Shown in pieces: positions 1 through 64,000 of a stretch of DNA of 64,000 nt; within the stretch, counting starts at the first letter, position 1; every line of letters begins with the position of its first letter. A program made the position numbers and the translations under genes. The stretch is from an uncultured Actinomycetota bacterium. GTDB lineage: Bacteria; Actinomycetota; UBA4738. The notes below the pieces were generated by a model, which saw only the letters and a program-made list of their open reading frames with translations, was not told where the DNA came from and did no database searches. The stretch is from NCBI GenBank assembly GCA_963781595.1, contig CAWAGG010000006.1, forward strand, positions 2,626,923 to 2,690,922, written 5' to 3'.

Positions 1-386
1 TGGGTCGTGTGCGGCGGCGTCGTGTGAGGCGGGGTCGTGTGAGGGGGCGTCGTGTGCGGAGGGTTCGTGGTCTGTGACGGCGAGGGCGACGGCTTCGGCG
101 ACGGCGACTTCGACGGCTTCGGCGACGGCGACGTGCTCGGCGTCGGCGACGTGCTCGGCGACGGCGAGAGCGACGGCGACGGGGAGAACGATGGCGACGG
201 GACCGTCACGAACGTGATGGGCTTGGTCGTCCCGGGCGGCGAACGGTACGCGAGGACCTGCACGGCGATGGCCCCGACGAGCAGGACCAAGCCGACCGCC
301 TTCAGCGAGGCCGTGTCGCGCCGGAGTCCGAACCAGACCACGAGCGCGCCGGCGACGCCGATCAAGAGCCCGACGACGCTCCCCAT
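1..386 (-). CDS. Partial CDS (N-terminus in the window, runs off the left edge): two-TM membrane anchor followed by a Pro/Ser/Thr-rich low-complexity linker
   Basis: ATG at 386 (minus). It translates MGSVVGLLIGVAGALVVWFGLRRDTASLKAVGLVLLVGAIAVQVLAYRSPPGTTKPITFVTVPSPSFSPSPS...PPHTTPPHTTPPHTT. Codon position 3 is G/C-rich and there is no stop before the window edge. It is absent from the ORF track because it is truncated. Confidence 0.5.
   Translation of the reverse strand, partial: MGSVVGLLIGVAGALVVWFGLRRDTASLKAVGLVLLVGAIAVQVLAYRSPPGTTKPITFVTVPSPSFSPSPSLSPSPSTSPTPSTSPSPKPSKSPSPKPSPSPSQTTNPPHTTPPHTTPPHTTPPHTT
4..63. repeat. 15-bp tandem repeat, 4 copies (gtcgtgtgNggNggN), encoding PPHTT pentapeptides on the minus strand; may continue beyond the window
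   Basis: Read directly: gtcgtgtgcggcggc / gtcgtgtgaggcggg / gtcgtgtgagggggc / gtcgtgtgcggaggg. Confidence 0.8.
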
Positions 387-471
387 ATCGGGGCAGAGTG
401 TACCCCCGGCGCCAACCGCGAGCGGAGCACCGAGGCTGGTCCGGGAGCCCGAGCCTGTCCCTCACGTGGGG

Positions 472-500
472 CGTTCGACCTCATCGGCCCAGGTCGAACG
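472..500. promoter_or_regulatory. Perfect 10-bp inverted repeat (cgttcgacct N9 aggtcgaacg) about 80-105 nt upstream of pckA
   Basis: Read directly. It lies in the divergent intergenic region between the minus-strand membrane gene (start 386) and pckA (start 577). The operator or RNA-hairpin role is inference only. Confidence 0.3.
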
Positions 501-576
501 GGGCGCGGAGGCTCGGGCGGGTCGTCTAGAATCTCCGTCCGCCGGCCCCCGATCCGCCGCAGAGGAGCCAAGGTCG

Positions 577-2109
577 ATGCGTGCCAAGACGATCCACGAC
601 AACCCGTCCGCGGAGGAGCTCCGCGCGTTCACCGAACGCATGCCCACCGCCCGGATCACCGAGTTCGGCAACGTGAACGTCCAGACGAAGGTCACGTCCC
701 GCAGCGCGGGTTCGACGTTCATCGCCACCGACGACCCGTCGATCACCGACGGCAAGACGGTCTCGCGCGAGGAGTACGCGCGCCTCGCGAAGCTCCAGGA
801 CGACTACATCGCGGAGCGCGAGATGGCCGTCGTGGACGGCTACATCGGCAACGTCCCCGACTTCCGCACCCGTGCACGTCTGTCGATCGAGGTGGCGAAC
901 GCGAACATCGCGGGCATGCAGCAGAAGCTCTACTACGACAGTGGGGCGAACGGTGGCGGCGGGGCGGGCGGGGATCCGGAAGTTCAGGTCGTCTACACGC
1001 CGAACCTCCTTGTCCCGGGCTATCCGGACGACCGTTGCATCGCCGTGGACCTCGACGCCGGGGTGACGCGCGTGATGGGGTCCGACTACTTCGGCGAGTC
1101 GAAGAAGGGCGGCCTTCGGATGTGGAACACGATCGTCTACGGCCGCGGCGGCCTGGCCCTGCATGCCGGGCTGAAGGTGATCCCGGCGAACGGCGACGAG
1201 AAGGTGTTCCTGATCATCGGGCTCTCGGGCACGGGCAAGACCACGACGACGTTCACCACGCAGAACGACTCGTTGCCCGTCCAGGACGACTTCGTCGCGC
1301 TGATGCCCGGCGGCCTCGTCTACGCCAGCGAGGACGGCTGCTTCGCGAAGACGTTCTCCCTCGACCCGGACTTCGAGCCGAACATCTACAACGCTGTCTG
1401 CAAGCCCGGTTCGTACCTCGAGAACGTCTACCAGGACGAGCAGGGGAAGGTGAACTTCTTCGAGGAGTCCTACACGAAGAACGGCCGGGCCGTGTTCTCC
1501 CTGCACGACCTCGCCCGGTTCGCCGACGCCCGCAACGTGGGACGCGTCGACTACCTGCTGATCCTGAACTGGAACGAGAACATCATCCCGGGGGTCGCGC
1601 ATCTGACGCCCGCCCAGGCCGCCGCGTACTTCATGCTCGGGGAGACCACCGGCACCTCCGCCGGCGGCGCCGCCGAGGAAGGCAAGTTCCTCAGGGTGCC
1701 AGGCACGAACCCGTTCTTCCCGCTGCGGCACGGGCTCCAGGGCAACCGGTTCCTCGAGCTGCTGGACACCCACCCGATCGAGGTCTACCTCATGAACACC
1801 GGGCGCGTCGGCGGCAAGGCGGACGACGACCGCTCGAAGAAGGTCAAGATCCCGCACTCGTCGGCCATCGTGAAGGCGATCGCCGAGCAGACGATCAAGT
1901 GGGACGCCGACGACGACTTCGGCTACGAGGTCGCTTCCGAGGTGCCCGGCATCGACGACCCCGAGCTGTTGCGGCCGCGCAGGCTCTACGAGCGCCAGGG
2001 CCGGTTGGCCGAGTACGACGGGTTCGTCGAGCGCTTCAAGGCCGAACGCGCCGAGACGCTGGCGAAGTACGCCGACCTCACGGACGAGATCCGCGCAGCC
2101 GTCGCCTGA
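577..2109 (+). CDS. pckA: Phosphoenolpyruvate carboxykinase (ATP)
   Basis: MRAKTIHDNPSAEELRAF..., kinase-1a motif GLSGTGKTTTTF, ATP-PEPCK-like throughout. ATG at 577 is preceded by AGAGGAGCCAAGG. The upstream Gly/Asp-rich part of ORF 52..2109 is antisense to the minus-strand gene. Confidence 0.95.
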   Translation: MRAKTIHDNPSAEELRAFTERMPTARITEFGNVNVQTKVTSRSAGSTFIATDDPSITDGKTVSREEYARLAKLQDDYIAEREMAVVDGYIGNVPDFRTRARLSIEVANANIAGMQQKLYYDSGANGGGGAGGDPEVQVVYTPNLLVPGYPDDRCIAVDLDAGVTRVMGSDYFGESKKGGLRMWNTIVYGRGGLALHAGLKVIPANGDEKVFLIIGLSGTGKTTTTFTTQNDSLPVQDDFVALMPGGLVYASEDGCFAKTFSLDPDFEPNIYNAVCKPGSYLENVYQDEQGKVNFFEESYTKNGRAVFSLHDLARFADARNVGRVDYLLILNWNENIIPGVAHLTPAQAAAYFMLGETTGTSAGGAAEEGKFLRVPGTNPFFPLRHGLQGNRFLELLDTHPIEVYLMNTGRVGGKADDDRSKKVKIPHSSAIVKAIAEQTIKWDADDDFGYEVASEVPGIDDPELLRPRRLYERQGRLAEYDGFVERFKAERAETLAKYADLTDEIRAAVA

Positions 2110-2144
2110 CCCGGGACCGGGGCACTCGAAGGGCGAGCAGAGGG

Positions 2145-2375
2145 TCAGGCCGGGCTTCCGGCCTCGACCCAGCGCTTGAACAGCGCCACGTGCTCCTCGG
2201 GCCACGCGCCGTCGCACGGCATGTCGCCGTCTTCCAGGCGCTCCAGGATGGCGTCGGCGTTCTCCTTGACGTCGTCGTAGCTCCACAGGTCGAACGCGAA
2301 CTCCATCCGCTCCCGGTCCTTGTCGCGGAACAGCGGCTTGATGTCGTTCGCGTAGCTGACGGCTCCGTCGCTCAT
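2145..2375 (-). CDS. Small conserved hypothetical protein (76 aa)
   Basis: MSDGAVSYANDIKPLFRDKDRERMEFAFDLWSYDDVKENADAILERLEDGDMPCDGAWPEE... Its start overlaps the stop of the upstream cNMP-binding gene (ATGA at 2372-2375). GC3 is high. Confidence 0.7.
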   Translation of the reverse strand: MSDGAVSYANDIKPLFRDKDRERMEFAFDLWSYDDVKENADAILERLEDGDMPCDGAWPEEHVALFKRWVEAGSPA

Positions 2376-2812
2376 CCCTCGTCCTCTCCTCGCTCGAGCT
2401 CCTCCTGCAGGTTCCGCAGGCGCGCGGCCACGACCTCAAGGATGTGGACCGCCACGCTCGGGTTCGCCATCAGGAACGGGCGGAAGTACATCGTGCTCAC
2501 GACGAGGGCCTCGACGGGCTCGGTCGCGACCACCGTCGCCGTCCGAGGCCGTCCGGCGAGCAGCGCCATCTCCCCGACGAAGTCCCCGGCCCTGACCGTG
2601 TGGCTGCGTCCGCCCGCCTCTACGGTCGCCGTGCCCGACAGCAGCACGAAGAGTCCCGGGTCGTCACCGCCCTTCGTCACGATCGCGTCGCCGGCCGCGA
2701 ACGTCTTGCGGTGCCCGACCTTGGCGATGCGCTGGAGGTCTTCGGACGTGAGGTCCTCGAAGAACGGGATCCTCCGGAGGGCTTCGACCTCCGCCGGCAG
2801 CTCGTCGATCAT
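2372..2812 (-). CDS. Cyclic nucleotide-binding domain protein (stand-alone cNMP-binding module)
   Basis: IPFFEDLTSEDLQRIA...GDAIVTKGGDDPGLFVLLSGTATV...GDFVGEMALLAGRPRTATVVA. Start trimmed to the ATG at 2812, which has a GAGGAG RBS. Confidence 0.85.
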   Translation of the reverse strand: MIDELPAEVEALRRIPFFEDLTSEDLQRIAKVGHRKTFAAGDAIVTKGGDDPGLFVLLSGTATVEAGGRSHTVRAGDFVGEMALLAGRPRTATVVATEPVEALVVSTMYFRPFLMANPSVAVHILEVVAARLRNLQEELERGEDEG

Positions 2813-2953
2813 CGTTTCGCTCCTCACGGCCGTGCCCGTCGGGGCGTTCCGGGTCCGTGCCATCGTGGAACATCCGACGGGGCGATGTCCACCGGAAGTC
2901 TCCGCGGTCGGCCGGTAGGATACGGACCCATGTGCCCGGGGGGGAGCTGATCG

Positions 2954-3820
2954 ATGCAGGACTGGTGGGTCTTCCTGCACGTCGCCAGCGTCCTATGGTT
3001 CCTGGGCGCCCACGGCGCGTCGATGACGATGCTCTTCCGCCTGCGGACCGAGCGCGACCCGGCCAAGATCGACGCGTACCTGCAGCTCTCCGCGACGTCG
3101 TCCCGCGCGATGTACGGGTCGATGATCGCCGTGATCGTCACCGGCATCCTCGCCGGCATCACCGGCCACTGGTGGGGCTACGGTTGGATCTGGGCCGCGC
3201 TCGGTCTGCTGATCCTCACCACGCTCGCGATGCAGTTCATGGCGAAGCCCTACTACCGACGGGTCGGCACGATCGCCCGGGCGATGGCGGGCGGCTCGCA
3301 GGCGGTCACGCCTGAGCAGTTCGACGAGGTGCTCCGCGAACCGCGGCCGTGGAGCATCGTCGGGATCGGGGTCGTCGGCCTCGGACTGATCCTGTACCTG
3401 ATGATCTTCAAGCCCACGCTCGGGCTGCAGCCGATGGCGACGCCCGTCACGGCGCCGACGGGCTCGGGGCAGTGCCAGCCGAACGGCACGACGGTTCGCG
3501 TCAGCGCGCACGACTTCGGCTTCGATCCGACGTGCCTCGCGGCGCCGGCCGACACGCCGTTCCAGATCGCGTTCGACGACACACAGGGGACGCACAACGT
3601 CGCGATCTACACGGACAACACGGCGAAGCAGTCGCTGTTCGTCGGCGACATCGTCACGGGTCCGCGCGCGGCGACGTATCAGGTCTCCGCGCTGCCGGCA
3701 GGGACGTACTTCTTCCGCTGCGACGTCCATCCGACGCAGATGACGGGCGTGTTCGTCGTCGCCGGCGCGAGCGGTCCGTCGTCATCGCCGGGGCCACCGA
3801 CGTCCTCGTCGTCGCCGTAG
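2954..3820 (+). CDS. Membrane protein with a 4-TM N-terminal domain (DUF2269-like) and a C-terminal cupredoxin (type-1 copper) domain
   Basis: TM helices lie in residues 1-160. The C-terminus has HNVAIY ... YFFRCDVHPTQMTGVFVV, an amicyanin/plastocyanin-like H...C-x2-H-x3-M ligand pattern. RBS GGGGGGAG. Confidence 0.8.
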   Translation: MQDWWVFLHVASVLWFLGAHGASMTMLFRLRTERDPAKIDAYLQLSATSSRAMYGSMIAVIVTGILAGITGHWWGYGWIWAALGLLILTTLAMQFMAKPYYRRVGTIARAMAGGSQAVTPEQFDEVLREPRPWSIVGIGVVGLGLILYLMIFKPTLGLQPMATPVTAPTGSGQCQPNGTTVRVSAHDFGFDPTCLAAPADTPFQIAFDDTQGTHNVAIYTDNTAKQSLFVGDIVTGPRAATYQVSALPAGTYFFRCDVHPTQMTGVFVVAGASGPSSSPGPPTSSSSP

Positions 3821-3836
3821 CACGGGGGAGTCATCG

Positions 3837-4856
3837 ATGGGATATCGAACGATCGTCGCCGCGACCGACGGGGGGCCGACCGCGCGGACGGCGGTCGACG
3901 CCGCGGCGAAGCTGGCGAAGCGATGCCGCGCGGACCTGGTGATCGCGACGGCGTACGAGCCGCCGGGCGTCTCCGCCGCCCAGGCACGCCGGCTCGTCGA
4001 CCGCGTGCAGGCCGAGCTGGCCGAGGAGGGGGTCGAGGCTCGGACCGCGACCCAGCTGGGTCCGCCCGCCGAGGCGATCGTCGGGATCGCCGCCCGCCTG
4101 TCGGCCGACGTGATCGTCGTGGGCAACGTGGGGATCGGGAAGGCGAAGCGGTTCGGCCTGGGCGGCGTCGCGGACCAGGTCGCTCACAAGGCCGCGTGCG
4201 ACGTACTCGTCGTCGACACCGCGCACGAGCACGACCGCGCCCCGGGCTACAAGCGGATCCTGGTCGGGACCGACGGTTCACCCACCGCCACGGAGGCCGC
4301 CCGCAAGGCGTACGAGCTAGCCGTGATGCTCCGCGCGTCGGTCACGCTCGTCTACGTCGGCGACCCGATCCTGGGGGCGATCGCGCTCGAGCAGACCGAG
4401 GCGAACAAGCTCGGCAAGACGGTCGTCGAGACCGTCATCCGCCAGGGCACGCCGGCCGACGAGATGCTCCGGCTCCTGGGCGAGGACCCGCACGACCTGG
4501 TCCTGGTCGGGAACCGCGGCATGCGCGGACCCCGGCGATTGCTGGGCAGCGTGCCGAACGAGCTCGCGCACCACGCACCCTGCGACGTCCTGATCGGCCG
4601 GACCGTCGGGCGGACGGTGGACGACCTCGTGCCCGGCCACGGCGGCGTCGTGGACGCGAACGGCGCCAAGGTCGCCGCCTACCGCGACGAGCAGGGCGAG
4701 CTCCACGTGCTGTCGCCCCGTTGCACGCACATGGGGTGCACGGTCGACTGGAACGACACGGACAAGACATGGGACTGCCCGTGCCACGGTTCGCGCTACG
4801 CGTGGAGCGGCGAGGTGATCGAGGGCCCGGCCGTCAGGGGCCTCGACCCGATCTGA
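3837..4856 (+). CDS. Tandem universal stress protein (UspA) domains fused to a C-terminal Rieske [2Fe-2S] domain
   Basis: Two Usp modules (IVAATDGGPTA...VVGNVGIGK; ILVGTDGSPTA...VGNRGMRGPRRLLGSVPNELAHHAPCDVLI), then CTHMGCTVDW...CPCHGSRY (CxH...CxxH). Confidence 0.85.
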   Translation: MGYRTIVAATDGGPTARTAVDAAAKLAKRCRADLVIATAYEPPGVSAAQARRLVDRVQAELAEEGVEARTATQLGPPAEAIVGIAARLSADVIVVGNVGIGKAKRFGLGGVADQVAHKAACDVLVVDTAHEHDRAPGYKRILVGTDGSPTATEAARKAYELAVMLRASVTLVYVGDPILGAIALEQTEANKLGKTVVETVIRQGTPADEMLRLLGEDPHDLVLVGNRGMRGPRRLLGSVPNELAHHAPCDVLIGRTVGRTVDDLVPGHGGVVDANGAKVAAYRDEQGELHVLSPRCTHMGCTVDWNDTDKTWDCPCHGSRYAWSGEVIEGPAVRGLDPI

Positions 4857-4863
4857 AGACCGG

Positions 4864-5250
4864 TCAGCCATCCGGCCCGTGCGGGTTCGGCCGGTCCTGT
4901 CCCAGCACCACGGCCGTGGCGAACTGGATCGCGGCGAGCGCCAGCGGCACCATCACGTACCAACGGAAGGCCTGTGGGTCGTCCACCAGCGCGTAGCCCG
5001 CGAAGAGGCCGGCGAACGCGAACCACATCCCGACCCTCGCCGTGACGTGCAACGCGTAGAGCACCGTCTCGCCGGTCGAGGCGGGCCGGAACCCCTTCCG
5101 TTGCCAGTGAACCAGCGAACGCACCCCGACGACCACCAGCGCGGCGGCGACGGCGAGGGCCACGATGTCGACGGTGTCCAGGTGCTTCGCGGTCGCAACC
5201 ACCCCGCGCGGGACGGCCCGGACCGCGCCTCCCAGGAGCCCGGACGTCAC
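4864..5250 (-). CDS. Small integral membrane protein (128 aa)
   Basis: The GTG at 5250 overlaps the upstream stop (GTGA). Hydrophobic helices (IVALAVAAALVVVGV, VGMWFAFAGLFAGYALV, VMVPLALAAIQFATAVVL). The longer Arg-rich N-terminus in the ORF track was rejected. Confidence 0.6.
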   Translation of the reverse strand: MTSGLLGGAVRAVPRGVVATAKHLDTVDIVALAVAAALVVVGVRSLVHWQRKGFRPASTGETVLYALHVTARVGMWFAFAGLFAGYALVDDPQAFRWYVMVPLALAAIQFATAVVLGQDRPNPHGPDG

Positions 5251-6146
5251 GCATCCCCCCCGGCCGCGGCGCGGAGCAGCGCGACGACGCGTTCGTCGCT
5301 CACCTGTCCGAACTCCAGGTACCACTGGCCGACCGCGTAGAAATGGGACGGCGTCACCAGGATCTCGACCCGGTCGCACTCGCGCTCGAGCCGCCCGACC
5401 GCCTCCACCGGGGCGACAGGGGCCGCGAACATCACCTCCCGCGCACCCGCGCGGCGGGCCCAGCGCAGGGCGGCCACAGCGGTGCCGCCGGTCGCCACGC
5501 CGTCGTCCACGACGGCCGCGGTTCGGCCCTCGACCTGCACCGGAGGACGCCCGTCACGGTAGGCCGCCGTCCGTCGCCTGATCTCCTCCTCCTGGCGTTC
5601 GATCTCGCGCGCAAGGTAGTCGGCGGAGACGCCGAGCGTGGCGATCAGGCGATCGTCCAGGACCCGGACGTTCTCGGCGATCGCGCCCAACCCAAGCTCC
5701 GGATTGCCCGGCGCGCCGAGCTTGCGCGGGATCACGACGTCGAGCGGCAACCCGAGGCGAACCGCGATCACGGCCGCGACCTCGACGCCGCCGCGCGGGA
5801 TCGCCAACACGACCGAGTCCTCGGGCAGGACGTCGCCGAGCGCCTGCGCCAGGAACTCGCCCGCCTCGACCCGGTCGCGGAACGACGACGTCGGCGACCA
5901 GGGGAACCGCGGCCCGGGGTTCGCGGGCGGTTGGTCGGGCGGATCCGGCTGCGTTCCGCCCGCCGCCACTGGCGGGACCGTCAGCGCGTCGTCGATCTGG
6001 CGTTCGGCGTCCTCGTCGTCGACCTCTCGGCGACGGTCCGGCTGGACGCGCTCCGGAGGAGGCATCGGCTTGCGGATCCGGCGGTAGGGCTCGAGGCGGT
6101 CGCCCGAGCCGCGGCGCCGGCTTCGGTTCCCTTCGTCGCCAGCCAT
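5247..6146 (-). CDS. Phosphoribosyltransferase-family protein with a roughly 85-aa charged/Pro-rich N-terminal extension
   Basis: VVLAIPRGGVEVAAVIA..., PRPP loop AAVVDDGVATGGTAVAA. There is no in-frame start closer to the conserved FRDRVEAG core. Confidence 0.85.
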   Translation of the reverse strand: MAGDEGNRSRRRGSGDRLEPYRRIRKPMPPPERVQPDRRREVDDEDAERQIDDALTVPPVAAGGTQPDPPDQPPANPGPRFPWSPTSSFRDRVEAGEFLAQALGDVLPEDSVVLAIPRGGVEVAAVIAVRLGLPLDVVIPRKLGAPGNPELGLGAIAENVRVLDDRLIATLGVSADYLAREIERQEEEIRRRTAAYRDGRPPVQVEGRTAAVVDDGVATGGTAVAALRWARRAGAREVMFAAPVAPVEAVGRLERECDRVEILVTPSHFYAVGQWYLEFGQVSDERVVALLRAAAGGDA

Positions 6147-6217
6147 CGCGCCGAGGATATGTCACGCTCGCGCGCGGCGGCTACGATGGCGGCCTCGTCG
6201 GGGAAAGGGGAGGTGAC

Positions 6218-6451
6218 ATGGTCAACGCGTACATCCTCATCCAGACCGAAGTCGGCAAGGCCGCGCAGGTTGCCAAGGAGGTCTCGGAGATCAAGGGCGT
6301 GGCCTCGGCCGAGGACGTCACCGGCCCCTACGACGTGATCGTGCGCGCCGAGGCGCGCAGCGTCGACGAGCTCGGCAGGCTGGTGGTCGCCAGGATCCAG
6401 TCGGTCGAGGGGATCACGCGGACGCTCACCTGCCCGGTCGTGCACCTGTAG
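6218..6451 (+). CDS. Lrp/AsnC ligand-binding-domain protein (stand-alone, 77 aa)
   Basis: MVNAYILIQTEVGKAAQVAKEVSEIKGVASAEDVTGPYDVIVRAEA... RBS AAAGGGGAGG. Confidence 0.85.
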   Translation: MVNAYILIQTEVGKAAQVAKEVSEIKGVASAEDVTGPYDVIVRAEARSVDELGRLVVARIQSVEGITRTLTCPVVHL

Positions 6452-6491
6452 CCGAACGACCGACGATCGCTCCCCCGCCCCGTCCGTCCCG

Positions 6492-7580
6492 CTACCGGCC
6501 CCGGCCGCGCTTGCGGTCGCGTTCGTGCCGCTCGAGCGCCAGGTCGACCAGCCGGTCGATCAGTTCGCGATAGGTGAGGCCCGACGCCTCCCAGAGCTTC
6601 GGGTACATCGAGATCCGCGTGAACCCCGGGATCGTGTTGATCTCGTTCACGATGACCTCGGCCGGCGCTCGGTAGAAGAAGTCGACGCGCGCCATCCCCT
6701 CGCACTCCACGGCGCCGAACGCCGTCACGGCCATCCGCTGGATGTGCGCGGCGACCTCGTCGGGGAGGTCGGCCGGGATCCGAAGAGCCGCCCCCTCCTC
6801 GTCGAGGTACTTCGCCTCGTACGAGTAGAACTCGTGCGCCGGGACGATCTCGCCCGGGACGGACGCGACCGGCTCGTCGTTGCCCAGCACGGAGCATTCG
6901 ATCTCGCGCCCGCCCTCGATCGAGGCCTCGATCAGGATCTTCGTGTCGAACGACAACGCGTGCTCGATCGCGGCGGCCAGTTCGTCAAGTACCTTTACCT
7001 TCGTCACGCCGACGGACGAACCCAGCCGGGCGGGCTTGACGAACAGCGGCGGCCCCAACGCCTCGGCGTGCGCTTCGACCGCCTCCCGGTCCTCCGCCCA
7101 GCCGCGTTCGCGCACGACCTCGTACGGGGCGACCGGCAGCCCTGCGGCCTCGAACAGCACCTTCGACACCGCCTTGTCCATGCCGACCGCCGACGCGAGG
7201 ACGCCGGCGCCGACGTACGGGACGCCCGCCAGCTCGAGCACGCCCTGGATCGTCCCGTCCTCGCCGTACGGGCCGTGGAGCACGGGGAACACGACGTCGA
7301 TCGGCGCACGTTCGCCGGACTCGGAGACCAGCGCCTGCTCGCCCGGCTCGCGGGAGAGCGCCACGACGTCACCCTCCTCCATCCCGACGCTCGGCAGCTC
7401 GGACGAACCCTGCGGCGCCGACGGCAGGCCCGGGAGCCGGTGCCAGCGGCCGTCCCTGTCGATCCCGATCGGGATCACATCGAACCGTTCGGGGTCGAGC
7501 GCTCCCATCACCGACGTCGCCGACGCGACCGAGATCTCGTGCTCGGCCGATCGCCCGCCGAACACCAGGACCAGCCGCAT
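6492..7580 (-). CDS. ddl: D-alanine--D-alanine ligase
   Basis: MRLVLVFGGRSAEHEISVASA..., ATP-grasp EIECSVLGN..., NEINTIPGFT. Start trimmed to the ATG at 7580 (363 codons). Confidence 0.95.
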   Translation of the reverse strand: MRLVLVFGGRSAEHEISVASATSVMGALDPERFDVIPIGIDRDGRWHRLPGLPSAPQGSSELPSVGMEEGDVVALSREPGEQALVSESGERAPIDVVFPVLHGPYGEDGTIQGVLELAGVPYVGAGVLASAVGMDKAVSKVLFEAAGLPVAPYEVVRERGWAEDREAVEAHAEALGPPLFVKPARLGSSVGVTKVKVLDELAAAIEHALSFDTKILIEASIEGGREIECSVLGNDEPVASVPGEIVPAHEFYSYEAKYLDEEGAALRIPADLPDEVAAHIQRMAVTAFGAVECEGMARVDFFYRAPAEVIVNEINTIPGFTRISMYPKLWEASGLTYRELIDRLVDLALERHERDRKRGRGR

Positions 7581-7609
7581 CTTGCGGCCGCGGCCCGGGC
7601 CGTGTTCGA

Positions 7610-8806
7610 TCACGCCTTCTCCAGGGCCTGGTCGAGGTCCGCCATCAGGTCCTCGGCGTCCTCGGCGCCGACCGAGACGCGCATCAGCCCGGGTCCGATG
7701 GACGCGGCCGCCAGCTCGGCGTCGGACATCTGCCGGTGGCTCGTCGATCCCGGATGGCACACCTCGGTGTGCAAGCCGCCGAACGACGACCCGACGCGCG
7801 CGACCTGCAGCGACCCGCACGCTCGCGACGCGGCTTCGTACCCTCCGACGAACCCGAACGCGAGCATCGCGCCGAACCTCGGCCCGTCGAACATCCGCGC
7901 CGCCAACGTGTGATCGGGGTGAGACGGCAGCCCGGCGTAGCCGACGCTCGCGACCTTCGGGTGCCCATCCAGCCACGCGGCGACGCGCTCGGCGTTCGCG
8001 CACTGGCGTTCGAGCCGCAGCGCCAGGGTCTGCACGCCACGCAGCGCGAGCCACGCGTCGAACGTGCCGCTGTTCGTCCCCTGGTCCAGCCGCATGTGCG
8101 CGATACGGTCGATCAGGTCCTTCGACGCGGCGACCGACCCGCCGATCAGGTCCGAGTGCCCGCCGATGTACTTCGACGTCGAGTGCAGGACGGCCGCGAC
8201 GCCCGGCACCTGCAGGGGACGGAAGAGGTACGGCGTGGCGACCGTGTTGTCGACGACGAGCGGGACGCCCGCCCCATCGCAGACGGCCGCGACCCCGGGG
8301 ACATCGGTCACGCGGAACGTCGGGTTCGCGATCGTCTCGACCAGGACCGCCCCGGTGCGATCGGTGAGCGCGTCGCGCACCGCGTCCGGCGTCGGTTCGA
8401 CGAACGTCGTCGTCACGCCGTAGCCGGGCAGGATCGCGTTCAGAAGTTGGAACGTCCCGCCGTAGACGGTCCGCTGGGCGACGACGTGGCCGCCGCTCTC
8501 GACGAGCGCGGTCAGCGTCGAGTGCAGCGCGCCCATGCCGCTGGCGAACGACAGCGCAGCTTCGGCCCCCTCGAGCGACGCGAGCACGGCGTGCAGCGCG
8601 ACGTGGGTCGGGTTCGACGTGCGACCATAGACGAAGCCCGGGCGTCGCTCGTTGATCACGTCCGCGTAGTGCTCGAGCGAGTCGTACAGGTAGTCGGCCG
8701 TCAGCCAGATCGGCTGCCCCACCGGCTCCTCGGCGATCGCCTGGGGGACCGTGCCATCGTGGATCGCTCTGGTCGAGAACCCCCTCGGGTCCGGGCGGTC
8801 GGTCAT
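7610..8806 (-). CDS. Cys/Met-metabolism PLP-dependent enzyme (cystathionine gamma-synthase/lyase or O-acylhomoserine sulfhydrylase family)
   Basis: FSTRAIHDG..., SNPT, PLP-lysine motif STSKYIGGHSDLIGG. Start trimmed to the ATG at 8806. Confidence 0.9.
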   Translation of the reverse strand: MTDRPDPRGFSTRAIHDGTVPQAIAEEPVGQPIWLTADYLYDSLEHYADVINERRPGFVYGRTSNPTHVALHAVLASLEGAEAALSFASGMGALHSTLTALVESGGHVVAQRTVYGGTFQLLNAILPGYGVTTTFVEPTPDAVRDALTDRTGAVLVETIANPTFRVTDVPGVAAVCDGAGVPLVVDNTVATPYLFRPLQVPGVAAVLHSTSKYIGGHSDLIGGSVAASKDLIDRIAHMRLDQGTNSGTFDAWLALRGVQTLALRLERQCANAERVAAWLDGHPKVASVGYAGLPSHPDHTLAARMFDGPRFGAMLAFGFVGGYEAASRACGSLQVARVGSSFGGLHTEVCHPGSTSHRQMSDAELAAASIGPGLMRVSVGAEDAEDLMADLDQALEKA

Positions 8807-8882
8807 CGCGGCCAAGCCTACCGCTACGATGGCCGCCTCCCGGGGCGATCCGACCTCCGACCCGGCGCGAAGGAGCGGATGG

Positions 8883-9425
8883 ATGGACGGGCGAAGGATC
8901 GGATCCGGCACGGTGGCGACCGCGGTGGCGGTCTCGATGGTGCTGGCCGCGTGCGGCGGGCCGTCCACGTACTCAGGGGACGGCGTCACGTTCCAGTACC
9001 CGCACGGGTGGAAGACGGTCATCGCGCCGGGCACCACGCCCGGTTCGGCCGGCCCGACCAGCAGGGTCGGCGTGGGCGTGGACGCGGCGAACCTGGTGAT
9101 CATGGTCAGCACCCACCTGGCGCAGCCGTCCGGCCCCCAGGACACCGTGAAGGCCGAGGAGTCCGTGCTGCAGTCGCTGAGCGACGGTGCGAAGCAGCGC
9201 GGCGCGACCGTCCAGGGCCCGACGGCCGATCACCTCGGAGCGCTGGACGGGTTCGGCCTGACGATCACCGGGCTCACGAGCGGCGGCGTCACGGTGGGCG
9301 GTCGCGTGATCGTCGCGATGAACGGCAACGTCGAGTACCTGCTCAACTGCCAGGCCACGGCCGATCACGCGGAGGAGATCGGCGCGGGCTGCGCCCAGGT
9401 GGTCGATTCGTTCACGGTCGCCTGA
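8883..9425 (+). CDS. Putative lipoprotein
   Basis: MDGRRIGSGTVATAVAVSMVLAACGG (lipobox LAAC). AGGAG lies 7 nt upstream of the ATG at 8883. Confidence 0.7.
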   Translation: MDGRRIGSGTVATAVAVSMVLAACGGPSTYSGDGVTFQYPHGWKTVIAPGTTPGSAGPTSRVGVGVDAANLVIMVSTHLAQPSGPQDTVKAEESVLQSLSDGAKQRGATVQGPTADHLGALDGFGLTITGLTSGGVTVGGRVIVAMNGNVEYLLNCQATADHAEEIGAGCAQVVDSFTVA

Positions 9426-9504
9426 TCCCGCTCCGCCCATCCGGCATGTGGACCTCTGCGGCCCGGCCGCACTACGCTGTCGCGTCGTGGACCTCCCGAC
9501 GACG

Positions 9505-10575
9505 ATGCGGGCGCTTCGCAAGACCGCGCCCGGCCCCGGCGCCGCCCTCGGGGAGGTCCCGGTCCCCGCTCCAGGCCCGAACGAGATCCTGATCCGCGTC
9601 CAGGCCGCGTCGATCTGCGGGACCGACCTGCATATCTACGACTGGAACGAGTGGGCCGACCGGCGTATCGGCGCGGCCCGCCTGCCGTACACCTTCGGCC
9701 ACGAGGTCGCCGGGCGCGTCGTGGCGATCGGCGACGAGGTCGATCACCCGCTGCCCGGCATGTTCGTCGCGGCGGAGACCCACCTGTTCTGCGGCCACTG
9801 CGGCCTCTGCCGGACCGGCAAGCCGCACATCTGCCAGAACATGCGGATCCTCGGCGTGGACGTCGACGGGGCGTTCGCCGACTATCTGGTCCTGCCCGGC
9901 CACAACGCCTGGGTCGTCGACGCCCGGATCGCGCCGGACAGCGCCTCGGCGATGGAGCCGTTCGGGAACGCCGTCCACACGGTGTTCCCGCCGGCGACCG
10001 ACCCGGAGATCGCGACGTCGACCGTGGCGGTCCTCGGGGCGGGGCCGATCGGGCTGTTCGCCGTCGGGATATGCCGCGCGGCCGGCGCCAGGACCGTGAT
10101 CGCCGTGGAGCCGAACGAGTTCCGGCGCGACCTCGCGAAGAAGATGGGCGCGGACCTGCTGATCGACCCGGCGCGCGAGGACCCGGTCGAGGCCGTGCTG
10201 ACCGCGACCGACGGCCTGGGCGCCGACGTCGTCCTCGAGATGTCCGGCGTCCCGGCGGTGATCGACCAGGGAACCCGGATGCTCCAACACGGGGGACGGA
10301 TCTCGCTACTCGGCCTCCCGCCGGGCGAGGTGTCGCTGGATCTCACCGAGCAGGTGATCTTCAAGGAAGCCCGGATCTACGGCGTCACGGGACGCGAGCT
10401 GTTCCGTTCGTGGCAGCAGACGACCACGCTCCTCGCGACCGGCATGGTCGACCTCAGCGCCATCATCACCCATCGGTTCCCGCTGGAGGCGTTCGAGGAG
10501 GCGTTCGACGCGGTCGCCGGCGGCCGGGCCGGCAAGGTCGTGTTCGCGATCGGCGACGGGACGGAGGGCGCGTGA
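9505..10575 (+). CDS. tdh: L-threonine 3-dehydrogenase
   Basis: MRALRKTAPGPG...ILIRVQAASICGTDLHIYDWNEWA... closely follows the E. coli Tdh N-terminus. Zn-ADH fold. Confidence 0.95.
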   Translation: MRALRKTAPGPGAALGEVPVPAPGPNEILIRVQAASICGTDLHIYDWNEWADRRIGAARLPYTFGHEVAGRVVAIGDEVDHPLPGMFVAAETHLFCGHCGLCRTGKPHICQNMRILGVDVDGAFADYLVLPGHNAWVVDARIAPDSASAMEPFGNAVHTVFPPATDPEIATSTVAVLGAGPIGLFAVGICRAAGARTVIAVEPNEFRRDLAKKMGADLLIDPAREDPVEAVLTATDGLGADVVLEMSGVPAVIDQGTRMLQHGGRISLLGLPPGEVSLDLTEQVIFKEARIYGVTGRELFRSWQQTTTLLATGMVDLSAIITHRFPLEAFEEAFDAVAGGRAGKVVFAIGDGTEGA

Positions 10576-11759
10576 CGGTGAGCGGGAGCCTCGACTACCT
10601 GAAGGACGAACTGGCGTCCCTGGACACCCAGGGCCTGCGGATCCATCCGCGCGTGCTGCAGGGCGAACAGAAGGCGCGGGCGGTGTTCGACGGGCATCCG
10701 GTGATCAACCTCGCGTCGAACAACTACCTCGGATTGGCGGCCCATCCGCGGATGAAGCAGGCGGCGGCCGACGCCGCGATGCGGTTTGGCGCGGGCTCCG
10801 GCGCGGTCCGCACGATCGCCGGGTCGATGTCGCTGCACCAGGAGCTGGAGGAGCGGTTCGCGGCGTTCAAGCACGCGCCCGCGGCCCTGATGTTCCAGAG
10901 CGGGTTCACGTCGAACGCCGGCACGGTCGCGGCGATCCTGGCGAAGGAGGACGTGATCGTCTCCGACCAGCTGAACCACGCGTCGATCATCGACGGCGCG
11001 CGGCTTTCGCGGGCGGAGATCAAGGTGTTCGCCCACAAGGACGTCTCCGCGGCCGACGCGCTGGTCACCGAGGCGCGGGGCGCGGGCAAGCGGACCCTGC
11101 TGATCACCGACGGCGTCTTCTCGATGGACGGCGACATCGCGCCACTGCCCGGGCTGGTCGAGGTCGCCGAGCGCCACGGCGCGATCATGATGGTCGACGA
11201 CGCGCACGCGTCCGGCGTGCTGGGCTCAGGTGGGGCCGGGACCGTCGATCACTTCGGCTTGCACGGCCGGGTGGACATCCAGGTCGGGACGTTGTCGAAA
11301 GCGATCGGCGCGCTGGGCGGGTTCATCGCCGGTCCGCAGCACCTGATCGACTGGCTGATCAACCGCGGTCGCCCGTACCTCTTCTCCACGTCGGCGCCAC
11401 CGGCCGTCGCGGCCGCGTGCATCGAGGCGCTGAACGTGATCCGCGACGAGCCCGAACGGCTGGAGCGCCTGTGGTCGAACACCCGCTTCTTCAAGGAGGG
11501 GCTGCACGCGCTGGGGTTCGACACCGGCGCCTCGGAGACGCCGATCACGCCGGTGATCGCCGGCGAGGAGCATGTGGCGCAGGACCTGGCGCGGCTGCTG
11601 TTCGAAGCCGGCGTGTTCTGTCCGGCCATCGTCTTCCCGACGGTCGCGAAGGGGACGTCCCGGGTCCGGACGATCGTGACGGCGGACCACAGCGAGGACG
11701 ACCTGTCCGAGGCGCTCGAGGCGTTCGGGACGGTCGGGAAGAAGCTCGCGATCATCTGA
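10572..11759 (+). CDS. kbl: 2-amino-3-ketobutyrate CoA ligase (glycine C-acetyltransferase)
   Basis: INLASNNYLGLAAHP..., FSMDGD, TLSKA PLP lysine. The GTG at 10572 overlaps the tdh stop (GTGA); GTG at 10578 is an alternative start. Confidence 0.93.
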   Translation: MTVSGSLDYLKDELASLDTQGLRIHPRVLQGEQKARAVFDGHPVINLASNNYLGLAAHPRMKQAAADAAMRFGAGSGAVRTIAGSMSLHQELEERFAAFKHAPAALMFQSGFTSNAGTVAAILAKEDVIVSDQLNHASIIDGARLSRAEIKVFAHKDVSAADALVTEARGAGKRTLLITDGVFSMDGDIAPLPGLVEVAERHGAIMMVDDAHASGVLGSGGAGTVDHFGLHGRVDIQVGTLSKAIGALGGFIAGPQHLIDWLINRGRPYLFSTSAPPAVAAACIEALNVIRDEPERLERLWSNTRFFKEGLHALGFDTGASETPITPVIAGEEHVAQDLARLLFEAGVFCPAIVFPTVAKGTSRVRTIVTADHSEDDLSEALEAFGTVGKKLAII

Positions 11760-11789
11760 GGCTTCGCGCGCGAGGAGGCGGTCGCCGGG

Positions 11790-12233
11790 ATGGAGCAGCG
11801 GATCAGCCTGGTGACGCTCGGGGTCGCGGACCTGGATCGGGCCCGTTCGTTCTACGAGGCGCTCGGGTGGCGCCGAACCGGCGACGACGAGGGCGTCGTG
11901 TTCTTCCAGGCCGGCGGGATGGTGCTGGCGCTGTGGAGCCGCGCGGAGCTCGCGGCCGACAGCGGCGTCGAGGACGGCGGCGGCTGGGGCGGCGTGACGC
12001 TCGCGTACAACGTCCGCTCGCCCGAGGAGGTGGACGCAACCCTGGCCGAAGCCAGCGCCGCCGGGGCCGCGATCGCACGGGCGGGCGCGGAGACGTTCTG
12101 GGGCGGATACTCGGGCGCGTTCATCGACCCCGACGGACACCCGTGGGAGGTCGCGCACAATCCGTTCTGGACGCTCGGGGCCGACGGCTCCGTTCGCCTC
12201 GAGGCGCCCGACAACCTGGAGGGCAACCGGTGA
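11790..12233 (+). CDS. VOC (glyoxalase/bleomycin-resistance) family protein
   Basis: ISLVTLGVADLDRARSFYEALGW...DPDGHPWEVAHNP. Confidence 0.85.
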   Translation: MEQRISLVTLGVADLDRARSFYEALGWRRTGDDEGVVFFQAGGMVLALWSRAELAADSGVEDGGGWGGVTLAYNVRSPEEVDATLAEASAAGAAIARAGAETFWGGYSGAFIDPDGHPWEVAHNPFWTLGADGSVRLEAPDNLEGNR

Positions 12234-12256
12234 CGGCAGATCCTGGGCGGCCGGAC

Positions 12257-12638
12257 ATGAAGCTCATCGCGTCCGCCCCGCTCACGGGCGGCGCGTTCGA
12301 ACTCGTGGAAGAGGTCCGGGCCGCGGAATCCGGTCCGACGCCGCACGTGCACCGCGAACGGGACGAGGGGTTCTACGTCCTGGAGAGCCGGTACACGTTC
12401 GTCCGGGAGCACGACGAGATCGACGCGTCGCCGGGCGACTTCATCTTCATCCCACGAGGAACGCGACACGCCTTCCGCGCGCTGGACGGATCCCTCCCGC
12501 ACGTTGATCCTGATCGCGCCCCGCCGGGCTCGAGGGGTTCTTCCGGGTGATGGGCCCGAGCTCCTGGCGGGCGGAGCCTCGAGCCTCGAGGCGATGCCGG
12601 CGCTCGCGGACCGGTTCCACTCGCACCCGGTCGAGTAA
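12257..12638 (+). pseudogene. Cupin-domain protein, reading frame disrupted (or indel errors in the assembly)
   Basis: Frame A gives MKLIASAPLTGGAFELVEE...HVHRERDEGFYVLES...PRGTRHAFRALDG and stops at 12550. The cupin C-terminus continues in frame +1 (SRTLILIAP ... GPELLAGGASSLEAMPALADRFHSHPVE, stop 12636-12638). A PAGLEGFFRVMG stretch is in the third frame. Confidence 0.7.
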
Positions 12639-12662
12639 CCGTCGACGGGGGCGTTCCTCACC

Positions 12663-13059
12663 TCAACGCAGCGCCTCAATCGACGCGGTGGCGACGATCC
12701 CTTCGAGGCTGCGTGCCAGGTCCTCGTCCAGGGTGACGAACGCGTCCGCCTGCAGCTGCGTGAGCGCCACGTACTCGGCGTCGTAGGTCGAGGCCCATCC
12801 CATCCGATCCGCGAGCTCCCAGGCTCGGCGCCGCAGGACCGCGTCGCCGAGGTGCCTGATCGGCATCCGTCCGATGCGGGCGAGGCGGTCGCGCGCCACG
12901 TCGGCTGGGATCTCTTCCCGCTGAACGGCCTCGTGCAGGGCCGACAGCGTCTGCGACCGAAGGAGGGTCGGCGCGAGGAGCTCATGCTCGCCAGACGACC
13001 TCGATCCCCTCGTTCGCGAGATGGATGACGGCGCCGGCGTCGACGACGAACCTGGTCAT
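12663..13059 (-). pseudogene. PIN-domain (VapC-like) toxin, frameshifted, with no adjacent antitoxin gene
   Basis: The ATG at 13059 gives MTRFVVDAGAVIHLANEGIEV, then a premature TGA. The +1 frame continues SGEHELLAPTLLRSQTLSALHEAV...AWELADRMGWASTYDAEYVALTQLQADAFVTLDEDLA. The total span is 397 nt (3n+1). Confidence 0.7.
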
Positions 13060-13154
13060 CGGCTCACCCCGGATCGGTCGGTCGAGTCGGAGCCCGGACA
13101 CTACCCTCGCGCCCGGGCACCCGTCGACACCCGGGTCTGGGATACCGTGGACGC

Positions 13155-13682
13155 GTGAGCGACCAGACGATCCGACCCGCCTACAGCATGTGGCCCCAGT
13201 ACAACCAGCGCCTCCGCGACGTCATCGCGGCGATGACCGACGAGCAGCTGGCGATCACGGTCCTGGGTCACGGCCCAGGCGGAACACCCGAACGATGGCC
13301 GATCTGGGCGACCGTGGGCCACACCGCCTGCCAGCGGGTGTTCTGGCTCTGCGATTTCCTCGGCGAGCCGGGCGCGGACACGACGCCGTTCACGAACGCC
13401 GCGTACGACTGCCCGGGGGACGACGACCTGGAGCACGTGCTGGGCGCCGAGCAGCTCGTCGAGGGCCTCGATTCGTCCTTCCGCATCGTCGAGGACTGCC
13501 TCGACCGATGGAGCCTGGACTTGCTCACCGAAGAGATCCGGCGCCCGGACTTCGGCGACGATTGGGTGCACACCCGCGGCTCGGTCCTCCAGCGGGTCTT
13601 CAGCCACGACGTCTACCACTGCGGCGAGCTGTCGCAGACGCTCGGCGTCGCCGGTCTGCCGCAGATCGATCTCTGGGACTGA
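13155..13682 (+). CDS. DinB-family protein
   Basis: YNQRLRDVIAAMTDEQL...VFSHDVYHCGELSQTLG. GTG start. Confidence 0.8.
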   Translation: MSDQTIRPAYSMWPQYNQRLRDVIAAMTDEQLAITVLGHGPGGTPERWPIWATVGHTACQRVFWLCDFLGEPGADTTPFTNAAYDCPGDDDLEHVLGAEQLVEGLDSSFRIVEDCLDRWSLDLLTEEIRRPDFGDDWVHTRGSVLQRVFSHDVYHCGELSQTLGVAGLPQIDLWD

Positions 13683-13707
13683 GTCCACGCTCGGTGACGC
13701 CGGTGAG

Positions 13708-14673
13708 GTGCTGACGTTGACGGAGGTTCCCTCCCAAGAGGAGCTCGAAGTCGCCCACTGCTGGGAGCCCGAAGACCGGGTGCCGGGGCGGCCCGAGATG
13801 ACGGGGTTCCGCAGGCTGCTGCGCTACCACCAGTCGCGGTGGCGCGAGGCGCACGGGCACCCGATCGGTACCCAGCCGATCGTGCCGGCGGCCGGGAAGC
13901 CGTCGCGCCTCGTCGGGAGCCGCCTCCCGCTCGCGTACGCCCGGGAGACCGGCGCGAACCTGATCACCTCCGGCGCGCTCGACGCTGCGTGGGCCCGAAC
14001 GTCCTTCATCGAGCCGCACCAGAGCTTCGATCACCAGCGGCTGTGGGCCGACCTCCTATGGTCGACGACGATGGCCTTCAATCTCTTCGGCGACCTGGCC
14101 GCCGACCTGGGGCTCGCCGACCGGGCGGTCCACGCCTGGTGGCCGGACGCGCCGGGCCCCGTGTCCCAGGTTCTCTTCGAGCATTCCCCAGGGTGGCTCG
14201 ACCATGCCTACCTCGGGAACCTCAGCTCGTTCGATGCGGCGTTCGTGCTCGACCTCGGCGACGGCACGCGAGGGATCATCGGACTCGACACCAGGTACCA
14301 GGAGCGGACCAAGCCGGAGATCCCGAAGCCGAGGAACCTCCCGCGGTACCTCGAGGTCGCCGAGCGGTCGGGCGCCTTCGCGGCGGGGACGACCGCCGCG
14401 GTCGAGGGGAGGTCCGATCTCGCCGTGATGTGGCTCGAGCACCTCCTGGTGCTGTCGATGCTCCAACATCCCAGCGGCGCGTGGAGCTGGGGCCGCTACG
14501 TCGTGGTCCGCCCCGCCGGCAACTCGGACTACGCCGACGCCTGCGACCGGTACGGAGATCTGCTCGCGGACCGTTCGACATTCTCCACGATGACCGTCGA
14601 GGAACTCCTCGAGGCCGAGGTCCTGCCGGCACCCACGGCCACAGCGCTGCGCGAACGGTACATCCCCCACTGA
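13708..14673 (+). CDS. Hypothetical protein (321 aa), possibly with a PD-(D/E)XK nuclease-like fold
   Basis: Long ORF with high GC3. The segments LWADLLWSTTMAFNLFGDL and FDAAFVLDLGDGTRGIIGLDTRYQE resemble the layout of restriction-endonuclease-like families. The start (GTG 13708) is uncertain. Confidence 0.65.
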   Translation: MLTLTEVPSQEELEVAHCWEPEDRVPGRPEMTGFRRLLRYHQSRWREAHGHPIGTQPIVPAAGKPSRLVGSRLPLAYARETGANLITSGALDAAWARTSFIEPHQSFDHQRLWADLLWSTTMAFNLFGDLAADLGLADRAVHAWWPDAPGPVSQVLFEHSPGWLDHAYLGNLSSFDAAFVLDLGDGTRGIIGLDTRYQERTKPEIPKPRNLPRYLEVAERSGAFAAGTTAAVEGRSDLAVMWLEHLLVLSMLQHPSGAWSWGRYVVVRPAGNSDYADACDRYGDLLADRSTFSTMTVEELLEAEVLPAPTATALRERYIPH

Positions 14674-14715
14674 CGCCGACCCGCCCCCGGTCCGTGGATC
14701 CGAGCCCTCCCAGGA

Positions 14716-15420
14716 TCACACCATCGCCGCGGACGGCAGTCCTTCGGTGATGTGAGACGGCTTGAACCCCTTGACCATGAGGTAGATCCCGAGCGACAGC
14801 TCCCAGAAGAACTCCGGGATCGTCGCGATGACCTGCACTCCGGACCCTGGCTCGATCACGTCGAACAGGACGAGGGTCCCCGACAGGATGATCAGCGGAC
14901 CTCCGATCAGCCCCAGCGTCGCCATGCCGCGTGGCACGAGGCCGGATCGGTACATCAGGTAGCCCAGGATCAACCCGTTCCCGAGACCGACGACCCAGCC
15001 GGGCCCGAGCAGGAACGTCCAGTCGTGGATCGCAACGAGCGACCTGCCGGCGATGACGACCGAGCTCGCGCCGGAGGCCCCGACGTCCTGGCGCAACGTC
15101 ACGACGGCGAGGAGGCTGAGGATGCCGGCGGCGATGAAGACGCTTTCCATGACACGGGCGGTGACATAACCGAGCGCGAGGCTTTCGTTCTGCCGCTTGA
15201 GGATCGGGAACAGCACGACGGCCGTACCGATGTTGGCGACGATGAGGATCATCTCGAGGAACGCTCCGAGAGCGACGCGGTTGTCGGCGCCGGCTCCGAT
15301 GACGTAGTCGGGATGGTCCAGCACCACGTTGTAGAGCGCCAGCGCAGACGGGATGCTGACCACGAACGTGATGATGAAGAGCAGACCTACGACGAACGCG
15401 GTCCTTCTCAATGGGTTCAC
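14716..15420 (-). CDS. DUF4386-family integral membrane protein
   Basis: VNPLRRTAFVVGLLFIITFVVSIPSALALYNVVLDHPDYV... with multiple TM helices. GTG at 15420 is chosen because GGAAGGAG lies 5 nt upstream; the TTG at 15447 is the ORF-track start. Confidence 0.8.
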   Translation of the reverse strand: MNPLRRTAFVVGLLFIITFVVSIPSALALYNVVLDHPDYVIGAGADNRVALGAFLEMILIVANIGTAVVLFPILKRQNESLALGYVTARVMESVFIAAGILSLLAVVTLRQDVGASGASSVVIAGRSLVAIHDWTFLLGPGWVVGLGNGLILGYLMYRSGLVPRGMATLGLIGGPLIILSGTLVLFDVIEPGSGVQVIATIPEFFWELSLGIYLMVKGFKPSHITEGLPSAAMV

Positions 15421-15861
15421 GGGCACTCCTTCCGGTCGATCGATCAACGACGCAGGGCCGCCGTACGGCGTTCAGCCACACCTCCTCATCCGGCGCTCAG
15501 CGGTTCGGTGCACCCGGCGGTGCAGGGAGGGCAAACCGGTCGCGCCTCCGATGGGCCGTGAGGCGATCGGTCGCGTCTTCGGCTCACATGGGCGCGGAAG
15601 CGCCGGCGTCCATGCGCTGAGCGTGATGCCGGACATCCCGGTCTCCTCGGATCCATGCCGTCGCGATGGCGACGGAAGCGCCGAACCGGGAGTTAGGGCC
15701 AGGATGGGACCGCCGCGAGGCTGGGGCTGTCCGCGCCGCCACGGTAACACCCATCGGGCCGGCGCTGCTCGATGGCCATCCCGATCGACGAGGAGGAGCG
15801 CGGGTCGAAGGTGAGCGGTCGCCGTCCCCTTCGACGACGCGACCTTCTCCTCACGCGAGCG

Positions 15862-16137
15862 TCAGCTCGGATCTGGGGTCGCTCGTCGGCCCGACGTCAT
15901 CGCGCCTCGGGCGGACCGGAACGAGAGCATCGACCAACGGCTCAGCGCGGACAGGATCGAGCCCACGCTGCCGAACGACCCGATCGAGCCGATCGAGAAC
16001 GCCGAACCGATCGAGCCGATCGACAGGAACGAGCCCACCGAGCCGATCGACAGGGCTGAGTTCGTCGACGCGACCGACAGGAACGAACCGTTCGACCAGA
16101 GAGACCACCGCGACGCAGCCGCCACGACGCCCATCAT
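15862..16137 (-). CDS. Small repeat protein (91 aa) with Ser at every third position for 23 triplets (SIGSxGS core)
   Basis: MMGVVAAASRWSLWSNGSFLSVASTNSALSIGSVGSFLSIGSIGSAFSIGSIGSFGSVGSILSALSRWSMLSFRSARGAMTSGRRATPDPS. By hand count about 80 of 91 codons end in G/C, clearly higher than the three overlapping alternative frames. Confidence 0.55.
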   Translation of the reverse strand: MMGVVAAASRWSLWSNGSFLSVASTNSALSIGSVGSFLSIGSIGSAFSIGSIGSFGSVGSILSALSRWSMLSFRSARGAMTSGRRATPDPS

Positions 16138-16179
16138 GACGCCTGCGGACAGCGTGCGCCGCGGCGCTCTACCCCGGTG

Positions 16180-16734
16180 TCAGCTGGCCGCCTTCATCGG
16201 CTCCTTCGGCTCGACCCACATCAGGTCCGGATGGAAGTCGTACCCCCACGGGAGCCCCGCGTTCTTCCAGCCATTCCTCATATGCTTGCCGAAGTAGACG
16301 CTCCCGCGATCGTCGACCCGGTCCCCTTCGAAGCCGTTGATGATGTTGTACGCGTGCGTGAAGCCGGCCTTCGTGAGCAGGTCGATCGCCATCGCGGCAC
16401 GGCCCCCGGTCGCGCACATCACCAGGATCGTGTCGTCGGTGCCGAACGCCTCCTCCACCTTCGTGACGAAGTCCGGATTCGCCTCGCCGGAACAGCCCGG
16501 CGGCCTGCCCGGCATGGAGGGGCCCTCCGGGTCGAACTTCGGGAATACCAGCGGGACGTTCTTCGCCATCTCGACGTGGCCGCCGAACACGTACTCCTCG
16601 AACGTTCGCACGTCGAGGATGTGGACGTGGTCGGGATCCGCCTTCCACATGTCGTAGGCCTCGTACGGCGTCGCGTAGAGCCCCAAGGTCGTGCGGTTCG
16701 CCTCGGGCACTTCGGGAACGGATGTCGTCGCCAT
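16180..16734 (-). CDS. Rhodanese-domain sulfurtransferase-like protein
   Basis: HILDVRTFEEYVFGGHV..., active-site loop VMCATGGRAAMA. ATG at 16734 has a GGAGGAGGAG RBS. Confidence 0.9.
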   Translation of the reverse strand: MATTSVPEVPEANRTTLGLYATPYEAYDMWKADPDHVHILDVRTFEEYVFGGHVEMAKNVPLVFPKFDPEGPSMPGRPPGCSGEANPDFVTKVEEAFGTDDTILVMCATGGRAAMAIDLLTKAGFTHAYNIINGFEGDRVDDRGSVYFGKHMRNGWKNAGLPWGYDFHPDLMWVEPKEPMKAAS

Positions 16735-16886
16735 GATCGTGTCTCCTCCTCCCTCGTGCTCCCCTAGCCGAGCCGCAGGTGCATCGACTCTTCCAGCGGG
16801 ACCGGCTCTGGGAGCTTGGCCATGCTGCGCTTCGTTCGCCCTTTGGGGGTGATGGCTCCACGAGCGCCGAGCGCTTGGATGGCCAC

Positions 16887-17279
16887 ATGGAGCGTCGCGT
16901 CGGATCGACGGTGTCGGTCGAAGCCCACGAGTGGACGCTGACGAAGCTCGCGCTGAACGACGACCGACTGATCGCGAACCTGACCGAGTCGGACGCGGCG
17001 AACCTCGAAGCCTCGGGGTTGGATCGCCGGGCCCACGCGCTGGTTCGGATCGGCGCTCTACTGGCGCTGGACGCCGCCCCGGCGTCGTACGCGTCCGTCG
17101 TTCGGCTCGCGCAGCGCGCGGGGGTTTCCGCGCCCGAGATCGTCGGGGTGCTCGTCGCCGTGGCCCCGTACATCGGGATCGCGCGCACGGTCTCGGCGGC
17201 CCCCGAGCTGGCCCTCGCGGTCGGCTTCGACGTGGACGACGTGATCGAGCGGGACCGCGACGAGGCCGACGGAGCCTGA
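16887..17279 (+). CDS. Carboxymuconolactone decarboxylase (AhpD-like) family protein
   Basis: RRAHALVRIGALLALDAAPASYASVVRLAQRAGVSAPEIVGVLVAVAPYIG. The start is uncertain (ATG 16887 versus GTG 16779). Confidence 0.75.
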   Translation: MERRVGSTVSVEAHEWTLTKLALNDDRLIANLTESDAANLEASGLDRRAHALVRIGALLALDAAPASYASVVRLAQRAGVSAPEIVGVLVAVAPYIGIARTVSAAPELALAVGFDVDDVIERDRDEADGA

Positions 17280-17364
17280 AGGCCGGGTGAGGCCGGTCCG
17301 TCCGAGGGCCGGCCAGCTTCGGCCGTTGCTGCGCCTCGGCAGCTCGTAGTACGGTCCGGGGCCC

Positions 17365-17766
17365 TTGGACCGCAGCATCCCGATCGGTGAGGCCGCCCAG
17401 GCGCTGGGGGTCAGCCTCGACACCCTGCGCCGGTGGGAGCGCCAGGGCCGGATCCGCACCGAGCGCGACGAACGGAACCGCCGGCTGATCCCGGAGAGCG
17501 AGATCACCCGCCTCGGCGGGCGTCTTCCGTCGCACAGCGGCACCGGGTTCTCCGCGAGGAACCGGTTCGAAGGTGTGGTCACGGCCGTCGAGGTCTCAGG
17601 CGTCGTCGCCCTCGTCGAGATCCAGGCCGGCCCGCACCGGATCGTCTCGGTGATCACCCGCGACGCGGTTCAGGAGTTGGGTCTCGCGCCAGGCGTCCCG
17701 GCCGTCGCGACCGTCAAGGCCACCTCCGTCATCGTTCAGCGGGCGCGAGACGAACCGCACCACTGA
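17365..17766 (+). CDS. MerR/excisionase-type HTH fused to a TOBE (molybdate-binding-like) domain regulator
   Basis: IGEAAQALGVSLDTLRRWERQGRI..., then SARNRFEGVVTAVEVSGVVALVEIQAG...ATVKATSVIV. TTG start. Confidence 0.8.
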   Translation: MDRSIPIGEAAQALGVSLDTLRRWERQGRIRTERDERNRRLIPESEITRLGGRLPSHSGTGFSARNRFEGVVTAVEVSGVVALVEIQAGPHRIVSVITRDAVQELGLAPGVPAVATVKATSVIVQRARDEPHH

Positions 17767-17775
17767 GGGGCAGGC

Positions 17776-19098
17776 TCACCCGCTCGGCACCTCGAGCCGC
17801 GACAGGTCGTCCTCGGTCTCGCGGCGAAGGATCAACCGCGCCGAGCCGTCCGCCACGAGGACGACGGCGGGGCGTCCGACCTTGTTGTACGTGCTGGCCA
17901 TCGCGTACTCGTACGCGCCGGTCGACGCCACCGCCAGCAGGTCTCCGCGGCGGACGTCCGACGGCAGCGCGACGTCGCGGGCGAGGACATCGCCGGATTC
18001 GCAGTGCCGGCCCACGACCGTCACGTCCGCTCGCTCGATCGTGCCCGCGCGGGACGCCAGCTCGATCGTGTACCGCGACCCGTAGAGCGCGGGACGGATG
18101 TTGTCCGACATCCCGCCGTCGACGTTCACGTAGGTTCGCCCCGGCACGCGCTTGATCGTGCCGACCGAGTACAGGGTCACCGCGGCGCCGGACGTTATCG
18201 CGCGGCCCGGTTCGACCACGAGCTCCGGGACGTCCAGACCGCGCGCCTGGCACTCACGGGTCAGCAAGCCGCCGAGGGTCCGGCCGAGGTCCTCCGGCTC
18301 GAACGGTCGCTCGTCCCGGTAGGTCACGGCCATCCCGCCGCCGACGTCGAGCACCTGGGCGACGAACCCGACCTCGCTCCGCATCTCCTCCAGGAACGAC
18401 ACGACGACCTCGAGCGCGCCCAGGTACGGCGCCGCGTCCACGACCTGCGAGCCGATGTGCGCGTGGATCCCGGCCACCCGGATGCCCGGCGTCCGGACCG
18501 CCTGCGCGAGCGCCGCGGCCGCCATCCCCTCGTCCAGCGGGATGCCGAACTTCGTGTCGACGGTCCCGGTCCGGACGTACTCGTGCGTCCCCGCCTCCAG
18601 GCCCGGCACGACGCGGAGCAGGATCGCCTGCTCCACGCCGGCGGAACCCGCGGCCGCGGAGATGCGACCGAGTTCCTCCTCGTTGTCGACGACCAGGATC
18701 CCCACGCCGGCGCGGATCGCCGTCTCGATCTCCGCGTCCGACTTGTTCGTCCCGTGGAACGCGATCCCGTCCGCGGGTGCGCCCGCCCGCAGGCATGCGT
18801 CGAGCTCGCCGCCGGTCGCGACCAGGAGGCCCAAGCCCTCCTCGACCGCGATCCGGATCAGCGCACCCGCAGGGAACGCCTTGACCGCCCAGAGCGCCCG
18901 AGGGAACGCCTCGCGGAACCGGCGGCACCGCTCGCGCATGTGCGCCTCGTCGATGACGACGAGCGGCGTGCCGAACCGCCCCGCCAGGTCGTTCGCGGAG
19001 CATCCGGCAACCGACAGACCGTCGTCGCCGAACGCCGCGCCGAGCGGCCATGGCCCAGGCCGTTCGCCGGCCGTCATCCCGCTGCGTCGCATCGTCAC
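17776..19098 (-). CDS. lysA: Diaminopimelate decarboxylase
   Basis: GTPLVVIDEAHMRERCRRFREAF...WAVKAF..., HIGSQ, CESGD motifs. Confidence 0.95.
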   Translation of the reverse strand: MTMRRSGMTAGERPGPWPLGAAFGDDGLSVAGCSANDLAGRFGTPLVVIDEAHMRERCRRFREAFPRALWAVKAFPAGALIRIAVEEGLGLLVATGGELDACLRAGAPADGIAFHGTNKSDAEIETAIRAGVGILVVDNEEELGRISAAAGSAGVEQAILLRVVPGLEAGTHEYVRTGTVDTKFGIPLDEGMAAAALAQAVRTPGIRVAGIHAHIGSQVVDAAPYLGALEVVVSFLEEMRSEVGFVAQVLDVGGGMAVTYRDERPFEPEDLGRTLGGLLTRECQARGLDVPELVVEPGRAITSGAAVTLYSVGTIKRVPGRTYVNVDGGMSDNIRPALYGSRYTIELASRAGTIERADVTVVGRHCESGDVLARDVALPSDVRRGDLLAVASTGAYEYAMASTYNKVGRPAVVLVADGSARLILRRETEDDLSRLEVPSG

Positions 19099-19102
19099 GA
19101 AC

Positions 19103-20263
19103 CTAGCCGACGGCCGTGGCGATCACGCCGACGAGTAGCGCCCCCAGGAGGACCGCCCACACCGGAGCCCTCCGCCACAGGGCCGCCGCCGCCACCGCCG
19201 CCACGGCGATCCGGAACGGCGTCGAGAGCCCGACACGACCCAGGGAGACCGCCGACGCCGCGATCGCGCCGAAGGCCGCCGCGTTGAACCCGCTCGCCGT
19301 CGCCCGCACCGCCGGGTTCCCGCGCAGGGACCGCAAGAAGGGTCCGCTCGCGCCTAGCACGATCAGGAACGCGGGCAGGTAGATCGCGACGGTCGCCACC
19401 AGCGCGCCCAGCACGCCCGTCACCCGGTACCCCACGAATGCCGCGGACGTGACGATCGGGCCCGGGGTCGCCTGCCCCAGCGCGATCCCGTCGAGGAACT
19501 GCCCCTTCGTCAACCAGCCGTGCGCAAGCACCTCCGGCTCGAGCAGCGGCACAAGCACGTACCCGCCGCCGAACAGCAGCGCCCCTGTCTTGAGGAACAC
19601 CCACGCGAGGGCGGGCAGCTGGGCGATCCCGACGGCCGCCAGGGGAACCAGGGCCAGCGCCACGGCTGCGGCGATCACCGCCGCCCCGCGTTCGCCGCCC
19701 GCGTTTCCCCGCCGTTCGAACGCACCCTCGAGCAGTGTCGCCGCCCCTCCGGCCAGCACCCACAGGGCGCTCCATCGCGGCAGCCACAGGGTCAGCGCGA
19801 ACGCCCCGACGGCGACCGCCGCGGGCACCACCCGAGAGACCGTGGCCCGTAACCGCCACAGCGCGAAGACGATCACGACCACGGCGGCCGCCTGCAGGCC
19901 CGCGAGCGTGTCGGCGGGCACCCCGAGGCTCCCGAGCGCGAAGTACAGCGCCGCGAGCGCCGTCATCATCACGAACGCCGGCAGCGCGAAGCACACCCCG
20001 GCGACGAGCCCACCGGTCCGGCCGGCGACCAAGTATCCGATATGGATCGCCATCTCGGAGGAGTTCGGGCCGGGCACCAGGTTCGTCACGCCGAGGGCGT
20101 CGGTGAACGCCTGGCCCGAGATCCACCCGCGGCGCTCGACCAGCTCATCCTGCATCAGCGCGATGTGCGCGGTGGGTCCGCCGAACCCGATCAGCCCGAA
20201 CCGCGTGAACGTGCGGGCGACGGTCCGCAACCCGACGCGCTGGCCGGCGGGCTCAGGCTCCAC
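19103..20263 (-). CDS. chrA: Chromate ion transporter (CHR family)
   Basis: FGLIGFGGPTAHIALMQDELVERRGWIS...LVPGPNSSEMAIHIGY and a second CHR half (GQATPGPIVTSAAFVGY). Confidence 0.9.
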   Translation of the reverse strand: MEPEPAGQRVGLRTVARTFTRFGLIGFGGPTAHIALMQDELVERRGWISGQAFTDALGVTNLVPGPNSSEMAIHIGYLVAGRTGGLVAGVCFALPAFVMMTALAALYFALGSLGVPADTLAGLQAAAVVVIVFALWRLRATVSRVVPAAVAVGAFALTLWLPRWSALWVLAGGAATLLEGAFERRGNAGGERGAAVIAAAVALALVPLAAVGIAQLPALAWVFLKTGALLFGGGYVLVPLLEPEVLAHGWLTKGQFLDGIALGQATPGPIVTSAAFVGYRVTGVLGALVATVAIYLPAFLIVLGASGPFLRSLRGNPAVRATASGFNAAAFGAIAASAVSLGRVGLSTPFRIAVAAVAAAALWRRAPVWAVLLGALLVGVIATAVG

Positions 20264-20296
20264 GTTGACGTCCCGACCCGTGCCGCGATCTGTGTG

Positions 20297-21310
20297 CTAC
20301 CCGAGCCCGTAGATCTCGGGCTTCGCCTGGCGCAGCATCAGCGACGCGACCATCTCGGCCGGCGCGACGTTCTCGTAAAGCACCTTTACCACATGCTCGG
20401 CGATGGGGACCTCGACGTCGTTCGCCTGCGCCAGCTCGCAGAGGGGGCGCGAGGACTTCACGCCCTCGGCGACCATGTTCATGTCGGCGACGATGTCGTC
20501 GAGCTTGCGGCCCTTCCCGAGCTCCTCGCCGACGAACCGGTTCCGCGAGAGCTTCGACACGCACGTCGCGATCAGGTCGCCCATGCCGGCCAGCCCGGCG
20601 AACGTCAACGGGTTGCCTCCGAGGCGAGCACCCAGGCGAGCGAGCTCCGCGAGCCCCCGCGTCAGCAACGAGGCCTTCGCGTTGTCACCGAACGCCATCC
20701 CGTCGGCGATCCCGGCGGCGATCGCGATCACGTTCTTCATCGCGCCCGCCATCTCGCAGCCGATGACGTCGGGGTTCGTGTAGACGCGGAAGTAGGGCGC
20801 CATGAACAGGCCCTGCAGCTCCTTCGCCCGATCCTCGTCGGGACACGCGATCACCGTCGCCGCCGGCGCGCGGCGAGCGATCTCCTTCGCCAGGTTCGGC
20901 CCCGTGAGCACGCAGGCGAGGTCCGCGTGCAGCCCCTCGCGGTGCATCACCTCGGTCATGCGCAGGCTGGTCCCCTGTTCGATCCCCTTCGTGAGCGAGA
21001 CGACCGGCACGTCGGGTCCGAGCTCGGGGCGGACCTGGACGAAGATCGAACGGAACGACTGCGACGGGATCGCCATCACGACGCACGTGGCCCCGGCGAC
21101 CGCTGCCCCCAGGTCGGTCGTCGCGCGCAGGGACGCGGGGAGCTCGATGCCGGCGAGGTACTCGGCGTTCTCGTGCTGTTCCGTGATCGCCGCGGCCAGC
21201 TCCTCGCGGCGAGCCCACAGGATCGTGTCGATCCCCTTCTCCGCCGTGATCGTGGCGAACGCCGTTCCCCACGAGCCCGCGCCGATCACCGCGACCTTCG
21301 GCTCGGTCAT
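20297..21310 (-). CDS. gpsA: NAD(P)H-dependent glycerol-3-phosphate dehydrogenase
   Basis: KVAVIGAGSWGTAFA..., SLTKGIE, GAMKNVIAIAAGI. Confidence 0.95.
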   Translation of the reverse strand: MTEPKVAVIGAGSWGTAFATITAEKGIDTILWARREELAAAITEQHENAEYLAGIELPASLRATTDLGAAVAGATCVVMAIPSQSFRSIFVQVRPELGPDVPVVSLTKGIEQGTSLRMTEVMHREGLHADLACVLTGPNLAKEIARRAPAATVIACPDEDRAKELQGLFMAPYFRVYTNPDVIGCEMAGAMKNVIAIAAGIADGMAFGDNAKASLLTRGLAELARLGARLGGNPLTFAGLAGMGDLIATCVSKLSRNRFVGEELGKGRKLDDIVADMNMVAEGVKSSRPLCELAQANDVEVPIAEHVVKVLYENVAPAEMVASLMLRQAKPEIYGLG

Positions 21311-21323
21311 ACGGCCCCGGGCT

Positions 21324-21995
21324 TCACGCCCACTTCTTCGGGTACCGCGAACGGAGATCCAGCACCATCGCGCGCAGTTCGTCCATCACGGACTCGGTCA
21401 CCTTGCGCAGGGTCGGGAGCTCGTCCTTCGTCGCTTCGAACTCCGAGAAGTCCATCGGCTGGCCCGCCTTCAACCAGATCGGACGGCCGAATCGGAGGTC
21501 GCCGCCGCTCCTCTGCCAGACGTCGTGGGAGCCCCAGATCGCGATCGGATGCACCGGAACCCCCGCCTGCAGCGCGAGACGCGCGATCCCGAGCTTGCCC
21601 TGCATCGGCAGGTTGTCGGGATCCTTCGTGGTGGTCCCCTCCGGGTAGACGACGACGACCTCGCCGTCCTGGAGCGCATCGACTGCGGCGGTCAACGGCG
21701 CCACCGAACCGCTCCCCCGTTCGACGGGGATCTGCTTCGCGCCGTTGAGCACCGTCCGAAGGAACGGGTTCTCGAACAGCTCCTGCTTCGCCAGGAAGCG
21801 AGCCTTGCGCCCGGCCTTGACCAGGATGTACGCGTGCGCGATCGGGTCGAAGTACGAGATGTGGTTCGCTGCGACCAGGACCGGCCCCTCACGAGGGATG
21901 TTCTCGAGCCCCTCGAAGCGCCAGTTGAACCACAGCGCCGCGGGCGGCCTGAGGACCCCGTGCGCGACGGTGAACCAGGGTTCGAACTCGGCCAC
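21324..21995 (-). CDS. plsC: 1-acyl-sn-glycerol-3-phosphate acyltransferase
   Basis: LVAANHISYFDP (HX4D), VYPEGTT. GTG at 21995 has GGAGG 4 nt upstream. The long N-terminal extension in the ORF track was rejected. Confidence 0.85.
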   Translation of the reverse strand: MAEFEPWFTVAHGVLRPPAALWFNWRFEGLENIPREGPVLVAANHISYFDPIAHAYILVKAGRKARFLAKQELFENPFLRTVLNGAKQIPVERGSGSVAPLTAAVDALQDGEVVVVYPEGTTTKDPDNLPMQGKLGIARLALQAGVPVHPIAIWGSHDVWQRSGGDLRFGRPIWLKAGQPMDFSEFEATKDELPTLRKVTESVMDELRAMVLDLRSRYPKKWA

Positions 21996-22095
21996 CTGAC
22001 CTCCTGCCGATGCCGCTCGTGCCGGGTGACCGCCGGGCCCCGCCCGGATGCACGAGCCCCGGATGCCGGCCGGGCGGACGTATCCTAACAACCCC

Positions 22096-22743
22096 ATGCG
22101 GGTGCTCGCGGTGCCGGTGAAGTCCCTCCATCGCGCGAAGGGTCGCCTCGCGCCGCTGCTCTCCCCCGTCGAGCGGGCGATGCTGACGCTGGCGATGCTC
22201 GATGACGTGCTGGACGCCGCGCTCGCGCAGGACAGCTGGCAGACGTGGGTGGTCTCGCCGGACGAGGCCGTGCTGGAGGTCGCCGCGCGCCGGGGGGCGA
22301 AGCCGTTCCCCGAGACGGCCGGCACGTTGCTGCGAGCGCTCCGCGAGGTCGAGAGCCAGGTGAACGGTGCCCGGAGCGAGCTGGCCGTGCTGCTCGCGGA
22401 CCTGGCGCTGCTCACGCCTGGCGCGCTGGCGCGCGCGCTGGAGGTCGACGCGGCCGTCGTGGCGGCTCCCTCAGGCTCGGACGCGGGGACGAACCTCCTG
22501 GTCCGCTGGCCGCCGCAGGTGATCCCGGCGCGATTCGGTCCGAATTCGTTCGGCCGGCATCGCTGGGCGGCAAGGCGGGCACGGGTCACGTTCGCCGAGG
22601 TCCGGGACCCGGAGGTGGCGTTCGACCTAGATCGGCCGGAGGACGTCCGGACGTTCCTCGCCGCGTCGAGGCCGGGACGGACCGCGTCCGTTTGTCATGA
22701 GCTTGGGCTGGCAGCGAGACTTCGGCGGGCCGAGTTGGCCTGA
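22096..22743 (+). CDS. cofC: 2-phospho-L-lactate / PEP guanylyltransferase (F420 biosynthesis)
   Basis: MRVLAVPVKSLHRAKGRLAPLLSPVERAMLTLAMLDDVL...LLADLALLTPGAL...GTNLL. Confidence 0.85.
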   Translation: MRVLAVPVKSLHRAKGRLAPLLSPVERAMLTLAMLDDVLDAALAQDSWQTWVVSPDEAVLEVAARRGAKPFPETAGTLLRALREVESQVNGARSELAVLLADLALLTPGALARALEVDAAVVAAPSGSDAGTNLLVRWPPQVIPARFGPNSFGRHRWAARRARVTFAEVRDPEVAFDLDRPEDVRTFLAASRPGRTASVCHELGLAARLRRAELA

Positions 22744-22773
22744 CCGGCGGCGAGCGACGACGGGAGACGATCG

Positions 22774-22989
22774 ATGGCGCAGGGGACGGTTCGGGACTTC
22801 GACATCGAAGGCAGGACGGGGACGCTGTTGATGGACGACCGGACCGAGGTGCAGGTCGAGCCGGCGTCGATCCCGGAGGGCTCGGAGATCCGGTACCTGC
22901 GCCTCGGCCAGCGCGTCGGCTTCGACGTCGAGGACGAGGGCGAACGCAAGGTCGCGCGGAACCTCCGGGTCGTTACCTTCGGCATGTAG
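22774..22989 (+). CDS. Cold-shock-domain-like small protein (71 aa)
   Basis: MAQGTVRDFDIEGRTGTLLMDDRTEVQV...GQRVGFDVEDEGERKVARNL. OB-fold/Csp-like layout, but the canonical RNP motifs are weak. Confidence 0.65.
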   Translation: MAQGTVRDFDIEGRTGTLLMDDRTEVQVEPASIPEGSEIRYLRLGQRVGFDVEDEGERKVARNLRVVTFGM

Positions 22990-23019
22990 CGGCCCGATCG
23001 CTCTCGAGCCGCGGGGGGC

Positions 23020-23385
23020 CTAGCGGCGCGGCAGACGCGCGGTCCGGCGGGGGCTCCGCCGGAACACGGACGGCACCCGTGACTTCGCCGTGGCGGGAGC
23101 GCTCCGCCGACGGCGCGCGACGATCTCTCGGAACGGCTTGCCCGGGTGGAACGCCGGCACGAGGGTCGCGGGCACGACCACCTTCCGGTCCGCGTTGATG
23201 TCCCGGGCGACGCGCCGCGCGCGCGCCTGCCGCAGGAACGTGCCGAACCCCTGGATCACGACCCGGTCACCGATCGCGACCGTTCGCACGATCGTGTCGA
23301 TGACCGCGTCGACGACCTCGGCGACCTCGGCGGGCTCGCGGCCGAGTCGGACCGCAACGTCGTTCACCAGTTCGCGCTTGTTCAC
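23020..23385 (-). CDS. HU-family nucleoid protein with an Arg-rich C-terminal tail
   Basis: VNKRELVNDVAVRLG...GFGTFLRQARARRVARDINADRKVVVPATLVPAFHPGKPFRE, then RRRRSAPATAKSRVPSVFRRSPRRTARLPRR. GTG at 23385 with a GGTGGAG RBS. Confidence 0.85.
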   Translation of the reverse strand: MNKRELVNDVAVRLGREPAEVAEVVDAVIDTIVRTVAIGDRVVIQGFGTFLRQARARRVARDINADRKVVVPATLVPAFHPGKPFREIVARRRRSAPATAKSRVPSVFRRSPRRTARLPRR

Positions 23386-23463
23386 TACGCTCCACCCCCT
23401 GGAGGTTCCAACGGTACCCCACTCCGGCACGAAGGGGAGCCGCTGGGCGCGTCGTGATGATGT

Positions 23464-24072
23464 TCAACCTCCCGCCGTCGAGGCGGTCCGCGCGATCACG
23501 TGGAAGACGTGCCAGTGCTTCGGACCCACGAAGGAGTCCCCCGGCCCGTCCTCCTCCTCGAGCGCGAGCACCTCGAAGCCCGACATCAGCGCGTCCAGCC
23601 GCACGCGCGTCACGAAGGTCATCGATGGGTCGCCCGACCACGAATCGTGGTCGCCGAACAGCTCGCCGGCGAAGAGGCCCTCCGGCCGGAGCGCTTCGCG
23701 GATGCGTTCCCACAGATCGTCGAACCGGTCCGGAGGACAGAAGGGCAACGAGTAGCTGGCGAACACGAGGTCCGCGCTCGGCAGGGGGACGTCCTCCAGG
23801 CGTGCGGTGACCACCTCCAGGCGTGCGGCGTGCTCGTCAGGAGCGTCGGCCCGGAGGTGCTCGGCGGCGGTCGGTTCGGCGTCGACGGCGAGTACGTGCC
23901 ACCGCTGCGCGAGCAGCGCGCGGGTCTCGGTCCCGTCGCCGAACCCGAGCTCGATCGCCTGCCGGCCGGGAGGTTCGGGGCCCAGGATCGCGACCGCCCG
24001 CTCGAACAGCGGGCGCGGTTGGCGGCCCCTCGTCGCCCGGTGGTAGCTCGCCCAGTCGCTCATCGTCCGCAA
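23464..24072 (-). CDS. Class I SAM-dependent methyltransferase
   Basis: Motif I AIELGFGDGTETRAL; acidic loop LAVDAEP. Confidence 0.85.
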   Translation of the reverse strand: MRTMSDWASYHRATRGRQPRPLFERAVAILGPEPPGRQAIELGFGDGTETRALLAQRWHVLAVDAEPTAAEHLRADAPDEHAARLEVVTARLEDVPLPSADLVFASYSLPFCPPDRFDDLWERIREALRPEGLFAGELFGDHDSWSGDPSMTFVTRVRLDALMSGFEVLALEEEDGPGDSFVGPKHWHVFHVIARTASTAGG

Positions 24073-24241
24073 CGCGCACCTTACGGCACGGCTCTGCGGA
24101 GGAGCTCACCTGCAGGGTCACGATCCTTCCCCTCCGGGAGGCTGGGCCCTGCTACCCTTTCCGGCGTGACAGCGGCCCTGCGAGCCGCCGAGATCGGTCC
24201 GTACCGAGGGCCAGGTGCGCAGAACCGCAGGTCACACCCAC

Positions 24242-24312
24242 TGGCCCGTGGGGTAATGGTAGCCCGACTGACTCTGGATCAGTTAGTCTTGGTTCGAATC
24301 CAGGCGGGCCAG
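24242..24312 (+). tRNA. tRNA-Gln (anticodon CUG)
   Basis: Folded by hand. Acceptor tggcccg/cgggcca (U1:A72). D arm gggt-aatggta-gccc. Anticodon stem actga/tcagt with loop cuCUGga. 4-nt variable region. T arm cttgg-ttcgaat-ccagg. Discriminator G. CCA is not encoded. Confidence 0.9.
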
Positions 24313-24361
24313 CGAGGCTCTGACCAGCGCGTTCCTTACGCGGGACGGGCGGGCCGCGTTG

Positions 24362-24383
24362 GATTGGGAACGCGATTGGGAAC
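24362..24383. repeat. Direct repeat gattgggaac x2 (2-nt spacer) between tRNA-Gln and the integrase remnant
   Basis: Read directly: gattgggaac gc gattgggaac. A role as a recombinase arm-type site is speculation. Confidence 0.6.
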
Positions 24384-24389
24384 ACGGCC

Positions 24390-24938
24390 TCACCCGACGG
24401 TCCCCAGCAGCCGATCGAGACGCGGCGCGGCGTCGGTCTTCAGCTTCGGCAGAACGCTCGCGTACACGTCAGCCGTGATCGCGATTCCCGCATGGCCGAG
24501 CAGCTCCGACACCACCTTCAGGTCCTCGCCGCCGCCAAGCATCAGCGTCGCGGCAGCCGTGTCGCAGGTCGTGGATCGAACACGCTCGACGCTCGCCTTC
24601 CGGAGCCGCGACTGGAACGCTTCGGTGAGCCCGTGCGGACTCCTAATCTGACCGTCGCCCCTGTCCACCACGAGGTCCAAGTCGCGCCACGCCTCGCCGA
24701 TCCGCAGACGGTGTGATGCCTGCTCCCTCCGGTGACGTCTGAGTGACTCGACGACGAACGCCGGCATCGGTAGCTCACGTCGCGAGCTCCGCGTCTTCGG
24801 CTCGCCGATGAAGTACCGGCTCCCCGAGATCGCCGCGATCGAACGCGAGGCGCGGCGGGCGGCGGCCATGGACGCAGCCTCGATGGCACGCCTACCGGCG
24901 TTGAGCCGTTGGGAGGTTAGGGCGAAGGAGGCCTTCAT
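24390..24938 (-). pseudogene. Tyrosine recombinase (phage-type integrase) remnant: catalytic domain only, active-site motif out of frame
   Basis: GEPKTRSSRRELPMP..., LKVVSELLGHAGIAITADVYASV (LGH...Y box). The conserved HDLRH is encoded in an alternative frame (tcg atc cac gac ctg cga cac), while the open frame reads VRSTTCDTAAATLML. The N-terminal arm and core-binding domains are absent. Confidence 0.8.
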
Positions 24939-25374
24939 CCGGAAGATCCCGGGGCACCCGCGAGGTGGACGGGACCCGTTCAGCGTGATCTACCACGAGG
25001 CGACCCACCTCAGCGCGGGAATCGTCCGAGGCTTCGAGGCCGTTTCGACGGAACTGTCGCCGCCCGATCGCCTCGGCCTCGCCGGCGTCGTGTGGTGGAC
25101 GAGCCGACCCGATGCGGCGACGGTCGGATCGGCGTTGCTGTTCGCCCTGGCGTCGTTCGAGGAGACGGCGCACGACCTGCCCCAGCTCGATCTCCGTCAC
25201 CAGCTGGAGGACTACGCCGACGGCTGGTGGGACAGGCTCGGCCGGGATTGCGACCAGCTCCTCGACGACCGGCGCTTCCGCGTGCTCTACGTCAGGGTCC
25301 GGGACGGCCTGCGCGAGTACGGGTACCTCGACGCGGACGGAATCCGGACCATCGTGGAGGACGTCCCGCTGTGA
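24883..25374 (+). CDS. Hypothetical protein with an HExxH motif (possible ImmA/IrrE-like metallopeptidase)
   Basis: FSVIYHEATHLSAGIV.... High GC3 across the ORF. The start is uncertain: the ORF-track start at 24808 overlaps the integrase remnant. Confidence 0.5.
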   Translation: MARLPALSRWEVRAKEAFIRKIPGHPRGGRDPFSVIYHEATHLSAGIVRGFEAVSTELSPPDRLGLAGVVWWTSRPDAATVGSALLFALASFEETAHDLPQLDLRHQLEDYADGWWDRLGRDCDQLLDDRRFRVLYVRVRDGLREYGYLDADGIRTIVEDVPL

Positions 25375-25922
25375 GGGGACGGCTGGACCCGTAGTCAACC
25401 CGATGGACGGAGCGGCCGATGAGGTGAGAGGTCCGGCCGGTGTCGGACGCTCCTTCAGGGGGAAGGTCAGCATTCGGCCGGACCTCGCCCGCACGCTAGA
25501 GCGGCCGAGCGTGGCGCGTCCATCGCCTTCGTGTCCGTACTTTTCCCCCACGGCTTCGTCCTCCGCGCCAAGAGGGTGGGTCGCGTTCCCGGACCGACGC
25601 GGCGAACGTCGGTGCCGGCCGGTAGCGAAAGACTCGTGGCCATCGAGCACGACGTGTCGAAGCTGCGCAAGCTCGTCCAGCGGATCTCGGTGCTCGCGCA
25701 AGCGCCGAAGGTCCTTCGGCCGAGGGCAACGAAGAGGCGGGCCGAGAACGGACTGCTCGGGCCCCAGATCGCTCGAGGCAGCACGTGCCCTCGGCCCGCC
25801 GCGTTCGAATACTGCTCCTTCAGGGTGAATCGGCGCAAACTAGCGCGAAAGGGACGCTCCGGGGCCGACGCGTTCGGCTTGTACTTCGCGAAGATAGGGG
25901 ACTCGTCACCGGCTCCGGCCCG

Positions 25923-26140
25923 ATCAAGACCACGCACCTGCCGTGTCCGTTCTGCGCGGCCGCGGACTGGATGGTCTACGCGGACGCGGAGACCAAGACC
26001 CTCATGACCCGCGACCACGGCTGCCAGGCATGTGGGCGGAGCGCCCGATTCGAGATCGACCTCGACGAACACGGTGCCACCGCGGAACTCGTCCAGACTG
26101 GCGGTCCCGATCCGCCCGATTGGATGGTCCCGCCGAGACG
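25923..26140 (+). other. Possible 4-Cys zinc-ribbon coding remnant without a credible start codon
   Basis: IKTTHLPCPFCAAADWMVYADAETKTLMTRDHGCQACGRSARFEIDLDEHGATAELV. GC3 is high only over this stretch. The only upstream in-frame start is the GTG at 25785, across a low-GC3 segment. Confidence 0.3.
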
Positions 26141-26374
26141 GGTCGATCGAGGGGCCGCGCAAGCACGAGGAGCCATGGGCACGCGATCCCGGCACGGAGA
26201 CCACGGGCTCGTTAGGCCGCGGCGGCTGGCCGGTGAGCATCATCGCGAGGTAGACGATCTGCGCGCGGCGTGTCCTGGACCGGCTTCGTCGCGACGAGCG
26301 GCTCGGTCCGCCCGTTCGGGTAGACGACCGAGGACCGTGGGTTTGCGTTCAGCGTCGATCAGGATGCGGTAGGC

Positions 26375-26866
26375 CTATGCCGGACCCAGGACATCGCACA
26401 TGTCGATCTCGATCGGCGCCGGGTCCGTGAGCAGGAAGCTACCGTCCGGCGGGAAGGTCGCCTCGAAGCGGCCCTTGCTGAACAGGACCTCCCCAGGACG
26501 GTTCGTGAAGCCGTTGAGCCACCCGCCCGTGCCGACCAGGTCGACCGATCCATCGGGTGGGAAGGTGTACGTGCCCGGTCCGGAGATGTTGAGATCGATG
26601 CTTTCATCGGTCGCGACGTTGGTGAGGCGCGCCTTGAGCGTCCCGGTGACGAGTTGGCGCACCACGTTCCCATCCTTATCGAAGAACGTCGTCTGCACCT
26701 CGTTGTTCACGAGCACGTGGGACAGGATATCGAAGCCGCAATCCGAGATCGTGAAGTCGTTGGGCGTGGGGAGCGGTTCGCGTGTGGGTGGTCCCGCGGA
26801 AGCCGGACCCGCCGACAGCAGGACGACCGATGCGAGCGTGATGGAGATGATGACCCCTCTCCGCAC
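26375..26866 (-). CDS. Secreted hypothetical protein (163 aa, two Cys)
   Basis: The GTG at 26866 has AAAGGAGGG 6 nt upstream. Signal peptide VRRGVIISITLASVVLLSAGPASA. The mature part is beta-rich (TFFDKDGNVVRQLVTGTLKARLTNV...). Confidence 0.7.
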   Translation of the reverse strand: MRRGVIISITLASVVLLSAGPASAGPPTREPLPTPNDFTISDCGFDILSHVLVNNEVQTTFFDKDGNVVRQLVTGTLKARLTNVATDESIDLNISGPGTYTFPPDGSVDLVGTGGWLNGFTNRPGEVLFSKGRFEATFPPDGSFLLTDPAPIEIDMCDVLGPA

Positions 26867-26929
26867 CTCAAACCCTCCTTTCGCCACGACGCACCGCATC
26901 GTGGACCGTCTGCCCTGCGGGGCACAGTC

Positions 26930-27143
26930 ACAATTAGCCGCGCCGTCGCGGGGAGCGCGCTCTACGTCGGCACCGACCAGGGCGTGTTCCACTCGACGGA
27001 CGGCGGCACCACATGGCGGACGTTCGGCAAGGGCCTGCCGGTCGTGCCGATCGACGACCTCGAGGATGGTTTCGTCGACGAACGAGCTGTTCGCGGCCAC
27101 CTTCGGCCGTGGCATGTGGAGGGTGAAACTCCCCTCACGTTGA
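26930..27143 (+). pseudogene. C-terminal fragment of a BNR/Asp-box repeat protein, 5'-truncated and frameshifted
   Basis: ALYVGTDQGVFHSTDGGTTWRTFGKGLPVVPIDDL (SxDxGxTW Asp-box) in one frame. The expected end ELFAATFGRGMWRVKLPS is in the next frame. Only about 70 codons remain. Confidence 0.6.
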
Positions 27144-27258
27144 CGGCCGAACGGCCGAGCACGAACTAGGTCGTTCGACGTACGATGTCGTCGACTCCAC
27201 CCGCGACCGTTCGGCTGTGAATCGGCCGTGCGGTCAGCCTCTTCTCTGGGGGGATCTG

Positions 27259-28752
27259 ATGGGAACGGACCGCCGGCACCGTTTCGCACGAGGCGTGATC
27301 ACCGTGGTGGTGCTGGCCTCCTGCCTGCAGGTCGCCGCCGCGTCGGTGGCCCCCGCGACGGGCGCCGGTGACCCGAGCGTGGTCGGCTCGTGGACGGAGC
27401 CGTTCGACCTGCCCGTCAAGGTGGTCCACGGCATCCTGCTGCCGAACGCCAAGGTGTTGCTCTTCTCCTACCCGGTCCACGATGTCGGGAGCGACGCCTG
27501 GTTGTGGGATCCGGCGACGGGCGACACGACCGACGTGAGCTTGACGTGGCCGCGCGACATCTTCTGTGCCGGGCACACGGTCCTGCCCGACGGGACCGTG
27601 TTCATCACCGGCGGACACGTCCACGGCGTTCGATGGGGCCGGGGCGTCGTGAACACCGACCTCTTCGACCCTGGGAAGAACCTCTGGACCACGGGGCCGC
27701 TGCTGTCGGTCGCGCGGTGGTACCCGACCAACGTCGAGCTCGGCGACGGCCGCGTGCTGGTCTTCGGCGGCCAGATCGACAATGGTCAGCCCTCGGTCTC
27801 GGTCGACGTCTACTCACCGGCGTCCAACACGATCACGCCGCTGCCGTCGAGCGTCGACCGCGTCCTCGGCGGATACCCGCGCCTCCACCTCTTGCCCAAC
27901 GGCAAGCTGTTCCTCGCCGACGTCCGGCACGGGTCGTCCGCCGCGGTCCTCCCGCAGACGCAGATCTTCGACCCCACGACGGACGTGTGGACGCCGCTCG
28001 GCACGCCGCTGTTCGGCGCTCGCGGCGCGTCCGTCACCTCCGTGTTGCTCCCCGGGCTGCACCAGGTGCTGGATGCGGGGGGCTCCGACGAGACGGGCAA
28101 GGTCACCGCGTCGGCGGAGATCATCGACCTCGCCGCGCCGACGCCGAACTGGCGATCCACGGCGCCGATGAACGTCGCGAGGCACTGGGCGAACGGTGTG
28201 CTGCTCCCGGACGGCACGGTGCTGGTCGTCGGTGGGTCGAAGCACGGCGGGTACGGCGGCCCGGTACGCGAGGCCGAGTCGTTCGACCCGGTGACCGAGA
28301 CCTGGACCGCGATGGCCTCGCAGGCGGCGCCGCGCGCCTACCACTCGATCGCCCTCCTGCTGCCCGACGGCCGGGTGCTGTCCGCCGGCGGCGACAAGGG
28401 CAAGTACCGGTTCACGGGCGAGGTCTTCTCGCCGCCGTACCTGTTCAAAGGCCCGCGCCCCACGATCACGGAGGCCCCGGCCGTGGTCACCTACGGGCAG
28501 GGGTTCCAGGTTCGCACCCCGGACGCCGACAGCATCGCCCGCGTGGCGCTCGTGCGGCCCGGCTCCGTCACGCACTCGATCGACATGGATCAGCGATACG
28601 TCGACCTGACGTTCGGCTCGGCGGACGGCGGAACCGCCCTGGACGTTGTGGCGCCGGTCGACGGGAATACGGCCCCGCCCGGCTGGTACATGCTGTTCGT
28701 CGTCTCGGCGGACGGTGTCCCGTCCGTCGCGTCATGGGTCCACATCGGGTGA
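27259..28752 (+). CDS. Copper radical oxidase (galactose oxidase / glyoxal oxidase, GlxA-like) with a DUF1929-type C-terminal domain
   Basis: Kelch-like blades (FCAGHTVLPDGTVFITGGH, ARWYPTNVELGDGRVLVFGG, YHSIALLLPDGRVLSAGG). C-terminus RVALVRPGSVTHS...APPGWYMLFVV. N-terminal signal MGTDRRHRFARGVITVVVLASC (possibly Tat). ATG at 27259 follows GGGGGGA. Confidence 0.9.
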   Translation: MGTDRRHRFARGVITVVVLASCLQVAAASVAPATGAGDPSVVGSWTEPFDLPVKVVHGILLPNAKVLLFSYPVHDVGSDAWLWDPATGDTTDVSLTWPRDIFCAGHTVLPDGTVFITGGHVHGVRWGRGVVNTDLFDPGKNLWTTGPLLSVARWYPTNVELGDGRVLVFGGQIDNGQPSVSVDVYSPASNTITPLPSSVDRVLGGYPRLHLLPNGKLFLADVRHGSSAAVLPQTQIFDPTTDVWTPLGTPLFGARGASVTSVLLPGLHQVLDAGGSDETGKVTASAEIIDLAAPTPNWRSTAPMNVARHWANGVLLPDGTVLVVGGSKHGGYGGPVREAESFDPVTETWTAMASQAAPRAYHSIALLLPDGRVLSAGGDKGKYRFTGEVFSPPYLFKGPRPTITEAPAVVTYGQGFQVRTPDADSIARVALVRPGSVTHSIDMDQRYVDLTFGSADGGTALDVVAPVDGNTAPPGWYMLFVVSADGVPSVASWVHIG

Positions 28753-29756
28753 TCCGACGGTGGCGCGGCGGCGCCGCGTTCGCGCTCTTCGCGATCGTCG
28801 TTGCCGCGACGATCGTCGACCTCCGGGCCGGCCGCGGCGACGCCCGGTCCGTCACGCCGGGCCCCGGGTCGGCGGCCTACGGGTTGGGCGGCATCAGCAG
28901 GATCGACCCGGCCACCGGCGCGGCCGTCACCGCGATCGACGTGCCCCGGCCGAACGTCGTGGCGTTCGCGATGGGGTCGCTGTGGGCGACGTCGAACCTG
29001 GCGAACCGCGCGCACGTGATGGAGGTCGATCCCAGGACGAGCGACGAGGTCACGACGTTCGACCTGGGCTACGCGGAGACGATGGTTCCGAGCGACCTGG
29101 CCGCCGGCTTCGGCTCCGTCTGGACGATCGTCGGGTCGCACGTGTACCGGCTCGACCCCGCCACCGGCGCGACGCGTCGCGTCGCCGGGCTCCCTTCGGG
29201 TGACTTCCTCACGGGATTGGCGGTCGGCGAGGGCGCGCTCTGGGCGCTCGACGCGACCCACCCTTCCGTCGTTCGAATCGATCCCGGCAACGGCCGCGCC
29301 GTGGCGCGCATCGCGCTCGACGGTCAGCCCGGCGGCATCGCCGTGGCGTTCGGCTCGGTATGGGTGACGGAGCCGACCCGCGGCGAGGCCCTGCGCATCT
29401 CGACGGCCCACGAACGGGTCACCGGGCGGATCCGGCTGGGCGCCGCCGGCACCGTCCTGGCGGCCGGCGCGGGGCGCCTCTGGGTGACCGACGCGGCGGG
29501 GGGCGCCGTGCTCGCCGTCGAGCCGTCGTCGGGAGCGATCGATCGGATCGAGGTGGGATCCGCTCCGACCGGAGTCGCGACGATGGACGGTAGCGTTTGG
29601 GTCGTCAACAGCCGCGACGCCACCGTCTCACGGATCGACCCGCGAACGATGCGGGTGGCAGCGACGATCGGGGTGGGCCCCCGTCCCTACGCGGTGGCGG
29701 CGGGCGGTGGCGCGCTCTGGGTCACGTACCTCGGTGACCGGCTCGCCGGCGCCTGA
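28749..29756 (+). CDS. Membrane-anchored seven-bladed beta-propeller protein (YncE/YVTN-like repeats)
   Basis: The GTG at 28749 overlaps the oxidase stop (GTGA). N-terminal TM AAFALFAIVVAATIV. Seven roughly 42-aa repeats of the type V.RIDP.TG.V...I.....P.G.A.G.GSLWVT. Confidence 0.8.
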   Translation: MIRRWRGGAAFALFAIVVAATIVDLRAGRGDARSVTPGPGSAAYGLGGISRIDPATGAAVTAIDVPRPNVVAFAMGSLWATSNLANRAHVMEVDPRTSDEVTTFDLGYAETMVPSDLAAGFGSVWTIVGSHVYRLDPATGATRRVAGLPSGDFLTGLAVGEGALWALDATHPSVVRIDPGNGRAVARIALDGQPGGIAVAFGSVWVTEPTRGEALRISTAHERVTGRIRLGAAGTVLAAGAGRLWVTDAAGGAVLAVEPSSGAIDRIEVGSAPTGVATMDGSVWVVNSRDATVSRIDPRTMRVAATIGVGPRPYAVAAGGGALWVTYLGDRLAGA

Positions 29757-29783
29757 TCCGGCGGCCCGGAACGCGCCGACGCC

Positions 29784-31154
29784 TCACGTCGGGTCGTCCT
29801 CGTCGATCGGATGGTCTTCCAGGTACCGAACCTCCCACGACGGGATCGGCCGCTCGACCATCCGGACCGGCGGCAGCGGCGTCTGCGAGTAGTCGAACGC
29901 GCCGGCGAAGTCGTACGCCGTCCCGTCCGCGGAGGACAGCGGCAGCAGCCCGAACAGGTGCTCCGCGTAGGCCAGCATCGAGTTGAACGACGCGACCTCG
30001 TGGTCCGTGTACCCGGCTCGCGCGTAAGGGCTCACGATCACCATCGGGACCCGGATGCCGAGGCCGGTGGGAGGCGGCACGTGATCGTAGAAGCACCCGC
30101 AGTCGTCGTAGGTGATGAAGATCACGGTCGAATCCCAGTCCGGGCCGTTCTCGATCGCCGAGACCACCGAGCCGATCCAGTTGTCGCCGCGGATCATCGA
30201 CTCGTCGTTGTGCTGGGAAGACCCCGCCTTCGGTGTGACGAGGGCGAGGTTCGGGAGCGTCCCGGCGGCGGCGTCGGACAGGACCTTCGCGTTCGCGACC
30301 CAGTTCTCGATCTGCGAGCTGCCCTGGCACTCGTAGAACGTCGCGCAGACCTGCCAGTAGTAGCCGGATCGCCAGTTCTTCGGCTTGTGGGGCCCGCCGC
30401 CCGCGTAGAGCTTCCAGGTCAGGCCGGCCGCGTCGAACCGATCCATGATCGTCGGGACCCACGGCACCGGCGACGGCCGATAGGGCCCGTTGCCGTCGCG
30501 GTCGGGGACGCACGACGGGACGAGGATCGGCTCGTCCTCGGGGTTCGCCGACCACAACGTGTCCTTCCGCGAGTCGCACCCCCACCCGGGGCCCGGGGTG
30601 GGGCCTTGCGGCGCCACGGACGCGTGCGGGTTGTTCCCGTAGAAACCGTCCATCGTGCTGGAGACCAGGTCCAGGTGCGAGGCCCAGGACGCCGCGGTGC
30701 TGTTCTCGAACGTGGCATCGGACACGACGAACGCGTCCGCCAACGCGGAGAAGTTCGGGATCGCCGAGGCATCGTATTGCCTGTAGCAGGCGTACGCGGT
30801 CGACGCGTCGCACCCGGCGATCAGATCGAACCCGTCCATCGCTCCGCCGTCGATCGCGGCCTCCTGGGCCTTGCGAGCGTGGCCGACGGGCGGCACGATG
30901 TCGGCGGCGGTGGCGAGCGGGATGGTCGTCCCGTCGTGGATCTTCCCCTCCGTCGCCCCATCGCATCGCGACGTCTGAACGCAGAACCGTCCGAGCATCT
31001 CGTCGAAGGAATGGTTCTCCTGATAGATCACGACGACGTGCTCGATCGGGTTGCCCCGCGTCTGCGAACGCGCTGCGACGGCCGTCGCCACGAGTGCGAC
31101 CATCGCCAGTGGCAGCGTGACGAGCACCCCGATCCGGGCCGAGCGGACCCTCAT
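29784..31154 (-). CDS. Secreted phosphoesterase-family protein (phospholipase C / acid phosphatase AcpA family)
   Basis: Signal MRVRSARIGVLVTLPLAMVALVATAVA, then IEHVVVIYQENHSFDEMLG, SSQHNDESM, ITYDDCGCFYDHVPPP, RVPMVIVSPYA. The ATG at 31154 overlaps the upstream stop (ATGA). Confidence 0.9.
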   Translation of the reverse strand: MRVRSARIGVLVTLPLAMVALVATAVAARSQTRGNPIEHVVVIYQENHSFDEMLGRFCVQTSRCDGATEGKIHDGTTIPLATAADIVPPVGHARKAQEAAIDGGAMDGFDLIAGCDASTAYACYRQYDASAIPNFSALADAFVVSDATFENSTAASWASHLDLVSSTMDGFYGNNPHASVAPQGPTPGPGWGCDSRKDTLWSANPEDEPILVPSCVPDRDGNGPYRPSPVPWVPTIMDRFDAAGLTWKLYAGGGPHKPKNWRSGYYWQVCATFYECQGSSQIENWVANAKVLSDAAAGTLPNLALVTPKAGSSQHNDESMIRGDNWIGSVVSAIENGPDWDSTVIFITYDDCGCFYDHVPPPTGLGIRVPMVIVSPYARAGYTDHEVASFNSMLAYAEHLFGLLPLSSADGTAYDFAGAFDYSQTPLPPVRMVERPIPSWEVRYLEDHPIDEDDPT

Positions 31155-32344
31155 CGGAGGCGCTCGGCGAACTCCGCGAGCCGCTCCCCCGCTCGCGTGA
31201 GCGTTTCGAGCCGCTTCGGGAACGCGAACCGGATCAGGTCGTAGCCGTCCGACCCGTGGACGAAGAAGCTGCTCCCGGGGACGGCCGCGACGCCTCCCTG
31301 GAGGATCAGCTCGTGACAGAACGCCGTGTCGTCGGCGGCCCCCAGCCGTTCGCGGAGCCGTCCGATCCGCGCGATCGCGTAGTACGCGCCGCCGGGCGCG
31401 ATCAGGTCGAACGGCTCGCCCACCAGGTCGAGGAACGTTCGCCGGCGCTCGGCGTACTCGCTCGCGAGCTGCTCGTAGAACGCGGCCGGCATCTCCATCG
31501 CCGTGACGCCCGCCTCCTGGAGCGGCGCGGCCGCCGCGACGGTGAGGAAGTCGTGGACCTTGCGGATCGACGCCATCACGCGCGGGGCGGCGATCGCCCA
31601 TCCCACCCGCCAGCCCGTCACGGAGTACGTCTTCGACAGCGCGCTGATCGTGACGGTGCGATCGGCCATGCCGGGCAGGGTCGCGATCGAGCGGTGCGTC
31701 CCGCCGTCGTAGACGATGTGCTCGTAGATCTCGTCCGTGAAGACCAGGAGGTCGCGTGCGATCGCCAGGTCCGCGATGGCCTGGAGCTCGTCGGCCGTGA
31801 ACACCTTCCCGGTGGGGTTGTGCGGCGTCGTGATCACGATCGCCCGCGTACGGACGGTGCATGCGGCGGCCAGGCGTTCGGGGTCGAGCCGCCAGTCCGG
31901 AGCATCCAGCGGGACCACGACCGGCGCCGCGCCCGCCATGTACGCGTCCGGCCCGTAGTTCTCGTAGAAGGGCTCGAACACGATCGCCTCGTCGCCCGGA
32001 TCGAGCAGCGCCAGGAAGGTCGCCGCCATCGCCTCGGTGGAGCCGCAGGTGACGACAATCTCCGCGTCCGGATCGATCCCGGGCCAGCCGAACCTGGCGT
32101 ACTTCTCGGAGATCGCGGCGCGGAACCGCGGGGCGCCCCACGTGACCGGGTACTGGTTCACGCCGTCGGCGATCGCCCGGCGGGCGGCCTCCTTGATCTC
32201 GCCCGGCGCGTCGAAGTCCGGGAAGCCCTGCGCGAGGTTGATCGCGCCGTGCTCGTCGGCGAGCCGGGTCATCTCACGGATCACGGACTCCGTGAAGTGC
32301 GCGACCCGGGCGGCCCCAGGCGCGCGCCGCGAGGTGGCGCTCAC
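31151..32344 (-). CDS. Class I/II pyridoxal-phosphate aminotransferase (YbdL / kynurenine-aminotransferase-like)
   Basis: INLAQGFPDFDAP..., NQYPVTWG, FEPFYENY, SALSKTYSVTGWRVGW. The GTG at 32344 overlaps the upstream stop (GTGA). Confidence 0.9.
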   Translation of the reverse strand: MSATSRRAPGAARVAHFTESVIREMTRLADEHGAINLAQGFPDFDAPGEIKEAARRAIADGVNQYPVTWGAPRFRAAISEKYARFGWPGIDPDAEIVVTCGSTEAMAATFLALLDPGDEAIVFEPFYENYGPDAYMAGAAPVVVPLDAPDWRLDPERLAAACTVRTRAIVITTPHNPTGKVFTADELQAIADLAIARDLLVFTDEIYEHIVYDGGTHRSIATLPGMADRTVTISALSKTYSVTGWRVGWAIAAPRVMASIRKVHDFLTVAAAAPLQEAGVTAMEMPAAFYEQLASEYAERRRTFLDLVGEPFDLIAPGGAYYAIARIGRLRERLGAADDTAFCHELILQGGVAAVPGSSFFVHGSDGYDLIRFAFPKRLETLTRAGERLAEFAERLR

Positions 32345-32835
32345 ATGTACCCCGCCGTCGGTCGTTCGTCGTCGTCGCGGTCGTCCGTGGCGGAGGCCGG
32401 CGAGCCCTCGGCCTCGTCGTTGAAGATCGACTTGCCGCCGAAGGCCGTCCTCAGCTCGTCGTCGAAGTGATCGGAGATGGTGCCGACCACGCCACATGCG
32501 TTGGCGATCTGTTCCTTGTCGATCGAGTCGGCGACCATCTCCGTCGCCACGACCACCGAGTCCCCGGTCCAGAAGGCCCGTGCGAACATCGTCTCGGCGT
32601 TGATCTCGTTCAGGCGTTCGAGCAGCTCCGGTGTCTTCGGCACCTCGTAGAGCACCGTCGAGTAGACCTGCACCATCGGAGGCGACCCATCCATCAGTCG
32701 CACGTAGTACGCGGTGCTCCCCCGCCGGATCGGGATCGAGCCGTCCTCGTTGATCATGAGGTCGTCGGCCCCGGTGCCGATGTACTCCGCGACCGCCTTC
32801 TCCACGTAGGGCCTGATGAGGTCGAGGCGCGCCAC
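32341..32835 (-). CDS. YbjN-like (T3SS-chaperone-fold) protein with an acidic C-terminal tail
   Basis: VARLDLIRPYVEKAVAEYIGTGADDLMINEDGSIPIRRGSTAYYVRLMDG...VYSTVLYEVP...LNEINAETMFARAFW. The GTG start at 32835 is uncertain. Confidence 0.75.
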   Translation of the reverse strand: MARLDLIRPYVEKAVAEYIGTGADDLMINEDGSIPIRRGSTAYYVRLMDGSPPMVQVYSTVLYEVPKTPELLERLNEINAETMFARAFWTGDSVVVATEMVADSIDKEQIANACGVVGTISDHFDDELRTAFGGKSIFNDEAEGSPASATDDRDDDERPTAGYM

Positions 32836-32943
32836 TTCCGATGTCGCCTTTCCGTTCCGGATCGATGGGCGGGTCGTTCGTTCCGCATGATAGGTAGCCG
32901 CTATCTGGCTGTCACCTGTACGCAGGTCGGTCGCGCCGAACGT

Positions 32944-33552
32944 ATGGAAGGTGTGGAACCGCAGCCGGTGAGCCCAGACGTCGACCCCGGCGCCTCGGAC
33001 GACGCGATCCCGATCCACGATCGCGCGACTACCGACGGCATCGACCCGTCCGAAGGGTTCGATGCCTTCTTCCGCGCCACCTACGCGAGCGTGGCGCGCG
33101 CGATCATGGTCATCGTCCGCGACCGAGCCGTCGGCGAGGAGCTCACCCAGGAGGCGTTCGCGCGGGTGCTTCGGCGTTCGGAGCGCTTCAACTCGGAGGA
33201 CCACCGGCTCCGGTTCACGATCAAGGTGGCGGTGAACCTCGCGAGGAGTCACGAACGACGACGACGGATCGCGTTCGCGTCGCTCGGCGAGCGGCGCGGG
33301 GCGGACGCTGACCGCGTCGGATCCCATGACCGAGCCGTCGAGGATCGGTTGACGCTCCGCGAGGCGCTCGCCGGCCTGAGCGTTCGCCAGCGAAGCTGCG
33401 TCGCGCTCGTGGACTACCTCGGCGTCGATCCGGCACATGCCGCTGCCATCCTCCGCATGCGTCACAGCACCCTGCGCGTGCACCTGACCCGAGGCCGGCG
33501 AGCGCTTGCCGACCGACTGCGCGAGACCTATCGCGAGGGAGACGAACCATGA
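32944..33552 (+). CDS. ECF-type RNA polymerase sigma factor
   Basis: Region 2 (FDAFFRATYASVARAIMVIVRDRAVGEELTQEAFARV) and region 4 (LSVRQRSCVALVDYLGVDPAHAAAILRMRHSTLRVHLTRGRRAL). Confidence 0.85.
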   Translation: MEGVEPQPVSPDVDPGASDDAIPIHDRATTDGIDPSEGFDAFFRATYASVARAIMVIVRDRAVGEELTQEAFARVLRRSERFNSEDHRLRFTIKVAVNLARSHERRRRIAFASLGERRGADADRVGSHDRAVEDRLTLREALAGLSVRQRSCVALVDYLGVDPAHAAAILRMRHSTLRVHLTRGRRALADRLRETYREGDEP

Positions 33553-34646
33553 GCGAAGACACGGCCCCGGGCCGCCGCGCCCTGACGGCATTGCTGGACG
33601 CGATCCCCGTCGACGTCGAGGCCGGCCTGGTGGAGGTCCGTCGGCCGCGCCACCGGCCGCCCCACCGAGCGGCGGCGATCGCCCTCTCGGTCGTGATCGC
33701 CACGGCGGGTCTGGCCCTCGCCGCATGGGCCTTCGGGCATCGGACCCGCCCACCCGCAACCCGAACCCCGACGCTCCCCGGACGCATCGCCTTCGTCGAC
33801 GCGCGCTTCGGTCCCGCCTACAGGGCCGATCTGTACTGGATTCCCGCGTCGGGAGGTCACCCTCGGCTGGTCGCGCGCGATGCGTTCGACCCCACGTGGT
33901 CCCCGGATGGGACGAAACTCGCGTTCCGCGACGTGCCCGGCTTCGGTCGGAGCGTGAACCCGCCCGGCGGGTTCGGGCCGTCATGCGACGGAACGATCGT
34001 GGTGCTCGACCTGGGGTCGGGCGTGGTCCACCGTATCACCGGTGGGAGCGAACCCGCCTGGTCACCGGATGGGCGTCGGATCGCCTTCGTGTCGGGCCTG
34101 GGGATCGCGGTGATGGACGCGTCTAGCAGGCACGTCCGGAAGGTCGCCTCGCTCCGCGAGCTCGCTCCGTGCCTGAGCAACCAGGGGCCGTCGTGGTCAC
34201 CCGATGGCCGGTGGCTCGTCTTCCCGCAGGCGGGAGAGCAGGGCGCCGGCGGGCTCTTCCTCGTGCGCCCGGACGGAACGGGACTGCATCAGCTCACGGT
34301 CTGTCCGGGCCGGGTCTGCAGGGGAGCCGGGATGGACCTCGGCCCCGCGTGGTCACCCGACGGTCGCCTGATCGCTTTCTCGCGGCAGCAGCACATCTTC
34401 GTGGTTCGCCCGGACGGAACGAACCTCCGGCAGCTGACGTCGTGCACGGGCCGGCGGAACTGCGGAGACACGCAGCCGGCCTGGTCGGCGGACGGGGCCT
34501 GGATCGCGTTCCAACGGGACCGACCGACCCGAGCGGGCGACTACTCGGTGATCGTCGTGATGGACGCCACGGGATCGAACGAACGGGTGCTGACGTCGCA
34601 GCGGCTCCAGGCCTGCTGCCCCGCGTGGGGCGCCGACCCGGTCTGA
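33549..34646 (+). CDS. Membrane-anchored TolB-like (PD40/WD40-like) beta-propeller protein, candidate anti-sigma partner
   Basis: The ATG overlaps the sigma stop (ATGA). TM helix AAAIALSVVIATAGLALAAWAF. Repeats WSPDGTKLAF, WSPDGRRIAF, WSPDGRWLVF, WSPDGRLIAF, WSADGAWIAF. Confidence 0.85.
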   Translation: MSEDTAPGRRALTALLDAIPVDVEAGLVEVRRPRHRPPHRAAAIALSVVIATAGLALAAWAFGHRTRPPATRTPTLPGRIAFVDARFGPAYRADLYWIPASGGHPRLVARDAFDPTWSPDGTKLAFRDVPGFGRSVNPPGGFGPSCDGTIVVLDLGSGVVHRITGGSEPAWSPDGRRIAFVSGLGIAVMDASSRHVRKVASLRELAPCLSNQGPSWSPDGRWLVFPQAGEQGAGGLFLVRPDGTGLHQLTVCPGRVCRGAGMDLGPAWSPDGRLIAFSRQQHIFVVRPDGTNLRQLTSCTGRRNCGDTQPAWSADGAWIAFQRDRPTRAGDYSVIVVMDATGSNERVLTSQRLQACCPAWGADPV

Positions 34647-34868
34647 CGCCGTTGCTCGATCCCGATGACCCGCGCGGCCGGAGGGTGTCCTCCGCGTGTG
34701 CGCTGGAAGATCGCCCGGAGCGGCCCGGTGAACGGGAAGACGACACCGGCGAACGCGGTTACGAGGCCGAGCATGACCACGAGGGCCGTGCGGCGCGCCA
34801 CGGCTCTGAGGTTGCGGGCTCCGTCCATCCCGTCCAGGCTACCGAACCATCGACGAGGGAGGTCTCAC

Positions 34869-35363
34869 ATGGCGATCAAGCGCATGAACCACGCGGTCCT
34901 GTACGTGCGGGACGCGGACCGGACGTTCGCGTTCTACCGGGACGTGCTGGGCTTCCGGCTCGTCGGAGAGATGCCCGGGGCGAAGTTCCTGCAGGCGCCG
35001 GACTCGACGAACGACCACGACCTGGCGCTGTTCACGATCGGCGACGGCGCGGGAGCGTCCACGGCGGGCCGCACGACCGTCGGGCTCTACCACGTCGCCT
35101 GGGAGGTCCAGACGCTCGGCGACCTCCAGGAGATCGCGGTCCGGCTCCAGGAGGCGGGCGCGCTGGTCGGGGCGACCGACCACGCGACGACGAAGGCGCT
35201 GTACGCGAAGGACCCGGACGGGCTGGAGTTCGAGGTCTGCTGGATCGTGCCGGCGCAGTTCCTCACCGACGACGTGGTCGCGGCGAAGACGCAACTCCGG
35301 CCGCTGAACCTCCAGGCCGACATCGAACGCTACGGCCTCGAGACCGTCGGCGGGCTGGCCTAG
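34869..35363 (+). CDS. VOC-family protein (extradiol dioxygenase / glyoxalase-like)
   Basis: MAIKRMNHAVLYVRDADRTFAFYRDVLGF...GLYHVAWEV...DPDGLEFEV. RBS GAGGGAGG. Confidence 0.85.
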   Translation: MAIKRMNHAVLYVRDADRTFAFYRDVLGFRLVGEMPGAKFLQAPDSTNDHDLALFTIGDGAGASTAGRTTVGLYHVAWEVQTLGDLQEIAVRLQEAGALVGATDHATTKALYAKDPDGLEFEVCWIVPAQFLTDDVVAAKTQLRPLNLQADIERYGLETVGGLA

Positions 35364-35382
35364 CGCGGGGCATCGCTGCCAG

Positions 35383-35778
35383 ATGCACGAGAAGCGGATC
35401 GAGATCCGCTGGCGGGACATGGACGGGTTCCGTCATGTGAACAACGCGGTGTTCCTGACCTACCTGGAGGAGTGCCGCGACGAGTTCATGGCCTCGGTGC
35501 TCGAAGGCGTGGGCGAGCTCGACGACTTCGTCCTCGCCCACGTCGAGATCGACTACCGCCGGCCGCTCACCCAGGACGACGACGCGGTCGTGGTCCGATG
35601 CATGGTCGAAGGGATCGGACGCTCCAGCGTGCGCACGCGGGAGGAGATCCTGACGGCGGCAGGCGACCTCGCGGCGTCCGCCCGTTCGGTCATGGTGCCG
35701 CTGACCGATGGCGGCGCGGGCGCCCGGCCGCTCAGCCCGGACGAGCGCGCCGCCTTCGAGGCCCGGATCGACGCCTGA
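35383..35778 (+). CDS. Acyl-CoA thioesterase (4HBT / YbgC-like hotdog fold)
   Basis: IEIRWRDMDGFRHVNNAVFLTYLEECRDEF. Confidence 0.85.
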   Translation: MHEKRIEIRWRDMDGFRHVNNAVFLTYLEECRDEFMASVLEGVGELDDFVLAHVEIDYRRPLTQDDDAVVVRCMVEGIGRSSVRTREEILTAAGDLAASARSVMVPLTDGGAGARPLSPDERAAFEARIDA

Positions 35779-35830
35779 GCGCGCGGCCGGGGACCGCCGG
35801 CGGAGGGGCACCTCTACACTCCCGAGCGAC

Positions 35831-38800
35831 GTGCTGTGCCCGAACTGCGGAGAAGAGAACCCCGACCGAGCCCGGTTCTGCATCGTCTGCGGGGCCGCGC
35901 TGACCGGCGGCCCGAGGCCTGCCGAGGAGCGCAAGGTCGTCACGGTCCTGTTCTGCGAGCTGACCGGAGGCCCGGATCCGGGCACGGCCGACCCCGAGGA
36001 CGTCCGGGCGTCGCTCCAGCCCTACCTGACGGGCATCCGCCGCGAGATCGAGGCGAAGGGCGGCACGCTGGACAAGTTCCTGCCACAGGGCGCGCTCGGG
36101 GTCTTCGGCGCGCCGGCCGCGCACGAGGACGATCCCGAGCGCGCGATCCGCTCCGCGTTGGCGATCCTCGACGCCGTCGCCGGGCTCAACGCCGCGGCCG
36201 ACGCCCACCTGGCGGCGCGGATCGGCGTCGCGACCGGCGAGGTCGTCGTCGCCTTCGGCGCGGGACCCCAGATCGGCGAGAGCGTCACCGGCGACGTCGT
36301 GAACACCGCGTCGCGGCTCCTCGCCGTCGGGGAGCCGGGGACCGTCATCGTCGGCCAGTCGACGTACGAGGCGACCCAGGCGATCTTCGACTACGAGGGC
36401 CTCGGCGAGGTGACCGTCAAGGGGAAGCGCGAGCCGCTCACCGTCTGGCGGCCGTTGGGCGCGCGCAGCCGCCTGGGGGTCGGCATCGAAGCCCGTGAGC
36501 GCCCGGCGACACCGTTCGTCGGCAGGGTCGACGAACGTTCGTTGCTGATGATGATCTTCGGACGCGCGGTTCGAGGCGCATCCGTCCAGCTCGTGACCGT
36601 GACGGGCGAACCCGGGATCGGCAAGAGCCGGCTGGTCGCGGAGTTCAAGGCGGCCCTCGAGGCGCTCCCCGACCCCGTGCGATGGCGACAGGGGCGCTGC
36701 CTCCCCTACGGCGAGGGGATCACGTTCTGGGCGCTCGGCGAGATCGTGAAGGCCCAGGCCGGGATCCTCGAATCCGACCAGCCGGACGAGGCGGTCGAGA
36801 AGCTCCAGACGGCGGTCGATGCCTTGATCGACGACGCATCCGAACGGGCGTGGTTCGGCACTCGGCTCTCGCCGCTGATCGGCGTGGGCTCCGCGCCCGC
36901 CGCGGACCGGGCGGAGTCGTTCGCGGCGTGGCGCCGGTTCGTCGAAGCGATGGCCGCACGCTCGCCGGTCGTCCTGGTGATCGAGGACCTGCACTGGGCG
37001 GATCCGGCGATGGTGGCGTTCCTGGAGCACCTCGCCGCGAGCACGTCGCCGGTCCCGTTGCTGATCGTGGTTGCGGCGCGTCCGGAGCTGTACGCGCGCC
37101 ATCCGACGTGGGGCGGAGGCAAGGGCAACACCCTGACGATCACCGTCCCACCGATGTCGCCGGATGAGACGGCGACGCTCGTGGGCTCGCTGCTCGACCG
37201 TGCCGTCCTGCCCTCCGCGACCCAGTCGATGCTGATCGAACGAGCCGGCGGGAACCCCCTGTACGCGGAGGAGTTCGTCGGGATGCTGCTCGACCGCGGG
37301 CTCATCGACGACCATGGTGGCACGGCCGGGGATCTCCCGCAGCTCGCCTTCCCCGACAGCGTCCACGCGCTCATCGCGGCGCGGCTCGACTCGTTGCCCC
37401 CCGAGGAGAAGGCGCTCCTGCAGGACGCGTCCGTCGTCGGGAGGGTCTTCTGGAACGGGGCGCTGGCGGAGCTCGGTGGGGTTGCGCCCGACGACGTGCG
37501 GCGCGCGCTCGAGGACCTCGCGGCGCGCGAGCTGGTTCGCCCGTCCCGAACATCCTCCGTCGCCGGGGAGTCCGAGTACCAGTTCTGGCACGGGCTCGTC
37601 CGAGACGTCGCGTATGGCCAGATCCCACGCGCCGTTCGGGCCGAGCGCCACCGCCGGGCCGCGGTCTGGCTCGAACGGGTCGCGGGCGAGCGCGTCGCCG
37701 ACCACGCCGAGGTGCTCGCCTACCACGCGTCGCGGGCGCTCGAGCTGTCGGTCGCCTCCGGCATGGGCGCCGAGCGTGGACTCGGCGCGTTCGCCGGCGA
37801 CCCCGGCACGGACGCCCTGCGCGAGTCCGCCCGCGGCTACCTGGTCCTGGCCGGCGAACGCGCGATGTCCCTCGACGTCGCGAAGGCCGAGGAGCATCTG
37901 CGTGACGCGCTGGACCTCGCGTCGCCCGACGATCCCTCGCGCGCGGACGTCCTCCGGGGGCTCGCGGAGGCGACGTTCCTCGCCGGCCGCCTGGAGGAGT
38001 CGCAGCGGCTCTACGAGGAGGCGACCGCGCTCCTCGACGCGCAGGGCCGCGAGCTGGACGCGGCCGCCGCCCGCGTGGGCCTGTTCCGCGTCCTGCAGTA
38101 CCGGGGTCAGACGGCACGAGCCCGCGACCTCCTCGCCGACGCGACGCGCGTCCTGGAGCGGGAGCCGCCCGGTTCGGCGCTCACCCAGGCGATCGTCGAA
38201 TCCGCCGGCGCGATGATGACGTCGGGGCGCTTCCGCGAAGCGATCGCCGAGGCGGACCGGGGCATCGCCGTCGCCCGGCGCGTCGGTGACGCCGAACAGG
38301 AGCTCCGTGCGCTGGGGTTCCGCGGGTACTCGCGCGTCGGGCTCGGCGAGACGAGCGGCCTCGACGAGGAGCGCGAAGCGCTGGAGCGGGCGCTCGCGCT
38401 CGGCCTCGGCCGCACGACCGCGGTGGCGTACAACAACGTGGCGAACGACCTGCGGATGGTCGAGGGGCCCGCGGCCGCGGTCGCGATGTTCCGCGAAGGG
38501 ATCGCGTTCGCCGACGCCCGCGGCCTGGATGAGACGGCTGCCTGGATGCGGATGACGACGCTGCTCCCGCTCATCGACCTCGGCGCGTGGGACGAGGTCC
38601 TCCGTGGCAGCGCGGAGGTGATCGACGACGCGAAGCGCCACGGTGCGGGCTACGACGAGGCGTTCGCCGAGACGCTGCGGGCGTTCGTGCTGGCACACCG
38701 CGGTGATCCGACCGCGGCCGAAGCGGTCGACCGACTGCTGCCGAAGGCCCGCGAGATCGGCGACCCGCAGGTCCTGGAGGGAGCCCTGGCGGCCGCGTCG

Positions 38801-39286
38801 CTCGTCCGCCTGTCGGAGGGAGCGCCCTCGGATGCCGCGGCACTCGTCGAGGAGGCACTCGCGGCCACGGCCGACGCCGGCACGGATGCGCGGTCCTGGT
38901 ACCTGCCGGATCTGGTTCGAACCGCGATCGCTGCGGGAGACGCGGGCCTCGGGTCAAGGCTCACCGAGGGGATGCGGGGGACCCTCCCCCGCTACCGCCT
39001 GGCGATCGCCACGGCCCGGGCCTCGCTGCTCGAGGCGGAGGGCGACCACGAGCGCGCGGCCGGGTGGTTCGGTGGCGTCGCGGCGCTGTGGGATGCCTAC
39101 GGACACGAGCTCGAGCGCGCGTTCGCGTCGCTCGGCCACGGCCGGTGCCTGGTCGCCCTCGGCCGGGTCGACGAGGCCGTCGCGCCCCTGCAGGAGGCGC
39201 TCGGCGGCTTCGAGCGACTCCGCGCGAACCCGGCGATCGCGGCCGTCGAGCGGGTGCGCCGAACCGCCGCCGCGGTTCGCGGCTGA
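35831..39286 (+). CDS. Multidomain signalling protein: N-terminal zinc ribbon, class III adenylate/guanylate cyclase domain, STAND/AAA ATPase, and a long TPR-like helical-repeat C-terminus (no HTH seen)
   Basis: LCPNCGEENPDRARFCIVCG. Cyclase ERKVVTVLFCELTG...GVATGEVVV. Walker A VTGEPGIGKSRL, LVIEDLHWAD. About 600 aa of Ala/Leu/Arg-rich helical repeats. The GTG start at 35831 lies after the thioesterase stop. Confidence 0.9.
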   Translation: MLCPNCGEENPDRARFCIVCGAALTGGPRPAEERKVVTVLFCELTGGPDPGTADPEDVRASLQPYLTGIRREIEAKGGTLDKFLPQGALGVFGAPAAHEDDPERAIRSALAILDAVAGLNAAADAHLAARIGVATGEVVVAFGAGPQIGESVTGDVVNTASRLLAVGEPGTVIVGQSTYEATQAIFDYEGLGEVTVKGKREPLTVWRPLGARSRLGVGIEARERPATPFVGRVDERSLLMMIFGRAVRGASVQLVTVTGEPGIGKSRLVAEFKAALEALPDPVRWRQGRCLPYGEGITFWALGEIVKAQAGILESDQPDEAVEKLQTAVDALIDDASERAWFGTRLSPLIGVGSAPAADRAESFAAWRRFVEAMAARSPVVLVIEDLHWADPAMVAFLEHLAASTSPVPLLIVVAARPELYARHPTWGGGKGNTLTITVPPMSPDETATLVGSLLDRAVLPSATQSMLIERAGGNPLYAEEFVGMLLDRGLIDDHGGTAGDLPQLAFPDSVHALIAARLDSLPPEEKALLQDASVVGRVFWNGALAELGGVAPDDVRRALEDLAARELVRPSRTSSVAGESEYQFWHGLVRDVAYGQIPRAVRAERHRRAAVWLERVAGERVADHAEVLAYHASRALELSVASGMGAERGLGAFAGDPGTDALRESARGYLVLAGERAMSLDVAKAEEHLRDALDLASPDDPSRADVLRGLAEATFLAGRLEESQRLYEEATALLDAQGRELDAAAARVGLFRVLQYRGQTARARDLLADATRVLEREPPGSALTQAIVESAGAMMTSGRFREAIAEADRGIAVARRVGDAEQELRALGFRGYSRVGLGETSGLDEEREALERALALGLGRTTAVAYNNVANDLRMVEGPAAAVAMFREGIAFADARGLDETAAWMRMTTLLPLIDLGAWDEVLRGSAEVIDDAKRHGAGYDEAFAETLRAFVLAHRGDPTAAEAVDRLLPKAREIGDPQVLEGALAAASLVRLSEGAPSDAAALVEEALAATADAGTDARSWYLPDLVRTAIAAGDAGLGSRLTEGMRGTLPRYRLAIATARASLLEAEGDHERAAGWFGGVAALWDAYGHELERAFASLGHGRCLVALGRVDEAVAPLQEALGGFERLRANPAIAAVERVRRTAAAVRG

Positions 39287-39327
39287 TCGCCGGCCCCGCC
39301 GTGTCGCGCGTGTGGTTGGATACGCGC

Positions 39328-39783
39328 ATGTCCGACCCGCCCGATGCCGACGACCGGCCCGCGTTGGCGGCGATCCGGGCCGCGGTCGAGGCGATCGCGC
39401 CTGCCTTCGACGGACGCCCGGGCGGGCTGGACGTCGGCGCGGACCGTCACGTCGTTGAGCAGCTCGACCTCGCGCTGCCGGGGTTCGTCGACATGATCGG
39501 GATGCTGCTGGACGCGTACGCGAGCGACGTCCGCGCCGGCGCGTCGATGGCCGACCTGACGCTCGACGAACGCGGCGAGGTCATGCGCGCGCTCGCCGGC
39601 GAGGAGGAGCAGGATCCGCGCGACATCGTCGATGCGCTGTTCGTCTTCACGCTCGGCGCCATGTACTCGGAATGGTCGGGCTACGACCGAGACGCGCGGC
39701 GGCTGAGCCCGCCCGCGGCGTGGACGCGCGTCGGCTACCACGGCCCGGTCGACGGCGTCGCGGCGTACCGCGATGGTCGCTGA
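39328..39783 (+). CDS. Hypothetical protein co-transcribed with the GMC oxidoreductase (possible small subunit, gluconate-2-dehydrogenase subunit-3-like context)
   Basis: ATG at 39328. Its 3' end overlaps the GMC start. The sequence gives no motif I can name. Confidence 0.6.
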   Translation: MSDPPDADDRPALAAIRAAVEAIAPAFDGRPGGLDVGADRHVVEQLDLALPGFVDMIGMLLDAYASDVRAGASMADLTLDERGEVMRALAGEEEQDPRDIVDALFVFTLGAMYSEWSGYDRDARRLSPPAAWTRVGYHGPVDGVAAYRDGR

Positions 39784-41440
39784 GGAGAGGGGCGAACCGC
39801 GCGTGGAAGCACCCGACGCGATCGTCGTCGGCGCCGGCGCCGGCGGGCCGGTCGTCGCGAAGGAGCTGGCCGAGCGCGGGGTTCGCGTGCTGATGCTCGA
39901 AGCCGGCCCGTGGAACGACCCCGACCACGACTACACGCGCCTCGAGGACGACATGGGCGGCATCATGGACGGCCGGTTCCGGTGGGGACCGGCGGACCGT
40001 TCGGCGCCGCCGTGGGGCCGTCGGCGCGAGGGCGCGGGGCTGATCCTGCAGTGCGCGGGCGTCGGCGGGACGACCCAGCACTACAACGCGATCTCGCCTC
40101 GGATGTACCCGTCGGGGATCGATGACGACTGGCCGATCGCGTACGAGGACCTGATCCCGTACTACGAAGGGGTCGAGACCTTCCTACCCGTAAGGCTGGT
40201 TGACGACCTGGCGACGAAAGACGCGCTGTTCGCCGAGGGCTGCGAGCGGATCGGCCTGGAGCGGAGCGAGTCCACGTACGTGACGAAGGACATGTGGCGC
40301 CCGTCCCACAACGCGATCCTGCCGATCGCCCGGATGACGCCGGGAGGGTCGCTCGCATGGCCGGATGTCGAGGGCTGCACGATGTGCGGCCACTGCTTCG
40401 AGGGGTGCCCGAACCCACGCGGGGCGCCGGTCGAACGGAAGGCGAAGCGCTCGACGAACGTGTCGTACGTGCCGGCGGCCGTCGCGACCGGGCACTGCGA
40501 GGTCGTGCCGAACGCGTTCGCCACGGCCGTGCTCTTCGACGGCGGCGGTGGTGGCGGCGGAGGAGGAGGCCGTGGCTCGAACCGCCCGGCGCGGGTCCGC
40601 GGCGTGCGCTGGCGCGACACGGTCACGGGCGACGTGCACGAGGCCGAGGCTCCCGTCGTGGTTCTGGCGGGCGGCTCGATCGAGTCGCCGCGCCTGTGGC
40701 TGAACTCCGGGCTGCCGAACGCACACGACGTCGTCGGCCGGTACCTCACGAGCCACGCGCAGGACTTCGTGACCGGACTGTTCGACCGCGAGGTGCACCC
40801 CGACGTCGGGCAGGTGACGATGGCTCGCGCCGACTTCCCCGGCTACGGGACGCTCTGGAGCCAGGGGTTCGGCCCGCAGGCGTTCGCGATCGTCCTGATG
40901 GGCGCCGGCCAGGGCTTCTGGGACGAACCGACCCGGGGCGAGCCGTGGGACTTCGCGGGGCGCGCGTACGGCGCGGACGCGTTGCGGAAGGTCGACGAGT
41001 ACCATCGTTCGCTGTCCGTGGTGGTCTGCGTGGACGACCAGGCCGAGACGACGAACCGCGTCGCGCTGGTCGACGACTGGGCCCCCGACGAGCACGGCGC
41101 GCTTCCTCGGGTCGTGTACCGGCCCAGCGCGACCTCGTGGGACCGCCAGCACTGGCTCGCACGGAAGGCCGCGGAGATCCTGCGGGCCGCCGGGGCACGC
41201 GAGGTGCACCGCACGAACATGCAGCCGCTGTTCACGCACATCATGTCCACGATGCGGATGGGGCGCGATCCGGCGACGAGCGTCTGCGACCCCGACGGCC
41301 AGGCGCACGAGGTCGAGGGGCTGTTCGTCGGCGACACGTCGGCGCTGCCGAACGCGATCGGTGGGCCGAACCCGACGCTCACCGCGCAGGCGCTCGCAGC
41401 GCGCACCGCGGACCGCATCGCCGAACTCCGGTTCGCCTGA
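39773..41440 (+). CDS. GMC-family FAD oxidoreductase
   Basis: DAIVVGAGAGGPVVAKELAERGVRVLMLEAG. C-terminal GMC signature region ...HIMSTMRMG...VEGLFVGDTSALP. Contains a 10-Gly insertion. Confidence 0.9.
   Translation: MVAEERGEPRVEAPDAIVVGAGAGGPVVAKELAERGVRVLMLEAGPWNDPDHDYTRLEDDMGGIMDGRFRWGPADRSAPPWGRRREGAGLILQCAGVGGTTQHYNAISPRMYPSGIDDDWPIAYEDLIPYYEGVETFLPVRLVDDLATKDALFAEGCERIGLERSESTYVTKDMWRPSHNAILPIARMTPGGSLAWPDVEGCTMCGHCFEGCPNPRGAPVERKAKRSTNVSYVPAAVATGHCEVVPNAFATAVLFDGGGGGGGGGGRGSNRPARVRGVRWRDTVTGDVHEAEAPVVVLAGGSIESPRLWLNSGLPNAHDVVGRYLTSHAQDFVTGLFDREVHPDVGQVTMARADFPGYGTLWSQGFGPQAFAIVLMGAGQGFWDEPTRGEPWDFAGRAYGADALRKVDEYHRSLSVVVCVDDQAETTNRVALVDDWAPDEHGALPRVVYRPSATSWDRQHWLARKAAEILRAAGAREVHRTNMQPLFTHIMSTMRMGRDPATSVCDPDGQAHEVEGLFVGDTSALPNAIGGPNPTLTAQALAARTADRIAELRFA
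40541..40570 (+). repeat. Homopolymeric glycine tract (10 x GGN) inside the GMC oxidoreductase
   Basis: ggc ggc ggt ggt ggc ggc gga gga gga ggc, read directly. Confidence 0.9.
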
Positions 41441-41465
41441 GGCGATCCGGCGTCTCGCATCCTGC

Positions 41466-42575
41466 CTATCGGTCGAACACCACCACCGACCTGATGGCGG
41501 TCCCGGCGCGCATGTCGTCGAACGCGGCTTCGACGTCCTCCAGGCCGACCCGCTTCGTCACCATCGCGTCGAGGTCCAGCTGGCCGTTCAGGTAGTACCG
41601 CGCGAGCTGGGGGAAGTCCGACTGCGGGATCGTGTCGCCACCGTGACTGACCCGGAGCGTGATCTTGTTCTCGAACACCCCGAGCTTCGGATCCCCCAGA
41701 TCGAACGTCGCCATCGCGCCCTCGGCCTGGACGCCGACCATGGTGGCGGTCCCGGCGAACGCGAGCATCCGCACCATCTGCTCCACCGGCTCGGGGCGGC
41801 CCGTCGCCTCGAAGGCGAAGTCGACGCCCTTGCCGCCGGTGAGCTCGCGGACCGCCTCGACGGCGTCGGCCACCGAGGCGTCGACGACGTCGGTCGCGCC
41901 GAACTGCGTCGCCCAGCCCAGCTTCTGAGGCGCCACGTCGACCGCGACGATCCGTCCCGCGTTCGCGATCCTCGCCCCGGCGATCACCGACAGGCCGACG
42001 CCCCCGCACCCGATCACCGCCACCGTCGCGCCCGGCCAGACCGGCGTGGTGTTCAAGGGCGCCCCGGCCCCGGTCGAGACACCGCACGCCAGGAGGCAGG
42101 CGCTCTCCATCGGCATCCCCTCGGGGAGCCTCACGGCCTGCGCGGCGTGCACGACCGTCCGCTCGGTGAACGTGCCCGTGCGGAGCGTCGGGGCCAGCGC
42201 CGCGCCGTCCGAGGCCCGGTGCATCCGTCGCTTCGCCCGGAGGTGTGACTCGCAACGCCGCACGTCGCCGCGACAGCAATGCCCGCACCGACCGCACGGT
42301 GCGCGCCACGCGATCACCACGGCATCGCCGGGCGCGACGTCCCTGACGTTCGCGCCCACCTCCTCGACGATGCCGGCGCCCTCGTGACCCAGCAGGATCG
42401 GGAACGGCAGTCCCCAGCCGCCGCTGCGCTTCACGTGCAGGTCGGTGTGGCAGACGCCGCTCGCCGCGATCGCGACGACGACCTCTTCGGGACCGGGATC
42501 GTCGAGCGTGATGTCCTCGACCGAGACATCCTCACCAGGAGCGTTCAGCAATGCGGCGCGCGCGGTTCGTGCCAT
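41466..42575 (-). CDS. Zinc-dependent alcohol dehydrogenase (class III / mycothiol-dependent formaldehyde dehydrogenase-like)
   Basis: ASGVCHTDLHV..., GHEGAGIVEEVG, structural-Zn Cys cluster CGRCGHCCRG, GCGGVGLS. Confidence 0.9.
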   Translation of the reverse strand: MARTARAALLNAPGEDVSVEDITLDDPGPEEVVVAIAASGVCHTDLHVKRSGGWGLPFPILLGHEGAGIVEEVGANVRDVAPGDAVVIAWRAPCGRCGHCCRGDVRRCESHLRAKRRMHRASDGAALAPTLRTGTFTERTVVHAAQAVRLPEGMPMESACLLACGVSTGAGAPLNTTPVWPGATVAVIGCGGVGLSVIAGARIANAGRIVAVDVAPQKLGWATQFGATDVVDASVADAVEAVRELTGGKGVDFAFEATGRPEPVEQMVRMLAFAGTATMVGVQAEGAMATFDLGDPKLGVFENKITLRVSHGGDTIPQSDFPQLARYYLNGQLDLDAMVTKRVGLEDVEAAFDDMRAGTAIRSVVVFDR

Positions 42576-42660
42576 CGTGGAACCCCTCCCCCATCGTTCG
42601 CGAGCGGATCGGGCGCCATCGTATGCGACCCCTGCGCGACACGGCCGTGCGTGACCCGGC

Positions 42661-44166
42661 TCAGATCTCGGCGGCCGCCTGCGCGCCGGTCCGGACGGCG
42701 CCCTCCATGTACCCCTGCGCGTTGTACGAGGTGTGTTCGCCGCAGAAGTGCACGTTGCCCTCGCGGCGGCGTTCGATCCCGGAGAACCCCGTGTACTGCC
42801 CGAGGCCCCAGTACGAATACGCGCCGAGGTGCCAGGGGTCGGCCGCCCACCAGTCCTGGTACGCCCTCCCGTTGAACGCGCCGGTGATCCCGGGGAAGAC
42901 GGGCTCGAGCGCGTTCAGCGTGGCCTCGACGCGCGATGTCGGCGCGATCCCGTGGACCGGGCCGCCCAACGACGCGCCGAACGAGCCGCCCGGGAAGTCG
43001 ATCAGGAGGCCCGCGGCGCCCGGCTGGTCGATCCCCTCGTCCCAGGCGGTGAACGCGCCCGTGTCCGTGTAGGTCGTCCCGTCGTACCCGAGCCCGTGCC
43101 ACATCGGGGTCGTGAACTGGAGGTGGATCTTCGCGTTCGTGCCCATGCCCATCGTGGTGATCGCGCGCATCTTCAGGGCCGAGAACCCGGCGCGCGTGAG
43201 GTCCACGGACCGGAGGGTGGAGAACGGCAACGCCAGGACGACGTGATCCGCGACCACGTCGTCGGTCGCGCCTGCCGCGGTCTCGAACGTGCAGACGTAG
43301 GCGCCGTCACCCCTCGCGCGAAGCGCCACGAGGGCACGACCGCGGCGCACGGCCCCGTGGGGCAGCGCCTCGACCAATCCGGCGACCACCTGGTCGTTCC
43401 CGCCAACCACGTGCCATCTCTCGTCGGTGCCGGCGAGGGGGTTCAGGTGCCCCCTCGGGTTGTCCGCGAGCAGGTAGATCAGGTTCAGCGCGGGCTGGTC
43501 CTCGGGATCCCCGCCGTACTCGGACACGACGTTCTGGAGCATGAGCGCGCCGAACCGACCCGTGGAGCCGCCGTCGACGTTCGCGTCCAGCCACGCGGGC
43601 ACGGGCGTGCGATCCAGCTCGACGCCGGCATCGGTGTGTCGGTCGAACCGCTGCGGCCACGGCGCCGCCTTCGCCGCCTTCCGGAACGCCGGGTACGCGT
43701 CGAACCAGTCGGCGTTCGCCTGCGCGTACGTGTAGACGCCCCCGTCGACGAAGTACACGTCCTTCGTACCCTTCGGGTACCGGTTCACGTCCGCGAGATC
43801 CAGCCCCAGCTGGGCGACCAGGCGCCGCATCGCACGATGTTCGCTGGAGACGAACTGACCGCCCTGTTCGACTAGCTGGCCGTCGGAGAAGAAGCCGCGG
43901 AGGGTCCGGCACCGCCCCCCGACCGCGTCCGGGGCCTCGTAGATCGTCGAGACGAGCCCGCGTTCGGTCCAGAGCCGGTGGGCGCATCGCAGGCCCGCGA
44001 GCCCGGCGCCGACGATCGCGATCCGCGGCTGACCCTCGAGGTCCGAACGGGACGGCTCGGCGCGCGACGGCACCGGGCGGAGCGCGCCCGTCACCGCCAG
44101 CCCCGCGCCAGCCGCGCCGACCGCCCTGAGGAAGCCCCGTCGTCCGATCCGTCGCGTGCCGTTCAC
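42661..44166 (-). CDS. Flavin-containing amine oxidase with a twin-arginine signal
   Basis: The GTG at 44166 gives VNGTRRIGRRGFLRAVGAAGAGLAV (Tat motif), then RIAIVGAGLAGLRCA...YEAPDAVGGR and C-terminal HFCGEHTS. Confidence 0.9.
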   Translation of the reverse strand: MNGTRRIGRRGFLRAVGAAGAGLAVTGALRPVPSRAEPSRSDLEGQPRIAIVGAGLAGLRCAHRLWTERGLVSTIYEAPDAVGGRCRTLRGFFSDGQLVEQGGQFVSSEHRAMRRLVAQLGLDLADVNRYPKGTKDVYFVDGGVYTYAQANADWFDAYPAFRKAAKAAPWPQRFDRHTDAGVELDRTPVPAWLDANVDGGSTGRFGALMLQNVVSEYGGDPEDQPALNLIYLLADNPRGHLNPLAGTDERWHVVGGNDQVVAGLVEALPHGAVRRGRALVALRARGDGAYVCTFETAAGATDDVVADHVVLALPFSTLRSVDLTRAGFSALKMRAITTMGMGTNAKIHLQFTTPMWHGLGYDGTTYTDTGAFTAWDEGIDQPGAAGLLIDFPGGSFGASLGGPVHGIAPTSRVEATLNALEPVFPGITGAFNGRAYQDWWAADPWHLGAYSYWGLGQYTGFSGIERRREGNVHFCGEHTSYNAQGYMEGAVRTGAQAAAEI

Positions 44167-44239
44167 CGACGCGCAGGATAGCCGCGCGACGGCGCCCACG
44201 CGTGGGGGCGAGGGCGAGGACGTCGCGCGCGACCGTAGG

Positions 44240-44800
44240 ATGCCGGTCGACATGCCCGACGACGAGGTCACGCTGCGCGAGGTCACGCTGCGCGAGGTCA
44301 CGCTGCGCGAGGTCACGCTGCGCGAGGTCACGCTGCGCGAGGTCACGCTGCGCGAGGTCACGAAGGACACGGTCCGCGCGATCTGCCGCCTGGAGGTCAC
44401 GCCCGAGCAGCGGCATTTCGTCGCACCCAACGCCGTGTCGATCGCCGAGGCGTACTTCGAACCGAAGGCCTGGTTCCGCGCGGTGTACGCAGGCGATGAG
44501 CCTGTCGGATTCCTGATGCTCTTCGACGATCCGGGCGGAGACGGCCGCGAGCCCGAGTTCTTCCTCTGGCGCCTGATGATCGCCGCCCCGTTCCAGGACA
44601 AGGGCTACGGCCGGCGGACCCTCGAGCTGCTCGTCGACCAGGTGCGCGGTCGGCCGGGCGCCACGCACCTGATGACCAGCTGCGTCCCGGCCTCCGAGGG
44701 CGGGCCCGAGCCCTTCTACCTGGGGTTCGGCTTCGAGCCGACCGGTGAGATCGACGACGGCGAGCTCGTCCTGCGGCTCGCGCTCGATCACGCCCACTGA
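44240..44800 (+). CDS. GNAT N-acetyltransferase (diamine/spermidine acetyltransferase-like) carrying an N-terminal (EVTLR)x6 repeat
   Basis: ...EVTKDTVRAICRLEVTPEQRHFVAPNAVSIAEAYF..., acetyl-CoA loop RLMIAAPFQDKGYGRRTLE. Start at ATG 44240 or 44252. Confidence 0.85.
   Translation: MPVDMPDDEVTLREVTLREVTLREVTLREVTLREVTLREVTKDTVRAICRLEVTPEQRHFVAPNAVSIAEAYFEPKAWFRAVYAGDEPVGFLMLFDDPGGDGREPEFFLWRLMIAAPFQDKGYGRRTLELLVDQVRGRPGATHLMTSCVPASEGGPEPFYLGFGFEPTGEIDDGELVLRLALDHAH
44264..44362 (+). repeat. Perfect 15-bp tandem repeat gaggtcacgctgcgc x6 plus a 9-nt partial copy, in frame in the GNAT gene
   Basis: Read directly. Six identical units span 44264-44353, then gaggtcacg. Confidence 0.95.
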
Positions 44801-44837
44801 GCCCGGCGCCGTGGATCTGCCGATCGACCGGCCGCGG

Positions 44838-45670
44838 TCAGTGGCACGCGGCGAGCGTTCGCGCGTAGAACCTCGCGTAGTCCGAGAGGTGGTCGCGCCA
44901 GTACCCCGTGTCGTGCCCGCCCGGCCACGTGTGGAACGTGACCTGGCCACCGGCCCGCCGCAGGTACGTCGCGATCTGCCCGTCGTTCGGACGGAACCCG
45001 TCCGAGCTCCCCACGTCGATCCACACGGGGGTGTCGCCGTACGGATGCGCGGCCGTCCTCGCGTAGCCGAAGACGTCGTGACGGGAGACGTCCGCCGCGT
45101 CGTCGAACGCCACCGGGTTCGTCCGCCCCGCGCTCGGCCACACGGCGGCCGAGTGCGCCCCGATCGCGCAGAAGCGTCCGGGCCACAGGCGCGCCACGTC
45201 GAGCGCCCCGAAGCCGCCCATCGACACGCCACCGATCGCGACGCGCCGGGGATCGGCGTGGAGCAGCCGCGCGGCCCGCGGGATCAGCTCGCGGACGAGC
45301 GAGGTGCCCCAGCGGCCCGAGGCCCGGTCGTGCCAGTAGCTGTCCGAGCCGCCGTTCGCCAGAACGATCGCCGGTGCGTCGGCGCCGCGTCCTCGATCAT
45401 CGTGATGCCCGCGTTGACCCCGCTCTCCGGCGTGCCGTTGCGGCCGTGGAGGAAGACCAGGAGCGCGGGCGGCCGGCCGGACCGAGCCCCGGGCGGCACG
45501 AGCCCGACCTCCGGGAGGTCGCGGCCCACCAGCGAACTGTGCAGGACGAACCGTACGATCGTGATGCCCGCCGACGATGCCCGGACGTCTGCCGACGGCC
45601 CCCCGCACGCCGCCAGCGGGATCGCGATCAGCATCGCCGACGCGGCCGCGAGGACCGACCGGAGGCTCAC
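44838..45670 (-). pseudogene. Esterase-family alpha/beta hydrolase lipoprotein, frameshifted
   Basis: The N-terminal frame (GTG 45670, GTGA overlap with the upstream stop) gives VSLRSVLAAASAMLIAIPLAACGG...LLVFLHGRNGTPESGVNAGITMIEDAA. The rest (DAPAIVLANGGSDSYWHD...AIGGVSMGGFGA...) is in another frame from about 45380. The span is 833 nt (3n+2). Confidence 0.75.
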
Positions 45671-46221
45671 GCGTCGATCAGCCGGACCGACGGGAGCTCG
45701 AGGCCCGCGGGCGGCCACGCCGTTCGGTCGATCGCATGGTACACCTGCCGAGCTCCGTAGAACTCGACCTCCCCCTGGAACGCCATGCCGCAGCGCTCCA
45801 TCACCGCGCGGGACCGCACGTTGTCGGGCTTCGTCATGCTGAAGATGCGCTCGAGGCCGGCGCGTTCGAAGCCGAACCAGAGGCTCGCCTTCGCCCCCTC
45901 GGTCGCGTAGCCGTGCCCCCAAGCCGAACGCTGGAGCGTCCAGCCGACCTCCACCTTGTGCTCGTCGACCGGCCAGTCGGGGTGGAACATCAGGCCGACG
46001 CGGCCGATCAGCTCGCCCGTCTCCCTGACCACGGTCGCGAACATGCCGTAGCCCAGGATCTCCCACCGCGCGCTCATCCGCCCCACGCTGAACGCCGTTG
46101 TCGCGAGGTCGGCAGGCTCCGCGTCGAGCCAGCGCATCACCTCCGGGTCGCCGTAGGCGCGGTGCAGGTCGACCCAGTCGCCCGCGCGCCACTGGCGGAG
46201 CAGGAGCCGGTCGGTCTCCAT
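45667..46221 (-). CDS. GNAT N-acetyltransferase (RimJ/RimL-like)
   Basis: METDRLLLRQWRAGDWVDLHRAYGDPEVMRW...EVGWTLQRSAWGHGYATEGA...NVRSRAVMERCGM. Confidence 0.85.
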   Translation of the reverse strand: METDRLLLRQWRAGDWVDLHRAYGDPEVMRWLDAEPADLATTAFSVGRMSARWEILGYGMFATVVRETGELIGRVGLMFHPDWPVDEHKVEVGWTLQRSAWGHGYATEGAKASLWFGFERAGLERIFSMTKPDNVRSRAVMERCGMAFQGEVEFYGARQVYHAIDRTAWPPAGLELPSVRLIDA

Positions 46222-46229
46222 CGCGACGC

Positions 46230-47420
46230 TCACACCAGGAACGCCTTCGGCGGATCCGCCATCGTCAGGATCGGGCGATCGACCCGGAAGGCGTCGAGGT
46301 CGCCCGCCGCCCGGCCACCGACGGCAAGGTCCGCCAGCGTCCGGCCGAACCACGACGCGAACTTGAACCCGTGCGCTGCGCCGAGCGCGACCAGCGCGTT
46401 CGGATGCGCGGGGACGCGGTCCACGACGAAGTCCCGGTCGGGCGTCATCGTGTACAGGCAGCTCTTCACCAGCAGCGGCGGCCCCGAGGCGTCCGGCAGG
46501 TGCCGTTCGACGAACCTCGTCACCCGCTCGTATGCGGGGGGGTCGACGTCGAACGTCCGCGTGTCGGCCGTGACCTCCCGGCCCCCCACGTCCTGCGCGG
46601 CCTTCGGGCCGGGTTCGCCGAACGCCGGGAACCCGTAGAACGACGGGTCGTCCATCCAGATCCAGACCGGGAACCGCTCGGGCGCGAACGCGAGGCGGTC
46701 GCGAGCGTCGAAGTAGATCACCTGCTCCTGTGTAACGGTGAGCGGCAGGCGGAGGTCGAACCCGGCCACGATCTCGTTCGTCCACGCGTCGGCGGCGATC
46801 ACGACCGAGCCGCACCGGATGCGCCCGCCGTCGGTCACGACCCCGATCTCCCCGCCGACGTCGCGCACGTCGAGCACGCGGGTCCGGTCGCGAAGCGTCG
46901 CTCCGTGCATCACCGCCAGGCGCCGGTGGGCCGCGTTGCACGCCGACGCCGGCGCGATGCCCGTATCGGCTTGGTGCAGCACCCGCACCTCGTCGGTGAG
47001 CCCGCTCCACTGCGGCCACCGCCGCATCGCTTCGAACCCGTCGAGCACCTCGAACGGCACCCCGCACGCGCGCATGCTGTCCTCGTAGTCCGCGGACGGG
47101 ATCGCGCCGTCCGGGGGGAACAGGTCGATCCCGCCGGTCCGCACGATCAGCGGCTCGCCCAGGTCGGCTTCGACCTCCGCCCAGGCCTCGTACGCGGCCG
47201 CCGCGAGCCGAACGTACGCCCGCGTGTGGTACGAGCGCCGGATGATCCGCGAGTGGTCCTCGGACGCGCCGTTCGGGTGACCCAGCTCGAACCGCTCGAG
47301 CCCAAGCACGCGCCCGGCCCCCGGCGTGCGCGAGAGCCAGTAGGCGGCGGCGCTGCCGATCCCGCCCAGGCCGACGACGACGTGGTCGAACTCGCGCGGG
47401 GCGCTCACGCGGGCCCTCAC
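46230..47420 (-). CDS. Monomeric sarcosine oxidase / N-methyltryptophan oxidase family FAD enzyme
   Basis: FDHVVVGLGGIGSAAAYWL. Covalent-FAD Cys context VKSCLYTMTPDRDFVVD. Confidence 0.9.
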   Translation of the reverse strand: MRARVSAPREFDHVVVGLGGIGSAAAYWLSRTPGAGRVLGLERFELGHPNGASEDHSRIIRRSYHTRAYVRLAAAAYEAWAEVEADLGEPLIVRTGGIDLFPPDGAIPSADYEDSMRACGVPFEVLDGFEAMRRWPQWSGLTDEVRVLHQADTGIAPASACNAAHRRLAVMHGATLRDRTRVLDVRDVGGEIGVVTDGGRIRCGSVVIAADAWTNEIVAGFDLRLPLTVTQEQVIYFDARDRLAFAPERFPVWIWMDDPSFYGFPAFGEPGPKAAQDVGGREVTADTRTFDVDPPAYERVTRFVERHLPDASGPPLLVKSCLYTMTPDRDFVVDRVPAHPNALVALGAAHGFKFASWFGRTLADLAVGGRAAGDLDAFRVDRPILTMADPPKAFLV

Positions 47421-47427
47421 CCGGTCG

Positions 47428-48420
47428 TCACGCGGTCGCGTCGTGGCCGTAGTACTCGAACGCCGACATCGGCTTGCCCGTCGTGCTCCGCCACTCGCGC
47501 TCGGCGCCGGAGCGCTTCCCGAGGGCGGTCGCCATCGCCTTCACGTGCTCGGCGACCGCCCCGCAGCACGAGCCGATGTACGCGACCCCCGCCTCGCGCG
47601 CGTGCGCGGCGAACCGGGCCATCTCGTCGCGCGTCAGCTGCATCGGGTCGAGCCCGTACGGGAAGGCGTCGAACGCCGTGAAGTCCGGCACCTCGGCCGT
47701 CGTCCGGTAGGCGACCGGCTGCGCGGCGACGGAGCACGCGACCGCCGCCCGCATCGCCGCCGCGATCGGAAGGTGCTGTTCGGGCCCGTTCAGGCAGTTC
47801 ACGCCGACGATGTCCGCGCCCGCCGCATCCAACCGGAGCGCGCACTCCGCCGGCGACAGCCCCTCGTAGGACAGGGGCTCCGGCTGTTCGAAGCACATCG
47901 TCGCCATCACGGGCAGCTCCGTGCGCTTCGCGCGTTCGACGAACAACAACGCCTCGCCGAGGTAGGAGAAGGTCTCGCCGATCCAGAAGTCCGGCGGCCC
48001 GGCCGCGAGCTGGTCGCCCAGCTGGCGGTCGAACAGCTTCCGCACGCGGTCGGCGCTGGCGGCGTCGTCCGGCTCGTACGCCCATGTGAGCGAGAGGTTC
48101 CCGGCGACCAGCGCGTCGCCCTCGGATGCGACCTTGCGCGCGACCTGCACGGCGGTTCGGTTGATGTCGTCGACCCGATCGGCCAGCCCGACCGTCGCGA
48201 GCTTGTCGTCGCTCGCGTAGAACGTCATCGTCTGGAGGACCTCGGCGCCCGCCAGCAGGAACTCGCGGTGGAGCTGCGCGAGCGCGTCTGGATGTTCGAT
48301 CACGACCTCGGGCGTGAACGGCCCGGCCTGGACGTACCCTCGCTTCTCCAGTTCCAGGAGGTACCCGCCGTCGCCCAGCACCGGGCCCTCGGCCAGGCGT
48401 TCCAGGATCCCCTTCGTCAT
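47428..48420 (-). CDS. Homocysteine S-methyltransferase domain protein (betaine-homocysteine methyltransferase-like)
   Basis: VLGDGGYLLELEKRGYVQAGPFTPE...; Zn-ligand contexts GVNCLNGP and IGSCCG. Confidence 0.9.
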   Translation of the reverse strand: MTKGILERLAEGPVLGDGGYLLELEKRGYVQAGPFTPEVVIEHPDALAQLHREFLLAGAEVLQTMTFYASDDKLATVGLADRVDDINRTAVQVARKVASEGDALVAGNLSLTWAYEPDDAASADRVRKLFDRQLGDQLAAGPPDFWIGETFSYLGEALLFVERAKRTELPVMATMCFEQPEPLSYEGLSPAECALRLDAAGADIVGVNCLNGPEQHLPIAAAMRAAVACSVAAQPVAYRTTAEVPDFTAFDAFPYGLDPMQLTRDEMARFAAHAREAGVAYIGSCCGAVAEHVKAMATALGKRSGAEREWRSTTGKPMSAFEYYGHDATA

Positions 48421-48453
48421 CGCATGCGGCTCCTTCGCGTGGGAGCCGCCATC

Positions 48454-50484
48454 CTACTGATGGTCGCGCGGGACCTTCTCGTGCCACTCGCGCTCGCGGA
48501 TCACTTGGCCGTTCAGCCACAGCTCCCGGCGGTACCGGTACTCGAAGTCCGTCTCGTCGCTCCCGATGTCCAGGACGCCGAACCACCGGATCACGCGCGT
48601 TCCGGTTCGCACGATCGTCTCCGATTCGCCGTGGCACGAGGCGGTCGCGGGGTCCTCCTCGCTCACCGTCCACTGGAGGCGTTCGGAGTAGCGCGCCGAA
48701 CCCCACGACGTGTGGACGCCGTACGCGCCGCCCCACGCCGCGGTCGCGACCCGCGTGGTCTCGCTCCGCGCATACGTGGGGCCCGTGACCGGCAACGTGC
48801 CGTGTGACTCCCAGTTCGGCGGGGCGACCGGCGGGCTCGCGGCCGGGAACATCGGAGGACGCTCGGTCGACGGCGGGACGACCGGCAGCCGCAGCACCGG
48901 ATCGTCGCGCTCGCCCAGGAACACGCGCGAGGTGCACGGGTACGGCGTCGGCCAGATCATCGGCCACATCGCGTTCGACAGGGCCAGCCGGATCCGGTGG
49001 CCGGGCTCGAACTCCCAGCCGGTCGAGTGCAGCGGGATCACGATCCGGTACCGGCGCCCGGGCTCCAGGTTCGCGGGATCGTCCTCACCGCCGACGATCG
49101 TGGCCGGACGCGCGCCGCCGCCCGTCACGAGCGTCACCGACCCGTCGGGCGCGACGTCGGAGAGGCGCGCGAACCAGTTCACCAGCGGGGCGTCGACGTC
49201 GAACACGAACTCGACGACCGGCCACCCGATGATCTGCAGGCCGCGCTCGAGCGGGATCGTCTCGTAGACGAGCGAGTTCGCGTCGAGCCCGCGCTGCTCG
49301 GGCCAGACCTCACCCCACCACAGGCCAGACGGGGCGCCGCCGGACGGCAGGTACCGCAGCGGGTGCACACCGTCCCCCCGCGCCTCTGCCCCGAGCGTTC
49401 CGTCCGCACGCAGGCGAAGGGTCGTGAGCTTCGAACCCTCGATCGGCCAGCTCCCCTCGGTGCGCCACCGGCCGGGGACCTCGAGGATGACCGGGTCCGG
49501 CGGGTACGAGCGCTGCACGTACAGCGAGAGCTTCGGCTCGGTTTCGATGCCGTTCTCATCGCCCTTCAGCCAGCGATCCCACCAGCGGACGACGTCCGCG
49601 CGCCATTCGATCTCCGGCCCGTACGTGGAGTCGTGCGGGAACGCGTGGTTCCACGGGCCCACGAGCGCGCGCACCGGCACCTGCGAGCACTCCGCCAGCA
49701 TGCGGAAGACGCTGTCGCGGTAGCCGTCGAACCAGCCGCCGATCAGGTAGCACGGCAGGTGAAGTCGCCGGTATCCCGGGCCGAGCGAGCCGCGCTGCCA
49801 GAACGGACCGTCGCGCTGCTCCTTCAGCCAGAGCAGCTTCCAGGGCGGCGCGTCGAACCGAGCCGCGAGCGTCGCGTCGTCGAGGTCGAACCCCGGCGCG
49901 CCGGAGCGCGCCATCTCCAGGTCGATCATGACGTCGTACTCGTCGACGTGGAACATCCCGTCGATGTAGTGGACGTCGTCGTGGAAGAGCAGGTCGGACG
50001 CGTCGACCGCGACGATCGCCTTCAGTGCCTCGGGCGTCTCGGGCCGCATCGCCATCTGGATCGAGTTGAACCCACCCCACGAGATGCCCCACATCCCGAT
50101 CGAGCCATTCGACCAGGGCTGCTCGGAGAGCCACCGGATCACCTCGTCACAGTCCAGGTGTTCGCCCTCCGTGTACTCGTGGGCCGGAGGGACGCCCTCG
50201 CTGCGTCCGGTCCCCCGGATGTCGACCTTCACGCACGCGTAGCCGGCCGCGGTCAGGTACGAGTAGAGGTCCCAGTCCCGTTCGTAGAGCCCGTCATCCT
50301 TCCGGTACGGCAGGTACTCGAGCAGGACCGGATAGCGATCGGTGGGCTCGGCGCCCTCCGGCCGGAAGAGGTTCGCGGCAAGCCGGACCCCGTCCGGCAT
50401 CTGGATCGAGACCTCGTCCATCCGCATGCCGGCATGGATCAGCGGTGGGAGCCAGCCCGGTTCGTTCCTCGGCCGCCGGCTCAT
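48454..50484 (-). CDS. CocE/NonD-family hydrolase (X-Pro dipeptidyl-peptidase S15 fold)
   Basis: PDGVRLAANLFRPEG...PVLLEYLPYRKDD...VDIRGTGRSEG...GMWGISWGGFNS. The ATG at 50484 overlaps the upstream stop (ATGA); a downstream Met start is possible. Confidence 0.85.
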   Translation of the reverse strand: MSRRPRNEPGWLPPLIHAGMRMDEVSIQMPDGVRLAANLFRPEGAEPTDRYPVLLEYLPYRKDDGLYERDWDLYSYLTAAGYACVKVDIRGTGRSEGVPPAHEYTEGEHLDCDEVIRWLSEQPWSNGSIGMWGISWGGFNSIQMAMRPETPEALKAIVAVDASDLLFHDDVHYIDGMFHVDEYDVMIDLEMARSGAPGFDLDDATLAARFDAPPWKLLWLKEQRDGPFWQRGSLGPGYRRLHLPCYLIGGWFDGYRDSVFRMLAECSQVPVRALVGPWNHAFPHDSTYGPEIEWRADVVRWWDRWLKGDENGIETEPKLSLYVQRSYPPDPVILEVPGRWRTEGSWPIEGSKLTTLRLRADGTLGAEARGDGVHPLRYLPSGGAPSGLWWGEVWPEQRGLDANSLVYETIPLERGLQIIGWPVVEFVFDVDAPLVNWFARLSDVAPDGSVTLVTGGGARPATIVGGEDDPANLEPGRRYRIVIPLHSTGWEFEPGHRIRLALSNAMWPMIWPTPYPCTSRVFLGERDDPVLRLPVVPPSTERPPMFPAASPPVAPPNWESHGTLPVTGPTYARSETTRVATAAWGGAYGVHTSWGSARYSERLQWTVSEEDPATASCHGESETIVRTGTRVIRWFGVLDIGSDETDFEYRYRRELWLNGQVIREREWHEKVPRDHQ

Positions 50485-52427
50485 AGCGCTCCCGTCGCCA
50501 TGTCGGCGAACGCCAGGATCGTGAGCGCCGTGTAGTCGTCGGCCGGCTCGACGCTCGGCCACGCCCGCACGTCGTCGAGGTACCGTCCCCCGTGGCCCGT
50601 GAACGCGCCGTACGGATCGGTCCCGTCGGGCGGGCAGTCGTTCGCGTTCCCCGGTACGCCGAGCCCCTTGAACTGCGACGGGTCGTTGGGCCCGTTCGGG
50701 ACGGCTCCCAGCAGGACCGGCGGTGAGCCGTCCAGCGAGCCGACCAGGTTCGCGATCTGGTGCTGCGGGCAGTACGGGAACGGCGAGCCGGCGCCGATCA
50801 CGAACGAGGTCCCCCACGCGTTCGCCCCGAGGGCGAACCTGACCTGCGCGCGCCCGAACGCCGCGTACGTCGGCGAGCCCGTGATCCGATCGACCTCGGC
50901 GGCGGTGGCGGCCAACCCGAACACGTGCGGCAGCACGTCGAACCCGTAGCCGAACCCGGGCCCGAACGGATCGTTCGCCGCCTGCTGCTCCGCGTCGTCG
51001 AGCTGCCGTTCCATGTCGTGCAGCAACTTGCCCTTCTTCACGTCGAGGCCCTTCGGGTCCCCCGCCGCCGTGATCGCGTCGTAGAGCTCCGCGTGCGCCA
51101 GCCCGCTCACGTCGTACAGGTTCAGGGAATCGCGGCCGGACGAACCCAGGTACTCCTTCGCCCAGTGCGCCGCGTCCGCCAGGTACGCCGATCCGTCGCC
51201 GCCGTCGTCCTCGACCGCGAGCGACAGCTCGGTCGCCCCCAGCTCGAGGTCGTCGCGCCATTGCGATTCCGGATAGAAGCCGTGCGGCGAGACGGTCACG
51301 AGCTGACCTTTCCACGTCGTCCCCGCCATGTCGAACACCTGCTCACCATCGGCCAGACACGTGTCCGCGTACGTTGGGTCGCTGGCACGGAACACCTGGG
51401 CACAGAGGCCGAACGCCGCCGCGAGCCGTCCGGCGAGGTTCGGGCTCACCTTCGAGCCGGGCGCGCCGGCACGGAACACCGGCCGGTTCCTGATGTAGCG
51501 GAACTTCGGGTTCGACCCGCCGTAGGTGTCGTCGGCTTCGGGGAGTCGCCACAGGTCGTGGTCGCCGCAGATCGACCCGCAGCCGTTCCCGTCCCCGATG
51601 CCGACCTGGTAGTAGAGCGTGCCCGTCGCGCCGTCCCACATGTCCCGGAGCCAGTCGACGCCGAACCGCCCCTCAGCGCCGAAGTCGGCGGCCGTCCCGG
51701 CGCCCAGCAGCGATGGGAAGTCGCGGGCGCCGACGAGCATGACCGCGTCCGTGTACGACGCCGTCTGGACGAACTTCACGTAATCGCCCGCGTCGAACCA
51801 CCCTCCGGAGGCGTCCACGGGCGAGCCGCCGGTCGGGGTCAGATCGCCCCTCAGCTCGCCGTGCTTGTACTTCGGCGGGAGGTACGCGGTCGCGTGCGCG
51901 TCGTTCAGGTGCGAGGGCTGGCGCTCCAGGACCGATCCGATCACGTTCGGGCCGTCGCGCTGGGCCTCGTAGAACTGCCGGGCGTTCGCCAACAGGCCCG
52001 CGTAGAGCGACCCCGGTTTGGCGATCCTGAACGCCGGCGACACTGCGACGGCCGGCCCGCTCACGTGGATCGTGTACGTGCCGGCCTTCGTCACCGAACC
52101 GATGTCGAGGCCGTAGACGAACGGGTACGTCGCGTTCCAGGAGCCGCGGTTCGAACCGAGCGATCCCGACAGGACCGTATGACCGCCGCCGTCGACCAGC
52201 GCGAACGTCCCGCCCGTCTCGGCGATCGAGGACAGGACGAACGCCTCCTTGGTTGCGGCGGCCTTCGCGTACCCGACCAGGTTCACCCGGACGAACGCCT
52301 GCGGCGCGGTCGCTCGGGAAGGCATCCGTCCGGCGCCCGCCGGGGCGGCGGACACGCCGGCGACCAGCGCAACGACTACAACGGCGACCGCCGGCCCGCG
52401 GCGCGACCTCGCCGGTCCGTCCAGCAT
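50481..52427 (-). CDS. Glycoside hydrolase family 9 endoglucanase with an N-terminal Ig-like (CelD_N) domain
   Basis: Signal MLDGPARSRRGPAVAVVVVALVAGVSAAPAGA. VNLVGYAKAA...TYTIHVSG, then the GH9 motif DASGGWFDAGDYVKF. Start at ATG 52427, just after the mshC stop. Confidence 0.9.
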   Translation of the reverse strand: MLDGPARSRRGPAVAVVVVALVAGVSAAPAGAGRMPSRATAPQAFVRVNLVGYAKAAATKEAFVLSSIAETGGTFALVDGGGHTVLSGSLGSNRGSWNATYPFVYGLDIGSVTKAGTYTIHVSGPAVAVSPAFRIAKPGSLYAGLLANARQFYEAQRDGPNVIGSVLERQPSHLNDAHATAYLPPKYKHGELRGDLTPTGGSPVDASGGWFDAGDYVKFVQTASYTDAVMLVGARDFPSLLGAGTAADFGAEGRFGVDWLRDMWDGATGTLYYQVGIGDGNGCGSICGDHDLWRLPEADDTYGGSNPKFRYIRNRPVFRAGAPGSKVSPNLAGRLAAAFGLCAQVFRASDPTYADTCLADGEQVFDMAGTTWKGQLVTVSPHGFYPESQWRDDLELGATELSLAVEDDGGDGSAYLADAAHWAKEYLGSSGRDSLNLYDVSGLAHAELYDAITAAGDPKGLDVKKGKLLHDMERQLDDAEQQAANDPFGPGFGYGFDVLPHVFGLAATAAEVDRITGSPTYAAFGRAQVRFALGANAWGTSFVIGAGSPFPYCPQHQIANLVGSLDGSPPVLLGAVPNGPNDPSQFKGLGVPGNANDCPPDGTDPYGAFTGHGGRYLDDVRAWPSVEPADDYTALTILAFADMATGAL

Positions 52428-52429
52428 CG

Positions 52430-53638
52430 TCAGCGCGCGAGCCCGAGTATCGAGCGGCCCTCGTCGACCCACGCGCGGTCCACCGGGTCCTCGGAGGCGA
52501 CCGCACGGTCGAGGATCGTAAGCGCGGACGGCGTGTCCAGGTCGGCGTCGAGCGCCTGGAGGAACGACGCGCGGTCCGGGGGACCGTCGCCGGGGATCGG
52601 CCCCACGGCCGGCGGCATGCGCAGCTCGTCCTCGACGAACTCCCAGTCCTCGCGGTAGTGGTGGGACAGGAGCATCCGGCGGATCGCCTCGGGTTCGTGG
52701 CGCTCGAGCAGGTCGCGCACGAACGCCAGGTTCCCGAGCGACTTGCTCATCTTCGTCCCATCCATCCGAACCTCACCACTGTGCATCCACTGCCGGACGA
52801 ACCGCTCACCGGGGTGCGCGCACTCCGCCTGCGCCAACTCGGACTCGTGGTGCGGGTAGATCAGATCCGGCCCGCCTCCATGGATATCGACCGGCGAACC
52901 CAGCAGCTTGCGCGCCATCGTCGAGCATTCGATATGCCAGCCGGGTCGGCCGTCCCCCCACGGCGACGGCCATGACGGCTCGTCCGGCTTCGATCGCTGC
53001 CACAGGACGAAGTCGAGCGGGTCGTCCTTGTTCGGATCGTCGGGGAAGCCGCCCCGCTCGGCGGCGAGCGCGAGCATCTCGTCCCGCGACAGCGCCGAGA
53101 GCCGTCCGTACCCCGGGTCGGCGCTCACGCGGAAGTACACGGTTCCCTCGCGCTCGTACGAGCAACCCGAATCGTAAAGGAGCTTTACTTCCTCGACGAT
53201 CTCCGGGACGAACCGCGTCGCGCGCGGCACATGGGTCGGTGCGGCGATCCCGATCGCGGCCATGTCGCGTTCGAACGCCGCGACCTCCGTGTCGGCGAGC
53301 TCGAGGTAATCGACGCCCCGCTCCCGCGCGGTCCGCAGGATGTCGTCGTCCACGTCGGTGACGTTCTGGACGTGGGTGACATCTGCTCCCAGCCACCGCA
53401 AATAGCGGACCAGCACATCGAACTGGGCGTAGAGGAAGGCGTGGCCGATGTGCGCGGAGTCGTACGGCGTGATGCCGCACACGTACACGCTCATGCGTTC
53501 GCCGACGGTCAGTTCGGCGAGCGCACCGGTCCGTTCGTCGTACAGGCGCACGGTCCGCAGGATACCCGAGCGTCCGCGAACGGCATCGGGACGAGCGTGC
53601 GCCAGGATCCATGTCACACGGGATGGTCGGAGCGGCAT
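52430..53638 (-). CDS. mshC: Cysteine ligase of the CysRS family, most likely mycothiol ligase MshC
   Basis: YVCGITPYDSAHIGHAF (HIGH), KMSKSLGN, PSWPSPWGDGRPGWHIECS. At 402 aa it ends about 100 aa after KMSKS, too short to hold a CysRS anticodon-binding domain, as in MshC. Confidence 0.8.
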   Translation of the reverse strand: MPLRPSRVTWILAHARPDAVRGRSGILRTVRLYDERTGALAELTVGERMSVYVCGITPYDSAHIGHAFLYAQFDVLVRYLRWLGADVTHVQNVTDVDDDILRTARERGVDYLELADTEVAAFERDMAAIGIAAPTHVPRATRFVPEIVEEVKLLYDSGCSYEREGTVYFRVSADPGYGRLSALSRDEMLALAAERGGFPDDPNKDDPLDFVLWQRSKPDEPSWPSPWGDGRPGWHIECSTMARKLLGSPVDIHGGGPDLIYPHHESELAQAECAHPGERFVRQWMHSGEVRMDGTKMSKSLGNLAFVRDLLERHEPEAIRRMLLSHHYREDWEFVEDELRMPPAVGPIPGDGPPDRASFLQALDADLDTPSALTILDRAVASEDPVDRAWVDEGRSILGLAR

Positions 53639-53688
53639 AGTACGGGTGAGGTTCGGATCCGAGACGGGCGGAACCAGCGAGGAGGCAC

Positions 53689-54291
53689 ATGGACGATCGG
53701 TCCGACGACACGCTGGAGGACGCCGATCTCCTGGTGATCTCCGTCCGCCGACCCGAGGCGTTCGTCGCGTTCTACGAGCGACACGCCGAGGCGCTGCTGC
53801 GGTTCTTCGCACGCCGGACGATGGCGCCGGACGCCGCGGCCGAGCTCGTCGCGGAGACGTTCGCACAGACGTTCGCCTCACGCGGGAGGTTCAGCGCCCA
53901 GGGCGGCGACGCGGGTGCATGGCTGTACGGGATCGCCCGCCACCAGCTGTCGCGGTACTTCCGCCTCGGGGCCGTCGACGCGCGGGCACGCCGGCGCCTC
54001 GGCTTGCCGGAGCGGGAGGCGTCCTCGGAGGACGTCGAACGGATCGAACGGCTCGCGGACCTCCCGCGGCTGCGGGCGACCGTCACGGAGGCGCTGGAGA
54101 CGGTGCCCGAAGGCGAGCGACGGGCCGTGTCGCTCCGGGTGATCGACGAACGGACCTACGCGGAGGTCGCGGCCGAGCTCGGGTGCTCCGAGCAGGCCGC
54201 CAGGGCGCGCGTCAGCCGAGGCCTGCGACGCCTCGGGCGCGTGCTCGAGCCCGAGCGCGAGGCGCTCCTGGACGGAGGGTGGGTCGGATGA
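53689..54291 (+). CDS. ECF-type RNA polymerase sigma factor
   Basis: PEAFVAFYERHAEALLRFFARR...AWLYGIARHQL...; region 4 ERRAVSLRVIDERTYAEVAAELGCSEQAARARVSRGLRRL. Confidence 0.85.
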   Translation: MDDRSDDTLEDADLLVISVRRPEAFVAFYERHAEALLRFFARRTMAPDAAAELVAETFAQTFASRGRFSAQGGDAGAWLYGIARHQLSRYFRLGAVDARARRRLGLPEREASSEDVERIERLADLPRLRATVTEALETVPEGERRAVSLRVIDERTYAEVAAELGCSEQAARARVSRGLRRLGRVLEPEREALLDGGWVG

Positions 54292-55355
54292 CGACGGACA
54301 TCGCGTACCTCGAGGACCTGCGGGAAGACCTGCTGCTCGTCGCCCAGCGCGAGACGATCCTGCGCGAAGCGCCGGGGCTCGCGCGTCGACCTGCTCCGGC
54401 GCGACGGCGTCCGAGCCGCCGCTCGCTGATCGTGATCGGGATCGCGGCGACGCTGGCCGCGGCCGGCGCGATCGGTGCGTTCGTGACGCGAGCTGCGGCG
54501 CCGAGCATCGAGGCGATGCCCCGGACTGCCCCGGACCTCCAGAGGCTGGCCCCCGGCAGCGGCCAGCACCCGGCCGATGCCGGCCCGATCCCCGAACCGA
54601 TCGCCCAAGGCGGCGGAGGCGGGGGCGGATCGGCCCCGCCTCCGGCCGGACCGGGCGAGACGGGATCGATCGGAACCGTGGCGCCGCTGATCGTGAAGAC
54701 GGCGGAGCTGTCGATCGTCGTCGCCCGGGGTGACTTCACGGGCGCGTTCGCGAAGGCCAGCGCCGTCGCGTCTCCGCTCGGCGGCTACGTCGAGTCGTCG
54801 TCGACGTCCGGGACCCGTTCGAAGTCAGGCGAGCTGACGATCCGGGTGCCGGCGGATCGGTTCGACGCTGCACTCGCGGCGCTGCGCCCGCTCGGGAGGA
54901 TCGAGTCCCAGGCGATCGAGGGTCAGGACGTCACCGCCCAGTACGTCGACCTGACCGCGCGGCTGCACACCTGGCAGGCGCAGGAGCAGGCGCTGCTGCG
55001 CCTGATGGCGAAGGCCACATCGGTGAGCGACACGCTCCGGGTCCAGGCGCAGCTCCAGCACGTGCAGCTGACGATCGAGCAGCTCAAGGGCCAGATCCGG
55101 GTGATGCGCAACCGTGCGGCCAACGCGACGATCACCGTGGCGCTCCGCGAAGCCTCCCCGGCGGGGCCCGCCGTGCAGACGGTCCAGAACCCGAGCATCG
55201 GGACCGCGTTCCGGCGAGCGCTCGCCGGTGTGCTGAACGTGGTCGTGGCGATCGTCGTCGGGCTCGGGTACCTCGTCCCCATCGGGTTCCTGGTGGGGGT
55301 CGCGTGGCTGGCGGTGCGGTCGATCCGCCGGCGCCGGTTCGCCGCGACGACCTAG
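54288..55355 (+). CDS. DUF4349-domain membrane protein (candidate anti-sigma partner)
   Basis: The ATG overlaps the sigma stop (ATGA). TM LIVIGIAATLAAAGAIGAFV. Gly/Pro linker (GGGGGGGSAPPPAGPG). DUF4349-like core LSIVVARGDF...GELTIRVPADRFDAAL...VTAQYVDLTARL. C-terminal TMs. Confidence 0.8.
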   Translation: MTTDIAYLEDLREDLLLVAQRETILREAPGLARRPAPARRRPSRRSLIVIGIAATLAAAGAIGAFVTRAAAPSIEAMPRTAPDLQRLAPGSGQHPADAGPIPEPIAQGGGGGGGSAPPPAGPGETGSIGTVAPLIVKTAELSIVVARGDFTGAFAKASAVASPLGGYVESSSTSGTRSKSGELTIRVPADRFDAALAALRPLGRIESQAIEGQDVTAQYVDLTARLHTWQAQEQALLRLMAKATSVSDTLRVQAQLQHVQLTIEQLKGQIRVMRNRAANATITVALREASPAGPAVQTVQNPSIGTAFRRALAGVLNVVVAIVVGLGYLVPIGFLVGVAWLAVRSIRRRRFAATT

Positions 55356-55469
55356 ATCCATGCCGGCGCTCGATCGCCCACGGCTCCACCCTGGCGTCGT
55401 CTGTAGAATCGCGGCCGCAACCTACCGCTCGGTAAGGAGCCAACCGGACCGGAAGCGAGGTACGCAGCC

Positions 55470-56240
55470 GTGAACGTGATCGTGCTGGCGAAATACGTCC
55501 CGAACCCGAACGGGACACCCGAGATGGGTGACGACTTCCTGTTGAAACGCGAGGGCGTCGAGGGGGCGATGGATCCCACCGACGAGTACGGCGTCGAGGC
55601 CGGCCTGAAGCTGGTCGAGGCCGCAGGCGAGGGCGAGGTGACCCTGGTCTCGATGGGGCCGGAGCCGGCGCTCACCGGCATCCGCAAGGGCCTCTCGATG
55701 GGCGCCGACCGCGCGGTGGTCATCACCGACCCGGCGCTCCGAGGCGCCGACGCGCTGGTCACCGCGCGTGTGCTCGCGAAGGCGATCGCGCGGCAGCCGT
55801 TCGACGTCGTGATCTCAGGCGCCGAGTCGACCGACGGCTACACGGGCACGCTGCCGATGACGCTCGCCCAGCTCCTCGGGCTTCCGAGCGTGACGTTCGT
55901 CCGGAGCCTCTCGGTCGACGGTGGCACGCTGAAGGCCGAACGCCAGACCGAGGCCGGGTACGACGAGGTCGAAGCGCCCCTCCCCTCCCTCGTGACGGTG
56001 ACGGCTGGTGTCGGTGACCCCCGCTACCCGACCCTCAAGGGCATCATGGGCGCGAAGTCGAAGCCGGTCGAACAGCTCACGGCCGGTGACCTGGGGCTCT
56101 CGGGCGACGACCTCACGCCGGGCCAGACGGTCAGCGGCGCGACGGCGGCCGCGGAGAAGGCGGCCGGTCAGGTGTTCGAGGACGACGGCACCGCCGCGGA
56201 GCGGATCGCGGCGTTCATGCAGGAAGCGAAGGTGTTCTAG
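55470..56240 (+). CDS. etfB: Electron transfer flavoprotein subunit beta
   Basis: VNVIVLAKYVPNPNGTPEM...VSMGPE...VISGAESTDGYTG. GTG start. Confidence 0.95.
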   Translation: MNVIVLAKYVPNPNGTPEMGDDFLLKREGVEGAMDPTDEYGVEAGLKLVEAAGEGEVTLVSMGPEPALTGIRKGLSMGADRAVVITDPALRGADALVTARVLAKAIARQPFDVVISGAESTDGYTGTLPMTLAQLLGLPSVTFVRSLSVDGGTLKAERQTEAGYDEVEAPLPSLVTVTAGVGDPRYPTLKGIMGAKSKPVEQLTAGDLGLSGDDLTPGQTVSGATAAAEKAAGQVFEDDGTAAERIAAFMQEAKVF

Positions 56241-57206
56241 ATGGCGAAGATCTGGGTGTACGCGGACATCGGCTCGGACGGGACGCCGGATGGTTCGGCG
56301 CTCGAGCTGCTGACGAAGGCCCGATCGCTCGGCGCCGAGGCGCTCGAGGCCGTGGCCCTGGGACCGGGCGCATCGCAGGCGGCGGCCGTGCTCGGCGAGT
56401 ACGGGGCCACGACCGTCTACGCGAGCGACGATCCCGTCTACGTCGAGCACCTGGCCGAGCCCGCGGCCGTCACGCTCGCCGCGCTCGTGGCCGAGCATCG
56501 GCCCAACCTGATCCTGTTCGCCACGTCGTACGCATCGCGCGACGTCGCCGGGCGCCTCTCCGCACGGCTCGGTTCGACGCTGATGAGCAACGCGTCGGAC
56601 GTGACGGGAGCGGCCGGCGCGCAGACGCAGATCTTCGGCGGGACGAAGGTCGTCGACGTCGCGCTCGCCGGGCCCGATCCGAAGCTCGTCCTGGTTCGGC
56701 CGAAGTCCTTCGCCGCGGAGCCCTCGGGCGGCAGCGCGACGGTCGTAACCGTGACCCCGGACGTCCCCGATGACGCCAAGCGCGTGCGCGTGCTGCAGCG
56801 CCACGAGGAAACCGCGAGCGGCCCGAAGATCGAGGACGCGAAGGTGGTGATCGCGGGCGGCCGCGGTCTGGGCGAGGCGGCGAACTTCGGCCTGCTGAAC
56901 GACCTGGCGGAGGCGCTCGGCAACGCCGCGGTCGGTGCGTCGCGCGCGGTCGTCGACGCGGGCTGGGTGCCGTACAGCTATCAGGTCGGCCAGACCGGCA
57001 AGACGGTCAAGCCCGAGGTCTACATCGCGGTCGGCATCAGCGGGGCGATCCAGCACCTCGTCGGGATGAAGGAGTCGAAGCGGATCGTCGCGATCAACAA
57101 GGACCCCGACGCGCCGATCTTCGCCTACGCGGACCTGGGCATCGTCGGCGACGCGCTGAAGATCCTGCCGAAGCTCACCGAGGAGATCCGCGCCCGCAAG
57201 GGTTGA
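56241..57206 (+). CDS. etfA: Electron transfer flavoprotein subunit alpha
   Basis: ...VIAGGRGLG...[46 protein letters not shown]. Confidence 0.95.
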
Positions 57207-57239
57207 CGTCGGCGTTCCGCCGGGCCGTGGGGCCGGCGA

Positions 57240-57647
57240 TCAGCTCGCGTGACGTCGAACGTGCGACGCCAGGTCCGCGCTGAGCCCGTCCAGACGCGCG
57301 CTCACGCCGTCGATCCTGGCGTTCATCGCGTCCAGCCTCGCGTCGACGGCGTCGAACCGGTCGTCGATGTGCTGGAACCTGGCGTCGATCTGACCGAACC
57401 TCGCGTCGACCTGTCCGAACCTGCCGTCGATCTGGCCGAACCTCGCGTCGACCTGTCCGAACCTGCCGTCGACCTGTCCGAAGCGTTCATCGATGCGGCC
57501 CTCCAATGCGTCGAACCGAACATCGACCCGCGACCCGAGACCGTCGATCCGTGATCCGAGGCCGTCGATCCGGGTGCCGAGATAGAAGAGGCTCCCGAAG
57601 CTGAACGCCGCCAGCAGGCCGATCGCGGTCCAGACCGCCGCTCCCAT
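57240..57647 (-). CDS. Membrane-anchored heptad-repeat (coiled-coil-like) protein, 135 aa
   Basis: MGAAVWTAIGLLAAFSFGSLFYLG (TM), then about 15 heptads: RIDGLGS RIDGLGS RVDVRFD ALEGRID ERFGQVD GRFGQVD ARFGQID GRFGQVD ARFGQID ARFQHID DRFDAVD ARLDAMN ARIDGVS ARLDGLS. GC3 is high. Confidence 0.75.
   Translation of the reverse strand: MGAAVWTAIGLLAAFSFGSLFYLGTRIDGLGSRIDGLGSRVDVRFDALEGRIDERFGQVDGRFGQVDARFGQIDGRFGQVDARFGQIDARFQHIDDRFDAVDARLDAMNARIDGVSARLDGLSADLASHVRRHAS
57363..57488. repeat. 21-bp tandem array (6 units, with a 42-bp higher-order period) encoding the heptads
   Basis: The units gtcgatctgaccgaacctcgc / gtcgacctgtccgaacctgcc repeat with 1 mismatch per 42 bp, read directly. Confidence 0.9.
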
Positions 57648-57709
57648 CGTCGGTCGAATGTAGCACGGGCGTCCGACGCCGCCGTCGGACGACCCGCGGG
57701 GAAGGAGCT

Positions 57710-58351
57710 TCAGGCGCGGAGCCCGGACTCCGATCCCGTGCCGAACAGCCGGTCGCCGAAGTCCCCGAGCCCGGGGAGGATGTACCCGTTCGCGTTCAGC
57801 TCGCGGTCGATCGCTGCGGTGAAGATCGGGACACCGGGGTGCTCGCCCTCCATCCGCGCGATGCCCTCGGGCGCGGACACGATGCAGACGAACGCGAGGT
57901 GCGCGGGCGTGCCCTCCAGCAGGCTGGTGGACGCCCGCGACGCCGAACCGCCCGTCGCGAGCATCGGGTCGAGCAGCAGCACGTGGCGTCCGTGCAGCGG
58001 CGGGACCTTCTGGTAGTACGACGCCGGCTCCAGCGTGGCGTCGTCGCGTTCGAGCCCGATGTAACCGACCGTCACCTCGGGGAACAGTTCCGTGACGGCC
58101 TCGAGCATCCCCAGGCCGGCACGCAGGATCGGCACGGCGACGAGGTCCGGAGATACCACGCGGCCGGGCGCCGGTTCCAACGGGGTCCGAACCTGCACGT
58201 CGACCGTGGGCAGGTCCCGGACCGCCTCCAGGACCAACGCGATCGTGAGCCGCTTCGCGATCGTCCGGAACAGCGGTGGCGGCGTCGTCTCGTCCCGCAG
58301 GCGCGTCAGCAGGTGCTGGGCGAGCGGGTGATCGATCACCGTCACGGTCAT
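57710..58351 (-). CDS. upp: Uracil phosphoribosyltransferase
   Basis: MTVTVIDHPLAQHLLTRLRD...VPILRAGLGM...LLLDPMLATGGSA...YILPGLGDFGDRLFGT. Confidence 0.95.
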   Translation of the reverse strand: MTVTVIDHPLAQHLLTRLRDETTPPPLFRTIAKRLTIALVLEAVRDLPTVDVQVRTPLEPAPGRVVSPDLVAVPILRAGLGMLEAVTELFPEVTVGYIGLERDDATLEPASYYQKVPPLHGRHVLLLDPMLATGGSASRASTSLLEGTPAHLAFVCIVSAPEGIARMEGEHPGVPIFTAAIDRELNANGYILPGLGDFGDRLFGTGSESGLRA

Positions 58352-58399
58352 GGCGCCCGTATGGTACGCGAGCGGCCGTGCGGGTAGCCTCGCGCTGCG

Positions 58400-59731
58400 A
58401 TGCACGACCCACGCGACGTCGTCCAGGCGAAACGCGACGGGGCCGAACTGGACCCCGAGGCGCTCCGCGCGTTCGTGCTCGACTACGCGAAGGGCGACAT
58501 CCCCGACTACGTCGCCTCCGCGTTCCTGATGGCGGCGTTCATCCGCGGGCTGTCGCTCGCCGAGACCTCCGCGATGACCGCTGCGATGATCGACTCCGGG
58601 TCGACGCTGCCGTTCGCGCGCGTCACCAGCCCGAAGGTCGACAAGCATTCGACCGGCGGGGTGAGCGACGGCGTGTCCCTGGTGTTCGCCCCGCTCGCGG
58701 CGTCCCTCGGCCTCGCGGTCGCCAAGCTCTCCGGACGCGGCCTCGGGCATACGGGCGGCACGCTCGACAAGCTCGAGTCGATCCCAGGGTTCCGAGTCTC
58801 CCTGACGCCCGAGGAGCTGGAGGCGCAGGTCGAACGGATCGGCTGTGCGATCGCCGGCCAGACGCCGGACATCGTCCCCGCCGACGGCGCGCTGTACGCG
58901 CTGCGCGACGCGACCGCGACCGTCGCGAGCATCCCGCTGATCGCTGCCAGCGTGATGTCGAAGAAGCTCGCCGTCGGTTCGAACCTGATCCTGCTCGACG
59001 TCAAGGCCGGCAGCGGCGCCTTCATGAAGACGCCCGAGGCGGCCGCCGAGCTGGCGTCGCTCTGCGTGGGGCTCGCGGCCGATCGCGGGCGCCGGGCGGT
59101 CGCCGCGGTGACGGACATGTCGCAGCCGCTCGGGAACGCGATCGGCAACGCGCTCGACGTGGCCGAGACGGTCGAGGTGCTCGCCGGGCGCGAGCGCGGA
59201 CGCCTCCGCGATCTGGCGGTGCTCTTCGCGGGACGGGCGCTGTCGGAGTTGGGGTACGTGGAGCCCGCCGAGGCGCGCAGACGAGCCGAGCGCGCCCTCG
59301 ACGACGGGTCGGCCCTGGAGCGGTTCGCCGCGCTCGTCGAGGCGCAGGGAGGGGACCCGGCCGTCGCCGACGATCCGTGGACCGTGCTGTCCCGCGCCCC
59401 CCTCGTCGTACCGATCGGCGCGCCGTGCGACGGGTTCGTCGGCGCGGTCGACGCCGAGGAGATCGGACGCGCCGGCGTAGCGCTCGGCGCCGGGCGTGTG
59501 AAGAAGGGCGACCCGGTCGACCCAGCCGTCGGGATCGTGATCCGGGCGAAGATCGGCGACGCGGTCCGCGCGGACGAGCCGATCGGCGAGGTGCACGCGC
59601 GGACGGAGCAGGCCGCGTCGGATGCGCTCAGGCGGGTCCGCGCCGCGATGCATCTGACCGACGAGCCCGTGACGCCTCCGGCTCTCGTCCACGGGTGGCA
59701 CGAGCCCGCGGGGGCTCCGCCGGCCAGCTGA
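58400..59731 (+). CDS. deoA: Thymidine / pyrimidine-nucleoside phosphorylase
   Basis: DVVQAKRDGAELD...ASAFLMAAFIRGLS...VDKHSTGGVSDGVSL...SGRGLGHTGGTLDKLESIPG. Confidence 0.95.
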   Translation: MHDPRDVVQAKRDGAELDPEALRAFVLDYAKGDIPDYVASAFLMAAFIRGLSLAETSAMTAAMIDSGSTLPFARVTSPKVDKHSTGGVSDGVSLVFAPLAASLGLAVAKLSGRGLGHTGGTLDKLESIPGFRVSLTPEELEAQVERIGCAIAGQTPDIVPADGALYALRDATATVASIPLIAASVMSKKLAVGSNLILLDVKAGSGAFMKTPEAAAELASLCVGLAADRGRRAVAAVTDMSQPLGNAIGNALDVAETVEVLAGRERGRLRDLAVLFAGRALSELGYVEPAEARRRAERALDDGSALERFAALVEAQGGDPAVADDPWTVLSRAPLVVPIGAPCDGFVGAVDAEEIGRAGVALGAGRVKKGDPVDPAVGIVIRAKIGDAVRADEPIGEVHARTEQAASDALRRVRAAMHLTDEPVTPPALVHGWHEPAGAPPAS

Positions 59732-59748
59732 GCGACGGGCATCCGTCC

Positions 59749-60663
59749 ATGGGCCGCGTCGTCGTCGTCGGCAGCTCGAACATGGACCTGAGCGTCGCCG
59801 CCCCGACCCTCCCGAGACCCGGCGAGACCGTGCTCGGGCACTCGTTCGCGCGCGGACCCGGCGGCAAGGGTTCGAACCAGGCGATCGCTGCGCGCAGGCT
59901 GGGCGCCGAGGTCACGTTCGTGACGAAGCTCGGCGAGGACCGCTTCGGCGACGAGCTCCGAGCCGTCTTCGAGCGCGAAGGCCTCCCCTCGCATGGGATC
60001 CTGCGAACGAGGGACGCACCGACGGGCATCGCGCTGATCGTGGTCGACGACGCCGGCCGGAACGCGATCGCGGTGGCGCCGGGCGCGAACGCGCTCCTCA
60101 CTCCGGACGACCTCACGTCGATCCCCGGATTGTTCGACGGCGCCTCGCACCTCCTCTGTCAGCTCGAGACCCCGCTCGAGGTCGTCATCGCAGCCGCGCG
60201 CGGGGCGCGGCGCGCCGGACTCACCGTCGTCCTGGATCCCGCCCCGGCCCGCACGCTCCCCGACGGCGCCTTCGCCCTCGTCGACGTCCTGACGCCGAAT
60301 CAGGCGGAGCTGCAGGAACTGACCTCGCTCCCGACCCGCTCGCTTGACGAGATCGAGACCGCCGCCCGCTCCTTGATCGGACGCGGTGTCGGGGCCGTGA
60401 TGGCAACCCTCGGCGACCGCGGCTCCCTGCACGTCGACCCCGCAGCCTCCGTGCACATCGCCGCACCGACCGTGCGGTCGATCGACACGACCGGCTGCGG
60501 CGACGCCTTCGCGGGCTGCTTCGTGGCCGCTCTCGCGACCGGGTCCGACGCCCACGCCGCTTCGGACCTGGCGTCCCGAGCGGGGTCGTTCTGTGCCACG
60601 CGCAGGGGTGTGCTGGACGGCCTGCCGACCCACGCCGATCTGGACCGCGAGCTCCCGTCCTGA
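59749..60663 (+). CDS. rbsK: Ribokinase
   Basis: MGRVVVVGSSNMDLSV...GGKGSNQAIAA...DTTGCGDAFAGCF. Confidence 0.9.
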   Translation: MGRVVVVGSSNMDLSVAAPTLPRPGETVLGHSFARGPGGKGSNQAIAARRLGAEVTFVTKLGEDRFGDELRAVFEREGLPSHGILRTRDAPTGIALIVVDDAGRNAIAVAPGANALLTPDDLTSIPGLFDGASHLLCQLETPLEVVIAAARGARRAGLTVVLDPAPARTLPDGAFALVDVLTPNQAELQELTSLPTRSLDEIETAARSLIGRGVGAVMATLGDRGSLHVDPAASVHIAAPTVRSIDTTGCGDAFAGCFVAALATGSDAHAASDLASRAGSFCATRRGVLDGLPTHADLDRELPS

Positions 60664-60673
60664 GCCGGAACGG

Positions 60674-61969
60674 TTACTGCGCTTGACCTTTCCGGTACGG
60701 ACGGCCGTCCCACGTGGGGGGCCGCAGCCGCTGCGACGCCACCGATAGCACGACGAGCGTCGCGATGTACGGGACCGTCCCGACCAACTGTCCGGGGACC
60801 GACTGACTGGTCGCCCACCACATGAAGAACCCCGAGGACAGGATCACCAGCGCGGCGCCCGGCACGGCTCGCTTCCGACCGATGAACCAGACGGCCGCGA
60901 TGGCCAGCGCCATGGCCACGAACAGTAGCAGCGCGTGGATCGCCGGGTCCGAACGCAGCTGCAACGAGTCCGCGTAGCCGAACAGTCCGGCAGCGACGCC
61001 GATCCCTCCGGGCCGCCAGTTCCCGAAGATCAACGCGGCGAGGCCGATGAAGCCGCGGCCGCCGGTCTGGCCCTCGTGGTAGATGCCCGCTTCGAAGACC
61101 AGGAACACCCCGCCGAGGCCCGCCAGGACCCCGGAGATCACGACGCCGATGTACTTCATCAGGTACACGCGGACGCCCAGCGAGTCGGCGGCGATCGGGT
61201 TCTCGCCGACGGACCGCATGCGCAGGCCCGTACGCGTCCTCCAGAACCACCAGTAGGAGAAGGGGATCAAGGCCACCGCGATCAGCGTGAGGGCCGACAG
61301 GTCGAACATCAGACCCTTCGTCACGCCCGCCACATCCGAGATCAGGAACCAGTGCTTGCGCTCGAACCACCCGAGCACGTCCGGTGTCTTCTGGATGCCG
61401 AGGAACGGACCGCCCGCCAGCACGGGCATCGTGAAGTGGAACAGCGTGCCGGTCACCTGCGGCGACTGTGCGGCGCTCCCGCCAGTGTCGATCGTGTACG
61501 TGATCACCGAGAGGAACCTGGCGATGCCGGCGGCGAGGATGTTGATCGCGACCCCTGACACGATCTGATCGACGCCGAACGTGATCGTAGCGACCGCGTG
61601 GAGCAGCCCCCCGGCCGCGCCCCCGGCCATGCCGAAGAGCACGCCGTACCACGGGCCGAACTTCCACCCTGCCCACGCGCCGAACCAGGTCCCGAGGATC
61701 ATCATGCCCTCGAGCCCGATGTTCACCACGCCGACCCGCTCGGACCACAGGCCGCCCAGGCCGGCGAAGAGGATCGGCACCGCCAGGCCGAGGGCGGCAG
61801 CGAAGGTGAAGCTGGAGGTCAGCTCCTTCGACCCCGTGAGCTCGCGGACGATCACGAGCGTGAGCAGCGCGACGGCCATGATCACCCAGGAGCGTCGGAT
61901 CTTCGGTCGCGGCCGGGGCTCCGACTCCCCGCGGGGTTCGACCAGGATGTCGCTGTGCTCGCTCGCCAT
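60674..61969 (-). CDS. ABC transporter permease (BMP-family nucleoside/sugar uptake system, second permease)
   Basis: Polytopic membrane protein: NIGLEGMMILGTWFGAWAG..., GGRGFIGLAALIFGNWRP. Confidence 0.9.
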   Translation of the reverse strand: MASEHSDILVEPRGESEPRPRPKIRRSWVIMAVALLTLVIVRELTGSKELTSSFTFAAALGLAVPILFAGLGGLWSERVGVVNIGLEGMMILGTWFGAWAGWKFGPWYGVLFGMAGGAAGGLLHAVATITFGVDQIVSGVAINILAAGIARFLSVITYTIDTGGSAAQSPQVTGTLFHFTMPVLAGGPFLGIQKTPDVLGWFERKHWFLISDVAGVTKGLMFDLSALTLIAVALIPFSYWWFWRTRTGLRMRSVGENPIAADSLGVRVYLMKYIGVVISGVLAGLGGVFLVFEAGIYHEGQTGGRGFIGLAALIFGNWRPGGIGVAAGLFGYADSLQLRSDPAIHALLLFVAMALAIAAVWFIGRKRAVPGAALVILSSGFFMWWATSQSVPGQLVGTVPYIATLVVLSVASQRLRPPTWDGRPYRKGQAQ

Positions 61970-63084
61970 CAGGCCGCCACCCCTTCCACGGGCGCCGTGG
62001 GTTCACGGGTCTTCTGCGCGGCGGCACGAACGTCCTGCGCCTCGACCAGCCGCCGGACCAGTTCGTAGGCGATGACCACCGACAGGATGATCACGCCCTG
62101 CATGATCTGGATGACCTCCTTCGGGATCCCGTTGAGGTCGAGGATCTGCGCGGAGACTTCGAGGAAGGCGAACAACAGCGCAGCCGCAGCGATCCCGATC
62201 GGGTTGTTCCTGCCCACCAGCGCGATCGCGATCCCGCTGAACCCCAGGCCGGTCGGGAAGTCCAGGGTGTACGCGTGGAAGAAGGAGAGCAGGTAGAGCA
62301 TCCCCACCAGGCCGGCGACCGCGCCGGACATCAGCATCGTCCTGATCACCATCGCGCCAGGGTTGACGCCGCTCACGCGCGCTGCGCCGGGGTTCATGCC
62401 CGAAGCCCGCAGGTTGAACCCGAAGCGGGTCCGCCACACCACCACGTAGTACACGACGCCGACGGCGATGGCCACCAGCAGGAACCCGCTCAGGGGTTCG
62501 TTGGGATTCGTGATCCCGAGCAGCCTGTCGAGGTTCGGGAACAGCCCCGACTTCGGGATCTCCCGGGTTCGCGTGGCCAGGTCGGATGCGACCGTCGCGC
62601 GCTTCAGGTAGTTCAACAAGAGGTAGGACCCGATGCCGAACGCGATGAAGTTCAACATGATCGTGGAGATGACCTCGGACACGCCGCGGGTCACCTTCAG
62701 CACGCCGGCGATGCCCGCCCAGACGGCGCCGACGGTCATCGCGGTGACCAGTATCAGCGTGACGTGCACCACCGGCGGCAGATGCACGGCGGCGCCGACC
62801 GCGGCCGCCAGCAGCGCCGCCAGGTAGTACTGGCCCTCGACCCCGATATTGAACAGGTTCATCTTGAACCCGATCGCGACCGCGATCGCGGACAGGAACA
62901 GCGGCGACGCACGGTTCACGATCGAGATGATCTGGTTGCCCTGGATCCCGTACGACGCCATGGATCGGAAGGCCGAGAACGGGTTCTGGTGGATCGCCAG
63001 CAGCGCGATCGAGGAGACCACGAGAGAGAACGCGATCGCCGCGGCCGGAGCGAGCAGCCAGAGCAGCGCACGCCGGATCCTCAC
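61969..63084 (-). CDS. ABC transporter permease (BMP-family system, first permease)
   Basis: The GTG at 63084 overlaps the ATPase stop (GTGA). NLFNIGVEGQYYLAALLAAAVG..., GFSGIAIALVGRNNP. Confidence 0.9.
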   Translation of the reverse strand: MRIRRALLWLLAPAAAIAFSLVVSSIALLAIHQNPFSAFRSMASYGIQGNQIISIVNRASPLFLSAIAVAIGFKMNLFNIGVEGQYYLAALLAAAVGAAVHLPPVVHVTLILVTAMTVGAVWAGIAGVLKVTRGVSEVISTIMLNFIAFGIGSYLLLNYLKRATVASDLATRTREIPKSGLFPNLDRLLGITNPNEPLSGFLLVAIAVGVVYYVVVWRTRFGFNLRASGMNPGAARVSGVNPGAMVIRTMLMSGAVAGLVGMLYLLSFFHAYTLDFPTGLGFSGIAIALVGRNNPIGIAAAALLFAFLEVSAQILDLNGIPKEVIQIMQGVIILSVVIAYELVRRLVEAQDVRAAAQKTREPTAPVEGVAA

Positions 63085-64000
63085 GATGCCTCCCGCTGCT
63101 TCGCGCCTGTCATGTACAGGCCCAACTCCTCGGGCGTGACCGTCGACGCGTCGACCTTGGCGACCAATCGGCCCCCGAAGATGACCCAGAGTGTGTCCGA
63201 CAAACCGATCAGCTCCTCGAGGTCGGCGGACACGAGCAGCAGCGCGAGTCCGGCGGCGCGGGCGTGGCGGATCGCGTCCCACACCGCGGCCTGCGCGCCG
63301 ACGTCGATCCCCCTGGTGGGCTGCGCGGCCAGCAGCACCTTCGGCTCGGCGATCATCTCGCGTCCGACGATCAGCTTCTGCTGATTGCCACCGGACAGCG
63401 CGTAGGCTGCGGCCCCGATCCCGGGCGTCGCGACGCGGTACTGCTCGACGATGGCTTCGGTCTGCCGCTTCGCGCCCGCTCGATCGATCCACGGTCCCTT
63501 GACGAACGGCGCGGTCCCCTGGTGGCCCAGCATCGCGTTCTCCCACAGCGGGGCGGCCAAGAGCAACCCACCCTCCTGTCGGTCCTCCGGGATGTAGCCG
63601 ATGCCGGCATCGCGCCGAGCCTCCGTCGACCACCCCGTGATGTCCTGGCCTCCGAGATCGATCGTGCCGGTGGTCGCGGGCGTGAGGCCGATCAGCGCGT
63701 CCAGAAGCTGCGCCTGCCCGTTCCCCTCTACGCCGGCGACGCCCAGGATCTCGCCCCGATGGATGTCGAACGACGCGTCCTGCAGCAGCCACCTCCCGTC
63801 TGGAGACTGGACGCCGAGCCCCTTCACCGAGAGCTCGACCGTATCGGTCACGGTCGATTCACGCGTCTCCGGGCGCGGCAGCTCGCTGCCGACCATCAGC
63901 TCCGCGAGTTGCCCGGTGGTCACGTCCGTCGGATCGACCGTGGCCACGGTGTGCCCACCGCGCATCACCGTGATCGTGTCCGCGATCTCCAGGATCTCGT
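63081..64000 (-). CDS. ABC transporter ATP-binding protein (duplicated ATPase, C-terminal part; the 5' end lies beyond the window)
   Basis: GEILGVAGVEGNGQ (Walker A of the second module), LSGGNQQKLIV, LLAAQPTRGIDVG. The frame stays open to the window edge (...EILEIADTITVMRGG). Confidence 0.9.
   Translation of the reverse strand, partial: EILEIADTITVMRGGHTVATVDPTDVTTGQLAELMVGSELPRPETRESTVTDTVELSVKGLGVQSPDGRWLLQDASFDIHRGEILGVAGVEGNGQAQLLDALIGLTPATTGTIDLGGQDITGWSTEARRDAGIGYIPEDRQEGGLLLAAPLWENAMLGHQGTAPFVKGPWIDRAGAKRQTEAIVEQYRVATPGIGAAAYALSGGNQQKLIVGREMIAEPKVLLAAQPTRGIDVGAQAAVWDAIRHARAAGLALLLVSADLEELIGLSDTLWVIFGGRLVAKVDASTVTPEELGLYMTGAKQREAS

Follow-up and report, generated by a model that had tools for sequence, protein, structure and literature searches.

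A small serine-register repeat protein of Actinomycetota, possibly a new type of protein repeat

In a 64,000-nucleotide stretch of DNA from an uncultured Actinomycetota bacterium (hereafter the window), a short reading frame on the minus strand places serine at every third residue without a break. Is this frame a gene, is it the frame that selection acts on, and what could a protein built in this way form? Tandem-repeat folds are few and well catalogued (collagen, β-helices, RTX rolls and pentapeptide repeats), and new ones found in the past have taught rules of chain packing and yielded materials and scaffolds. The product described here, which has no match to a known fold or function, could belong to a new type of protein repeat.

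The translation quoted in the first-pass annotation of this DNA matches the minus-strand ORF exactly, and the serine register that it reported runs through 23 consecutive triplets (residues 9-75; features in Table 1). The longest other period-3 runs of any residue in the six frames of the window are ten arginines and six serines, so a run of 23 is far beyond chance. At the DNA level, Tandem Repeats Finder reported degenerate periods of 9, 27, and 36 nt with 67-68% matches. Four listed ORFs were said to overlap the repeat, and they do. The rhodanese stop codon (16180-16182) lies 42 nt from the ATG at 16137, as described, and a gene-free gap of about 441 nt separates the ORF from a DUF4386 gene with a likely GTG start at 15420. 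An exact look-up of the 91-aa product found no entry in the protein collection searched, and scans of the locus against Rfam and promoter and terminator consensus sequences returned no match. No syntenic orthologue of the window locus was found in metagenomes, where identity did not exceed 74% for a match confined to a short segment, or 68% for matches of nearly full length.

Table 1. Features of the serine-repeat locus, in window coordinates
Feature	Position	Strand	Basis
-10-like hexamer CATGAT (ANNNT type), 7 nt upstream of GTG	16133..16138	minus	relatives
Probable leaderless start GTG, 87-aa product M-AAASRWSLWS...	16123..16125	minus	-10-like hexamer spacing
ORF of small Ser-x-x repeat protein, ATG start, 91 aa + TGA stop	15862..16137	minus	sequence and homologues
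N-terminal cap SRWSLWS	16093..16113	minus	family-wide conservation at repeat start
Repeat core, 23 Ser-x-x triplets, 67 aa, 56-residue uncharged stretch, nonapeptide super-period	15913..16113	minus	
C-terminal cap SRWSMLSFRS	15913..15942	minus	family consensus SRWS-x-L-S-x-RS at repeat end
Short basic tail ARGAMTSGRRATPDPS, no hydrophobic anchor	15865..15912	minus	short-tail class

The small gene is real, and the serine frame is the coding frame under selection. This choice of frame, already made in the first-pass annotation, is borne out by codon-position entropy, by pN/pS, and by the use of both TCN and AGY serine codons, in tests that drew on 81-143 related loci. Entropy over the three codon positions of the serine frame is 0.62/0.39/1.40 (27 codons outside those used for retrieval), position 2 being the most conserved. 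The pN/pS ratio is lowest in the serine frame (0.39), compared with 0.64 in the antisense shadow frame and more than 1 in the others; pS between family members is about 0.56. Register serines in the window are encoded by TCG (16 times), TCC (twice), AGC (twice), TCT, and TCA. In related loci, AGY rather than TCN encodes 125 of 1,536 register serines in the genome set and 165 of 1,146 in an independent metagenome set. The serine frame is open in all 81 of 81 loci versus 69 of 81 for the antisense shadow, and at a locus with 52.7% GC it is the sole open forward frame.

It had also been argued that only the serine frame has high GC3. That is correct among the four listed ORFs but not in general: a fifth frame on the plus strand (EPIEPID...), overlooked at the time, is open across the core and has a GC3 of 0.92 in the window, versus 0.93 for the serine frame. 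Because the antisense shadow frame has equal GC3, this measure alone is insufficient for choosing between frames. That the functional product is instead the acidic antisense frame, or that the element is a DNA repeat with many CGATCG palindromes and no coding role, is extremely improbable: although the antisense frame equals the serine frame in GC3 across loci (0.86), is open in most of them, yields an ORF of at least 70 aa in 48 of 84, and a palindrome lies within the DNA consensus GCCGATCGA, its pN/pS is the higher of the two, conservation peaks at position 2 of the serine frame, TCN-to-AGY switches retain serine yet turn antisense Asp/Glu into Leu, the antisense frame is closed in 12 of 81 loci and lacks a start codon within the window, the DNA repeat is merely 67-68% self-similar, and the conserved non-repeat caps and C-terminal anchor exist in the serine frame only.

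Translation probably starts at the GTG at 16125 rather than at the ATG at 16137, and the first ATGATG probably belongs to a -10 box. A [TC]ANNNT hexamer stands 5-8 nt before a candidate start in 50 of 81 genome loci and 23 of 54 metagenome loci, where about 6% would be expected, and several relatives carry the identical CATGAT. No Shine-Dalgarno sequence was found upstream of the ATG at 16137. This pattern suggests that leaderless-type promoters are common in the family, and that the gene is independently transcribed, probably with a leaderless start.

The surroundings of the gene say little about its role. In the window, it is found among genes for a rhodanese, a CMD protein, a MerR-TOBE protein, a DUF4386 protein, and a PD-(D/E)XK nuclease. 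The first-pass annotation had named the rhodanese and DUF4386 genes as neighbours. This arrangement is incidental, as both genes are missing from the vicinity in all 148 other loci compared, and the serine-repeat gene would have no functional tie to the adjacent rhodanese. All-against-all BLAST of the flanking ORFs of 84 loci returned only clade-level synteny and, at variable positions, abundant families. No modifying enzyme is linked to the gene in the window or in seven annotated loci, and none recurs in the 84 loci; nor does a radical-SAM gene adjoin it in the seven annotated loci.

The gene belongs to what appears, from database searches, to be a large, unnamed, and so far undescribed Actinomycetota family. 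We identified 319 homologues at E<=0.01 and at least 1,205 representative clusters (50% identity) at E<=1e-3. A genome scan with a trimmed N-cap alignment placed members in Acidimicrobiia, Actinomycetes, Thermoleophilia, and Euzebyaceae. Candidate cultivable carriers are Streptomyces hesseae DSM 40473, S. abikoensis JCM 4002, Blastococcus sp. CT_GayMR16, and Modestobacter. The family had gone unrecognized in the first pass, and we likewise found no Pfam or NCBIfam model for it in the curated libraries. For the window protein, Pfam returned no family at E<=1; the precomputed Pfam annotation is empty for all 120 homologues among those listed, and PHROGs and PADLOC gave no match. A sequence profile search of the PDB reached only artificial (TGS)n linkers, low-complexity segments, and an FG-type nucleoporin segment. 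A text search of the literature, by motif and by description of the repeat, turned up no relevant paper. The lack of a tblastn match in phage and plasmid collections is weak evidence, as masking of low-complexity sequence may have hidden the query.

Members differ in how they end. A C-terminal hydrophobic helix followed by an Arg cluster is present in 117 of 221 representatives (53%), and AlphaFold2 predicts this helix in the anchored member P0039 with high confidence (residues 111-135, pLDDT 89-96). The window copy falls in a short-tail class that accounts for 22% of the 221 representatives: its tail, ARGAMTSGRRATPDPS, has no hydrophobic helix followed by basic residues, and no hydrophobic segment lies downstream of the gene in any frame. 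Like the C-tail-anchored proteins ElaB, YqjD, and YgaM, the anchored members have a hydrophobic helix at the extreme C terminus, then a few Arg, and no signal peptide. They differ from these in having no sequence relationship and a Ser-x-x repeat as the presumed cytoplasmic part, and the window copy differs further in being anchorless. Apparent long fusion proteins of 200-384 aa were not accepted as domain fusions because their N-terminal parts resemble over-extended ORFs; the sole Pfam domain among these candidates, one PG_binding_4 match, lies in a probable frame-merged call.

The repeat itself has a regular architecture. Family alignments conserve the caps SRWSLWS and SRWS-x-L-S-x-RS (SRWSMLSFRS in the window copy), consistent with the SRWS(L/M) bracketing seen in the first pass. 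The hexapeptide units proposed there give way to a period of nine residues: with the serines set aside, identity reaches 0.37 at a lag of 9 but 0.18 at a lag of 6, and the family unit is the nonapeptide S-x-L-S-I-G-S-V-G. Most members have 20-24 triplets, with a tight distribution, and the core gaps in a 40-sequence alignment are blocks of 9, 18, or 27 residues. The register residue is Ser in 96.3% of cases, followed by Ala (2.2%), Cys (0.9%), Gly (0.2%), and Thr (0.1%). Triplet positions 2 and 3 hold V/I/A/L/F and G/L/A, with preferences specific to the position in the chain (Leu in 99% at triplet 4 position 3; Gly in 97% at triplet 9 position 3). Cys is also seen inside the repeat of some members. 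Only 2% of inner core residues are charged. In a typical member, 47 consecutive residues are free of charge (median of the longest such stretch; quartiles 41-50), with R/W/D motifs on either side, and the Kyte-Doolittle 19-residue maximum of the core (median 1.53) is near that of the C-terminal anchor helices. Hydropathy and side-chain volume share a dominant spectral peak at 120 degrees, and at 100 degrees no amphipathic signal appears in hydropathy. The fixed triplet number, position preferences, caps, and gap blocks point to a core of defined structure, as opposed to mere low-complexity sequence.

What structure could this be? Two AlphaFold2 monomer runs, with 83-121 homologues, left the core at pLDDT <50 and without strands, and placed a low-confidence helix on its C-terminal third. 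In a gap-free alignment of 185 sequences with a strict N-cap anchor, mean MI-APC was 0.056 at separation 9, compared with -0.03 to 0.02 at the other separations from 2 to 30 and a shuffle null of 0.001 +/- 0.004. Covariation stayed at baseline at the helical separations 3, 4, and 7, and at 6, 18, and 27. The enrichment at separation 9 recurs in three length classes, and a lag of 9 brings hardly any rise in synonymous codon identity.

Our leading interpretation, tentative and somewhat short of an even chance, is that the product is a capped, fixed-length, self-associating stack of nonapeptide units with a structural or scaffolding role. We infer its fold, oligomerisation, and location from sequence patterns. 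About seven nonapeptide units would lie between the Arg/Trp-rich caps SRWSLWS and SRWS..S.RS, and adjacent nonapeptides would pack together in a β-type stack, which could be a solenoid, a roll, or a meander. The invariant small Ser side chains would occupy sterically tight, hydrogen-bonded positions, and exposed aliphatic residues would promote self-association. In about half of the family, the domain would be held to the cytoplasmic membrane by the C-terminal tail anchor; the window copy would lack this attachment. The product would be neither an enzyme nor the precursor of a modified peptide.

Several observations count against such a stack. AlphaFold2 left the core unfolded and without strands, and β-solenoids are usually well predicted. 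To our knowledge, the known β-solenoids all require rungs of more than 9 residues, and an 18-residue roll should show coupling at separation 18, where none was seen. The i/i+9 coupling could also stem from repeat units gained and lost so long ago that synonymous sites no longer record it. An uncharged core of 41-50 residues between Arg/Trp motifs, with hydropathy maxima near 1.5, fits a membrane hairpin too.

Two known β-folds come close to the stack in some respects. The RTX β-roll, whose motif is generally known as GGxGxDxUx, is likewise a tandem nonapeptide, the serine repeat having two small residues at the G1-G4 spacing (G-S-V-G-S-x-L-S-I), and neighbouring units could pack face to face. 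The serine repeat differs in having no Asp or Ca2+-binding position, a nearly uncharged inner core, and no Pfam match. The inward hydrophobic position of RTX would correspond to Ser here and the outward positions to Leu/Ile, and the family has neither an AlphaFold2 roll nor separation-18 coupling. The left-handed β-helix raised in the first pass is unsupported. The Hexapep pattern (PF00132; aliphatic-Gly-x-x-small-x) can be mapped onto I-G-S-V-G-S, but the period is 9 rather than 6, separations 6 and 18 show no covariation, an HMM search at E<=1 gave no match, and AlphaFold2 predicts no strands. The other structure suggested in the first pass, a Ser-lined oligomeric or membrane one, may yet apply.

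A membrane-embedded α-helical hairpin or oligomer, which we consider unlikely, would have the roughly 47-residue core cross the bilayer twice with its Arg/Trp caps at the interface; Ser/Gly-zipper-like tight helix packing would perhaps form a pore or alter the membrane. The length and R/W/D flanks of the uncharged stretch are in keeping with this, as are a hydropathy maximum similar to that of the anchor helices, the constrained core length, the low-confidence helices that AlphaFold2 places in the C-terminal part of the core, and the additional hydrophobic helix in half of the family. However, an exact period of 3 is meaningless on an α-helix, and there is no power at 100 degrees. Covariation is missing at separations 3, 4, and 7, and its specific peak at 9 would couple opposite helix faces. 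With one-third Ser and abundant Gly, the summed insertion free energy is about +4 kcal/mol per 19 residues, on scale values as reportedly given by Hessa et al. Finally, the Arg cluster of the tail-anchored variants would end up outside the cell.

The 120-degree peak in hydropathy and side-chain volume also fits an extended multi-chain rod with three residues per turn, of the polyproline-II or collagen type, in which Ser would take the role of Gly and the caps would serve for registration or nucleation. We regard this as improbable. It has in common with Gly-X-Y proteins (bacterial collagens, the snow-flea antifreeze protein) a tripeptide register that is nowhere interrupted and keeps one small residue almost invariant, here over 20-24 triplets, and core gaps that are whole multiples of three residues in the 40-sequence alignment. 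Ser, Gly, and beta-branched residues favour extended conformations, and a low-confidence coil from AlphaFold2 is as expected for the monomer of an obligate multi-chain helix. But the invariant residue is Ser and not Gly, which takes the register position in just 0.2% of cases, and the canonical collagen triple helix has no steric room for Ser at its axis. There is no Pro whatsoever, and X and Y are aliphatic or Gly/Leu, so the surface of the rod would carry large aliphatic residues. The rod leaves the separation-9 coupling unexplained, because about 27 Å would separate residue i from residue i+9 within a chain.

We also think it quite unlikely that the chain is a low-complexity polypeptide, mostly disordered or of elastomer or amyloid type, that acts in bulk through phase separation, a surface film, or functional amyloid. 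The uncharged Ser, Gly, and aliphatic composition, the failure of AlphaFold2 to fold the core, and PDB matches limited to (TGS)n linkers and an FG-type nucleoporin segment would suit such a polypeptide. Selection on composition alone is nevertheless disfavoured, since a fixed triplet number with position-specific preferences, conserved caps, a pN/pS of 0.39, and specific i/i+9 coupling are unexpected under it. Among functional amyloids, Streptomyces chaplins and curli CsgA are similarly small, with imperfect tandem repeats rich in Gly, Ser, and aliphatic residues and possible β rungs. Unlike them, the serine-repeat proteins have no secretion signal, Pfam chaplin or curlin match, or Gln/Asn ladders, and their unit is much shorter. 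If a functional amyloid of this kind were ordered, it would partly coincide with the nonapeptide stack.

The first-pass annotation had further proposed a substrate for modification, and we judge this very unlikely, whether the serines were those of a RiPP precursor of the lanthipeptide, azole, or radical-SAM classes (dehydration, cyclisation, or radical-SAM chemistry as in His-Xaa-Ser proteins) or sites of poly-O-glycosylation or phosphorylation. The Cys within the repeat of some members would suit it, as would a recurrent sub-threshold match to the NCBIfam model HxsA4 (NF038313), the sole curated model to give a signal. The window protein scores 24.7 bits against a curated cutoff of 55, and 26 of 40 members match, the best at E 9.4e-6 and all below the cutoff. 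HxsA4 is likewise a small protein with period-3 Ser, but its triplets are His-Xaa-Ser, and the window core has no His. The HxsA effector of the HXS anti-phage system carries a peptidoglycan-binding domain and requires HxsB, HxsC, and HxsD (PMC13128918). In contrast to the 20-24 triplets here, HxsA has five HxS repeats; the window and the seven annotated loci lack the HxsB/HxsC radical-SAM proteins, HxsD, the peptidoglycan-binding domain, and a signal peptide, and the taxonomic range of the family is unlike that of HxsA. Also against modification are the lack of a PADLOC match, of a leader/core organisation, and of any linked enzyme in the loci compared. Thr is almost excluded from the register (0.1%) and Ala and Cys are tolerated, which points to side-chain size rather than hydroxyl chemistry.

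A bolder view, possible but doubtful, is that the family represents an unprecedented Ser-based tripeptide/nonapeptide repeat architecture in a capped, fixed-length assembly, widespread in soil Actinomycetota and beyond the reach of current structure predictors. It may take the form of a tightly wound stack of 9-residue rungs, or of a non-Gly multi-chain rod with three residues per turn.

For the window, the practical outcome is a corrected gene model and a rhodanese neighbourhood that is functionally uninformative. The locus also serves as an example for the annotation of high-GC genomes, with a shadow frame of identical GC3 and a likely leaderless start that is easily mis-called. Even with an ordinary fold, the family merits a curated model. 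Its Ser register is of collagen-like strictness, in more than 1,000 clusters and with a set length and caps, yet it has no model, structure, name, or confident AlphaFold prediction. If the core is an ordered assembly, it would add a class to the known repeats and expose a gap in what present predictors can model.

Re-translation of the minus-strand ORF at 15862-16137 reproduced exactly the 91-aa protein read in the first-pass annotation, and the Ser repeat it described is real: 23 unbroken Ser-x-x triplets in one register (residues 9-75, window positions 15913-16113). Across all six frames of the 64-kb window, the runner-up period-3 runs of any residue are ten Arg and six Ser. Tandem Repeats Finder detected degenerate periods of 9, 27, and 36 nt in the repeat DNA, with matches of 67-68%.

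The first-pass annotation chose the coding frame by G+C content at third codon positions (GC3). This separates the ORF (GC1/2/3 of 0.47/0.67/0.87) from the three other overlapping ORFs listed (GC3 0.56-0.69), but overlooks an antisense, plus-strand shadow frame (…EPIEPIDRNEPTEPID…) that is open across the repeat (15913-16113) and has its third positions in common with the Ser frame. GC3 across the core in the window is 0.92 in the shadow frame versus 0.93 in the Ser frame. More broadly, the shadow frame is open in 69 of 81 loci with an identical mean GC3 (0.86), so GC3 cannot decide between them. Four further tests settle the frame. Codon position 2 has the lowest entropy (0.62/0.39/1.40 bits for positions 1/2/3, from 27 gap-free codons outside those used for retrieval), as expected of the Ser frame and not of its complement. 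The per-frame substitution comparison proposed at first pass gave the lowest mean pairwise pN/pS in the Ser frame (0.39); the shadow frame reached 0.64 and the remaining four 1.1-2.5. The Ser residues heading each triplet (register Ser) are encoded by 1,411 TCN and 125 AGY codons in the genome set (AGY in 61 of 81 loci) and by 981 TCN and 165 AGY in a separately retrieved metagenome set; AGC occupies two register positions in the window ORF. Switching between TCN and AGY retains Ser, but would replace Asp/Glu with Leu on the shadow frame. In a member on a 52.7% GC contig, a Shine-Dalgarno sequence is present and the Ser frame is the sole open forward frame. On this evidence the original frame call stands, and we are close to certain that this is a real gene in the Ser frame. 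In 48 of 84 related loci there is an antisense ORF of 70 aa or more.

A search of 5.8 billion proteins returned 319 homologues at E<=0.01; the 120 listed among these matches are all labeled "hypothetical" and lack Pfam domains. When 1.84 billion representatives were searched with a profile, 1,205 clusters passed E<=1e-3 and 577 passed E<=1e-10. A scan for the motif SRWSLWSx[DG]S across species-representative genomes yielded 118 confirmed loci in Acidimicrobiia, Thermoleophilia, and Actinomycetes (Streptomyces, Blastococcus, Modestobacter, Jatrophihabitans, Nocardioidaceae, Pseudonocardiales, and Streptosporangiaceae), and also in Euzebyaceae, with further loci in single bins of Candidatus Aeolococcus and of a cyanobacterium. 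One member with a Shine-Dalgarno sequence and a C-terminal anchor (L074:4995-5327) comes from a 52.7% GC contig assigned to a bin of the cyanobacterium Kovacikia; it either was transferred horizontally from Actinomycetota or is a contaminant of that bin.

The variable, often very short N-terminus of members is followed by a cap, S-R-W-S-L-W-S-x-D. The core consists of nonapeptide units, S-x-L-S-I-G-S-V-G, and is closed by a second cap, S-R-W-S-x-L-S-x-R-S. Triplet counts are narrow (20-24 in most members), and in a 40-sequence alignment the core gaps come in blocks of 9, 18, or 27 residues. Residue preferences depend on position (for example, Leu reaches 99% at triplet 4 and Gly 97% at triplet 9). 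Charge in the inner core is only 2%, and the longest uncharged stretch is 56 residues in the window protein (family median 47). Register positions hold S (96.3%), A (2.2%), C (0.9%), G (0.2%), and T (0.1%). The exclusion of Thr, which is as reachable from register Ser by mutation as Ala, points to a steric or hydrogen-bonding role rather than hydroxyl chemistry. Behind the repeat, a hydrophobic helix and then Arg residues are seen in 117 of 221 representatives; 49 others end, like the window copy, in a tail no longer than 25 residues. No anchor is hidden 3' of the window ORF in the three minus-strand frames.

AlphaFold2 (121 sequences) modeled the window protein at a mean pLDDT of 52, with residues 5-42 below 50, a low-confidence helix at 55-84, and no strands. 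For P0039, a member with a C-terminal anchor, the mean was 57 and the sole confident part was the C-terminal helix (111-135, pLDDT 89-96). The 120-degree component dominates the hydropathy and volume spectra; power is absent at 100 degrees (alpha) and low at 160-180 (beta). In a strictly cap-anchored, gap-free alignment (48 residues, 185 sequences, <=85% identical), APC-corrected mutual information averaged 0.056 at separation 9, and the coupled columns were chiefly the x positions of S-x-L in neighboring units. All remaining separations between 2 and 30, including 18, 27, and the helical 3, 4, and 7, gave -0.03 to 0.02 (column-shuffle null, 0.001 +/- 0.004). The enrichment was repeated over the whole core in three separate length classes. 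Recent unit duplication was rejected as its source because lag 9 shows no more than a marginal rise in synonymous codon identity (Ser 0.436 vs ~0.41); older repeat turnover may have produced it.

Fixed length, caps, position-specific conservation, and neighbor-unit coupling suggest an ordered repeat in which adjacent nonapeptides would touch, and composition together with the failure of monomer prediction suggests that this order would depend on self-association. On these arguments we favor, as a structural hypothesis that we judge plausible if somewhat short of probable, a capped, self-associating, beta-type stack of nonapeptides that, in half of the family, would be attached to the membrane by a tail anchor. 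Counting against such a stack, we know of no solenoid with 9-residue rungs, and AlphaFold2 usually recognizes solenoids. An 18-residue roll would be expected to show coupling at 18, but that value falls within the baseline range. The leading alternative is a membrane helical hairpin, although helical separations are likewise at baseline. An extended multi-chain rod with three residues per turn ranks second, and a disordered or bulk-property polypeptide third. A substrate for modification is fourth; the near-absence of Thr from register positions points away from hydroxyl chemistry. Last comes a wrong-frame or non-coding artefact, against which the codon evidence argues.

In 50 of 81 loci from genomes and 23 of 54 from metagenomes, a [TC]ANNNT hexamer lies 5-8 nt (mostly 6-7 nt) before a candidate start just upstream of the cap, where ~6% is expected from all ATG/GTG in those loci. 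Leaderless actinobacterial mRNAs have such a hexamer close before the start. In the window, ATG 16137 has no Shine-Dalgarno sequence in front of it. The hexamer pattern and this absence favor an 87-aa product from GTG 16125, probably transcribed from its own promoter. Four Streptomyces loci (L035, L052, L054, and L059; ~5001-5300) have the N-terminus MSKHDA[ND]SRWSLWS in common, preceded by TAC[CG]AT, 6 nt, then ATG, which suggests a conserved leaderless promoter within that genus.

The distances reported at first pass were correct: 42 nt from the stop of the rhodanese gene (PF00581, 4.8e-12), and a gap of roughly 441 nt (~440 bp claimed) before the DUF4386 gene (PF14329, 4e-46). Neighbors differ in each annotated locus, and all-against-all comparison of flanking ORFs (84 loci) revealed nothing beyond abundant families in varying positions and synteny at the level of clades. 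Neither rhodanese nor DUF4386 is near the gene in any of 148 other loci. None of the window neighbors (rhodanese, CMD, MerR-TOBE, decarboxylase, chromate transporter, GpsA, DUF4386, PD-(D/E)XK nuclease, and DinB) suggests a partner. The 441-nt spacer is unusually long for this dense, 71% GC window; it has coding-like composition in no frame (GC3 0.68-0.73 in all six) and lacks an Rfam match and a consensus promoter or terminator. The DUF4386 gene probably starts at GTG 15420, not at the listed upstream TTG 15447. The 451-aa ORF is an over-extended call. Beyond DUF4386, a PD-(D/E)XK nuclease (PF20796, also matching the REase-ARP family) adjoins a DinB-family protein. G+C is 0.65-0.70 across the DUF4386/Ser-repeat/rhodanese segment (14600-16800) versus 0.71-0.76 in the flanks.

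Features at and around the Ser-repeat gene (window coordinates)
Feature	Position	Strand	Remarks
Nuclease and DinB-family genes	13155-14673		
DUF4386 start, GTG (probable)	15420	minus	preceded by GGAAGGAG + 5 nt
Spacer	15421-15861		
-10-like hexamer CATGAT	16133-16138	minus	7 nt, then GTG 16125
451-aa ORF	16180-17535	minus	
Rhodanese gene proper, start ATG	16734	minus	behind GGGAGGAGGAG Shine-Dalgarno sequence
CMD gene	16779-17279	plus	overlapped by upstream part of 451-aa ORF
MerR-TOBE gene	17365-17766	plus	overlapped by upstream part of 451-aa ORF

The sole curated model giving any signal was HxsA4 (NCBIfam NF038313) of the His-Xaa-Ser system, recently shown to be anti-phage, with an effector matured by two radical-SAM enzymes (PMC13128918). 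Membership was rejected because scores are less than half the cutoff and both His and the partners are absent. The hexapeptide beta-helix, collagen, and the RTX roll each have one formal feature in common with the family but fail a defining one, and the left-handed beta-helix suggested at first pass gains no support. The resemblance of anchored variants to C-tail-anchored proteins such as ElaB is confined to the anchor. No model in Pfam, NCBIfam, PHROG, or PADLOC covers the family, a PDB sequence search found nothing similar except artificial (TGS)n linkers, and its motifs were not found printed in the literature searched. This is a large and conserved family with no prior description, and its type of repeat fits no catalogued class. 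Its open antisense frame with high GC3 is liable to mislead gene finders in genomes of high G+C.
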